Shown here: positions 1-64,000 of the stretch, piece by piece | How positions within the stretch are numbered: the stretch's first letter is position 1 | Layout: each line of letters starts with the position of its first letter | Assembly: GCA_002269645.1 (NCBI GenBank) | Contig: NIVC01000027.1 | Coordinates: 744,001-808,000, forward strand | DNA length: 64,000 nt | Direction of reading: 5' to 3' | Origin: Macrostomum lignano | Lineage: Eukaryota | Program-made: the position numbers and the translations under genes | The notes under the pieces: model-generated | Databases searched by the model: none | The model's input: only the letters and a program-made list of their open reading frames with translations | Told to the model about the DNA's origin: nothing

Positions 1-222
1 CCCTCTCCCCTCTCTCTTACTCCCCCTCTCCTACCCTCTCCCCCTCTCTCTTACTTCCCTCTCTCCTACCCTCTCCCCCTCTCTCTTACTCCCCCCTCTC
101 CTACCCTCTCCCCCTCTCTCTTACTCCCCCCTGTCCTACCCTCTCCCCCTCTCTCTTACTCCCCCCTCTCCTACCCTCTTCCCCTCTCTCTTACTCCCCC
201 CTCTCCTACCCTCTCCCCCTCT
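1..222. repeat. CT-rich minisatellite, about 35 bp, truncated by the window edge
   Basis: Repeated CTCTCTTACTCCCCCTCTCCTACCCTCTCCCC. Confidence 0.85.
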
Positions 223-856
223 TCTCCCAACTTATTGCAATAATTCCGTATTTTATATAGAATGGTAAAAATCCCGAAAATGCATCGGAATCCTCTACTC
301 GGTTTATTGAAATTTCGCGGCAGCTCTTTACTGTCTTGGATAAGAAGAAAAAAATTATTAATCTGCTTTATATTTGCGCCTCTGTTTTTGGCCTCTTCCG
401 CTGCCCACCCCCCTTCTGGTCTTCAGTAATCTGCCGGATTCGCCCAGTTCGTCATTTTCAAGAATAAAATCCTTGGCCCTTCTCCGCCTACCACTGGTTT
501 GCCTTTTTTCTCGTGAATTGCAACTTCTTTGCATTTATTCCTCTCTGCATAGTTGAAAAGCTTCTTCCTTTAGGCTTTCTTCTTTTTTTGAAAAAAAGCT
601 TTTCTTCCGCTCTTCTCCGTTTGAGTTGCTTTTTCTTTTTATTGTTGTCGGTAGAAATTCTCAAGGATTTGAGGCGGCGCCGTTTAGGAAAAGGCGGAGC
701 CCGAAAAATGAGCAGCCGGGGAGGGGGATCAGGCGGTTGGGATTCCTGAGATCTGCTGGGGTCGCTTCGGAATTGACTGCTGGAGGGGGGGGGGGCGGCT
801 GCCGGATGTCAGCTGGGAATGCAAATATCTGGGCTTCTGATTCTGGCTGCTTTCTC

Positions 857-889
<33 letters not shown>

Positions 890-950
890 GTGTCTGTCTG
901 TCTGTCTGTCTGTCTGTGTGTCTGTGTGTCTGTCTGTCTGTCTGTCTGCC

Positions 951-1007
<57 letters not shown>

Positions 1008-1032
1008 CCACCTGTCGGTCTGTCTGTGTGTG

Positions 1033-1063
<31 letters not shown>

Positions 1064-1088
1064 GTGTCTGTCTGTCTGTCTGTCTGTG

Positions 1089-1133
<45 letters not shown>

Positions 1134-1135
1134 GC
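857..1135. repeat. (TGTC)n microsatellite
   Basis: Direct reading. Confidence 0.95.
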
Positions 1136-1697
1136 CTGCCACCTGTGACCTGTCTGTTTGTGTGTCTTAGAGTATGTTTTAGCGTCTGTATTACACCCAA
1201 TAATCAAGTAGTATAACTACACCCAGGGCTCATAATAATTTGAGCCAGTGCGCCACTCCGACTCGGCAAAATCAACTCCGATGATTGGCGTTGCAGGGTC
1301 TCAAGCCCAATCTTCTGTCGCTGCCAGGAGTAGCGGCGCTCTCTTTGCAATGCGCAGATATCGATTTGATTTGATCGATGTGGACTGCGTTAACTAAGCT
1401 CTACTGTTGGCTTTGTTCCCTGCTTTTATTGTACCAGCTAGCGCTAATCAGGTTTCCATCGGCTCCCCTCTTCTCTTCCGCATGTTGTGGGAATTTTTTT
1501 GACCCCATTGTTTCTTCATTCTTTTGTCGCTTGTTTTTGGCATTCTCTTTGAAAATTTTTAATTCTTATCATGATGCGACGATCAATGAATGGATGGATG
1601 GATGAAATTCGGGCATTATGGAATTTTGAGTATGATTATGATGATGCCGAAAGCTGAAATAACGGCTTTAATAAATTTGTCAAATAAACTTGAATAA

Positions 1698-3140
1698 GTG
1701 TGGCTCACCTGAACAATCAGAGAGGGGTGGCTCACCTGAAGGATCAGAAAGGGGTGGCTCACCTGAACAATCAGGGAGGGGTGGCTCACCTGAACAATCA
1801 GAAAGGGGTGGCTCACCTGAACAATCAGAAAGGGGTGGCTCACCTGAAGGATCAGAAAGGGGTGGCTCACCTGAACAATCAGAAAGGGGTGGCTCACCTG
1901 AAGGATCAGAAAGGGGTGGCTCACCTGAACAATCAGAAAGGGGTGGCTCACCTGAAGGATCAGAGAGGGGTGGCTTACCTGAACAATCAGAAAGGGGTGG
2001 CTCACCTGAACAATCAGAAAGGGGTGGCTTATCTGAACAAGCAGAAAGGGGTGGCTTATCTGAACAAGCAGAAAGGGGTGGCTCACCTGAACAATCAGAG
2101 AGGGGTGGCTCACCTGAACAATCAGAAAGGGGTGGCTCACCTGAACAATCAGAGAGGGGTGGCTTACCTGAACAATCAGAGAGCGGTGGCTCACCTGAAC
2201 AATCAGGGAGGGGTGGCTCACCTGAACAATCAGAAAGGGGTGGCTCACCTGAACAATCAGAAAGGGGTGGCTCACCTGAAGGATCAGAAAGGGGTGGCTC
2301 ACCTGAACAATCAGAAAGGGGTGGCTCACCTGAAGGATCAGAAAGGGGTGGCTCACCTGAACAATCAGAAAGGGGTGGCTTACCTGAACAATCAGAAAGG
2401 GGTGGCTTACCTGAACAATCAGAGAGGGGTGGCTTACCTGAACAATCAGAAAGGGGTGGCTCACCTGAACAATCAGAAAGGGGTGGCTTATCTGAACAAG
2501 CAGAAAGGGGTGGCTCACCTGAACAATCAGAGAGGGGTGGCTCACCTGAACAATCAGAAAGGGGTGGCTCACCTGAACAATCAGAAAGGGGTGGCTCACC
2601 TGAACAATCAGAGAGGGGTGGCTTACCTGAACAATCAGAGAGCGGTGGCTCACCTGAACAATCAGGGAGGGGTGGCTCACCTGAACAATCAGAAAGGGGT
2701 GGCTCACCTGAACAATCAGAAAGGGGTGGCTCACCTGAAGGATCAGAAAGGGGTGGCTCACCTGAACAATCAGAAAGGGGTGGCTCACCTGAACAATCAG
2801 AAAGGGGTGGCTCACCTGAACAATCAGAAAGGGGTGGCTCACCTGAACAATCAGAAAGGGGTGGCTCACCTGAACAATCAGAAAGGGGTGGCTCACCTGA
2901 ACAATCAGAAAGGGGTGGCTCACCTGAACAATCAGAGAGGGGTGGCAGCGATGGCTCACCTAAAGGAATAAGGAGGGCAGTGGCTCACCTGAAGGATCAA
3001 GGAGGGGTGGCTCACCTGAAGGATTAATGAGGGCGGTGGCTCACCTGAAGAATCAGGGAGGGCGGTGGCTCACCTGAAGAATCAGAGAGGGCGGTGGCTC
3101 ACCTGAAGAATAGGGAGGGCGGTGGCGCACCTGAATGATC
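1698..3140. repeat. 27-bp minisatellite, about 50 copies
   Basis: Unit GGGGTGGCTCACCTGAACAATCAGAAA, degenerating at the right end. Confidence 0.95.
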
Positions 3141-3499
3141 TTCTGGTTGATTTTGAAACAGAATTGCGTTCAAAAGTTGTCCAAAAAATTACGATTTTTT
3201 TCGCTGGCGCTTCCGTTAACTTATGCTTTGGTGGTAGCGAATTTGCGCCCCAAACTAAACAATTATAAAACTTTTTGGCTATTTTTTTAAGAGGATCAAT
3301 TTTCTGCAGTTTTTTGCAAGCTTCTTATAAACTTTAAATTCATTTATAGAATTACGCGAACTGTGCATGCCGTTGATTATGGGGTGGAGAAACCTGTTGG
3401 AATTGCTCTGCGCTTCTTCTGCAGTCTGGTCTGATGCTTCTGGTGCGGGAAATGCGCGGCTTTCTCTGAGGAAAGGAGTAAATTTTATTCCAAAAAGGG

Positions 3500-3920
3500 G
3501 TGGATTGGATTCCGAGAAGGGCGTATTTGATTCCTAGAGGGGCGTATTTGATTCCTAGAGGGGCGGATTTGATTCCTAGAGGGGCGGATTTGATTCCTAG
3601 AGGGGCGGATTTGATTCCTAGAAGGGCGGATTTGATTCCTAGAGGGGCGGATTTTATTCCTAGAAGGGCGGATTTGATTCCTAGAGGGGCGGATTTGATT
3701 CCTAGAAGGGCGGATTTGATTCCGAGAGGGCGGATTTGATTCCTAGAGAGGCGGATTTGATTTGTAGAGGGGCGGATTTGATTCCTAGAAGGGCGGATTT
3801 GATTCCTAGAGGGGCGGATTTGATTCCTAGAGGGGCGAAATTGTCCTAGAGGGATGTATTTGGTTTTTAAAGGGGCGGATTTGATTTCTAGAGGGGCGGA
3901 TTTGATTCTGGGAATTGGCG
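3500..3920. repeat. 21-bp minisatellite
   Basis: Unit GAGGGGCGGATTTGATTCCTA. Confidence 0.9.
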
Positions 3921-4579
3921 GATTTAATTGAGAGACGTAATAAATTCAAAGCTACCAGATTCGATCAAGCATCAGATTGAAATGCCAAGTATGCTGAAAT
4001 ATAAAAATATATATTGGAGAATTGGGGCCGACACCAAGGCCATCGTAGCATGAAAATTCCTAGGCACCAACAGGTGGAAGGGAGCTTGGGGCGCTTCGCA
4101 TCTTAAGGTGAGGAAAATCTTCAGTCTTGAAACTTTTCTATTCAGTTTGTTGTAACAAAAAATATTCTCTGCCTTGCCCCCTTGGCGGATTTTAAACTAC
4201 TTTTTGCGTAGTTTAGTAGGAAATGAAAAAAGGAGCGGAAAAAATATAAAAAATGTAAGTGCCAGGCAATGATAGATTATAGTCTGCTGGATTGCTCTGC
4301 AGTTTAAGGAACTGGCTTGCGGCCGGCTCTTTCGCAGCACTATAAACTGCAATTATATTTAGCAAGTTAATAACCGATTGTGACTCACACCTGCAGGCCC
4401 CGGGTTAGTTAGCTCGCCAGCATACTAATACACTTTTTCTCTGCATGGCTTGAATTGAGGTCACACAGTGCTTTAGACTAGCAGCTTCAATTTTTGCCAA
4501 CTTTTAGCGAGAAAGTTTGGCGGGTGTTCGATGGGCTTTTGTAATAGAGGTTGGGTAGTTATTAGGCATGCTTTAATCC

Positions 4580-4830
4580 AGCTGGAGTGACAAGAAAGTC
4601 TGAATTAGAGTGCCAGCTGGAGTGACAAGAAAATCAAGATAGAGTGTTTGCTGGAGTGACAAGAATATCAAGATAGAGTGCCAGCTGGAGTGACAAGAAT
4701 ATCAAGATAGAGTGTCAGCTGGAGTGACAAGAATATCAAGATAGAGTGTCAGCTGGAGTGACAAGAATATCAAGATAGAGTGTCAGCTGGAGTGACAAGA
4801 ATATCAAGATCGAGTGCTAGCTGGAGTGAC
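4580..4830. repeat. 34-bp minisatellite
   Basis: Unit CTGGAGTGACAAGAATATCAAGATAGAGTGTCAG. Confidence 0.9.
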
Positions 4831-5644
4831 ACTGGAAGCAGAAATGAGTGCTTAAGTTAAGTGACAGTTGTTACAGAAATGACGAGTGCTTTTGCTGATG
4901 CATTCTCCATCGCAACTTCATCAGTGTAGTCTTTTTACGGCCAACTTAAAAATCTGTCTTGAACTGTTGTTTTTTCTCTCTCAAGAAAGTTTTAGAATGC
5001 TTTTAATGCCTTTTTGTTTTTCTACTCGCGTTCAAAATGTAGCGAGATGACAAGATGCCATGCTTGTCATAAAAAGTGGGTTTCTCTGTAGTTACCACTG
5101 CCTAATGGCTGGGGTCCATTAACTGCTCTGCAACATTTAATCCTGGCTCACGATTTTGTAAATAATCTTTGCATCCATTTTTATTTCTCACCTCTTGTTT
5201 TTTAAAACAAAAAAACGAATCCCAGGAAGTGTGCTCACATATTCTCATTTTTCCTCCCCTCTTTCCTCTTAGCGGCCTTAGTTGTGAAAGTTTCACTTCT
5301 TTCTGTTGCTACTTCTCCTTTCTTGCTTGCGCCTCAAGTCCGCTAAGAACAAAGCAAGTATTGGGCTGGGATTTTCGCACCTGTGAGTTCTTCAGTTTTC
5401 TACCGCAGTTCCTATTTCTATGCATGTCGTGTGTTGTAGGGTGAGTGTGCAACTTTTAGTGTGAAAGTGTTTGCAAAGAAGTGGTCCTGAAGCCTATTGC
5501 AACTGGCTGAGGTAACTCAGGATGCGGCTGAGTCATTGTAGTTCCATGCACAGTTGTAGGCTCGTTTTGAGCACGTTTTTGTTGGACTTTAAGCCGAAAT
5601 TAGTCACAGAATGAGTGCGTAACCAAGCGGCTGTAGGGGTACTT

Positions 5645-6160
5645 ATTTTGGCGCTTAAACTGCTCATATTGAGGCTTATTTTAGCGCCTAAACTGCTCAT
5701 ATTGAGGCTTATCGTAGCGCTTAAACTGCTCAAATTCGGGCTTATCATAGCGCTTAAACTGCTCATTTTGAGGCTTATCGTAGCGCTTAAACTGCTCATT
5801 TTGAGGCTTATCGTAGCGCTTAAACTGCTCATATTGAGGCTTATCGTAGCGCTTAAACTGCTCATATTGAGGCTTATCGTAGCGCTTAACCTGCTTAATA
5901 TTGAGGCTTATCGTAACGCTTGAACTGCTCATATTGAGGCTTATCGTAGCGCCTAAACTGCTCATATCGAGGCTTATCGTAGCGCTTAAACTGCTCATAT
6001 CGAGGCTTATCGTAGCGCTTAAACTGCTCATATTGAGGCTTATCGTAGCGCTTAAACTGCTCATATTGAGGCTTATCGTAGCGCTTAAACTGCTCATATT
6101 GAGGCTTATCGTAGCGCTTAACCTGCTCATATTGAGGCTTATCGTAGCGCTTTAACTGCT
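5645..6160. repeat. 33-bp minisatellite
   Basis: Unit GCGCTTAAACTGCTCATATTGAGGCTTATCGTA. Confidence 0.92.
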
Positions 6161-6775
6161 CAAATCATCAACTTATCAACTAGCAAGTTTTAGTTCATAC
6201 AATTATCCATTAACCTGCGTGTGTATAGATCCGCAAAAAAATTCAACACAACCATTACAGTTGCTAGGCGCTTTACAGGATGCAGTGGCTTGTTGTTCAA
6301 CCAACCAGCATATCTTCTTACTAGTGTGACTCAGTATAGCATCAGTGGGGACTGACTGACTGACTGACTGACTTGGTGAATTAATTCGATAATTGAAGTC
6401 TTTCAAAAATAACAAACTAAACATAGCAGGCAGACTCGCTGCATTCGAAAGCGATCGTCTTAGTGGCGCCTGCTAAATAAATATTGCCCCACCCACCTCA
6501 CCGCTTTCTGAATTTTCTTCTAGAAGAGAGGACAAGGAGACTCCCGGTTGCTTGATTCCTGGAGTTTGCACCAGCTAAACCCCCTTTATGCGGCGTATTA
6601 GGCAATGTGCTAGTACCGACACAGATCTGTGTTATTGTTTCTCTTGCTTGTGTGTTTCTTTGCTTTTTAAGTCTAGACTATATGCGGATGCGAGACACCT
6701 GGTTACTGAGTGTGATGATGTTGTATTAATTGTCTTGATGTCTTGATTGTGTCAAAGACGATTTGAAGGTCTTCA

Positions 6776-8647
<1,872 letters not shown>

Positions 8648-9234
8648 TTAGTCTCAGCTATAATAGGGCCGATTCCCCTCCCTCTCTGGGCACCGATACC
8701 ATTTTTTCGGTGTCTTTTAGAAGAGCAAATAAAGCCGACTAAAAAATGCGGAACACAAGGTCCTGCTCAGCTCAGCCTCTGGCGGTCAGTGATGCAGAAA
8801 TTTTTGTTTCTCTTCAGCGATTTGCAGTCGACGGCAAATCCTTTAATTGCAGGAGTTATTGTGATTCAAGCTAGCGATTGTGCTCAGGTAATTGAGAGTC
8901 AGTTAGGTATGCAGATCTTCAACAAAGGACTAATGAATTTTTTGGTGAAAGAGAATTGGCAGTAGTAGTAAAGCAAGAATCCGCCATTGTTGCGTCAATT
9001 TCAATACAGATTGTCGATAAGAGAGTTGAGCAAACGATCTCAGCGGCTGTCTCTGTCTTAGCGAACCGATAAGCTAATGGCTAATATAGTAGATAGTGGA
9101 CTTGACGATATTTTATGGCTTAATTGACTACCTATCGGGGTTCATTATTTTTCTACATGTGCTTTGCCTGTAATCGGTTAGTTCGAGCTTTATAGACAGG
9201 GTTTAAGGGATTTTGGGAGTTGATGCTCCCCTAA

Positions 9235-10530
9235 AGGAGAGGGAGAGATAAAAAGAGGTAGGAGAGAGGGGAAGAGGGTAAGAGAGAGTGGAGAAGAGGG
9301 GAAGAGAGAGAGGGAAGAGGGGAAGAGAGAGTGGAGAAGAGGGGAAGAGAGAAGAGGGGAAGAGAGAGAGGGAAGAGGGGAAGAGAGAGTGGAGAAGAGG
9401 GGAAGAGAGAAGAGGGGAAGAGAGAGAGGGAAGAGGGGAAGAGAGAGTGGAGAAGAGGGGAAGAGAGAGAGGGAAGAGGGGAAGAGAGAGAGGGAAGAGG
9501 GGAAGAGAGAGAGGGAAGAGGGGAAGAGAGAGAGGGAAGAGGGGAAGAGAGAGAGGGAAGAGGGGAAGAGAGAGTGGAGAAGAGGGGAAGAGAGAGAGGG
9601 AAGAGGGGAAGAGAGAGTGGAGAAGAGGGGAAGAGAGAGAGGGAAGAGGGGAAGAGAGAGAGGGAAGAGGGGAAGAGAGAGGGAAGAGGGGAAGAGAGAG
9701 AGGGAAGAGGGGAAGAGAGAGTGGAGAAGAGGGGAAGAGAGAAGAGGGAAGAGGGGAAGAGAGAGAGGGAAGTGGGGAAGAGAGAGAGGGAAGAGGGGAA
9801 GAGAGAGAGGGGAAGAGGGTAAGAGAGATGGGAAGAGAGAGAGTGGGAAGATGGTCAGCGAGAGGGGAAGAAGATAAACGAGAGGAGAAGAGGGTAAGCG
9901 AGAGGGGAAGAGGGTAAGCGGGAGGGAAGGCGGGTAAGAGAGAGGGTGGAGGGTAAGAGAGGGTGGAGAAGAGGGGAAGAGAGAGAGGGAAGAGGGGAAG
10001 AGAGAGTGGAGAAGAGGGGAAGAGAGAGTGGAGAAGAGGGGAAGAGAGAAGAGGGAAGAGGGGAAGAGAGAGAGGGAAGAGGGGAAGAGAGAGTGGAGAA
10101 GAGGGGAAGAGAGAAGAGGGGAAGAGAGAACAGGGGAAGAGAGAGAGGGAAGAGGGGAAGAGAGAGTGGAGAAGAGGGGAAGAGAGAAGAGGGGAAGAGA
10201 GAAGAGGGAAGAGGGGAAGAGAGAGAGGGAAGAGGGGAAGAGAGAGAGGGGAAGAGGGTAAGAGAGATGGGAAGAGAGAGAGTGGGAAGATGGTCAGCGA
10301 GAGGGGAAGAAGATAAACGAGAGGAGAAGAGGGTAAGCGAGAGGAGAAGAGGGTAAGCGAGAGGGGAAGAGGGTAAGCGAGAGGGGAAGAGGGTAAGCGG
10401 GAGGGGAAGAGGGTAAGCGAGAGGGGAAGAGGGTAAGCGGGAGGGAAGGCGGGTAAGAGAGAGGGGGAGGGTAAGAGAGGGTGGAGGGTAAGAGAGAGGG
10501 CAAGAGGGTAAGATAGAGGGGGGAGAGGGT
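9235..10530. repeat. GA-rich low-complexity array with an internal duplication of about 440 bp
   Basis: GAAGAGGG/GAGA units. The distinctive segment GATGGTCAGCGAGAGGGGAAGAAGATAAACG occurs at about 9850 and about 10290. Confidence 0.9.
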
Positions 10531-11554
10531 AGGAATTAAATACACTGCTGAGTAGTACTGAAGTATTTTTTTCCTAAAATTAAACTAAAAGCTCATAAAT
10601 TCAATAAATCCTAGCATTTCATACGCGCTGGCAAGTAAGCTACAATGCCCTTATATATTTTATTAGGCCAGCAGTAGAAGTAGCTGCTATACACATCTAC
10701 TATACGCTATACGGGCCATGCCGTATGTCTGCAACGTATGAATGATTGATTGCGTTGTACTAACTAAGAATAAGAATAATAATAATTAGTAAGGAATAGA
10801 GAAGTATAGGAATCTACCTATTCTACTTTACTAGCGGTTCTTTCTCTCTGTAGCAACAGCAGCAAAAGCAACATGGCCAAAAGCAGAAGCAAGTTTGGAA
10901 AAAAATGCAACAACCCTAAACGTCTTATCTCTGCAGTTGAGGGTCTGGCTGGGTTGTGGGGTAGGGCCGGGTTATCGTGGCCTAACGCATAGTATTGGTC
11001 AGCAACAGTCAGAGCGGGCCACTTCAGCCGTGATTTCCTCCAGACTGCACAGCGCTGGCCTATATATCTGAAGCTATAAAACCGAGCATATATGCTTGAA
11101 CGGTCAGGCAGATTGTGTAGCATCTGCATGTAATCAACAGGTGCTTAAAAATTGCGATGCATCTGAAACTATCTGAAACTTCCAAACCGGCGCTAATAAA
11201 CCTGTCAATATTAATGGCTTGGCCTAGCGGTATCAATGTATCAAGGCATTTAAAAAACACAATTTTTTATTATTTTTCATGCATGCTGATGGCATTATCG
11301 AAATCTGTGTGTGTGTGTTGGATAGAAGTCTGCGAATTGATGCAGTCGGGAGCGGGGAATGAAGGCTTGGCATTTCTCTTATCTAAGCTGCTTCTGGGGT
11401 TTGGTTTGGCCTTGTCGGGCCTCTCCTGCTGTATACAGGTTAATCAGTTTTTGCGACAGTATTTTTTTAATCCGTAGACCTAATCGTGCTATTTGGCTTA
11501 GAAAATTAATGGTGAATTATTGAAGAATGCGAAGCTTACGTGAAGTTTGTGGTT

Positions 11555-11830
11555 TGAGTGATGTTTGTGATTTGTGTGATGGTTGTGATTTGTGTGATGT
11601 TTGTGATTTGTGTGATGGTTGTGATTTGTGTGATGTTTGTGATTTGTGTGATGTTTGTGATTTGTGTGATGTTTGTGGTTTGCGTGATGTTTGTGATTTG
11701 TGTGAAGCGGCTAATTTTTGTGAAGTGGCTTACTCGTATTTGTGTGGAGCGGCTTATTTGCGTGAAGCGGCTTATTTGCGTGAAGCGGCTTATTTACGTG
11801 AAGCGGCTTATTTGCGTGAAGTGTCTAACT
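11555..11830. repeat. Two adjacent 18-bp minisatellites
   Basis: GTGATTTGTGTGATGTTT followed by GTGAAGCGGCTTATTTGC. Confidence 0.85.
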
Positions 11831-12499
11831 TGTGTGACCAGTTTGTGTGAATTTCGATAGGAATTCCTTGTTGGCTGAATTCAGTCCAGAACTCTTTTTA
11901 CGCAGCCGAAGTTTCTGCACTGCCTGATTTGTTTTGTGTGTTTGTAACGCGATCTTAGTGGAAATTATGTATGAATTTCCTGCTGCCACCGCTTGCTGTT
12001 TGGCAGCCATTAAATAATACTGTGTAAATTATTAATTATGATTATGTATATTGTTGATATATACATTCTGAATGGCTCTCTCGGGCTTTCTTCTCTGTGC
12101 AAGGCGATACCAGAGACTGGTGAGAGAAATATAAAAATAGCAAAATCCTCAGCCAATTCTCAGGCTGGTCTGGAGGGGGAGCCAATCCTTCAATGCTTCT
12201 GCTGCAGTTTTTTTAAGCTTGCTTCGTCATGCCTTGTGCTTCAAGCTCGAGGTTGACCAGAAACTGGCACAGGCATCTGCAAAGTATTGTATATTTGCTT
12301 AGAATTTGGTAGAATTTCTTGCAACTGAGAACTTCTCGTGCATGTGTGCCATTTAATGTTGCGAGTTTTGCCAACTGGGGGGGGGTTTGGAACGCTTTGT
12401 TACTTAGATTGATGCTTATGGATAATGACTTGGATCAGTGCGCCACTCATGGCTCAACTGATTTCCTATTTTCCTTTTGTCCTCTGCTTTTCCCTCTCT

Positions 12500-12960
12500 A
12501 CTCCTCTCTTCTTGCTCTTCATCTCTTCTCCCTCTCTTCTTCATCTCTTCATCTCTTCTCCCTCTCTTCTTCATCTCTTCTCCCTCTCTTCTTCATCTCT
12601 TCATCTCTTCTCCCTCTCTTCTTCATCTCTTCTCCCTCTCTTCTTCATTTCTTCATCTCTTCTCCCTCTCTTCTTCATCTCTTCTCCCTCTCTTCTTCAT
12701 CTCTTCATCTCTTCTCCCTCTCTTCTTCATCTCTTCATCTCTTCTCCCTCTCTTCTTCATCTCTTCATCTCTTCTCCCTCTCTTATTCATCTCTTCATCT
12801 CTTCTCCCTCTCTTCTTCATCTCTTCATCTCTTCTCCCTCTCTTCTTCATCTCTTCATCTCTTCTCCCTCTCTTCTTCATCTCTTCATCTCTTCTCCCCG
12901 TCTTTTCCCTATCTTCCCCCTCTATTCCCTCTCTTCTCCTCTCTCTTTGTTCTCTTCTTC
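12500..12960. repeat. CT-rich array
   Basis: CTCTTCTTCATCTCTTC(AT)/TCCCT units. Confidence 0.9.
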
Positions 12961-13914
12961 CTTCCCCCAGTAACAATTGATTTCCAACTGATTGCAACTC
13001 TTTCCCTTCTTAGTGCTAGTGTATCCGTAGTGACTCATCGTATTCAGACTTGCTTTGTACGTATTTCGGACCCATTACGATTACACACTGGCTGATGCGG
13101 CACAGTGCAGAGTCACTCACTTCACTTACAGCGGACCGCCCCCCCCTCTATCGTCAGTCTGTCAGTCAGTCAGTCAGCCAGTGCTATACAGTGCAACCTA
13201 TAACTATAACTAATAGGCATTGAAACCCCTGCCAAGCAGTCCCAGGTGTCAGATATTATGTATTACATATACGCTATAGAGGCAAGAGGTATTTATAGTA
13301 CGATGTTGATTCTTTCTTTCTTACGTTCGTTGCTTCCTTGATCTCTCCCCAAGCCCGCTCTGTGCATGGTGTACAGTCAAGATGGAGATTTTTATCCCCT
13401 AGAGAAAGTGACGCCCGGCGTAAACACAACAGTTTGAGAGGCTTATATGATGCATTCTAAAGAAGAGTGACTCCATCCGGGAGGCCAATGCTACTAATCT
13501 GTCACGAGTGCGGTCGCAAATATTATTTAATCCGTCGCTCTTATTTGTAGTAGCTCCCCCCTTCCCTGGTTCGTTCTGGAATTGTCTGCTGCACTGCTTT
13601 TTTTGACATTTTGTGACTTTTTTCTCTGCCTGCCTACCCGCCTGTCTGGCTGGGCTGGATGGAGGGACAGTGGCTCTTGACTTATCTTCATATCTGGACA
13701 CTTGTAAGCGCGCTTCCCGTCAAAAAAATTACCAGTAGGTAACGTACGTACTACTTAGATCATGCCAACTGGACCAGGCAGTGTTACTGAAACTGCGCTA
13801 ATGTATAGCATTCAAGCTTTCTTTATTGGCTCTGGAATAAAATATTTTACAATTGCACCATTTGGATACAAACTGACATTCATTTTGACTTGTTCTCGCT
13901 GACAATTGACACCT

Positions 13915-15505
13915 CCCAGTCTCAACTGACGCCCTACAGTCTCAGCTGACACCCTCCAGTCTCAACTGACACCCTCCAGTCTCTACTGACATCTTCCAGT
14001 CTCTACTGACACCCTCCAGTCTCAACTGACACCCTACAGTCTCAACAGACACCTTCCAGTCTCTACTGACACCTTCCAGTCTCAACTGACACCCTCTAGT
14101 CTCAACTGACACCCTCTAGTCTCAACTGACACCCTCCAGTCTCAGCTGACACCTCCCAGTCTCAACTGACACCCTCCAGTCTCAACTGACACCTTCCAGT
14201 CTCAGCTGACACCCTCCAGTCTCAGCTGACACCATCCAGTCTCAACTGACGCCCTCCAGTCTCAACTGACGCCCTCCAGTCTCAAGTGACACCCTCCAGT
14301 CTTAACTGAAACCCTCTAGTCTCAAGTGACACCCTCCAGTCTTAACTGACACCCTCTAGTCTCAACTGACACCCTCTAGTCTCAAGTGACACCCTCTAGT
14401 CTCAAGTGACACCCTCCAGTCTCAACTGACACCTTCCAGTCTCAACTGACACCTTCCAGTCTCAACTGACACCTTCCAGTCTCAACTGACACCCTCTAGT
14501 CTCAACTGACACCCTCCAGTCTTAACTGACACCCTCTAGTCTCAAGTGACACCCTCTAGTCTCAAGTGACACCCTCTAGTCTCAAGTGACACCCTCCAGT
14601 CTCAAGTGACACCCTCCAGTCTCAACTGACACCCTCTAGTCTCAACTGACACCCTCCAGTCTTAACTGACACCCTCTAGTCTCAAGTGACACCCTCTAGT
14701 CTCAAGTGACACCCTCTAGTCTCAACTGACACCCTCTAGTCTCAACTGACACCCTCCAGTCTCAACTGACACCCTCTAGTCTCAACTGACACCCTCCAGT
14801 CTTAACTGACACCCTCTAGTCTCAACTGACACCCTCTAGTCTCAAGTGACACCCTCTAGTCTCAAGTGACACCCTCCAGTCTCAACTGACACCCTCTAGT
14901 CTCAAGTGACACCCTCTAGTCTCAAGTGACACCCTCCAGTCTCAACTGACACCCTCTAGTCTCAAGTGACACCCTCTAGTCTCAACTGACACCCTCCAGT
15001 CTCAACTGACACCCTCTAGTCTCAACTGACACCCTCCAGTCTCAACTGACACCCTCCAGTCTCAGCTGACACCCTCCAGTCTCAACTGACGCCCTCCAGT
15101 CTCAACTGACAACCCTCCAGTCTCAACTGACACCCTCCAGTCTCAACTGACACCCTCCAGTCTCAAGTGACACCCTCTAGTCTCAAGTGACACCCTCCAG
15201 TCTCAACTGACACCCTCTAGTCTCAACTGACACCCTCCAGTCTCAACTGACACCCTCTAGTCTCAACTGACACCCTCCAGTCTTAACTGACACCCTCTAG
15301 TCTCAACTGACACCCTCTAGTCTCAAGTGACACCCTCTAGTCTCAAGTGACACCCTCCAGTCTCAACTGACACCCTCCAGTCTCAACTGACACCCTCAAG
15401 TCTCAACTGACGCCCTCCAGTCTCAACTGACACCCTCCAGTCTCAACTGACACCCTCTAGTCTCAACTGACACCCTCCAGTCTCAACTGACACCCTCCAG
15501 TCTCT
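13915..15505. repeat. 20-bp minisatellite, about 80 copies
   Basis: Unit GTCTCAACTGACACCCTCCA. Confidence 0.95.
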
Positions 15506-16399
15506 ACTAACACATAATCCACTAAACCCTTATGATTTCTTGATAATGCATAAGTATATAAAGTTTGCTAAATTTTTTAAACTTAATACCCTTTAAAACG
15601 CATCAAACCTTTGCCCAGATCCTGACCCAATCTGCCTTGAGACCAACGTCAACACGGGAATTCTGCAGCCTTGGAGGTCGCTAATTTTCAAGGTATTTTT
15701 GTGCATCTTCGTCATTAATTTTACAGTTTTTCAAAAGCCTCCACTTATTGTTGTCTTTCTGCATTTACTGAAAAAATAAAAGCAACACTTCCTTGCATTT
15801 CTACTTATACTAGTGACTTAGTAGTATGCTGTGATTGATTTAGTGAGTTTTTAGTTCTTTTTGGAGAAAACCAAGAAATTTGGTTTTCAAGCTTCAAAGC
15901 GATTCTGTTGGACCTATGCGGGTTTAATAAATCAATCAGTGAGCATTGCTTTTGCAACCACTTCTTACTCTGTTTTTCTGTTGACTTTATTTATTTCTGT
16001 TATTTGACTTTTTTATCTATTGTAGGACTGCTGAGTGGTGTTGGGACTAGCTATAGGCTAATCAGCTTTTATTTAAACACAGCTGTCAAACTCTCTCTAA
16101 CTGATTTATGAGGTCAAATTGGAAGTTGCGAACTCTCCTAGGGCAGGTAGGTAGGTAGGTAGGTAGGTAGAGAGTAGGTTTTTCGATATGTTTGTTTTGA
16201 GTGCTCTTGATTGTACACCCTCTGAACTTTTATCTGTGTTTTGCAGATTTTTTATTCATTGATGTCTGCATCCACTCATCCGAATTCGCAATCCTCCCGT
16301 TTCTGCTCTCCCCTGCCTCTCGAAGCTTCATCTGTCTCTTGTCGTCTGTCCTGCGCTCTCCTCCCATCTATTTAATTCTCTCTCCTCTCCTCCAATCTA

Positions 16400-16640
16400 C
16401 TCTCTCTACCCTGCTCTCTCCACTCTACCCTCTTGACTCTACTCTCTCCACTCTACTCTCTCGACTCTACTCTCTCGAGTCTACTCTCTCCACTCTACTC
16501 TCTCCACTCTGCTCTCTCCACTCTACTCTCTCCACTCTGCTCTCTCCACTCTACTCTCCACTCTACTCTCCACTCTACTCTCTCCATTCTACTCTCCACT
16601 CAACTCTTTTCACTCTACTCTCTCCCCTCTACTCTTTCAG
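16400..16640. repeat. CTACTCTCTCCA-type array
   Basis: Direct reading. Confidence 0.8.
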
Positions 16641-17489
16641 CTCTCCACTTTTCCCACTACTCCCTCACTCTAGTATCTTTTCTCTCCAGTCTTCTCTCCA
16701 CTATCTTTTATCAGGAATGTCATTTTTTTCAATTTCTCCACAGCCACTTCGGCTTTTAAACAAAATAGTTGATACAGTGTTTCACCGGCGCAGATTGTCT
16801 CAAATATAGGGAAACAAATGCGGTTGATACTACTTCACCCTGTCTTTGCATTGCGTTGGGCGGAGCACACGAATAGAGAGGAGGAGGTTGCTAGCGGCTT
16901 CTCTTCCCCTCTTCCCCTTTCTCCCTTTCCTGCCCAAGCAGGACTTCAACTCTCTCCCCAACCCCTCCTCACATCGCGGGCCCCTGTCTGTCGCCGCCGC
17001 CGCCTCCTCATGCCGCCGGCCGGCCGCCTTTCAACCAATCTGGTTGTTCTGGTTTCTCTCTCCGTGCCGCCGCCGCCTCCGCCGCCGAATTGTGTGTCTC
17101 TCGGTCCTGTGTGCGCGCGGCCGCCCCTCTGTCCCTCCTCCTCTGCCGCCTCCTCTCCCCCTCCCCTCTCTCTGCTCCTGTCAATCTCAAAAAGCGGAGC
17201 GGCGGCCTCCCCACCCCGAAAGCTCGCCAGAACGAATCAATAATAAGAATCGGCGGTACAAGTATAGTTTGCGATATTTTCTCTCTCAAAAAATCAGCTA
17301 AGTTTTATAAGAGATTCGAAAACAAAAATACTGTCTTTTTGTTTAAGAAGAAAGGCCAAAACAGTAGCTCGATTCATCTTGTTAATTGTTTCATCTTGGT
17401 TAAAGGTAGGTAATGTGACACTACCACTACTGTTAGTTTTCTGTGTGTTAACTGCATTTTTGTGTCTAAGATTCGTTCAGAGGGAGATT

Positions 17490-18235
17490 CTTGTCTGTAG
17501 TTTGGGATTTCAGTGAGTGAGAGAGGGGCGATTCTTCAGGGGCGATTTTTGTCTGTAGCTTGGGATTTCAGTGAGTGAGAGAGGGGCAATTCTTCATGGG
17601 CGATTTTTTTCTGTAGCTTGGGATTTCAGTGAGTGAGGGGCGATTCTTCAGGAGCGATTTTCGTCTGTAGCTTGGGATTTCAGTGAGTGAGAGAGGGGCG
17701 ATTCTTCAGGGCGATTTTTGTCTGTAGCTTGGGATTTCAGTGAGTGAGAGAGGGGCGATTCTTCAGGGGCGATTTTTGTCTGTAGCTTGTGATTTCAGTG
17801 AGTGAGAGAGGGGCAATTCTTCATGGGCGATTTTTTTCTGTAGCTTGGGATTTCAGTGAGTGAGGGGCGATTCTTCAGGGGCGATTTTCGTCTGTAGCTT
17901 GGGATTTCAGTGAGTGAGAGAGGGGCGATTCTTCAGGGGCGATTTTTGTCTGTAGCTTGGGATTTCAGTGAGTGAGAGAGGGGCGATTCTTCAGGGGCGA
18001 TTTTTGTCTGTAGCTTGGGATTTCAGTGAGTGAGTGAGAGGCGATTCTTCTGGGGCGATTTTTGTCTTTAGCTTGGGATTTCAGTGAGTGAGTGAGGGGC
18101 GATTCTTCAGGGGCGATTTTTGTCTGTAGCTTGGGATTTCAGGGAGTGAGAGAGGGGCGATTCTTCAGGGGCGATTTTTTTCTGTAGCTTGGGATTTCAG
18201 TGAGTGAGAGAGGGGCGATTCTTCAGGGGCCAATT
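17490..18235. repeat. About 58-bp minisatellite
   Basis: Unit GTCTGTAGCTTGGGATTTCAGTGAGTGAGAGAGGGGCGATTCTTCAGGGGCGATTTTT. Confidence 0.92.
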
Positions 18236-19309
18236 TTGTCTTTTTGGGACTTCAGTTTTATGTAAAATTTGATTGCGAATTTAAGGCCGCTTCTAGACAT
18301 CTTTGTGCTTTGTATCTATTCCCGTAATAGTAAGCATAACTGATTGATGTATAATGAGGGTATTTCATTTACAGAATGGATTTTAGTAGAGTGGATGTGG
18401 CCCTTTATCTATAATCTATTGAAGCATCTCCCTGGTGCATTTAAGTCTATATATGGTAGGTTTATATATAGAGTTTCTTATTCGTATGTACCTGCAGGAT
18501 GTGCTTCAGTAGACACACTTTTGTAAAAGTTTGAAAAATATAACTGATGCATTGCTTGGGTCACTTGACAGCTTGTTGAAGTATTCTTTGTCAGAAACCC
18601 ATACGAAATCTTTGTCCTTTTCTAAACCTTATTATACTGTCGGTCTTTATCATGCCAGCATATTTGTCCTTGGTGACTTGGTCAGGGCAAGGAAATCTTC
18701 ACATGGCAGAAAAACCCTTACTATCTGCATAACCGATTTTAACTGTAGTGAAGAACTCAGATTTTTTTCTAGACCGTTAATCAGCGGCTTGTCTAATCAA
18801 TGAATCAGTGAAATTCCGTTCAAATATGGCCCTGGCCTTGAGACTTGGCCCCGCGCAACCGGCCCCTCTAGTCTTGGTTCGCATATGTATGGATATCAGA
18901 TGGAAACTTCACAGACTTGTCAACTTAGTGCGGGACGAGTGGGGATAGGAAGGGCAAGTTCTGGGAAATAAAATATCCTATAGGGAGGCATTGTTCAGGA
19001 CCAGGTGGTGTTGGAACTTCACCATTGGCGTCAGTTAGTCTATTTTTTCTGTTTTTTTTAATTCGAACTTCTTTCTGACCGACCGAGTCTGCTGAACTGG
19101 ATTCTGTGGGCAGACTTCGATGAAGATGAAGTGGCTGTTGTGGAGGCTTGTCAAGTGTTAGTTGGCGCCAGAAAAGTTGCTATTTAATTTGAGCAGCATT
19201 GCGTATTGATAGTATTTAGTACTAGGATGGGTCTATATAATTTCTTACCTGAGCACTGTGAATAAAGGAGAAAAAGGTGCTACTGCTCTGGGAAAGGTTG
19301 GCGCCACAA

Positions 19310-19900
19310 GTGTAACTAACATCATATGATTGGCGCTACAACAAAAAGAAATGGCGCCATATCAAAGAGAAATGGCGCCAAAAGTGTAACATCATATGAT
19401 AGGCGCTACAACAAAGAGAAATGGCGCCACAACAAAGAGGAATGGCGCCACAACAAAGAGAAATGGCGCCACAACAAAGACAAATGGCGCCACAACAAAG
19501 AGGAATGGCGCCCACAACAAAGAGAAATGGCGCCCACAACAAAGAGAAATGGTGCCACAACAAAGAGAAATGGCGCCACAACAAAGAAAAATGGCGCCCA
19601 CAACAAAGAGAAATGGCGCCCACAACAAAGAGAAATGGCCCCCACAACAAAGAGAAATGGCGCCCACAACAAAGAGAAATGTCGCCTACAACAAATAGAA
19701 ATGGCGCCCACAACAAAGAGAAATGGCGCCCACAACAAAAAAAAATGGCGCCACAACAAAGAGAAATGGCGCCCACAACAAAGAGGAATGGCGCCACAAC
19801 AAAGAGATATGGCGCCCACAACGAAGAGGAATGGCGCCACAACAAAAAGAAAAGGCGCCACAATTGTAACATCATATGATTGGCGCTACAACAAAGAGAA
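19310..19900. repeat. 21-22-bp minisatellite with GGCGCC and AACAAAG
   Basis: Unit AAATGGCGCC(C)ACAACAAAGAG. The bracketing motif TGTAAC...ATCATATGA recurs at both ends. Confidence 0.92.
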
Positions 19901-21064
19901 ATGGATGGCGCGACAATTTGCAAACATTACCAATAAATATTAGTCGCTATATGACATAGGCGAACACTGCTATTACAAGTTGTTTTGGGAATATTTTTCC
20001 AGTTAATTATTGATCAATTGATTATGATATGGGATAGAAAAATAGATGATAACTACTCGTAACAGTAACACCATCGGTAGTTGGCGATGGTGACTTATTT
20101 ACTAATACTCCTAGTATTAAGTAAGTGATCATATTAGTAGAGTTCCGCGCCTACTTAACTGGCCTTCAACAGTTCGCGGGCCCCCTGCCTGGCTGGCGCG
20201 TGATTTATGCTTCAGTTTGGTAGCTAAGCAATATATTAATATGGTTGTGCCTGAGCTGTCGGACTCTAGCAAAAAATGATATTATACGAGGGCGGAGCAC
20301 AAAGCTGAGGACAGGTCTTGAATCATTCTCTAAAAAAATGTGCTTGCTTCAAGGCTCAAGCGGCTCTGCTTTTGCTAGTACTTGGCGTTGGTCTTTTGTG
20401 AAGGAATGGAGGTTTTTTGTTCAGTTTCGCAGAGTGTGCAGGGAGCCTTGGCAGCGGTGGTAAAGTGGCTTCTTAATAATAATAATGCTTTCCTTTTTTG
20501 AAAAAGAAGAAATGGCAAGGAAGGGTATAAGGGCCAAGGAGGGGTGGACAGTGGAGGTGGGTCATAAGAGAAGGCGGTAGGTTGCAGCAGATCTCTTCTC
20601 TCTCTCTGCTATTGTGTGTAAGAAGACACCATGCCGGCACCCCGCACCGCACTGACGGTGGCAGTATCTGTATTCCATATATGCTGCCGCTTTATCTTTA
20701 AATAAGCGGGCCCGTTTAAGAGCCAACGCGTTGGAATAGGGCTTAGTTACAGAGTCTTGGCCCTGTCAATCAAGCTTAAATAGATATAATGGCTTTAGAG
20801 TCTCCCTGCCCACGCTTGTGTAGTGTGTTATTATTAAGTTTATATTTATTATGTTTTTTATTAGACAGCGCAGCCTTGTCTTTCTATATTATTAGCATTG
20901 TTGAAATATATTAACTAGTATTTAAGTCTGTTATTTCCTGTTGCACCTGTATTGCACTTTGTCTATCTCAACTATCCAACTGGTTAGCGCTGTTCCCATG
21001 GATTTTATGATGGGCTGAGGGAACAAAGCCGGGAATCCTATAGGAATTGGTGTAATTAGTACCG

Positions 21065-21420
21065 ATTTTAGGCGCCGCAGGCATTCATTTTGGCGTTACG
21101 GGCACTCATTTTGGCGCCACAGACAGGCACTCACTTTGGCGCCACCGACAAGCACTCATTTTGGCGCCACAGAAGGCACTAATTTTGGCGCCACAGACAG
21201 GCACTAATTTTGGCGCCATAAACAGGCACTCATTTTGGCGCCACAGACAGGCACTAATTTTGGCGCCACAGACAGGCACTAATTTTGGCGCCACAGACAG
21301 GCACTAATTTTGGCGCCATAAACAGGCACTCATTTTGGCGCCACAGACAGGCACTAATTTTGGCGCCACAGACAGGCACTAATTTTGGCGCCACAGACAG
21401 GCACTCATTTTGGCGCCGCC
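21065..21420. repeat. 25-bp minisatellite (GGCGCC core)
   Basis: Unit TTTTGGCGCCACAGACAGGCACTAA. Confidence 0.92.
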
Positions 21421-21921
21421 CTAAAGCAAGATTTTTAATTTCCAAGACGAGTCATAATGTGTGGGGACCAAGGGACAATAGGGGACATGTCCCCCCACAA
21501 TGGCGAGACCTCTGCAAGTGGTGACGCTTTTAAAAAACACCTGTGGCTTTGTTATTTATCGCCAGAAAGAATGAATCTCATTAGTAAAAACCTGCTGCTA
21601 AAAGATATTGACGCTTATAAAAATGGATTTAATCAGTCCTTGAGTACACATGCAATTCCTTGCTGCGCAGTTTGCAGCTGTTTGCATGGCAAAGCGCTTC
21701 TCTGTTTGGTTAAGGCTTCCCCTTCCCCTATTCCTCTCTGGGGATCTGTATCTCAGCACACACGGGCTTAGATTTGTATCAGAGAGGATGGCGATGCTCT
21801 CAACAGTGTTTGGTACAGAACTGATTTCTATTACATTATCCGCATTTCTTCTTTTTATCTATCTCTCTGCTTGGCCTATTTAAGCTCCGCTCTGGCTGTT
21901 CTGTCATCTTTGCGGGTGAGC

Positions 21922-21958
<37 letters not shown>

Positions 21959-22545
21959 CTCCTGCCTACCCTGTTCAAACTCTTGTTCCTGGAAATCTCT
22001 GCGAGTCTGTACAAATTCATCATCTTAATTCCTCATCCGCGTGGCCCGCCATATTTGAGAGGGTGGGGGGGTGAAACACTGCCAAGGCATTTTATCGAGT
22101 CTTATCATATATTGAAGCTGCCATTTCTCCCCTCCCCAGTTCGGTTGGGTAATGTCAAAATGCCATTCGCTGTCTTTATCTTTTGTATGCGCGAGTCTGC
22201 TTTCAAGTCTGATTTGAGATTCTTTTTTCTTGAGTTCTCTTACACAGTTTCTGTCTGTCTCTCTCTCTGCAAAATTTCACTGTTCTTGTAACTGTTTTAG
22301 TTGCGCTCTCTTTGTGTCTGTATGGTATATAAATAGCCGGTTAGTTGAGAGATGAAGAATGCAAGTTAATAGAGAGAGAGGCAAGGTTCTGACAAGCTAT
22401 ACACAGATCAGGTAGACTCTGATATAATAGGCAAAGTGAGGCAACTATCCTGATTCAATAACTATTGGCCAATTTCAGGCGCTAGCCCGCACCAGTTTGC
22501 TGGCAACGCGGGAGACTCAGCAGCAGCAGCAGCAGCAGCAGGAAG

Positions 22546-24088
22546 ATGGCAACAGCGGCCCAAGCTCTGGTTGAGGCTGCTAAAAGCGGCAGCGCCAGTG
22601 GGGGCGGCGCTTCAGCTTCGGCATCTTCAGCGGCGACCACTGCAAGCGGCTCAACAGCTGCTGCACCGGCGGCGTCCTCAGCTCGCCAGATGCTGCTGTG
22701 TCGGGCGGCGGCGGCGGCTGCGGTGGCGGCTGCGGCTCAGCAGCAGCAGCAGCAGCATCAGCATTTGTTGAAACGCGAGCCGCCCGGTGTGAGCTCAGCA
22801 GACGAGGTGCTCCTGTCCCACCGGTTCTGCGACGATTCTGTGGATCAGGACGAGCTGGAGGAAGAGGAAGACGAGGAGGCGGCGCGGCGACGCAAGCCGC
22901 TCCCGGCGGTGTCCGCGTCGACAAGGAAAGCCGCTCCGCTGGCCGCCGTCTGCAGCATCCAGGGAAAGCCGGCTTCGTCATCATCCGCGGCAGGGGCGGT
23001 TCGCAGCAGCAGCAGCAACAGCAGCAGCAATAACAACAACAACAACAATGACGATCTGGCAGCCTCAGACGAGGTGAAGAACTACAACAACGAAGACGAC
23101 GAAGAGATCGATGTTGGCGGCGTCGGCTGCAGCGGAGACTCGTCTGGAGGCGGCGCCGATCCGGCCGAGAATCTGAAGCAGGACAAAACCGACCTGGTCG
23201 AGGAGGGCGAGAAAGCCGCTCTGTGGCGGCCGTATGAGACCACTGCGGTGGCCGCCGCGGCTCCGGTGCAGCCTCAGCTGCCGCATCATCAGCTGCCGCA
23301 TTCCATCGGGCACCTGCCGCCTCCGCCGCTGCACCGGCCGTTTGGCAGCAGCGCCGGAAGCTCCGCCTCCCAGCAGCAGCATCGGATCGACATGGCCGCA
23401 GCTGCCGCCGCCGCTGCCGCTTTTATGCCGCCGCCGACGCCGTATCATCCTCACGTGCACCAGCAGCAGCACCAGCAGCCTCATCACTCCCTGTTCACCG
23501 GCTCCCCGTCGCCGCAGCCTCCACTCGGCTATCCGAGCCATCACAGCATGCCGCAGCTGCACCAGTTCTTCAACCAGTACGCCGCTCTGGCCTCCTTCAT
23601 GCATCATCCGGCTGCCCCTCAGCGGCCCTCTCCCTTCCCTGCGCCTCATCACCAGCATCAGCAGCAGCAGCAGCAGCATTATCACAAGCAGCACCTGCAC
23701 AGGTCGCCTCCGCCTCCGGTGTCGCCACTGAGCTGCGCGACTGCTGCATCGTCGACTTCTTCGTCGAGTGCCGCCGCGGTTGTCCCGCCGACAATTAGTC
23801 GGGTGTCCGGCAGCGGGACCAGTTCTCAGCATCGAATCCAGCATCATCAGCAATCATTGAGTAAAGCCGCATTACGTCAGCAGCTTCATCGTCACCCGTC
23901 TCAGTCTCAGTCCCAGTCGCAGCAGCAGCAGCCGCAGTCGCAGGCGCTGTTTCCCAGCCATCCCATGCTTCCTTCGGTGCCTTCAGCGGCTGCGGCGGCG
24001 GCTGCGGCAGCTGCGGCGGCAGCAGCGGCGGCTTCGGGCATGCGACTGTTCGACAACCTGCAGCCGCACGCGTCCCCCTCGAGTTCCG
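22546..24088 (+). CDS. TCF: TCF/LEF (pangolin-like) transcription factor, coding exon 1
   Basis: ATG at 22546 with an in-frame TAG upstream at 22483. Encodes DDLAASDEVKNY...ENLKQDKTDLVEEGE (23050-23211), which resembles the TCF beta-catenin-binding motif. Ends at donor G|GTAAGT (24089), phase 1, matching the acceptor at 35835. Confidence 0.85.
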
Positions 24089-24219
24089 GTAAGTTGTCTG
24101 AGTTCATTTTTAGATTTTGTAGAAGTGTGTCCATTGCGTCACTTATTGGGTCAGCCTTTAAGGCAGTCGTGGGCTCCCTTTGCTATCGGTTTTGGCAAGT
24201 AATGCCAAAATGATTATAT

Positions 24220-24980
24220 GGCGCTAAAGAGAATGTTGTGCACAAGAAATGGCGCCAAAGGGAATATCGGGCGCTAGAAATGGCGCCAAAAGAAATATAG
24301 GGTGCTAGAAATGGCGTAAAAGAAAATATGGAGCGCTAGAAATGGCGCCAAAGAAGACATATGGCGCTAGAAATGGCGCCAAAGGAAATATCGAGCATTA
24401 GATATGGCGCCAAGGGAAATATCGGGTGCTAGGAATGGCGCCAAAGGAACTATCGAGTGGCGCCAAAAGAAATATAGAGTTCTAGAAATGGCGCCATGAG
24501 GAATCATGGCGCTAGAAATGGCGCCAAGGTAAATATCTGGCGCTAGAAATGGCGCCAAAAGAAATATAGGGTTCTAGAAATGGCGCCATGGGGAATCATG
24601 GCGCTAGAAATGGCGCTAAGGTAAATATCGGGCGCTAGAAATGGCGCCAAAGGAAATATAAGGCGTTAGAAATGGCGCCAAAGGAAATATAGGGCGCTAG
24701 AAATGGCGCCAAAAGAAATATAGGGTTCTAGAAATGGCGTCATGGGGAATCATGGCGCTAGAAATGGCGCCAAGGTAAATATCGGGCGCTAGAAATGGCG
24801 CCAAAGGAAATATCAGGCACTAGAAATGGCGCCAAAGGAAATATAGGGTTCTAGAAATGGCGTCATGGGGAATCATGGCGCTAGAAATGGCGCCAAGGTA
24901 AATATCGGGCGCTAGAAATGGCGCCAAAGGAAATATCAGGCGCTAGAAATGGCGCCAAAGGAAATATAAGGCGCCAGAGT
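24220..24980. repeat. About 31-bp minisatellite (GGCGCC core), TCF intron
   Basis: Unit GCTAGAAATGGCGCCAAAGGAAATATCGGGC, degenerate. Confidence 0.9.
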
Positions 24981-25494
24981 TTGAAGGAGACGCAATTTCT
25001 ATTCACTTTGACTGTGTCCTTTGAGCTCCGTTCCATATTAACTGAACTCAAGGTTTAGCTATAGTCTCTACTTACTCATTGGTCGAGTCTCAATTCACTC
25101 GGAAAGGGGTATCGGGTTGCATGCTTGCATAGCCAGCAAACAACTGCAGCAGCGGCGGCGACAGGCATCGGGGATCAACATCTCTATAGATCCCCGCCTC
25201 GTCTGAGACCCATCGCCGCGCTTTTATCAGCTATCAGAGGGGTGGAGGGGTCATGCTGGAGTGGTCTGGCGGGGAACCGAGAGTGTGCTCAGATTTCATG
25301 GCCTTTATCTGCTAGACTATAGCCGCTAGTCTCTCTAATCTGTGTGTCTTGACCAGTCTGTGAATTGAATCCTTTTTCGAATGCGTTCCCTTTGATTGAT
25401 GCTGATATATTGTATAGAGTAGATCAATATCTGCTGTTGTATTGATAGAAAGAAATGTTTATCGATTTTAAGTTCCCATTTTATTGCAACGTTT

Positions 25495-26075
25495 CCAATG
25501 TTCCGCAGTTTAGATTCCTCAGAGATACCAAAGGCTCCGCAGTTTAGATTCCTCAGAGATACCAAAGGTTCCGCAGTTTAGATTCCTCAGAGATACCAAA
25601 GGTTCCGCAGTTTAGATTCCTCAGAGATACCAAAGGCTCCGCAGTTTAGATTCCTCAGAGATACCAAAGGTTCCGCAGTTTAGATTCCTCGGAGACTCCA
25701 AAGGTTCCGCAGTTTAGATTCCTCAGAGACTCCAAAGGTTCCGCAGTTTAGATTCCTCAGAGACTAAAGGTTCCGCAGTTTAGATTCCTCAGAGATACCA
25801 AAGGCTCCGCAGTTTAGATTCCTCAGAGATACCAAAGGCTCCGCAGTTTAGATTCCTCAGAGATACCAAAGGCTCCGCAGTTTAGATTCCTCAGAGATGC
25901 CAAAGGTTCCGCAGTTTAGATTCCTCAGAGATACCAAAGGCTCCGCAGTTTAGATTCCTCAGAGACTCCAAAGGTTCCGCAGTTTAGATTCCTCAGAGAT
26001 ACCAAAGGTTCCGCAGTTTAGATTCCTCAGAGATACCAAAGGTTCCGCAGTTTAGATTCCTCAGAGATTCCAAAG
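25495..26075. repeat. 34-bp minisatellite, TCF intron
   Basis: Unit CCGCAGTTTAGATTCCTCAGAGATACCAAAGGTT. Confidence 0.93.
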
Positions 26076-28734
26076 CTCAGTGTAAAGCCAATACGTGCCA
26101 AAGCAGCGGTTCACTAAAAATGAAACATTCCACAACAAAGGCGTAGAAAAACTGGGGTGCAAATCCATTTTTTCTCACGTTGTGAAATCGCCACAGGGTA
26201 GCGAAATAAATATAAAAAACTGAGTAGTGTTCTCAGCTCATTCATATTTGTGGCGCCATCAAGTTTGCGAGAGTCTGTGCACGGTGAGAAGAAGCTCAGC
26301 ACACCTGCCATGGGAAAAAGTCACTCCCTCGGGTTATTGTTAGCGTTGCTATTAGACTTATTTATTCTCTGACATTCGTCCGACTGTGCTGTATTGGGGG
26401 GGGGGGTTTCTACTTTCTCACCTGAATCCTTTGCCCATAAAAGAATTTTTCCCTGAACAAAAGTTTTTTTACTTTCGTGTGTCACACTGGCGTCTTTGCA
26501 TAATACGGTTTTAGTTTTCTTTTTTCTTGTGTAGGAATGCGAATCTATCCATTGTCTGTCAGAATCTTGCTATCCCAATCCTTTGTCCGCAGAGGTAAAA
26601 AAGTGGTTATTCGTTATGTTTGCTCATCCTTAATTTATATGTGCCCAGAGAAGCTGAACTGACTCCCGGCACCTCGCAGGCTCCTCCTCCTCCTAGACTC
26701 AACCTTTGTTCATGGCTCTGAGAATTATTAAATTAGCCTTATATAGCTATCCAGCGGCTATGAAGCATCTCAATAAATTGAAATGAAATCGCCAACAACT
26801 TCAGGTCTGGAAATACGGGCTTGAAACTTGAACTCAACTTGAAAAGTGAAGTGAGAGCGAGAAATCACGGTTAAAGGAGTGTTTTGAGAGTCTTTAAACT
26901 AATTGTGGCATCTTAATTCTACTTTCTATTTCACTCTATATAGAAAATTAGCTAGAGTATATATAGTGTCAGTTTAGAGCACGTGAGATGACTTGGAGCA
27001 GTTGTGTGAGCACAGTGAGCGTGTGTGTGTGCCATGCCGTTTCATTTCAAGAAGCGAGACCGAGAGAGACGGTGGGCGGAGCAGTCAAGTGCCTGGCCTC
27101 TGTGTGGTGTGTGTGCTGTGTGTGTGACTTCAATTTCAAACGGAATTTAATTAACTGCATAACGCTGCTGCCCCGCCCCCCTCTGTGTGTGCTGTCTTGC
27201 GTCAAGTCAACTCAAATATTCACAAAGTGATCCGTGTGTCCGTGTGTGTGTGTCAGTTTCGCATAGGTTATCTTCATCAGTAAGAGAAGTTTCATTTTTT
27301 TCATTTTGGGTGTTTGTTCTGTCTGTGTGCCCGCAAGACTGACTCTTTAAGCTAGATGAAGACAGTGTCATGATACAACGAGTGTGCATAGTTCTCCAAA
27401 TTTTTCCCTAATAAACTATGTGTATAATGATAGCATTGAAGTCACATGCAGAGAGAGAGAAAGTGTGCTAGGGAGTCAGAGTGTCGATGATGCAGCATCC
27501 ATACTGCTGTAGATCTGAGCGCATAGAGAGACCGACCCCGTGTTCCGCATTAAACTGACTGCACTAAGGCTGCAATGCTCTCTCCTCACCCTCTCTCTCT
27601 GCTCGCTCTCGCACATTTGCAGAGGTTTTTTGACGGACGTAGCTTCTAAAGGGCCTTGAGCCTGTCAATCAAATGTGAAGAGACCACTTCAGTCTGTCTT
27701 TTCACTCCTTCCTCTGCCCCTCCCCTCAGCCCCCCCCCAGCCCCGCGGCCTTTCTCCTCCACTGGGGTAGCTCTTCCCCATGGCTACCCCACCTCCCCGC
27801 CCCTGGCAGTGCTACTGCGCCGCAACCCTGTAGCCTATTTTTGGTATTATAATACGCGCGGGAAGCCTTCACTCCTAACTGTATTCTTTTGGTTGCGGGG
27901 TTGCTGGTGTTAAAAGAAGTTATAAAGAGAAGAGAAGGCGGAGGGAGGATGTGACGGCTGCGGCGGCGGCGTCAGTGGCGGCTGTTTCAGTAAAGATTTT
28001 CCTTTAGATTTATTATTAATAATTTAGTGAAAAATGTGACGAGAAATTAGTAATCATCAAATTCTAATGACTAGTAAATCGCGCCCGGCTCTGCAACCCC
28101 TTCATTTTTTAAGCTGAACAATTACTTATTATTTATTAAAAATTCAAAACCCATGCTGATTCAGAAGCGGATCAAGATTCTTAGCACACTGAAGTCAAAC
28201 AGTTCGATTCTGTTGATTTATTTATTGACACGAAGGAGGAACTGATACATGCAGTCAGTGATGGATTTATGAGCTGAGCTGCCGTTTTGGCCTGACAGCT
28301 TTTAGGCACGGGTTTTTGGGGGAAGATTTGTTAGAGCGAGTATCTGGTTACAGTCTTAATCCCCCCCCCTGCTTTCCGCTTGTCAGGCTCAGGGGAAAGA
28401 AGTGACGATTTTGCGGATCTGTTTTTTTTGGCAACTCACTTTGCTACAGGATATTTAAGCAGTGATTTACTGGCATTTAGAGCGTGTCATCATCACCAGC
28501 TCTAGAGTTTTTCTTCTTCTGGAGCTTTTTGCTTCTCAATTTTCTGCGAAAAAAACTATTTCATTCCGTTAATCCTTTAATATCTTGTGCGTGCCGGGTG
28601 CTGTCACTCTATTATTGATAATCTGCAGCCTAGGGATGGGGTCAAATTTAATGGGGTGTGAGAAAGACACTTCTGAGCACTGAACTCCTCAACTCTTTTT
28701 GGCTCCTATTTTTGATGTCTCAAGATGGAGTTTT

Positions 28735-29345
28735 ACTTGATTTGGCGCTCCTTCACAATACCCGATTCAGGCGCCCCTTCACAATACCTAATTTGGGCGC
28801 CCCTTCACGATACCCGATTTGGCGCCCCTTCACAATACCCGATTCAGGCGCTCCTTTACAATCCCCAATTTTGGGCGCCCCTTCACGATACCCGATTTGG
28901 TGCCCCTTTACAATCCCCAATTTGGGCGCCCCTTCACGATACCCGATTTGGCGCCCCTTTACAATCCCCAATTTTGGGCGCCCCTTCACGATACCCGATT
29001 TGGCGCCCCTTTACAATCCCCAATTTGGGCGCCCCTTCACGATACCCGATTTGGCGCCCCTTTACAATCCCCAATTTGGGCGCCCCTTCACAATCCCCAA
29101 TTTAGGCGCCCCTTCACGATACCCGATTTGGGCGCCCATTTACAATACCCAATTTGGGCGCCCTTTTACAATACCCGATTTGGGCGCCCCTTTACAATCT
29201 CCAATTTGAGTGCCCCTTCACAATCCCCAATTTGGGCGCCCCTTCACAATCCCCAATTTGGGCGCCAATTCACAATCCCCAATTTGGGCGCCCCTTCACA
29301 ATCCCCAATTTGGGCGCCCCTTCACAATCCCCAATTTGGGCGCCC
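28735..29345. repeat. About 26-bp minisatellite (GGCGCC core) with two alternating variants, TCF intron
   Basis: TTTGGGCGCCCCTTCACGATACCCGA alternates with TTTGGCGCCCCTTTACAATCCCCAA. Confidence 0.9.
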
Positions 29346-30109
29346 TGTCATCTATATAACTAATATATCTCTATACTTAACACTATTGAATCTATAAAGT
29401 TGTTTTATAAATCAATCAATCGATCGATCGATCGATACTGCCTCCTGCTTCATCTCCGACTCTTTCCCCCCCCCCTACTTGCGTCTTTTTCTTGTATCGA
29501 TGCGTGTTCCTTTTTTATTATATTATTATAACTGCTGTTCCTCACCTGCTTGCAGGCTTCCGTGTCTGCCTAGATTAACGCACCAGATTATCCTTCACAC
29601 CCGTTCCTCCCATCCTTTCGATCCCATCTGCATCGCTTCGCTTCGCAGATTTTCCCCATGAAGCGAAAGAAATTAATGACCCCAGCGGGGGGGGGGGTCC
29701 CGAAAATCTGGTGTCGGCAACTGAGGGTTTTTTCTCTACGATCTGTGTTTCTCTTCTCCTTTTTTCTGTCTTTTTCATATTGCTTGGACAAAAAAAGAGA
29801 CTGGTTAAAACCTGTGTCGCTTCTGAGGCGTGACCGGGCCCTAGTCGATCGCTTAGCCAGCAGAATTGCCTTCTCCTAACCAGCTCACCTGTTTCCATGA
29901 AATTTCACTGCTGTTTTGTGTTTATCAGTTTTGTCTCCCCCATCCCTGTTTACAATTGATTCTTTCAATTCTGATTTCAATTCGTGTGTCAGTCAGTCTT
30001 AATCGAAGAGGATAAGTGCCAGACATTTGGCGGAATTGTTATATAATTAGGACGCTTTTTTGAAATAGTTGTTCCTGAAAAAATGTTTCAATATTCGCCA
30101 TTCAAATGA

Positions 30110-30500
30110 TTTCCATGGGAGAACCGCCGCTCTTAAAAAATCTCACCGTGAGAATCTCCACTCTTAGAAAATCTCCCTGTGAGAATCGCCATTCTCAGGA
30201 TAAACTCCCTGTGCAAATCGCCACTCTCAAGGAATCTCCCTGTTAGAATCGCCACTCTCAAGGAATCTCCCTGTGCGTTTCGCCACTCTCAAGGAATCTC
30301 CCTGTGAGAATCGCCACTCTCAAGGAATCTTCCTGTGAGAATCGCTTCTCTCAGAGAATCTCACCATTAGAATTGCTACTCTTGGGATAAACTCCCAGTG
30401 AGAATCGCTGCTTCCAGATAATCTCATCATGAGAATCACCACTCCCAAAGAATTTCATCATGAGAATCAGAGATCAGAGATCTCTATGAGAGAATCGCCA
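30110..30500. repeat. Degenerate minisatellite of about 31 bp, TCF intron
   Basis: Unit GAGAATCGCCACTCTCAAGGAATCTCCCTGT. Confidence 0.8.
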
Positions 30501-31619
30501 TTCTCCAAATCTTTTTCTCTGGGTTGGGCTGATAAATCTTTTAGTAAATCTTTCTTTAGAGTCTTCGTCGGTACTGAAGTAGGTCGTCATTCGATTGAGA
30601 ATTGCTTTCTCAAGCCCTCACCTCTTATCAATCTTTAGTCAAGTCTGTCTGTACTTCCAATACTTATCCCGGAGGTTAAATAATGGGTTAGTTAGAAAAA
30701 TAGAAATATTATATGGCTCACGCGAATGAATACCTCAAAGACTGCAGGAGACAACAGGGGAAGTGAATTGAAGGAGATTCGCCCTCCGATAGCTATATAC
30801 TTCAAGATCTAGTTTTTTATGTGACTGACTTGGCTAGGCCTGGCTGAGAATGTGACGCTTGCGACAATAAAAGACTAAAGAATCTCGCCTTGGCTCTCTA
30901 CTGTTATTTGCTTTATTTGCGATCGTTAGAGAAGAAAATTGAAAACAATATCGATATCTCACCGAGGCTTCTTTTGTTTACTTTCTAAATTTTATTACTT
31001 TAGAAGAAAGAAAGAGGAAAATTCAGATTTTTTAAGTCGACTCAATTCTGAGACAGACTATAATCGAGTCCTGTCCAAACTCTTGTTTTTGACACTCTTT
31101 GTTCTCTCGAGATCTTTGTCCGCCGTAAGTTAAATAAGTCTCCCAAGTCTGGTGTCTTCTGAGTGGTGCATGTGCCGTACCTGTGTGTCTCCTCAATTGA
31201 ATTCGATGAGGTCAATTGGGTTTTTTATAATTATGTCCTGTGGAATGTCAATAAACCTTGAGTCGTTTGTTCTCAATCACGTTCCACGCTTTTATTCAAG
31301 TCAGCTTCCCTCCAGGACAAGAAATATTTCTGAGTTTTGAGTCCCTAGCACGCGTAAAAATTCCCTACGCATCAACGCATATTTTCAAGCAAGCCTCTCT
31401 ACAAATGCGAAACAAGCGATGGCTGTTGTGAATAAATTAGCATTAATACTGGGTACACCTGTTTAAGTACACCTGTATTTCTAAATGCTGAAATGAGAGC
31501 CAGAATTCATTGAAGAACCAAAGAGGCGGATGGTGAACAGAAGCAAGAAGTGTGTATGTGTGGGTGGTGAGTGTTTGTATTAGCTCAAAGTTAATTTCAT
31601 TTGCTGGATAGCTAGTTAA

Positions 31620-32040
31620 TAGTACCAGGAAACCAGTACCAGGGGACGCCAGAACCAGGGGAAACCAGTACCAGGGGACGCCAGTATCAGTGGACACCAG
31701 TACCAGGGGAAGCCAGTACCAGGGGGCGCCAGAACCAGGGGAAGCCAGTACCAGGGGACGCCAGAACCAGGGGGCGCCAGTACCAGGGGGCGCCAGTACC
31801 AGGGGGCGCCAGTACCAGGGGGCGCCAGAACCAGGGGACGCCAGAACCAGGGGACGCCAGAACCAGGGGCGCCAGTACAAGGGGCGCCAGTACCAGGGGA
31901 CGCCAGTACCAGGGGCGCCAAGTACCAGGGGGCGCCAGATCCAGGGGACGCTAGTACCAGGGGGCGCCAGTACCAGGGGGCGCCACTACCAGGGGCGCCA
32001 AGTACCAGGGGCGCCAGTACCAGGGGCGCTAGCGCCAAGG
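31620..32040. repeat. 16-17-bp minisatellite (GGCGCC/GACGCC core), TCF intron
   Basis: Unit AGTACCAGGGGGCGCC. Confidence 0.88.
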
Positions 32041-32784
32041 ACGTCAAAGCAACAATGCAAAGTGGCACTTTTACAGCCGCTTAAAGGAGGGCCCGTCCCC
32101 CTCTCGACCCCTCGCCCTACGACTACGACCTTGAAAGTGTGTAAAACGTAAAAAATAAAGAGCGCTAAGGTAAAAAGGTTAAGGTAACAAGTAATTTCAA
32201 TATAAATTCGACAGCAAAAGTCGAAAGTCGACTGCTGAATATCGGAAAAATATGACTGAAAATCAAATAATTCAGGGGGGGGGAGTAGCTTGAACACAGA
32301 AGGACGTGGGGGCAAGAAGTTGAAGGCGGCAGTCTTGCATGGATCGGCAACACAACTGGGGAGGGAAGCGCGAAAAAAAATTTGGGAGGAGAAAGAAAGC
32401 GCCAAGAGGCTCAGCATACCGCAGCCGAGCTGTCCCTCTTGTCTGTTACGCGTGATTGACAGCTGGCAGTACAATAGGAGCCTTGGCCGTCTTAGCCCCT
32501 AACTGACGCGTTGATAATGAGAAGGCGGACCGGCCAAGAAGGGGGGGGGGCGGAGCTCTGAGCGACTGAGTTTCTTGGCTTCTGTGGCCGCGCAGAGTTT
32601 GAGTAGCAAAAGCAGCTGAAGCTCTCGCATGGGTCTGAGAGGAGAGGCGGGGAGGAAAAGGCGCCAAATAAAAGCGGCCCAGCTATTGAGCTGCTCATTT
32701 TTATATTGAAACCTTGTTGAGAACAAGTGGCGGCCGGCTCAGTGCAGAGGAGCTACTAGATTTTTTTGTTTGCAGCTGCGCGTT

Positions 32785-33280
32785 TGAGGCATTGGCGTTG
32801 GATTGGAATTGCTTGCGCGCTTATTGAGAGGCATTGGCGTTGGATTGGAATTGCTTGCGCGCTTATTGAGAGGCATTGGCGTTGGATTGGAATTGCTTGC
32901 GCGCTTATTGAGAGGCATTGGCGTTGGATTGGAATTGCTTGCGCGCTTATTGAGAGGCATTGGCGTTGGATTGGAATTGCTTGCGCGCTTATTGAGAGGC
33001 ATTGGCGTTGGATTGGAATTGCTTGCGCGCTTATTGAGAGGCAATGGCGTTGGATTGGAATTGCTTGCGCGCTTATTGAGAGGCATTGGCGTTGGATTGG
33101 AATTACTTGCGCGCTTATTGAGAGGCATTGGCGTTGGATTGGAATTACTTGCGCGCTTATTGAGAGGCAATGGCGTTGGATTGGAATTACTTGCGCGCTT
33201 ATTGAGAGGCAATGGCGTTGGATTGGAATTGCTTGCGCGCTTATTGAGAGGCATTGGCGTTGGATTGGAATTGCTTGCGC
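32785..33280. repeat. 39-bp minisatellite, TCF intron
   Basis: Unit GAGGCATTGGCGTTGGATTGGAATTGCTTGCGCGCTTATTG (approximate); 13-codon periodicity in the ORF track. Confidence 0.93.
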
Positions 33281-33914
33281 GTTTGTGTCGCTAACTATTC
33301 GTACTGCTAAAATTGTATCAGAATCACCTATGCTTGGCAGGTGTTATTAAGAGTTCAGGACGTGTGAGAAAAGCCGCAGTCCAATGCAAGCTTCTGTGAG
33401 CCTCCCCGTATGCTCGATGGCGCCACTGAGTGATTCAATAAGCAGGAAATTTCGTCGGCTGGCAACAACTAATAAATTCTGCCGGGAAATTTCAAGTCGT
33501 CTGTCCGTCCGTAGCTTCGGCTTTTAAAAGAGACGGGGGAGCTAGTGAGAGAGAGAGAGAGAGCGAGAGACGGTGTGCAGGCAGTTTTTCCAAACTTGGC
33601 CACTTGGCCGATGTCGGGCGGACGCTGGGAGGCGGGTCTCCCCGCTGACTGACAGCCAACTCGCTTTTGGCTTTCGGCGGGAAAAGGAGGCCGGTTGCGT
33701 GACTCGGCCGCTCTCGCTTCTCTATTCTGTTAGGCTGAGAGCACCTGTGTAGGCTGCGTTTGATTGACTGGGATGGGAGCTGAGTGTTGGACTGCTGTGA
33801 GGGCGCCTCGGCACCTTGGAGGAGCCCCGCTGCGTCCTTCCTGGGTCCGTCCGCTTCTCCAATATTAGCGACTTCTCACCGACTGTTCCAGTAGAGATAG
33901 ATGACTTCGCTACT

Positions 33915-34535
33915 CAGCTGTCCTGTGTCTGTCTAAGGTCTGATGGGACACCTCAGCATTCAGGTGCTCAGCTGTTATTTGTGTCTGTCTAAGGTCTGAT
34001 GGGACACCTGAGCATTCAGGTGCTCAGCTGTTATTTGTGTCTGTCTAAGGTCTGATGGGACACCTGAGCATTCAGGTGCTCAGCTGTTATTTGTGTCTGT
34101 CTAAGGTCTGATGGGACACCTGAGCATTCAGGTGCTCAGCTGTTATTTGTGTCTGTCTAAGGTCTGATGGGACACCTGAGCATTCAGTTGCTCAGCTGTT
34201 ATTTGTGTCTGTCTAAGGTCTGATGGGACACCTCAGCATTCAGGTGCTCAGCTGTTATTTGTGTCTGTCTAAGGTCTGATGGGACACCTCAGCATTCAGG
34301 TGCTCAGCTGTTATTTGTGTCTGTCTAAGGTCTGATGGGACACCTGAGCATTCAGGTGCTCAGCTTTTATTTGTGTCTGTCTAAGGTCTGATGGGACACC
34401 TGAGCATTCAGGTGCTCAGCTGTTATTTGTGTCTGTCTAAGGTCTGATGGGACACCTGAGCATTCAGGTGCTCAGCTGTTATTTGTGTCTGTCTAAGGTC
34501 TGATGGGACACCTCAGCATTCAGGTGCTCAGCTGC
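33915..34535. repeat. 56-bp minisatellite, about 11 copies, TCF intron
   Basis: Unit CTCAGCTGTTATTTGTGTCTGTCTAAGGTCTGATGGGACACCTGAGCATTCAGGTG. Confidence 0.95.
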
Positions 34536-35449
34536 TCAGAGAATTCCTGACTCAGAAATTCAGTCAGTTGCATGTGAGCATCTCATCCATTAACCGTCGA
34601 TTGCAAAAAGACAAAAGTGACTGAGGTTCAGTTTGATTATAATTAGAAATATAAAAAATAGATTGCATGCGTGCCAACCCGCTGTGCTTCGCTCTTGTGT
34701 ATTGGTGCTCCACCCATAGTTTTCGCTTTGCAACTCCATTGATTTCTTTCGCCTGTTATCAATGAGCGAATCTTTAAGTCAGTTTTATATTTTATAAAAC
34801 GCGTGTTGATTTTTCCATCCATCCAGCCTCTTTGTGCTGCTTTGTCTCTCAATGCTATTTACCTGGTGCCAAGATGAACGTGGGAACGGCGACGGTCTGC
34901 GATCTAGATAGACAGATCCCCGCCAGATTGATAGCCCATCGATTTCGATGCACTGGGTGCGTTGCGTGTCAGCCTACAGGCTGGGTTGAACAACAAGTGC
35001 GCTCGAGTCTCCTGAGGTGTTGCTAACAGGCTGGTGGGGATGGGGGTGTGCTCTAGCACGCACTGTGTTTTATTAGAGCGCGAGGCGGACCATAATTGAG
35101 TCGCTCCACGTGTGCGGATATTTGAAAACATTTAGCTTTAAATACTGTCTAATAGAAGGTCTACTATTCAGGGTGAGCACAATGGATCAGTTGATAGAAG
35201 TATTGATTGATTATTACCCTGTTGTTGCTGGGATGCTTTTTGAGCGAATAATGATGGCTTTGAGTCGGTCTGCAACTTAGAATTGAGCATATGAGAGTGC
35301 GCTTTCTTCACACCCTAATTGCCTTGGGTTCAATATGGTTCATGTGAAGTGTTTTTTAATAAGCTGGAATTTGGGCCCAACGAGAAAGGCGTTTATTTGC
35401 TCTGCGTTCTGGGAGTGTCTAGGGATCTGGGAGGGTGTCTCAGTCTGAG

Positions 35450-35780
35450 TAGCTGGGAGGCTGACCCAGCAGCTCAGGTTATGGGAGGCTGGCCCAGCAA
35501 CTGAGGATCTTGGAAGCTGGCTCAGCAACTGAGGATCTGGGAGGCTGGACCAGCAACTAAGGATCTGGGAGGCTGGCCCAGCAACTGAGGATCTGGGAGG
35601 CTGGCCCAGCAACTGAGGATCTGGGAGGCTGGCCCAGCTACTGAGGATCTTGGAGGCTGGTGGCCCAGCAACTGAGGATCTGGGAGGCTGGCCCAGCTAC
35701 TGAGGATCTGGGAGGCTGGCCCAGCAACTGAGGATCTGGGAGGCTGGCCCAGCTACTGAGGATATGGGAGGCTGGACCAG
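35450..35780. repeat. 28-bp minisatellite ending about 55 bp before the TCF exon 2 acceptor
   Basis: Unit GCAACTGAGGATCTGGGAGGCTGGCCCA. Confidence 0.9.
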
Positions 35781-35835
35781 CCACCGAGGATCCCTAACTA
35801 AACTGAACCCCAACCCTCCCAATTCCGCACCGCAG

Positions 35836-37001
35836 GCCGTTCGCACCAGCAGCACAACCCCGCAGCGGTCTCCAGTCCCCTCAGCAACGGCGGCCATGGG
35901 CATCATCAGCCTCATCATCAACAGCAGCATCCACAGCCGCAGGCGCAGCAGCATTCGATGGCTTTACCGCAGAGCAACCGACTGCTGTCTCCAGTTGCCA
36001 GTCAGCAGCAGTCGCAGTACCGCAGTGCCGCAGCAGGTCGAGGCGGCGGCGGCCCCACTTCCAAGCCGACCAATCACGTGAAGAAGCCGCTAAACGCTTT
36101 CATGATCTTCATGAAGGAGCAGCGACCCGTGGTGGTGGCCGAGTGCACCCTGAAAGAGTCGGCAGCGATCAACCAGATCCTGGGCAGGAAGTGGCACTCG
36201 CTGAGTCGCGATGAGCAGGCCAAATACTACGAGCTGGCCCGCAAAGAGAAGGAGCTGCACTCCAAGCTCTACCCGAACTGGTCGGCCAGAGAGAACTACG
36301 GCGGCGCGTCGAGAAAGAAGAAGAAAAAGAAGCTGGGCCTCGGTCTGGACGGCGACGCCAAGAACCTGGGCGCATCGGCCAAGAAGTGCCGGGCGGTGTA
36401 CGGTCTGGACCGGCAGGAGCTGTGGTGCAAGCCCTGCAAACGGAAGAAGAAATGCGTGAAGTTCGCGCCCGACTCTGACGATGGGGCAACTGCGGCGACG
36501 GCTCTCGGTGGCGCTGGCGGCGGCGCGATGGCCGCTTCTGGCGTCGGAGCGGCGGTGCTCATGCACCAGCTGCACCAGCACCAGCTGCACCAGCTCCAGC
36601 ATCAGCAGCTTCATCAGGACCAGCCTGAGCTGCAGCCGCCAAGGAAGAAATTCCGGCCCTTGGACAGCCGCCTCATCAGAGATGCTGAAGCTGATGACGA
36701 CCAGCTAGACGATGATGACTCCGATGATGATGGAGACGACGGTGATGAGGCTGAGGAAGATGCTGAGGCTGGTTTTGAGCAGTGCGACTCTGCGGATTTC
36801 GCCAGCGAGAGCCGGGAGGCTGAGGCGGCGGCCACGGCTGCTGCAGAGGCTGGCATAGTTGATGAAGAAGACTATGGCGACTATCAGGATGAAGCTGAGA
36901 ACTGCTCCCGAGAGGTGCATTCTGCGGGAGTCAAAATCGAGGCCGAGGATGTCAAGCCGATGTCGCCACCGCCTCAGTCAGCAGGAGCAGAAGAGGTTTA
37001 A
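35836..37001 (+). CDS. TCF: TCF/LEF coding exon 2: HMG box, basic tail, C-clamp, acidic tail
   Basis: Acceptor CCGCAG|GC, phase 1, with an open frame into the supplied ORF 35958-37001. [17 protein letters not shown]...[35 protein letters not shown] is a TCF-type HMG box, followed by RKKKKKK and [25 protein letters not shown]. Stop TAA at 36999-37001 overlaps an AATAAA. Confidence 0.95.
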
Positions 37002-37539
37002 TAAAATTACCGAATAGTTTCACCTGAAATCGAGCTTCGCTTTCTGTCCTTGACTGTACATAGCTGTTTTTATTATTACCAATGCTGATTTTATATTTAT
37101 ATTATTATATATAATCTATACACAATTATAAATGCCCAAATGCTGGATTTTCAACTCGTGTGTCAACCGCTATTATGTCTGCTATTGTTCACAGTTTTCA
37201 TACTTGTATTGTAGAACCGTTCTTTACCTGTTGCTGCTGCTGCCACATGGCATGCAGTGTCTGTAGAAACTCACAGCGCGAATGTGTGTAGCGGACAGTC
37301 CACACAGACAGACACAACACATACACTGTCATGTTTAGCGTATGTTTATATAGGTTTAAACTAATTTTTTTGGAAGTTATGTCAGCAGCAAAGCGAGCTT
37401 ATTCACTTACTTATTTAATACTTCATCTTTTATAGTTTTTCTTCTTTTCATTTTGTTTTTTTGTGTTTTTTTTCTTTTCGTTTGCTCATCTTTTGGCAGC
37501 GCAGGTCTCCGAGTTTTACGTTGATACCTCGTCTTTTCT

Positions 37540-37820
37540 CCCCTGCCCCTTCCCTCTCCCTCTCTGTCTCTCTTCCCCTCTTCCCCTCTCCTCTTCCCCT
37601 CTTCCCCTCTTCCCCTCTTCCCCTCTCCTCTTCCCCTCTTCCCCTCTCCTCTTCCCTTCTCCCCCTCTCCTCTTCCCCTCTTCCCCTCTCCTCTTCCCCT
37701 CTTCCCCTCTCCTCTTCCCCTCTTCCCCTCTCCTCTTCCCCTCTTCCCCTCTCCTCTTCCCCTCTTCCCCTCTCCTCTTCCCCTCTTCCCTTCCCTCTCT
37801 TCCCTTCTTTCCCCTCCTCC
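37540..37820. repeat. CT-rich array
   Basis: CTCTTCCCCTCTTCCCCTCTC units. Confidence 0.88.
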
Positions 37821-38629
37821 CATCTCCCAGTCTCAAGCGAGCTTATCCAGCCAGCAGAAGCCGAGCCGCTGTCACCCAGAGAGCCAGCGTCCTGTTTTCA
37901 GTCTCATAAAAAACTCATTTCTCAAGCCGATCGGCCCTGCGTCAGCTTAGCAAATAAACTGTGTGATTTTTAATGTAAGCAAATACTACTCGCTTGGCCA
38001 GTTGGTAGTAGCAAGTTGCGGGTATTTGTTCTATACTGTTTTCAACTGATCGAGCTTCTGTATAACAACTATTTGCAAGGCGGAACTGAGAGCGCATTAA
38101 TATCCCAATTTATCCCCAAAGCCAGAAGTACACTTGATCGAATTTCAGCTTCTGCCTGTCTGTCTGTCTGTCTGTCTGTCTCTTACTGTTTTCCCTGTTT
38201 TTGTGCAGCCCCAAATCTGTAAATTTTCTGTATTCATAAATGTGAATCGCTGTTCAAGGAACCCGCGCTGGTTTAAATTTTCTTTTGCAATTGCAAGATG
38301 AATGCAAATATAAATATTAAATAAATATGCATCCCCGATCTGATGATGCGTGCAAATTCAGACTGAGTATTGCGTGCCAAGGCATGCAGTGATGTGGTTT
38401 ATAGCTGAGTGCCATCTCTGCATTCGCTAGGTAGTTGTATGGAGAGCAGTGGATGAATTTTAGCTTAGTATATGAACTGTCACAGGTTCAGTGTTCAGTG
38501 CCTACTTGTAGTAGTAGTGATGATTAACTAATCCAGTCAGTTTAGTGCCTTACTTTGGCTTACTTGAGACAGCATGAATGGCTTGGTGATTTGGGAAATG
38601 CAGCATCTGCAGTGCAGGGCTCTTACTGC

Positions 38630-39640
38630 CTCTGCCCTCTCCCCGCCTCTGCCCCCTCTCCCCGCCTCTGCCCCTCTCCCCGCCTCTGCCCCTCTCCCCG
38701 CCTCTGTCCCCTCTCCCCGCCTCTGCCCCCTCTCCCCGCCTCTGTCCCCTCTCCCTGCCTCTGCCCCCTCTCCCCGCCTCTGCCCCTCTACCCGCCTCTG
38801 CCCCTTCTCCCCGCCTCTGCCCCCTCTCCCCGCCTCTTCCCCCTCTCCCCGCCTCTGCCCCCTCTCCCCGCCTCTGTCCCCTCTCCCCCGCCTCTCCCCC
38901 CTCTCCCCGCCTCTGCCCCCTCTCCCCGCCTCTGCCCCCTCTCCCCGCCTCTGCCCCTCTCCCCGCCTCTGCCACTCTCCCCGCCTCTGCCCCCTCTCCC
39001 CGCCTCTGCCCCTCTCCCCGCCTCTGCCCCTCTCCCCGCCTCTGCCCCTCTCCCCGCCTCTGCCCCTCTCCCCGCCTCTGCCCCCTCTCCCCGCCTCTGC
39101 CCCTCTCTCCGCCTCTGTCCCCTCTCCCCGCCTGATCTTCCCCCTCTCCCCGCCTCTGCCCCCTCTCCCCGCCTCTGCCCCTCTCCCCGCCTCTGCCCCC
39201 TCTCCCCGCCTCTGCCCCCTCTCCCCGCCTCTGCCCCTCTCCCCGCCTCTGCCCCTCTCCCCGCCTCTGCCCCCTCTCCCCGCCTCTGCCCCCTCTTCCC
39301 GCCTCTGCCCCCTCTCCCCGCCTCTGCCCCCTCTCTCCGCCTCTGTCCCCTCTCCCCGCCTGATCTTCCCCCTCTCCCCGCCTCTGCCCCTCTCCCCGCC
39401 TCTGCCCCCTCTCCCCGCCTCTGCCCCCTCTCCCCGCCTCTGCCCCCTCTTCCCGCCTCTGCCCCCTCTCCCCGCCTCTGCCCCTCTCCCCGCCTCTGCC
39501 CCCTCTCCCCGCCTCTGCCCCCTCTCCCCGCCTCTGCCCCTCTCCCCGCCTGATCTTCCCCCTCTCCCCGCCTCTGCCCCCTCTCCCCGCATCTTCCCCC
39601 TATCCCCGCCTGATCTGCCCCCTCTCCCCGCCTCAGCCTC
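38630..39640. repeat. C-rich 18-19-bp minisatellite
   Basis: Unit CTCTCCCCGCCTCTGCCC(C). Confidence 0.93.
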
Positions 39641-40779
39641 TCCTTACTCTCCTCTCTCCCCAGCACAATCCCTAACACTGTAAAACCAGCAGCACCTGTG
39701 TAAAGCTATTTGTTTGTTTTTTTGTTTGTCAGCAGAACCAAATTCTCAACCAGCAAGCTGTCGGGTTCCTTGTAAAGTACACTGAGTACTTGTTGATTCT
39801 CTGTTGCTAGCACAGTGTATCAGCTTTCATCCCCAAGTTTTTATTGTCAGATTCTGTGAGCAAAGATACTTCAGTGCCTGAATTTCCCCTGAGGCTAAAA
39901 TTTATTACAAATTTTCACAGAATTTTTCCCAACTTTTAATGTTTTACTGCCCCCATCGAACTGCCACCTGCCAATCACCTGGTGCCTAAAAGTACAAACT
40001 GATATTTGCCACAAAACTGTCTGTCCCGCACTAATTGATTGTCTTTGAAGTTTGCCGCCAGCAACTGTTGGAATTGCTGATCCCAGTCTCTCAAGCGAGC
40101 TTCGTACACAGACAGATTAGCAGTGCTCAGCCTTGGAAGGATTTTTATTAGTATATTTAGCGCTTATTGTATACATTTTCACTGCCTACTGGCCTTAGTA
40201 GTATCTATTGCGAGTTTGTGCCTATTCATAAATTCTATTGCTTTGGTACTTATTAGTGAATAAATAGTGAATCATATTGTGTGTTGAAGTTTTTAATTAA
40301 ATTTTTAACTTCTGGCTTACAGTGTGCACTTTTACAGGCTGACTTTACAGCACCTGGATTTTGTGCCCCATCTCTCAGTTTCTGTGGCTCTGCAGTGCTA
40401 GGCATTCTGGAGCTGCCTAATGGCTGTTTTTGTTAATTCTAATTCATTTGTTAATTGCTCTCACCTGGTGCCCTGACTAACTGGTTCAAGAGATAAAGTA
40501 CAGTGTGTACTTTCTGGTTTCTCTGGTGCACCTGAGACACCCTGTTTTTGTAGAGTGCATAGTTTAATTAGCTTATATTAAGTACTGAATATTTATAATT
40601 TAGCCCCAACAACATTTGAACTTTTGTTTTTTCAAATTGTTTGTTTTTTAATGAAAAATAAAATGAGGCCTTCGCTACGGAAAGTGAGCTGGTTTGGAGT
40701 TCCAGAGAGGCTCAGGTGGGCGATGAGCTCTGCTTGTTTCCAATGTCATTTCAGCAGCTGTGTGCTCAGGTAGTCAGTC

Positions 40780-41162
40780 AGGCAGTCAGTCAGTCAGTCA
40801 GTCAGTCAGGCAGTCAGTCAGTCAGTCAGTCAGTCAGTCAGGAAGTCAGTCAGTTAGTCAGTCAGTCAGTCAGTTAGTCAGTCAGGCAGTCAGTCAGTCA
40901 GTCAGTCAGTCAGTCAATCAGTCAGTCAGTCAGTCAGTCAGTCAGTCAGTCAGTCAGTCAGGCAGTCAGTCAGTCAGTCAGGCAGTCAGTCAGTCAGTCA
41001 GTCAGTCAGTCAGTCAGTCAGTCAGTCAGGAAGTCAGTCAGATAGTCAGTCAGTCAGTCAGTCAGTCAGTCAGTCAGTCAGTCAGTCAGTCAGTCAGTCA
41101 GTCAGGCAGTCAGTCAGTCAGTCAGGCAGTCAGTCAGTCAGTCAGTCAGTCAGTCAGTCAGT
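40780..41162. repeat. (CAGT)n microsatellite upstream of SVOP exon 1
   Basis: Direct reading. Confidence 0.95.
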
Positions 41163-41254
41163 GCCGCTCCCTCATCACTGCAGAGACAGCAGCCCTCAGC
41201 GACCCCCAGGCTGCCCAGGCTCGCCCTCAGTGCCACTCAGTGAGGCTGCAAAGC

Positions 41255-44200
41255 ATGTCTGTCAGCTTCATCAGGCGCAGTCGCTACAGGCTGGAAGATG
41301 ACTCGCTGGATGCAGATGGTGAGTTTCTGTACTCAGAAAAATCAATCGGGCAGAAAATACAAAAAATTGCCTGGCCGGGGAGGGGCTCGAACCCTCGACC
41401 TTCGCGTTATCAGCACGACGCTCTAACCAACTGAGCTACTCGGCCGCTATGGTCTCAGCGCCTCGGATTGTTCTCAAATAGCAGTGCAGTATTGATTAGC
41501 GATCTGTTCGGCTTATCGGCTGGTTCTGCTGCTTTTATTGCCTGGGAGCAGAAATTGTTGGGGCGGGCAGAGGGGTAGAGAAAAGCAGCGGGTGTTCCCT
41601 CTGGGCTGCTTGTTGTTTCTGCTTCTGCCAGGGATCTGAGCAGGGTCTCTGATTCTGCCAAATGATTCAGGGCATTTCTGCTTCTGCTAAATGTTTCAGG
41701 GCATTTCTGATTCTGCCAAATGTTTCAGGGCATTTCTGCTTCTGCTAAATGTTTCAGGGCATTTCTGCTTCTGCCAAATGTTTCAGGGCATTTCTGCTTC
41801 TGCCAAATGTTTCAGAGCATTTCTGCTTCTGCCAAATGTTTCAGGGCATTTCTGCTTCTGCCAAATGTTTCAGGGCATTTCTGCTTCTGGCAAATGTTTC
41901 AGGGCATTTCTGCTTCTGCCTAATGTTTCAGGGCGTTTCTGCTGTCGCCAAATGTTTCAGGGCATTTCTGCTTCTGCTAAATGTTTCAGGGCATTTCTGC
42001 TTCTGCCTAATGTTTCAGGGCGTTTCTGCTGTCGCCAAATGTTTCAGGGCATTTCTGCTTCTGCTAAATGTTTCAGGGCATTTCTGCTTCTGCCAAATGT
42101 TTCAGGGCATTTCTGCTTCTGCCAAACATTTCCAGGTGATCTCAGCAGGGCTGCATCTCCTCGCCGGCAGCCTCGGGTCGCCACCGCTACGCCGTCGCTC
42201 ATCGTCGCCGCCTCCCCCGCCGCGCGGGCGCGAGCCAAAAGTAGGTCGTGTTTGCAGCTGCTTGAGGCATTTGGCCCGGGGTTGCTCTGAGTCACCTGAT
42301 CCTAGGGGACTTTGTGGCTTTGATCCCCATTCACCCTCTCTGATCCCCATTCACCCTCCCTGATCCCAATTCACCCTCCCTGATCCCAATTCACCCTCTC
42401 TGATCCCCATTCACCCTCCCTGATCCCAATTCACCCTCCCTGATCCCAATTCACCCTCTCTGATCCCCATTCACCCTCCCTGATCCCAATTCACCCTCCC
42501 TGATCCCAATTCACCCTCTCTGATCCCCATTCACCCTCCCTGATCCCAATTCACCCTCTCTGATACCCATTCACCCTCCCTGATCCCAATTCACCCTCCC
42601 TGATTCTCAATCACCCTCCCTGATCCTCATTCACCATCCCTGATCCTCATTCACGCTCCCTGATCCTCATTGACTCCCCTTAGATCTCCACCGCACAGAA
42701 TTCCTACCGCACACAAATCCCATTTCAAGGCAAAATCCCGGGCGAAGCAGCCCCGGTCCGCTCCCACCGGAATTTCCCACACTTCAAATCCCCTCCCCAG
42801 CCCTCCCTGCCGCCTCTCCTCCCGCTGCTCCTTGAGCCGGAAGCGGCAGCGCCAAGTCAGCCGTGTCAAATTTTATTTATCAGAGGCCTGAGCAGCGCTG
42901 CTCAGAAATCTACCCTCAGCAATTCCTGCCTCAACTGCCCGAGCGCTGACTGACTGCTCAGCTGCAGCAATGCAGCGCGGCAGCTCTTATTCTTCTTCTA
43001 GTAGACAGAGTCTGGCAGCCGCCGCAGCAAGCTCAAAAAGCTACTCAGCAACTCAACAGGGTGCCTTGCATTTTCTCATTCAACTTGGCGTGTCATTTTG
43101 ATTGACAGCTCGATTCGCATTGATGCACTCTTCTCGATTTCAGATGCCAGAGTTCTGCTGAGTTCCGGCTCAGCATCCGGTGCTGCATCAGCTGCTGCAG
43201 GCAGCGACAGTTCTCAGGGCGAGCGGCAGGTTCGGTACACGGTGGAGGAGGCGGTTGAGAAGCTGGGGTTCGGCAGGTTCCAGATCAAAATCCTCTGCAT
43301 CACCGGCATCATGTCTGTAGGTTGCTGCTTTTGCGGAGTCTTGAGAACTGCTCTCTGATCCCATTTGAGAACTGCTCTCTGATCCCATTTGAGCACTGCT
43401 CTCTGATCCCATTTGAGCACTGCTCTCTGATCCCATTTGAGAACTGCTCTCTGATCCCATTTGAGCACTGCTCTCTGATCCCATTTGAGCACTGCTCTCT
43501 GATCCCATTTGAGTACTGCTCTGTGATCCCATTTGAGCACTGCTCTCTGATCCCATTTGAGCACTGCTCTCTGATCCCATATGAGCACTGCTCTGTGATC
43601 CCATTTGAGCACTGCTCTCTGATCCCATTTCAGTACTGCTCTCTGATCCCATTTGAGTACTGCTCTCTGATCCCATTTGAGCACTGCTCTGTGATCCCAT
43701 ATGAGCACTGCTCTCTGATCCCATTTGAGCACTGCTCTCTGATCCCATATGAGCACTGCTCTGTGATCCCATTTGAGCACTGCTCTCTGATCCCATTTGA
43801 GCACTGCTCTCTGATCCCATTTGAGTACTGCTCTCTGATCCCATTTGAGCACTGCTCTCTGATCCCATTTGAGCACTGCTCTGTGATCCCATTTGAGCAC
43901 TGCTCTCTGATCCCATTTCACAAGTATTGCCTCAATATCCGCACATTGCTACTGCCGCACGGACTGTCAGTAGTGCAGCTGGCATTTTGCAATTTCAATG
44001 CAGGCAGCGGACGCAATGGAGATGCTGCTGCTGTCAGTGCTGGGCCCGGCGCTCCGCTGCGACTGGCGCCTGACGTCAACCGAGGTGGCCGGCATCACCA
44101 CCGTGGTGTTCGCTGGGATGCTGCTCGGAGCTCCTGGCTGGGGCGCCGTGTCAGACAAGCGAGGTCGCTGGAGCGTGTTCGCCCTCAGCCTCTGCCTCAT

Positions 44201-44823
44201 GGCCTACTTCGGCCTGCTCTGCTCGTTCTCGCCTGACTACTTCTGGCTCGTCAGCCTGCGCGGTGTCGTGGGCTTCAACATCGGCGGTGCGGCCTCCTCC
44301 TTCACCCTGCTGTCCGAGTACCTGCCTCAGCAGCACCGCGCCAAGGTGCTCATCCTGTACAACCTGTTCTGGGGTCTTGGATCCACCTTTGAGATCCTGC
44401 TGGCTTACCTGGTGCTGCCCACTTTGGGCTGGAGATACCTGGTGGCCTTCTCTTCACTGCCGCTGTTTCTGTTCATGCTGACGCTGGGGGTGAGTAGCCT
44501 GAGCTGCATCTGTGTGTGCTCACGCTGGGGTGAGTAGCCTGAGCTGCATCTGTGTGTGCTCACGCTGGTGGTGAGTAGCCTGAGCTGCATCTGTGTGTGC
44601 TCACGCTGGTGGTGAGTAGCCTGAGCTGGATCATCTGTCTCTCCTCTTCCTCAGCACCTGCCGGAGTCTGCGAGGTTCCTGCTGGCCTCAGGACGCGCTG
44701 AGGAAGCGGCTGCCGTCATTGACCAGATCGCCAGGGAGAACCGCAGGCCTGCGATGGAGGGCCGGCCTGCTGTGGCCACCGTCAGCGAGGTGAGCGACTG
44801 ACTGACTGACTGACTGACTGACT

Positions 44824-44874
<51 letters not shown>

Positions 44875-46863
44875 TGACTGACTGACTGACTGACTGACTG
44901 ACTGACTGACTGACTGACTGACTGACTTGAGTGAGTGGGTGTCTGACTGACTGACTGACTGACTGACTGACTGACTGACTGACTGACTGACTGACTGACT
45001 GACTGACTGACTGACTGACTGACTGACTGACTGACTGACTGACTGACTGACTGACTGACTGACTGACTGACTGACTGACTGACTGACTGACTGACTGACT
45101 GACTGACTGACTGACTGACTGACTGACTGACTGACTGACTGACTGACTGACTGACTGACTGACTGACTGACTGACTGACTGACTGACTGACTGACTGACT
45201 GACTGACTGACTGACTGACTGACTGACTGACTGACTGACTGACTGACTGACTGACTGACTGACTGACTGACTTGAGTGAGTGGGTGACTGACTGACTGAC
45301 TGACTGACTGACTTGAGTGAGTAGGTGTCTGACTGACTGACTGACTGACTGACTGACTGACTGACTGACTGACTGACTGACTGACACTCCCGCAGTCAGA
45401 CCGAGGGCAGCTCAAGGCGCTATTTCACCCGTTCTACCGCCGCACCAGCTTCATCCTGTTCTCCCTGTGGTTCGGTGTCGCCTTCTCCTACTACGGCATC
45501 GTGCTGGTGAGCACGGAAATCTTTCGCTTCCACCAGGACTGCTTCAGCACCGCTCAGTCGGTCACGGTGGCCCACAACACCACGGAGTCCGTAGTGGACA
45601 ACTCCTGCTGCAGAGGTCTGCAGTCGGACGATTACACAGCCATGCTGATCTCCTCACTCGGAGAGTTCGTCATCATTCCGGTGAACATGCTCACCATCGA
45701 TGCCCTGGGCAGGCGGGCCACCCTCGGCATCAACTACCTGCTCACTGGCGTGTTCTTCGGCCTCACCTACCTGTGCGTGCCGAAGGCGGCCACCACCGCT
45801 TTTCTGTTTCTGATCAGGGCCCACTCTGCTGGCATATTCAATACTATTTATATTTATACTACTGAGGTGAGTAGTGCGGTTTGAGCTGAATGCGAAGTTA
45901 TTAATGACATTGTCTCATTTGTTTCCGGCTTTTTAGATGGAAAAGGCAGAAGGAGGAAGATGGGATGGTTAGAAAGCAGCGAGAAGGGAGACAGGAGAAA
46001 AATGTAGACAGGAGAGAGAGGTAGACTGGAGAGAGGGGTAGACAGGAGAGAGGGGTAGACAGGAGAGAGAGGTAGACGGAAGAGATGGGTAGACAGGAGA
46101 GAGGTGGAGACAGGAGAGAGGGTGGATAGGAGAGAAGTAGGCATTAGAGAGGGGTAGACAGGAGAGAGGTGGAGACAGGAGAGAGGGTAGACAGCAGAGA
46201 GGGGTAGACAGCAGAGTCGTAGAAGGGAGGAAGGGGTATAGAAGAGAGGTTAGACGGGGTACAGGGTTGATAGGAGAGAGGGTAGATGGATTTGAGATTA
46301 GGACATTGCGAGAGCAGACATTGCAAGAGCAGACATTGCGACAAGCTTGGTGCAGACTTGGAGCACGCCGTTTGGCTTATATCGGCCCACTGCTGCATCT
46401 TACTAAGTTAGAAACTGGAAGGGTCCGTGAGACTGCAGGGCTGTCCACCACACCCAGTGATGTAAAAAGCGGCTTTTCAATTCAGGTGTACCCCACGGTG
46501 ATTCGCAGTCTCGGGCTGGGCATCTGCTCAGCCATGGCTCGCCTGGGCTCCATGACAACGCCATTTGTTGCCCAGGTGATCATGCCGGATGTGAGCGTGC
46601 TGCTGGCCTTCATCATCTACCTGATGGTGGATCTCAGCTGTGCTGGGCTCTGCGTGCTGCTGCCCATCGAGACCAGCGGCCGCGCCTTGGCGCACAGCCT
46701 GGAGCTGCCGGATGTGAAATTCTGTGCTGCTGACGGGGCCTCAGCTGCCGACGGGGCCTCAGCTGCTGACGGGGCCTCAGCTGCTGATGGGGCCTCAGCT
46801 GCTGACGGAATTCAAAAACGGACTGACAACGAAGGGGGCTTTGGGGAGAGCAAGACTGAGTGA
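41255..46863 (+). CDS. SVOP: SVOP-like (SV2-related) major facilitator superfamily transporter, about 601 aa
   Basis: Phase-consistent exons: 41255-41318, 42962-43060 (less certain, weak donor), 43144-43316, 44004-44489, 44655-44789, 45396-45866, 46486-46863. Motifs: [89 protein letters not shown]. Confidence 0.9.
41372..41445 (-). tRNA. tRNA-Ile, anticodon GAT
   Basis: The minus strand reads GGCCGAGTAGCTCAGTTGGTTAGAGCGTCGTGCTGATAACGCGAAGGTCGAGGGTTCGAGCCCCTCCCCGGCCA. It folds as a cloverleaf with intact A and B boxes, anticodon loop CT-GAT-AA and one acceptor-stem mismatch (A6/C67). A T6 Pol III terminator lies a few nt downstream. Confidence 0.92.
41670..42135. repeat. 29-bp minisatellite, SVOP intron 1
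   Basis: Unit ATGTTTCAGGGCATTTCTGCTTCTGCCAA. Confidence 0.92.
42320..42665. repeat. 20-bp minisatellite, SVOP intron 1
   Basis: Unit TGATCCCAATTCACCCTCCC. Confidence 0.92.
43345..43920. repeat. 24-bp minisatellite, SVOP intron
   Basis: Unit GAGCACTGCTCTCTGATCCCATTT. Confidence 0.93.
44796..45385. repeat. (GACT)n microsatellite filling an SVOP intron
   Basis: Direct reading; the intron spans 44790-45395. Confidence 0.95.
45960..46270. repeat. GA-rich degenerate array, last SVOP intron
   Basis: GGTAGACAGGAGAGAG units. Confidence 0.8.
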
Positions 46864-46871
46864 CCTCAGTG

Positions 46872-46913
46872 TGTCTGTCTGTCTGTCTGGCTGTCTTTTT
46901 GTCTGTCTGTCTT

Positions 46914-46966
<53 letters not shown>

Positions 46967-46991
46967 GTGTCTGTCTGTCTGTCTGTCTGTG

Positions 46992-47035
<44 letters not shown>
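46872..47035. repeat. (TGTC)n microsatellite just after the SVOP stop
   Basis: Direct reading. Confidence 0.93.
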
Positions 47036-47849
47036 AATCTGCACAGCTGTGAGCTCTGCTGCAATTCCCCTGCAGCAATTTTTTGAGCAGTTTTTATTGA
47101 GGCTGTGAGCTCCACAGATTTCCTGCATTCTCAGTTTTCACTAGCAAAATCCAAATTCTTGGCTTCGTGTTGTCCTTGTGCTTTACCCATCTGCATTGCT
47201 TATAAAATTCCACATTCCTAAGTCAAATGAAATTTTATATCAACTTCTGTGAGTTTTTACACTGTTTGACCAATGAAGGTTTTTTAAATCACTGCATTCT
47301 CTGTGTTGTTTGTTGCCTATCCAGTTTATTAATGAAATCTCACTTCACTACTGTACTACTTCTAGCTGTCAGTAGTAGTGGCGGACATGACAATTTTTCG
47401 TCTTGGTTGATTTCTAAATGCACTCGTTGAGTCACCCAGTAATCAGTTACTGAAGCTGCGGTGTCCAAGAGTATCCGCATGTAACGGTTAGATACACATT
47501 AATGAGCTGCTTGCTGCTTTTAGTGGGCACAGAAATGCCGCTCTTATCTCACCAAATATTCCGTTGCTTTTATAAGCCTTGCTTATTTGTTTGATACAAG
47601 AAAGATAGTGCACGAGAGCTGAGGGGGACTGGAAGGGCAGAGTGGAAAATGGTCGACATCAGAGAAGCGTCATGCCAACCATAAAAGACTTGTGGGGAAA
47701 TCGCTGAAATGCTGCAGCTCATCATAAAGGGTTGCTCGGGTGCTCTGAGCCAAAGCTCATTGGGGATCTCGCATAATAGATTATAGCTGCTTTCAGCTGT
47801 GATGCTTTTTTGCTTTGATTTTTGAGATAAGTAGACAGGAGAAAAGTGA

Positions 47850-48135
47850 GAGGGGTTGACAGGAGAGAGGAGAGAGGGGCAGACAGGAGAGGAGAGAGGG
47901 GCAGACAGGAGAGGAGAGAGGGGCAGACAGGAGAGGAGAGAGGGGCAGACAGGAGAGGAGAGAGGGGTAGATAAGAGAGAGGGGTAGATAGGAGAGCGAC
48001 AGGGGTAGACAGGAGAGAGGAGAGAGGGGCAGACAGCAGAGGAGAGAGGGGCAGACAGGAGAGGAGAGAGGGGCAGACAGGAGAGGAGAGAGGGGTAGAC
48101 AGGAGAGACGAGTAGACAGGAGAAAGGAGAGAGGG
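47850..48135. repeat. GA-rich minisatellite
   Basis: GGGGCAGACAGGAGAGGAGAGA units. Confidence 0.88.
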
Positions 48136-48599
48136 GTCGATAGGAAAGGGAAGTAGATATAAGAGAACGGGCTAGATAATAGAGAGAGAGAGAAATAAGC
48201 AAGCCTGACAACTGTGTTCCATGTTTCGGACATTCTGATATTTTTCAAGCCACTGATAGAGGTTTAATAATGTCGACATTTGTGTATGATTTTTACTTAA
48301 TTTTAAGCTATTGTTTAAGTAATTTAGCCTTTTTCAAAGTGAGTGGTTGGCATTAAAATTGATTAATTTATGCTAAAGTGCAAAGCACAAAAATAAAAGT
48401 TCATGCACTGGTGTGCAAAGCTTTAGCACTGCAAAAAGTTCTACAAGTCAAAACATTCGGGAAAATCTAAAAAACGGTGCAGTGAGAGCAGCATTACTCG
48501 TAGCCGTTAGCGACGCTTCTTTTAAAAGTGCTGGGTGGCTTTTTCCATTCTCGAAACGCCAGATTAGTAGTAAACCTCAGTAGTTTCCATAGCAATTAA

Positions 48600-51552
48600 C
48601 AGTAGAAAGACCACGTTATTTCTCCCCCCCATGGGGAAAGACCACTGGGTGTATTACAAATACACACGACCCATTTTACGATAGCTCGCAAACTGAATAA
48701 CCGATTTTTGTAAAAGTCCACCATTTGGATCAAAATTTTCCGCCCTTTCCAACGCATTAACTTTTAAAGTCATCCGACGTCAGAATAGTCGAGATATTCA
48801 ACGATTCTTGTCGAAGACACTGGTGGCAAGGACAACACTACACTGTATAAACCCTAAAAGTGAATCCATATTGGTTCAATAATCTGGGTCCATCTGTCGT
48901 AGAGGCCTTTGTTCAGCATTCCAGGCACCAGGGTCCCCTTCATCACCGTCTGGAGCATCGGCGGCGACCGTCGATACCTTCAACAAAAGCACCCGATCGG
49001 TAGAGCAGAGTATACTAAAACTCGGTATACCAAAACTAAAATGGAAGAATCCTCTTCTGCATGCAGCACTCAGTCATTAGACATAATCAGTGAATGAAAT
49101 AGACAACGGCGACCCTCTAGATTGACCTGAAGACATACAGGCGACCTTCGGGACTTTCAAAGGAGTGCCACCACGCGGTCCTGGCACCTGGCACCCCCAA
49201 CATCGTGATTTTTCTATCAAGGCACCAAGCCAGGCGTGCCTGCACACCATACAATGGTCCTGCACCATGTTCAGCATTCAGCTCTGTCTGGACGACCTTC
49301 GGGACCTTCAACGGAGTGCCATCACGTGGCCCTCAGAGGCTGGCACCCACAAAATCGTGATTTTTCTATCAAGGCACCAAACCAGGCATGTCGGCAAATT
49401 ATAATATGGTCCTGCACCATGTTCAATTGGAGAGTTACAGATTTAACTGGCGACTGAAAAATATAAAATATTTAATTTGTAAAAAATGATATTACAGCAT
49501 GTCAAAAATGATATTACAGCATGTCAAAAATGATATTACAGCTTGTCAAAAATGATATTACAGTAAATTCTGAGCAGAAGGATCTGAACACCACATAGAC
49601 ACAAAAGCGGAGTCAATTGTCACTATTCAATCTGGTGCACAACGTGCGCAGTAATGGTGACTCACTGTACCTTCCATCGCAGTGTGTCTTTAGCAAATTC
49701 CTTCATCACACATGCAACACTTCCTTGTTGTCGCACTCAAGGCCCGCTTTTCATCCTTTGACTTTTGTCTCGCGCATGTTGCACAGCGCTTTCTGCCACC
49801 AACTGACAACACAGCCGCCGCTTCGCGTGCCTGTTCCTTCATTTGCTCGTCGTTGATTCGACAACCTGCGAGCTGGAACACCAGCCGGTGATGATTAGAC
49901 AGATTTTGAAGAAGAGCGGCCGATTGCGAGCGCTCCTCGATCAGAGGTTGCAGAAGTTGCGCAGCTGCCTTGCGCTGGAACTCGTTGCAATAGTTCGGCG
50001 AGGCGCAGAGCTCTGGGTGCGCCAGTCTCCAGATAGCAGCGGCTTTCACAGATGCTATGTTGAGTATGCCGCCGGAGAAGATTGCCTTCTCACATGAGTC
50101 GGACTTTCGCTTGCAGTCGGATGTGCAGAACATCCTGTTGCAGGTGTCCGTGCCACTCTTGGTAGAATTCTAGTGTGTGCCTATTGCTACAGGCTTGTCA
50201 TTGGGAAGAAATTGTCTGTCGTGATGCAATTTGGACACAAGGGGCGGACAGCAACATCACGTTTCGGCCCGCCTTGGGGCAGTAGGACACACACGTGAGC
50301 TCCTCAGAAAACCGGAATTCGCTCGTGTGTGGAGCCATGGTTTGAGTTGAATTCTTGAGATCGGCTGGCAGGCCACCACGAGTGCGCATCACTGTTCTCG
50401 GTACAAGTGATTGGCCAGCGCAGGACCCGAGATGAATCTGTCACATATGATGTTGTACCAGTGTCCTCTGAATGGATCAGCCAAGCGGCAAACAACTTGC
50501 TCACCACTCCACACCTCTGAGCCCTTGGCCAGCTGAGCATCGGATTCCTGTGGTGCGAAAGTAGTGGACAGCAGTGTTCCTTTGCCAGTGCAGATTTCCG
50601 CATTGAACACATTGCGGATGTCCATATCATCCTGAATCTCTGGATTCCCAGCCGATGTCAGCAGGAACAGCTTGGCACCATTGCAACCGGGCTTCTCCTT
50701 CAGAAAGAACGTGAAATCACAGTTCACACCACAATAATAGACAATAATAGAATAATAGACAACCAGCGTTTTGTCGACGCATAGGTACGGCCAGAAAAGG
50801 ACAATTGGAGCAGTTGACTGACAAAGGTGTCATATCGTAGAGCTTGTCCGCTGCGGCAGTCCGCTGACGATATTCGGCAGTTTCGAATTGAACATGGTGC
50901 AGGACCATTGTATAATATGCAGGCACGCCTGGCTTGGTGCCTTGATAGAAAAATCACGATGTTGGGGGTGCCAGGTGCCAGGACCGCGTGGTGGCACTCC
51001 TTTGAAAGTCCCGAAGGTCGCCTGTATGTCTTCAGGTCAATCTAGAGGGTCGCCGTTGTCTATTTCATTCACTGATTATGTCTAATGACTGAGTGCTGCA
51101 TGCAGAAGAGGATTCTTCCATTTTAGTTTTGGTATACCGAGTTTTAGTATACTCTGCTCTACCGATCGGGTGCTTTTGTTGAAGGTATCGACGGTCGCCG
51201 CCGATGCTCCAGACGGTGATGAAGGGGACCATGGTGCCTGGAATGCTGAGAACAAAAGCCTCTACGACTGATATGCATACTTTGTTGAGCCGACGTGGTT
51301 TCATGATGAGATTTTCTGAGCAGAAAAAAATGTGCCAATTTTGGTGGTTTTTTGCCACCAGACACCCCGAGAAGAATCGTTGAATATCTCGATGATGTCA
51401 ATTTTTTGTGATTCGCGGAGTCGCTTCATCAAATAGAGCGGAAAATTTTAGCCCGTGTTCTGGATTTTCATGGCAATTGGTTAAATATTTTTGGAGATCC
51501 AGACAAATAAAACATGTGTATATTTGAAATACACCCCATGGTTTTTCTACTG
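48600..51552 (-). mobile_element. piggyBac-like DNA transposon, decayed
   Basis: TTAA|CAGTAGAAAGACCA at 48596-48613 and TGGTTTTTCTACTG|TTAA at 51539-51556 give terminal inverted repeats with a TTAA target duplication. The interior holds transposase fragments and long internal inverted repeats. Confidence 0.85.
49627..50930 (-). pseudogene. piggyBac (DDE_Tnp_1_7-type) transposase pseudogene
   Basis: Fragments occur in piggyBac order across frameshifts and stops: DKLYD, YLCVDK (D1), KEKP...GAKLF, YNIICDRF (D2), LTCVSYCPKAGRNVMLLS, NSTKSGTDT (D3), CKRK...NIASV, then a C-terminal Cys-rich RKRCATC...KCCMC...C*...CARC. Confidence 0.85.
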
Positions 51553-51579
51553 TTAATTAACGGCGGCAGCTTATTTGGT

Positions 51580-54500
51580 TCATTCTGCTGCAGTTATCTT
51601 TATTCCTCCTCCCGCTGCCCCACTGGCTCGAATCTGGGTGATTTCTTCCACCGATTTCTTGGCGTCTCGCAGAAGCCTCGCCCGAGTCTGCCAGTTTGGC
51701 TGCTCTTCTTGTTTCTGCTTATTTATCAACTCTTCAACGTACTCATCGGCAGTGCTTAGGAGGTACTGGCGATGAGCCAGCTGCTCAAGATCCTGCATGC
51801 ACTGATGCATTTTTACTAAGCTGTTTGATAAGTGCTCCCTGTGTTCGTCTATATCGTCTTTGAGACGGCTTTCGACCTGCTTTTTACGCCGTTTACCGGG
51901 ATACCGCCGTGTGATGGTTTCCGCTGTCCTCTCCTCTTCTTTCTCGACGGTTTCTAAATATTTCTTGCCTGGCTTATGCTCAGAGAGACTGCAACCTCCT
52001 GGGCAGGCTGTGCAGTCGATGTCCGGCTCAGACTGATCTCTCCAATATGCTGATTGCTCCAAAATCCAGCACGTCATGTTGCACTTTTTGCAATTTATAG
52101 CAACTTGGTTCCTGGGTAAATCTGAATTTGATTTTTGAACTTTTTTTACCAGGAATTTAGTTTTGCCTGGGTTACCAGCTGTTTTACTGACTAGCTCTAG
52201 CTCCTTCTCAAATATGGCAAGTTTTTCCAAGGTTTCTTTCAGCTTCTTCATCAGGATCGCAAAAGAAACCTCGAGTTGTCTTGGATTACTTGGGCTGTCT
52301 TTGGCTTTTTGTTTCGATCGGAGATGGACACCGATTCGTGTCTTTTCCATCGCTTCAAACAGCTCAAGGTAACTGTGCTCATCCTCACACCAGGCTCTCG
52401 CCTTTGCATCCAGCTTCATCTTCTCTTCTAGTTTTGCTTTTAACGAGAGATTTGAATCCCGCTTCAAGCTATCACTGTCGATATTGTCAGAGTACAGAAC
52501 TCCACTATTGAGTTTGAGAAACTTTCTGAATGACACGTTGCCGTCTTTGAGATCGGGTTGTGCCAAAGTCGCATAGCCACCAGCGTAAGTCAAAACTGGC
52601 AGCGAGATCTGTTCGATTTCCACGCCGAACAGTGACGTAATTTCTTTAAAAACGGTTATCTGAGGATCGGAACGTTTGCTTTGCGATGCCCTCAGGACGA
52701 AGCAAAAGCCGTGCAACAGTCCGGTGATTCCTGGAATTGCAGAAGTTCCTCCATCGCCGAGCACCTCCGCGATTCTCCTCTCAATTTGATCACCTTCGTT
52801 CGGGTTTAGTCTGTTTCGAAATTCTGGGGCAACAATAAGGGTCAGCGGGGTGTCCATAGCGCTCCTGCAGCTTTCATCGGCACCGCCAGTGTTCACAGGG
52901 AATAATGTGTACACCATTATGTCTTTTTCACTGCTTTCTTGAGCCAGCCGGAACCGGAAGTTTTGCGAATACGGAACTCTGTAGAATGCATTGGCGATTC
53001 CGTTGATAAACTCGGTCAATCCCGAGTCTTCTAAGCCGACAACGAGAAGAATCTTTGGAGGCATGACGAAAGCTCCGCCCTCAGCAACGCTGAATGACAC
53101 TGGACCGACGCTGGAGTCATCGTTTTTCTTCACCACATTCAGATTGAAAATATCTCCGGAATAGTTCGCTCCACTCCCAGCTGAGTCTTTGTAGCTGTAG
53201 TTGTCTCGAACAAATTGAAAACAACAAGTTTCAACCGTCTCGGCTTCTGGAATGCTGAGCTCGACTGGGTCCATGGAGTCGGTCTGCGGATTCAGGTTAG
53301 AGACTGGGTTCAAGGAGTCGATCTGCGGATTCAGGTTAGAGACTGGGTCCAAGGAGTCGGTCTGCGGATTCAGGTTAGAGACTGGGTCCAAGGAGTCGGT
53401 CTGCGGATGCAGGTTAGAGACTGGGTCCAAGGAGTCGGTCTGTGGATGCAGGTTAGAGACTGGGTCCAAGGAGTCGGTCTGCGGATTCAGGTTAGAGACT
53501 GGGTCCAAGGAGTCGGTCTGTGGATGCAGGTTAGAGACTGGGTCCAAGGAGTCGGTCTGTGGATGCAGGTTAGAGACTGGGTCCAAGGAGTCGGTCTGCG
53601 GATTCAGGTTAGAGACTGGGTCCAAGGAGTCGGTCTGTGGATGCAGGTTAGAGACTGGGTCCAAGGAGTCGGTCTGCGGATGCAGGTTAGAGACTGGGTC
53701 CAAGGAGTCGGTCTGCGGATGCAGGTTAGAGACTGGGTCCAAGGAGTCGGTCTGCCGATTCAAGTTAGAGACTGGGTCCAAGGAGTCGGTCTGCGGATGC
53801 AGGTTAGAGACTGGGTCCAAGGAGTCGGTCTGCCGATTCAAGTTAGAGACTGGGTCCAAGGAGTCGGTCTGCCGATTCAAGTTAGAGACTGGGTCCAAGG
53901 AGTCGGTCTGCCGATTCAAGTTAGAGACTGGGTCCAAGGAGTCGGTCTGCGGATGCAGGTTAGAGACTGGGTCCAAGGAGTCGGTCTGCAGATGCAGGTT
54001 AGAGACTGGGTCCAAGGAGTCGGTCTGCCGATTCAAGTTAGAGACTGGGTCCAAGGAGTCGGTCTGCCGATTCAAGTTAGAGACTGGGTCCAAGGAGTCG
54101 GTCTGCGGATGCAGGTTAGAGACTGGGTCCAAGGAGTCGGTCTGCGGATGCAGGTTAGAGACTGGGTCCAAGGAGTCGGTCTGCCGATTCAAGTTAGAGA
54201 CTGGGTCCAAGGAGTCGGTCTGCCGATTCAAGTTAGAGACTGGGTCCAAGGAGTCGGTCTGCCGATTCAAGTTAGAGACTGGGTCCAAGGAGTCGGTCTG
54301 CGGATGCAGGTTAGAGACTGGGTCCAAGGAGTCGGTCTGCAGATGCAGGTTAGAGACTGGGTCCAAGGAGTCGGTCTGCCGATTCAAGTTAGAGACTGGG
54401 TCCAAGGAGTCGGTCTGCCGATTCAAGTTAGAGACTGGGTCCAAGGAGTCGGTCTGCGGATGCAGGTTAGAGACTGGGTCCAAGGAGTCGGTCTGCGGAT

Positions 54501-54808
54501 GCAGGTTAGAGACTGGGTCCAAGGAGTCGGTCTGCCGATTCAAGTTAGAGACTGGGTCCAAGGAGTCGGTCTGCGGATGCAGGTTAGAGACTGGGTCCAA
54601 GGAGTCGGTCTGCCGATTCAAGTTAGAGACTGGGTCCAAGGAGTCGGTCTGCCGATTCAAGTTAGAGACTAGTCGACTAAGTTTTGTTTCGTAGCCCCTC
54701 AACTCGGAAAGCACAAAAAAGATTTTTGCTTCCCCTATAGAATTTATTGTGCTCTTGTGCTCTACAAATGCGCATTCATTCATACTCTCAAATTTCTTAG
54801 GACGATAG
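51580..54808 (-). CDS. Large terminal exon: 13-aa tandem repeat, septin/AIG1-like (pseudo)GTPase domain, coiled coil and Cys-rich C-terminus
   Basis: The supplied 1067-aa ORF extends upstream to a TAG|C acceptor at 54808. The unique part (about 51580-53270) has KILLVVGLEDSGLTEFINGIAN...FRFRL...LTLIVAPEF...GFCFVLRASQ...FKEITSLFG...VLTY and NCKKCNMTC...CTACPGGC...H. This matches my recollection of an invertebrate/fish septin-like GTPase family and has not been searched. Confidence 0.7.
53275..54670 (-). repeat. 39-bp minisatellite, about 36 copies, in frame in the large ORF (NLHPQTDSLDPVS)
   Basis: Minus-strand unit AACCTGCATCCGCAGACCGACTCCTTGGACCCAGTCTCT, with no indels breaking the frame. 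Confidence 0.95.
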
Positions 54809-55063
54809 CTAATTCAGTCAGTTTCCTAGCTATGGGGTTCGGAAAACAAGAGCGACTTACAGGCTCTTTGCAGTCCACTTCAAAATACGCCGTGCCGTCG
54901 TATCTGAAAATTTAGCAGACATTGACAACGTTTTCAGATGCCATGATACTGCCTTTCTAAAAATTACAATTCTTTCTATGATCAGAAATCCGAACGCATT
55001 CTTTTTTTAATTCATAGCAATCCTAATCGATAGTTCGAATGGTAGTCTGTTCCCCTTACTCAC

Positions 55064-56355
55064 TTGGCAAGCAACTCTGCCAGCTGAAATGCCTCGGCTT
55101 TGGGTTGCGCCAAATCCATTGCAGTTCTGCCATACTCGTTCTTCAGACTCCAATCGGCACCTCTCCCTAGCAGGATGCTCCCAACCTCTGAGGCTTGCGC
55201 AGGAGCCTCCACGGCGACCGAAATGAGAGGAGTGTTGCCATAGATGTCCTGAGAATTTACAGAGGCTCCTGCGTCAATCAGAACGGAAACGGCGACCAAG
55301 TTGCCGCTGCGAGCTGCCACATGCAGGCAGCTCAATGACTCAGTAGAGGCGCATGTTGGATCTGCCAGTGACAGCAGCTTCTGCCACAAAGCTTTGTTGC
55401 TGCAGTTGGTATTCTTGGCGGCCCACATTGCTGCGGTGAATCCATTGGGGTCAGACAGGTTGCAGTTGTCAAGATTGGCAGCTCTAAGCAAGCCCTCAAA
55501 GTCACCGGCTTGAGCCAGCTGCTTCAGCCTCTGCCGAGCTGCTTCCTCCTGCAGTGGAGAATGCGGTGCAGTAAGGCCTGTCCTTTTATCACCCGACCTG
55601 TCAGGCACTCACCTCACTAGTCAGACCGCTGATCAAACCGTACTTATCAACAACGAGTCTCATCTCTCTGAATTGAATTAGTAACTGAAATTGTTACTAT
55701 TGACATGATTTCAATTCTGATTTCAACAATTATCAGAAATGCAAACAACTCACCGCTCGATGAGATTGGCTATATCACCTTTGCGCAACTTGGCGAGTGT
55801 CAACGCTGTTCGACCGTGCTTGTCTTTCAGTCCCAAAAGCTGCTCTCTCTTGGAGTTGCCTTTACTTTGGCATTCATTGTACTTAAATTGTCGCAGCTGG
55901 TGCAGCAGATGCTTGACACACCTCCACGAACCAGCCAGAACCGCTTCCATCAGGGGGGTCGTGCCCTGCTCGTTCTGCAGCCACTTGCTCTCAAAAGGTA
56001 GCAGTACAAGAATCTGGAGGTTGTCAGCTCTGGCTGCCAGGTGAGCAGCCGTGTCGCCAGCCCAGTCAGTTGCGAAAGGGTCAAAGTTCTGAGCTATTAA
56101 GTACATTACGCACTTTTCTGTTCCGGCCGATCTTTGCTGAGCAGTTTCGGCCAAACACATGAGGACAGTCTTCTTCTTACTTGGTTTCAATAAGTTCATT
56201 ATCTGTTGGAGGTCACCTTTGTTTATTAACTCGACCAGTTTCTGCAAGATTCAAATGTACCAATGTAAGTTCTAGGTTTTGAAGGGTTAACTAGACAATC
56301 AAGGAACAAAAATAGATCTAATTACTTGTACTTCATTGAAATCTCCTTCAGCCAT
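55064..56355 (-). CDS. Ankyrin-repeat exons, probably the 5' part of the same gene as 51580-54808
   Basis: Exons 56355-56326 (MAEGDFNEVQ), 56241-55754, 55667-55613 and 55548-55064, with GT-AG introns and consistent phases 0/2/0/2. Ankyrin motifs: GDTAAHLAA, GTTPLMEAV, HGRTALTLA, NGFTAAMWAA, SCLHVAA, YGNTPLI, YGRTAMDLA. Confidence 0.85.
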
Positions 56356-58611
56356 TTTTAATCTGGTGCCAAAAACCTGTGCGCTGATGGCCGCTGGGGT
56401 GTTTCTTGGAAAGCGTCCAGACCGGCACGCAGGTTCGCGGCGTCGCTCAGTCGAAGTCCTGTGATTGTGGCGCATTTGAGTGCATGAAGTTAGTAGAAAC
56501 TATCAGTCTAGTACCCCCCCCCCCACCACTTGGGGGCGGCCAATAGGCAAGGGACGAAAATTATTTATGTGAATTTTGTTTGCGTTTACATCTCAGCAAT
56601 TCCCTTGTAAGCCTTGACATCTCAGAGATTCCCCTGTAAGCCTTGACATCTCAGCAATACCCCCTCCCAAGCCTTGACATCTTAGCAATTCCCCCAAGCC
56701 ATCTACGAGCTTTTCTTACTTATTTACCTAGATGGTCTGCGATCTGAAATCGCCATCGTATGTCTAGATTAAATTAACCATTGCAGGTATCAAGCCACTT
56801 AATCGTAAGTTAATCGTGAATTTAATTTTCCGATTATATATTTTATATATTTAGCATTTACCAGTAACTTTGTTATTAAGTTGATTTCCTAAGGCAAGTT
56901 CTTGCTTGTATATTAATAAATTTTGCGTAAAAAACTCACATCGAAAGTTGTAGAATTATTCCAATGTATAATGAAAAGTATAATTACGAGTATAAGTATC
57001 ATAAACCAGTTTGCTGGCGTCGATAAAATAGTTTTTAGCCTGGCCGTTTAGCTCGTGGGCATTCTCAGCATTTATTTGTTGTGCTCTGAGAACAATAACT
57101 TTCTCAAACTGCCCGATCTCTAAAGAGTAGCTGTCTAGTTAATCGGCACTTTAGATTAACTCGTCAGTCTAAAACTAGTCATGAGAGCATAACTGCCTAA
57201 TGAAATGAGACCCGGGGTACCCAACGGTGCGAAAGTAACAATAGCAAGTTTGTCTGCTCACTTATCAGTCTAAGTCAAGCATTTTGCATCAAAATAACTG
57301 CAGTGTACACAATTTATGAGCGTCATGTGACAACCCTTTATGAGCAGCTGAGTATACTGGACGGGGAGTGAGCTGTCAACTGTCGAGAGAGAGAGAGGGA
57401 GAGAGAGAGGAGGGTACCTCCAATCTCAGGCACTGACACGGTAGAGAGTTCGAAAGTCAGAAAGGACTGAAAAAAGTCAATTTAATTTGAGTTGCCGATA
57501 TTTCGGAATTATTATGTTTATAATCTATTTAATATAATAATCTATTTCGAAATAGATCATACATCTTTTTGATTTCGTTTAGAAAACTGAACTTCTTAAA
57601 AGTCACATCCAACTGGAATGCGAGTAGTAGGCATGATGACAGTTCTAGCACAGACCCTTTCCCATTTAGATCAACATCTACTAAAATCTATTGACACACA
57701 ATGCGCTTACATCTAAAATCAGCTATCACAATGCAATACCTACACCTGTTGATCTAAATTGGAAAATTTTAAGACTACCCCATTCCCAAAAATCGACATC
57801 TACTAAGATCCATTCATACCCAATGCGCCGAAATTTAAAATCAGCTATCACAGTGCAACCTACAACTGTTTATCTAAGGAAAATTAACTATAAAGCTTAA
57901 GAAAACATTCGCATCCCAAGACCAACTCCCAAGACTACATGCCTAAACTTCCCTTAGACTAAAAATTATTTATTTATAGCACTTAGTCATTGCATTGGTT
58001 TTAGTCATCATTGGTTTTAGTCATTGCATATAAAAAAGCCATGCACAGCTCTGCGCAGATGTCACTGTTAAGATCTTGAAGTATAAAGTCTGAGCGGAAA
58101 ATTTTCTTCCCTTTTAAGTAATTTCTCAATTCTTCAGGTGGAGCCGTAGATATAGCATAGATCAACAGCTATGCTATTCAGCTATAATCACCTAGTTACA
58201 GTTAGTATGAAATATATTTCCATACGTTTTGTTGCATATCGTGGGAAAGTAAGACACTGTCTAGTTTTAGGCACAGTCTGGTTTTCAGGTGAGAGAATGC
58301 AGAAGAGCAGAGAGAATTTTGCCCAGCCTTCCTATTTACCCAAGACTCCAGACTGACAATCCGCAAACAGTATCAAAGTCTGCACACTGCCAAACATAGC
58401 GAGTTACTCTGCAGTGAAAACAGCCAGCCGAGTCTGCAGGTTGTTTTTTAACTCGGTAGACCCCGTATTGGGCGCAGTTGGCTAATACCACATTCCTTTT
58501 TTAGTTTGTGGCTAGGAAGGCTATCTCTCATAAAGACCTCGGAAGTTCGGAATATCCAATTCATTGGCTAAATCTTGAAGAAAAGTATTGGTTGTCATTT
58601 TTTAGAATTTT

Positions 58612-59700
58612 TTAATTAAAACCTATTTCTCGCAACCTCCAATGACCAAAGGGTAGACTTTCAATGTTTCCATCTAAGACAAATCGTTTGTTGTCTGCAC
58701 CTGACAAGCTAATCTTCTTTCTTTGAATTGTACGAGTATAAACTACATGGTCTTCTGACTGTAGTTTAAAGAATGTATGGGTTGTACCTTTATTGTGACA
58801 TAGGGAATCTCTGTATGCAGCCTCATTTAACTCATTCCTAACTACATGTTTGGGAACACCTTTCGATTTTTTAATGGGATCTGATGTCTCAAATTTTATA
58901 AAATAAGATTTTGCTCTCAACCCAATAAATTCAGTGATGTCAGCAGCTTTCTCGTCCTTCATTTATCCTAGTACTTTCTTGTTTCTGGTGTCAAGCATTT
59001 TTTCTCCAGTTCTATTGTTTTGAATGATTCTAGGTATTCGGATAGGTCATACAAATCATTACAACCCAGCATGTCTTTATAAAAGTCCTCAGTCTCTGCA
59101 TTCAGAATTAAACTGTCTGTGTCAGTATATAACAGTTTGATTTTATCTTTATATTGCTGCTTCAGGTTATAGAAGAACTTATACATTAGACACTTTGATT
59201 CATCCAATATAGTGACCCCAGTAAATATTGGCTTTGCTAATTTTGTTTTAGTTTTATAGAATAGGATTGCACCCAAGTGATCATTAAATGGATGAAGTTC
59301 CTTAAAAGTAGGCTTCGATATACTGGTTAAAAAAACATCCGACTCGGAGGACTTAACGAGCTTCAAGTTTGCTCTTTTTCGTTCGTTCTCTAGAGTCTTG
59401 CCGTAGACAGAATTATTGGCCAGTTTGAACAGATCCTTGTCAAAATATTAGTAGCTTCTGTTCTAAACTGGGTGTTCTTATCGATGTAGGGTTTCATCCA
59501 GGCTTATTCTGTAAAAGTGAGAGCTCTGTGAACTTTGGTGACCCTACAGCCCAGAGAGATGAAGTATTGAAACAGTTTGTAATGGATTTTACACCGTGTC
59601 TTGTTGTTCATATTTTGTGTGAGTTTCTTTGTATGTTCTTTCTCCTTCTTAGACAGATACCAAGTTCTATCGTGAGTTTCAATAATTTTTGGACATTGAA
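58612..59700 (-). pseudogene. Protein-primed type B DNA polymerase C-terminal relic (Polinton/Maverick-like)
   Basis: Frameshifted fragments: KLTQNMNNKTRCKIHY...WMKPYIDKN, FDKDLFKLANNSVYGKTLEN (motif B), KLLYTDTDSL (motif C), EFIGLRAKSY and KSKGV, ending DNKRFVLDGNIESLPFGHW. Confidence 0.85.
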
Positions 59701-60183
59701 CTGTAGTCTGGCTTGTTGGTGCGCGTGCACATAGATGTGCACGTTTGGGGGTTGGGGTTTTGCGCTGCAGCGTGTGCGTGCTTAGGGTGGTTACACCCAC
59801 CCCAACTTTGGCAATAAATATATTGGCGTGAGCCAGTGAGGTCTCCTCACGTTTTGTTATTCACTGCAACTCAACCCACGGTCTTACACTGGTGGCAGCG
59901 GTCTCAGTATGGCCAAATCAGAGCAAGCCAGTTTATTGCCTCCAAAGTTTAGCGGTGACTAGCAATCTACGCCCCCCGTTGGGGAGCCAAAGAAATGCAA
60001 TACACGTTTTTTTAATAAGCTACATGTATCCTTGAAATCTTAAAAAATCTCCTGTCAAACCTTGTAAGCCTTGACATGTCAGTAATTCCCCCCCCCCACA
60101 AGCTTTAACATATTAACTTCCCCCTTGACATCTCAGCAATGCCCCCAATAAGCCTTGGAAATCTAAAAATATCTGTCAACCTT

Positions 60184-60227
60184 CTAACCCTAACCCTAGC
60201 CTAACCCTAACCCTAACCCTAACCCTA
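60184..60227. repeat. Interstitial telomere-like (CCCTAA)n tract, about 7 units
   Basis: CTAACCCTAACCCTAGCCTAACCCTAACCCTAACCCTAACCCTAA. Confidence 0.75.
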
Positions 60228-61099
60228 AAGCATTGAAATTTCAGTAATTCTCTCTAAGAGTCATTATAGCACTACTACAGCATTATAGCGATTCCTTGCA
60301 AGCCTCAACATCGTAGGGATTCCCAAATGAATCTCTTAACTTTGACATGAAGCTTCTTTTATTTTTTACATTACGCTTTTTTATCAGCGATCCCTCCCCT
60401 GAGGAGGCATCAAATAATGTAATAAAAAGTTTTCAATAAACTACATGTAGCTTCTGACTTTAGCCTTGAAATCTCATTTATACCCCGTGAGCCTTGACAT
60501 CTCAGCTATTCCCCCCGTAAGCCTTAACATGTCAGCGATGGCCCCCATAAACCTTGAAATCTGAAAAATCCCCTGCTAACCTTGAAACCCGATAAAATAT
60601 AACCCTCAACCCACACCTGACCTAAACCTAACTTTAACCCAACCTAAAGCCTTGAAATCTCAGCAATTCTTCTCCCCTAAGCCTTGACATTTTAGTGATT
60701 CCTTCTTTAAGAATCACAGCACTATAACGATTTCCACCTAGCTTTGACATCGTAGCAATTCCCAAACGAATCTTTTAACTTCGACATGACTTTTCTTTTA
60801 TGTATACATAGTGCTACTTTTATTTTTTACATGACTCTTCTTCTATCAGCGCCCCCCCCGTGACGAGCCAACAAAGAATGCAATAAAAAATGGAGTAAAG
60901 TACATGAACTTTGAAGTAGCTTCTGACTTTTGCTTTGACATCTCAGAAACCCCCCCCCGTAATCTCAGTTATTCTCTGAGAGCCTTTACGTCTCAGTTTT
61001 TCTCCCCAGCACAGCATTATAGTTGCATTTAATTTTTACATGAACCCTTCATGTCTGACATGACGTTTCTTTTATTCTACCATGACGCTTCCTAATTTT

Positions 61100-64000
61100 T
61101 TAAATGACACTTTCATTAGTTTTAAATGAGGCTTCTATGATTTTTTCTTGACGCTTCTATGATTTTTACATGATGCTTCTATGATTTTTATATGACGTTT
61201 CTATAATTGTTTACATGACGCTTCTATGATTGTTTACATGACGCTTCTATGATTGCTTACATGACGCTTCTATGATTTTTTACATGACGCTTCTATGATT
61301 GTTTACATGACGCTTCTACGATTTTTTACATGACGCTTCTATGATTGTTTACATGACGCTTCTACGATTTTTACATGACGCTTCTATGATTGTTTACATG
61401 ACGCTTCTATGATTGTTTACATGACGCTTCTATGATTTTTAAATGACGCTTCTATGATTTTTACATGACGCTTCTATGATTTTTATATGACGTTTCTATG
61501 ATTGTTTACATGACGCTTCTATGATTGTTTACATGACGCTTCTATGATTGCTTACATGACGCTTCTATGATTTTTTACATAACGCTTCTATGATTGTTTA
61601 CATGACGCTTCTACGATTTTTTACATGACGCTTCTATGATTTTTACATGACGCTTCTACGATTTTTTACATGACGCTTCTATGATTGTTTACATGACGCT
61701 TCTATGATTGTTTACATGACGCTTCTATGATTGTTTACATGACGCTTCTATGATTGTTTACATGACGCTTCTACGATTTTTTACATGACGCTTCTATGAT
61801 TGTTTACATGACGCTTCTATGTTTGTTTACATGACGCTTCTATGATTGTTTACATGACGCTTCTATGATTTTTTACATGACGCTTCTATGATTGTTTACA
61901 TGACGCTTCTATGATTGTTTACATGACGCTTCTATGATTGTTTACATGACGCTTCTACGATTTTTTACATGACGCTTCTATGATTGTTTACATGACGCTT
62001 CTATGATTTATATGACGTTTCTATGATTGTTTACATGACGCTTCTATGATTGTTTACTTGACGCTTCTATGATTGCTTACATGACGCTTCTATGATTTTT
62101 TACATAACGCTTCTATGATTGTTTACATGACGCTTCTACGATTTTTATATGACGCTTCTATGATTGTTTACATGACGCTTCTACGATTTTTTAATGACGC
62201 TTCTATGATTTTTTACATGACGCTTCTATGATTTTTTAAATGACGCTTCTATGATTGTTTACATGACGCTTCTACGATTTTTTACATGACGCTTCTATGA
62301 TTGTTTACATGACGCTTCTATGTTTGTTTACATGACGCTTCTATGATTGTTTACATGACACTTCTATGATTTTTTACATGACGCTTCTATGATTGTTTAC
62401 ATGACGCTTCTATGATTTTTTACATGGCGCTTCTATGATTTTTATATGACGCTTCTACGATTTTTTACATGACGCTTCTATGATTTTTTAAATGACGCTT
62501 CTATGATTTTTTACATGACGCTTCTATGATTGTTTACATGACGCTTCTATGATTGTTTACATGACGCTTCTATGATTTTTTAAATGACGCTTCTATGATT
62601 GTTTACATGACGCTTCTGCGATTTTTATATGACGCTTCTATGATTTTTTAAATGACGCTTCTATGATTGTTTACATGACGCTTCTATGATTTTTTACATG
62701 ACGCTTCTATGATTTTTTAAATGACGCTTCTATGATTTTTATATGACGCTTCTACGATTTTTTACATGACGCTTCTATGATTGTTTACATGACGCTTCTA
62801 TGATTTTTTACTTGACGCTTCTATGATTGTTTACATGACGCTTCTACGATTTTTATATGACGCTTCTATGATTGTTTTTATGACGCTTCTATGATTTTTT
62901 ACATGACGCTTCTATGATTGTTTACATGACGCTTCTATGATTGTTTACATGACGCTTCTACGATTTTTATATGACGCTTCTATGATTTTTAAAAGACGCT
63001 TCTACGATTTTTTAATGACGCTTCTATGATTTTTTACATGACGCTTCTATGATTTTTTAAATGACGCTTCTATGATTTTTATATGACGCTTCTACGATTT
63101 TTTACGTGACGCTTCTATGATTGTTTACATGACGCTTCTATGATTTTTTACTTGACGCTTCTATGATTGTTTACATGACGCTTCTACGATTTTTATATGA
63201 CGCTTCTATGATTGTTTTTATGACGCTTCTATGATTTTTTACATGACGCTTCTATGATTGTTTACATGACGCTTCTATGATTGTTTACATGACGCTTCTA
63301 CGATTTTTATATGACGCTTCTATGATTTTTTAAAAGACGCTTCTACGATTTTTTAATGACGCTTCTATGATTTTTTACATGACGCTTTTATGATTTTTAC
63401 ATGACGCTTCTATGATTGTTTACATGACGCTTCTATACTTTTTTACATGACGCTTGTATGATTTTTTTACATGACGCTTCTATGATTTTTTAAATGACGC
63501 TTCTATGATTTTTATATGACGCTTCTACGATTTTTTACGTGACGCTTCTATGATTGTTTACATGACGCTTCTATGATTTTTTACTTGACGCTTCTATGAT
63601 TGTTTACATGACGCTTCTACGATTTTTATATGACGCTTCTATGATTGTTTTTATGACGCTTCTATGATTTTTTACATGACGCTTCTATGATTGTTTACAT
63701 GACGCTTCTATGATTGTTTACATGACGCTTCTACGATTTTTATATGACGCTTCTATGATTTTTTAAAAGACGCTTCTACGATTTTTTAATGACGCTTCTA
63801 TGATTTTTTACATGACGCTTCTATGACTTTTTAAATGACGCATCTATGATTTTTATATGACGCTTCTATGATTTTTTACATGACGCTTCTATGATTGTTT
63901 ACATGACGCTTCTATGATTTTTTAAATGACGCTTCTATGATTTTTTAATGACGCTTCTATGATTTTTTACATGACGCTTCTATGATTTTTTACATGACGC
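61100..64000. repeat. 22-23-bp satellite, more than 120 copies, running off the window
   Basis: Unit ATGACGCTTCTATGATTGTTTAC / ATGACGCTTCTATGATTTTTTAC. Confidence 0.97.

Follow-up and report, generated by a model that had tools for sequence, protein, structure and literature searches.

The window analysed here, a 64-kb stretch of DNA from Macrostomum lignano, carries on its minus strand, at 56355-51580, a six-exon gene in which ankyrin repeats are joined to a septin/AIG1-like G domain that has almost certainly lost the ability to bind GTP, as judged from its motifs. We consider it likely that the whole is explained by a gene with a default product of 934 aa, a minisatellite in intron 5 derived from the local splice junction, and a protein that may act as an adaptor. 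The gene provides a clean, recent case of a septin/GIMAP-type GTPase turned pseudo-GTPase, with four motifs lost and the N-terminus swapped, that is still under selection.

Gene model

In the encoded protein, about six ankyrin repeats are followed by a short disordered linker and the septin/AIG1-like G domain; behind these come a coiled coil, a Cys/His cluster and helices at the C-terminus. The exons and the unique portion of intron 5 are listed below, with a slash marking the exon border. P0001 is the existing annotated model of the window locus, and P0002 and P0003 are paralogue proteins.

56326-56355, minus strand: exon 1, ATG at 56355, MAEGDFNEVQ, donor GTAATT; collinear with the P0002 N-terminus MAEGGFDEAR
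55754-56241, minus strand: exon 2, first ankyrin block, Pfam Ank_2 E=5.7e-20, borders ttgcag/ and /gtgagt
55613-55667, minus strand: exon 3, 55 nt, EMRLVVDKYGLISGLTSE, found in P0001, P0002 and P0003
55064-55548, minus strand: exon 4, second ankyrin block, Pfam Ank_2 E=4.3e-25, phase-2 donor AA/GTGAGT at 55064/55063
54861-54903, minus strand: exon 5, a 43-nt micro-exon, (K)YDGTAYFEVDCKEP, borders tttcag/ and /gtaagt, phase-0 end
54669-54860, minus strand: unique 5′ part of intron 5, homologous to the same intron at the paralogue locus L001
51580-53283, minus strand: exon 6 as used by P0001, from TDSMDPVELS... to the stop TAA, with the linker, pseudo-G domain, coiled coil, Cys cluster and C-terminal helices

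All exon borders are GT..AG with intact splice sites, and the six-exon CDS of 934 aa is collinear with P0002 and has a single terminal stop. A previous sequence-only reading of this DNA had recognized four ankyrin exons ending in a phase-2 donor, and these were recovered with their borders and ankyrin matches. It had also placed the ankyrin and GTPase-like parts in a single gene. This is the case: the two are joined in the annotated proteins P0001, P0002 and P0003. The P0001 model is odd at both its 5′ and 3′ ends, and part of it may be an ab initio prediction. P0003 (BOX15_Mlig023044g1), however, is taken from the RNA-seq-based Mlig_3_7 annotation, and the ankyrin–GTPase junction therefore has transcript support from a paralogue. 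The current annotation of the gene mentions ankyrin repeats alone.

The same reading had spliced the donor at 55064 to a TAG/C acceptor at 54808, giving a product of about 1428 aa. We rejected this junction, because it leaves out a conserved micro-exon and runs on through what is, in the paralogue, an intron with a closed frame. The 14-aa micro-exon YDGTAYFEVDCKEP (54903-54861), which had been overlooked, is contained in P0001, P0002 and P0003 and conserved in L001. Both the 54808 acceptor and the ATG at 54783 of the 1067-aa ORF lie inside intron 5, which is 1.58 kb long in the existing model and has the repeat array as its 3′ part. The 5′ part differs from that of L001 by a p-distance of 0.147 and by indels of 17, 1, 1 and 1 nt; one of these falls within the reading frame proposed across 54808, and L001 also shows an in-frame TAA. 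The ORF itself, spanning 54783-51580, was confirmed.

The degenerate G domain and the C-terminal half

Exon 6 encodes the following features downstream of the linker.

52504-53055, minus strand: septin/AIG1-like pseudo-G domain (AF2 pLDDT 79.4; Foldseek; phmmer E=3e-20 to septin-annotated relatives)
53014-53037, minus strand: degenerate G1/P-loop GLEDSGLT, family consensus GATGAGKS
52822-52833, minus strand: degenerate G3 VAPE, family consensus DTPG
52579-52590, minus strand: degenerate G4 TYAG, family consensus TFAD
52183-52443, minus strand: two long predicted helices forming a coiled-coil hairpin (AF2 helices 283-316 and 336-369)
51976-52092, minus strand: Cys/His cluster, a beta-rich region
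51586-51924, minus strand: C-terminal helical region (AF2 helices 469-505, 514-528, 533-555 and 561-568)

Our alignment of the window protein with 155 relatives confirmed the degenerate G1 (GLEDSGLT) and G3 (VAPE) that had been noted, and extended the loss to further motifs. The G1 motif GxxxxGK[ST] is canonical in 146 of the 156 aligned sequences, while GLEDSGLT stands in its place here. At G3, where DxxG is expected, VAPEFRNR lies opposite the relatives' DTPGFGDT; the conserved Q..SQT segment of switch I has been deleted together with its Thr; and the specificity Asp of G4 is replaced by Gly. No nucleotide binding is predicted, because the residues lost include the Lys of the P-loop, the Thr of switch I, both the Asp and the Gly of G3, and the Asp of G4. 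Strongly conserved family columns are retained at 40 of 103 positions. Among the 155 relatives, a full-length G domain devoid of these motifs is confined to this Macrostomum clade.

A profile match to a P-loop NTPase, as the sequence-only reading would have it, was obtained only indirectly. Searched alone, the C-terminal 569 aa match no Pfam family at E<=1, Septin (PF00735) and AIG1 (PF04548) included, and no entry in a PDB sequence search. The homologues P0004 to P0009, however, match Pfam Septin and AIG1, and the family profile matches septins at E about 1e-7. The structure prediction called for by that reading agrees with these results. The AF2 model, whose pLDDT rose from 49.6 with a 6-sequence alignment to 79.4 with a 78-sequence alignment, finds 3v70 (GIMAP1), 4z54 (septin-3) and 3def/3bb1 (Toc33/34) as its best Foldseek matches, with a probability of 1.0 and TMt of 0.41-0.58. 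The septin/AIG1-like assignment thus stands despite the Pfam result, since homology to the relatives and the fold search override it, the fold being that of a predicted structure.

Septins, GIMAP (AIG1) proteins and Toc33/34, which make up the septin-like TRAFAC branch, share this predicted fold, although the window protein lacks G1, G2, G3 and G4 and is not scored by the Pfam Septin and AIG1 families. It also has neither the septin unique element nor the polybasic region of septins. The coiled coil and Cys cluster that had been noted were both found downstream of the G domain, the former as a prediction. The family cluster comprises 8 Cys and 2 His, of which the window protein retains 7 and its paralogues 8. 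In the window copy C408, still a Cys in the paralogues, has become W; in addition, C419 is replaced by Q and one His is deleted.

Relatives and origin

The closest system is an unnamed family of invertebrate GTPases that combine a septin/AIG1-like G domain with a coiled coil and a Cys/His cluster. It is exemplified by the Darwinula stevensoni 'Septin-type G domain-containing protein' (P0004) and a Porites harrisoni hypothetical protein, and represented in M. lignano by BOX15_Mlig029040g1 and BOX15_Mlig016867g1. The homology is collinear from the G domain to the C-terminus (P0004, E=3e-20 over 82% of the query; profile score 856 bits), with the same order of G domain, helices, Cys cluster and helices. 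The differences lie in the loss of all GTP-binding motifs and three of the ten Cys/His from the window protein, and in the N-terminus: where the family usually carries an FN3 module with or without stonustoxin-type MACPF (MACPF-SNTX), helical and thioredoxin domains, the window protein has ankyrin repeats. This ankyrin fusion is restricted, among the 155 relatives, to the Macrostomum clade, and the window gene shares insertions with a canonical Macrostomum sister gene on L002.

The family amounts to 1597 clusters (50% identity) scoring E<=1e-30, as counted by an exhaustive search of representatives; a word-seeded profile search had added only one protein. Targeted full-text literature searches, septin/GIMAP pseudoGTPases included, found no description of this MACPF/FN3/septin-like family. 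The ancestor would have been a canonical GTPase of this large family. In the Macrostomum lineage, ankyrin repeats would have replaced the N-terminal module, and G1, switch I, G3 and G4 would have been lost next, before the duplication that gave rise to P0001, P0002 and P0003.

The intron 5 minisatellite

The 3′ part of intron 5 is occupied by a tandem array.

53265-54668, minus strand: minisatellite of 36 x 39 bp (TRF), the unit being the end of intron 5 plus the start of exon 6

The array consists of 36 units of exactly 39 bp (TRF: 36.1 copies, 95% matches, 0% indels), near-identical and arranged in higher-order blocks of unit variants. Each unit is composed of the final 20 nt of intron 5 (TCTCTAACyTGmATCnnCAG) and the initial 19 nt of exon 6 (ACCGACTCCtTGGACCCAG). 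Because it straddles a functional 3′ splice junction, a branch-point-like CTAAC and a CAG acceptor are present 36 times, preserved in every unit, with every acceptor in phase 0 and in frame. The array is a young minisatellite arising from tandem amplification of the intron-5/exon-6 junction. A dispersed satellite inserted at the locus was ruled out, the unit being local junction sequence.

The 39-bp period, the near-identical copies, the variant blocks and the repeat-rich genome are features in common with intronic or junctional minisatellites that carry splice signals; what sets this array apart from such VNTRs is that its unit spans a functional 3′ splice junction. We know of no characterized equivalent of such a minisatellite. 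Simple and tandem repeats account for 15% of the genome (PMC5730564). The window contains about 35 minisatellites, including this one, and about one third of them have periods that are multiples of 3, which is the chance expectation.

A linker of about 36 repeats of 13 aa had been read from this region. The array of 36 x 39 bp exists, but as an amplified intron/exon boundary rather than an established protein linker. The unit is single copy at L001, P0002 and P0003 contain one unit each and no array, and P0001 splices the array out. The 13-aa repeat is absent from all proteins in a database of 5.8 billion sequences, and a query composed of the micro-exon and the repeats gave no match in a protein search. 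That a frame stays open through the array does not count as evidence of coding, since three of its six frames are stop-free.

Selection and alternative explanations

Purifying selection acts on the gene taken as a whole. The overall pN/pS is 0.44 (p=3e-8), and no nonsense change was seen where neutrality predicts about 16.5 (P about 7e-8). Divergence in the intron (0.147) nearly equals dS (0.143). The sequence-only reading had raised the question of whether the P-loop loss is conserved under selection. Purifying selection is seen for the whole gene, but for the pseudo-G segment alone pN/pS is 0.63 and purifying selection is not significant (p=0.09). The ratio is 0.82 in the Cys cluster and falls to 0.26, the lowest in the gene, in the C-terminal helices.

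These regional values, together with the few conserved family positions kept, the C408W change unique to the window copy, and a frameshift and a stop in the canonical sister gene on L002, would be expected if the locus were a decaying, functionless copy, with the dead motifs, the erosion of the Cys cluster and the spread of the minisatellite as symptoms of pseudogenization. We nevertheless regard decay as very improbable, the least probable of the readings considered here, given the constraint on the whole gene, the 934-codon ORF that is intact in three copies, the preservation of every splice site and the transcription of a paralogue. Hardly more probable is the full reading proposed earlier, an innate-immune receptor with an ankyrin sensor, a length-tunable spacer and a dead GTPase scaffold. 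The canonical relatives do carry MACPF-type pore-forming modules, the invertebrate family is large, expanded and clustered, and GIMAP and septin relatives are involved in vertebrate immunity. However, the architecture that had been called typical of innate-immune receptors lacks a STAND/NACHT or other signalling domain: Pfam finds no NACHT or NB-ARC, and the NTPase-like fold belongs to the septin/GIMAP type. Moreover, the splice junction proposed for it is wrong, and its spacer is only putatively coding. An immune-receptor role is thus unsupported; the case for it consists of analogy and of the MACPF-type partners found in the canonical relatives.

A translated array deserves more consideration, although we hold it to be doubtful. 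If splicing from exon 5 used the first repeat acceptor or another early one, a 455-aa disordered spacer made of 35 extra copies of TDSLDPVSNL(N/H)(R/P/L)Q would lie between the ankyrin repeats and the pseudo-GTPase, and in-frame use of the first acceptor would yield 1389 aa, the longest such product. This would restore the architecture read earlier, by way of another junction. The conservation of CTAAC and CAG with in-frame, phase-0 acceptors argues for this possibility, as does the acceptor of unit 1, which has the same upstream intron context as the authentic acceptor of the paralogue. In addition, the linker at the insertion point is modelled with low confidence (residues 1-20, pLDDT below 50) and is probably disordered. 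The multiple-of-3 period with an open frame has an estimated chance probability of about 0.24, corresponding to an estimated likelihood ratio of at most about 4 in favor of tolerated translation. Conversely, P0001 splices past the array, only one unit is found in P0002 and in P0003, no protein in the database contains the repeat, half of the frames are open, and periods divisible by 3 are not in excess among the arrays of the window. An elaboration, which we consider improbable, is a 'splice-acceptor ladder', in which the 36 in-frame modules of branch point and acceptor would generate graded isoforms with a spacer of 0 to 35 x 13 aa, through stochastic or regulated 3′ splice-site choice as well as germline copy-number change. 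If true, it would represent a new route to length diversity in a protein of a putative defence family. We favor splicing of the array out of the transcript, with 934 aa as the default product of the gene model.

Implications

The adaptor function is inferred purely by analogy. The 934-aa protein may be a nucleotide-independent adaptor or regulatory subunit, in which the ankyrin repeats would bind a partner, while the dead G domain and the coiled coil would associate with canonical GTPase paralogues, much as degenerate septins pair within hetero-oligomers. Septin pseudoGTPases kept as oligomer subunits provide a precedent (Hussain et al. 2023, PMC10731463). They resemble the window protein in having a degenerate nucleotide pocket, a retained GTPase fold and a gene under selection, and assembly instead of catalysis is likely the shared role. 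Most of them, however, have lost hydrolysis only and still bind GTP, while no binding is predicted here.

The gene further draws attention to a GTPase family of invertebrates that is very large, at about 1600 clusters. Stonustoxin-type MACPF modules are frequent fusion partners of the canonical members, which makes this a candidate pore-forming or immune effector family. The splice-junction minisatellite, in turn, offers a natural experiment in 3′ splice-site choice. It also holds a lesson for annotation, in that an open frame through a minisatellite with a multiple-of-3 period is no proof of coding.

Structure of the ankyrin/pseudo-GTPase gene

The window is genomic DNA of the free-living flatworm Macrostomum lignano. 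The long minus-strand ORF at 54783-51580 was confirmed as 1067 aa. Its C-terminal 569 aa are 100% identical to the UniRef protein P0001, the annotated model for this locus, and 89-90% identical to two M. lignano paralogues, P0002 and P0003 (BOX15_Mlig023044g1). The two ORFs upstream of it match Pfam Ank_2 (E=4e-25 and 6e-20) and encode ankyrin repeats. Mapping the three proteins onto the window and reading the splice borders gave a six-exon model:

56355-56326, minus strand: exon 1, with the ATG at 56355
56241-55754, minus strand: exon 2, ankyrin
55667-55613, minus strand: exon 3, 55 nt
55548-55064, minus strand: exon 4, ankyrin, ending AA|GTGAGT
54903-54861, minus strand: exon 5, a 43-nt micro-exon, (K)YDGTAYFEVDCKEP
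53283-51580, minus strand: exon 6, linker to stop

The introns are GT..AG throughout, and the joined CDS of 934 codons contains one stop, which is terminal, and aligns collinearly with P0002 (931 aa). The micro-exon is kept in both paralogues.

The sequence-only reading had placed the end of the ankyrin exons at AA|GTGAGT, as the end of exon 4 bears out. It then joined 55064 to 54808 to give a 1428-aa product, thereby missing the conserved exon 5; the TAG|C at 54808 sits within intron 5. In L001, the genomic locus of a paralogue, the counterpart of this stretch carries indels of 17, 1, 1 and 1 nt, and one of the 1-nt indels falls within the proposed frame, which there runs on to a TAA. Moreover, the divergence of the intron-5 stretch between the window and L001 (p=0.147) equals the dS of the gene (0.143), as expected for an intron. 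Neither the junction nor the 1428-aa product is therefore supported.

The ends of P0001 are unusual. It lacks a start Met, with 26 aa read from the 5'UTR of our model and exon 1 skipped (56379-56456, minus strand), and its 3' end (51580-51640, minus strand) reads …EEIRQPVGQREEE versus …EEITQIRASGAAGG… in the ORF and paralogues; both features stem from either alternative splicing or faulty prediction. Some 230 bp ahead of the start codon, in what is presumably the promoter or 5' region, lies a 29-bp tandem repeat of 3.6 copies (56588-56693).

An array derived from a 3' splice junction

The repeat linker of the sequence-only reading corresponds to a real array, the origin of which is a splice junction. 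TRF reported a 39-bp period, 36.1 copies and 95% matches without indels, and our own parse resolved 36 units spaced by exactly 39 bp (54668-53265) in seven sequence variants. In L001, intron 5 is 225 nt long and ends ...agTCTCTAACtggaatccgCAG|ACCGACTCAATGGGCCCAGtc..., and the repeat unit is this very junction: 20 nt from the 3' end of the intron, which include a branch-point-like CTAAC and the CAG acceptor, followed by 19 nt from the 5' end of exon 6. Since, in addition, unit 1 runs on from the ancestral intron and unit 36 into the ancestral exon, the array is a local tandem amplification of the 3' splice junction. Neither L001 nor the proteins P0002 and P0003 contain it.

Both CTAAC and CAG are kept in 36/36 units, the acceptors running from 54649 down to 53284, and every acceptor is in phase 0, the same as the end of exon 5. 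Use of the last acceptor yields 934 aa, as in P0001, and use of the first yields 934 + 35 x 13 = 1389 aa; intermediate acceptors would yield a ladder of products. That a functional 3' splice site exists here in 36 in-frame copies is the feature most worth following.

Whether the array is translated is a separate matter. Its open frame is weak evidence, because three of the six frames are stop-free across it, with plus-strand ORFs of 480 and 485 aa. We estimate the chance of a stop-free 39-bp unit at ~0.24, which favours a translated and tolerated array by at most 4-fold, and no protein carrying the repeat was found among 5.8 billion database proteins. The window holds ~35 separate minisatellites, of which about one-third have periods divisible by 3, as chance predicts, and the M. 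lignano genome paper puts the share of simple and tandem repeats in the genome at 15% (PMC5730564). We consider translation of even part of the array unlikely.

The whole window (1-64000) is saturated with minisatellites of 14-150 bp periods and 5-130 copies, for example at 1700-3135, 6821-8579, 13903-15513, 38635-39638 and 61058-64000. Several create long spurious ORFs on both strands, e.g. at 6703-8619, and the arrays account for the blocks of strong GC skew at 6-16 kb.

A degenerate septin/AIG1-like domain

For the C-terminal 569 aa alone, Pfam and a phmmer search of PDB sequences gave no match, whereas phmmer against a large protein database retrieved Septin- or AIG1-annotated proteins (E=3e-20 to 5e-18, 82-83% of the query). 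An exhaustive profile search collected 5051 representative clusters at E<=1e-3, 1597 of them at E<=1e-30; septins are also matched by the family profile at the sequence level (~1e-7). The family consensus reads, in order, KVLMVVGATGAGKSTLINGM..., SQAxSQT..., LTIIDTPGFGDT..., TFADG..., FKFNNSALF..., two long helices, TNCLxCNxTCHxPC...CxAM...CxVCPxxCxWxxH and LKPNPLS..YIDLLI.

In the window protein G1 reads GLEDSGLT, the switch-I SQAxSQT is deleted, G3 reads VAPEFRNR and G4 TYAG, and all these changes are common to P0002 and P0003. When the window protein was aligned with 155 relatives, a canonical G1 was present in 146/156 sequences and DxxG in 151/156; the full-length exceptions were confined to the Macrostomum clade of the window protein. 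Of the 103 columns strongly conserved in the family, the window protein retains just 40, and of the 10 conserved Cys/His, 7. An AlphaFold2 model built from a 78-sequence alignment was of good quality (pLDDT 79.4, pTM 0.66), and its best PDB matches were GIMAP1 (3v70), septin-3 (4z54) and Toc33/Toc34 (probability 1.0, TMt 0.41-0.58). Homology, motif loss and predicted fold thus support the earlier proposal of a catalytically dead septin/AIG1-like domain. Judging from the motifs, the degeneration exceeds catalysis, and nucleotide binding has likely been lost.

Family and evolutionary history

Canonical relatives typically carry an N-terminal FN3, several also with stonustoxin-type MACPF, helical and thioredoxin-like modules; those that are named belong to a coral (Porites), an ostracod (Darwinula) and M. 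lignano. Of 155 family proteins, the Macrostomum trio alone has ankyrin repeats. The closest canonical gene is that for P0005 of M. lignano (locus L002), 52% identical across G1-G3, which keeps GETGTGKS, DTPGFGDT, TFAD and the Cys cluster and shares with the window gene two clade-specific insertions, LFPVNTGGxDxSCRSAMD and a long SD..LKRDSNLS..K..LDAKA..W segment. The most economical scenario is that a gene duplicated within this lineage, ankyrin repeats took the place of its N-terminal module, and all G motifs disappeared before the trio split (dS about 0.14). Much duplicated sequence is known from the M. lignano assembly.

P0005 (L002 9380-10720; NIVC01002140.1) comprises a stonustoxin-type helical domain, FN3 and GTPase. 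Directly behind DTPGFGDT its gene moves to another frame, and an in-frame stop (QKIA*KYK) is present, indicating a pseudogene or assembly indel errors; the annotated model is truncated at 485 aa. Other divergent members of this GTPase family (~22% identity) lie at L001 2316-3293 and L002 16109-17458, no more than 8-10 kb from the paralogue and the canonical gene, respectively; in M. lignano, members of the family sit in local clusters.

Selective maintenance

Selection between the window copy and L001 (one-sided Fisher p)
Segment; pN/pS; p
Whole gene (824 codons); 0.44; 3e-8
Ankyrin segment; 0.39; 6e-5
Post-G region; 0.42; 1e-3
Pseudo-G segment; 0.63; 0.09

Nonsense substitutions between these copies number 0, with ~16.5 expected at the observed neutral divergence (P ~7e-8), and all splice sites of the window gene are intact. 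As P0003 derives from an RNA-seq-based (StringTie/TACO) annotation, transcripts support the junction of ankyrin, micro-exon and pseudo-GTPase in a paralogue. Together with the low pN/pS, these observations indicate that the gene is maintained, with constraint relaxed in the dead G domain and the Cys cluster. The P-loop loss is common to the paralogues; for the pseudo-G segment by itself, purifying selection falls short of significance.

Proposed role

The fusion of ankyrin repeats to a pseudo-GTPase, postulated earlier, is real and lineage-specific, and has so far been annotated only as an ankyrin protein. We hold the anatomy jointly, that is, gene structure, pseudo-GTPase and junction minisatellite, with high confidence.

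GIMAP and Toc GTPases act through G-domain dimers. Septin pseudoGTPases persist as subunits of hetero-oligomers (PMC10731463), and both offer the same basis of analogy for the window protein, the most likely role of which would be a nucleotide-independent adaptor or regulator. The ankyrin repeats may bind a partner or cargo, while the dead G domain and coiled coil may pair with canonical GTPase paralogues; we propose this mechanism tentatively and consider it less likely than not. An innate-immune receptor architecture, as previously suggested, finds no direct support: the window protein has no STAND module, and the MACPF-type partners belong to its relatives.

Other ORFs in the window

An HMG box (Pfam HMG_box, E=1.2e-21) lies in a 347-aa ORF at 35958-37001 (plus strand), which probably represents a gene, or an exon, of a Sox/HMG transcription factor. 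A 555-aa ATG ORF without a Pfam match lies at 22546-24213 (plus strand), within a GC-rich block (59% GC).
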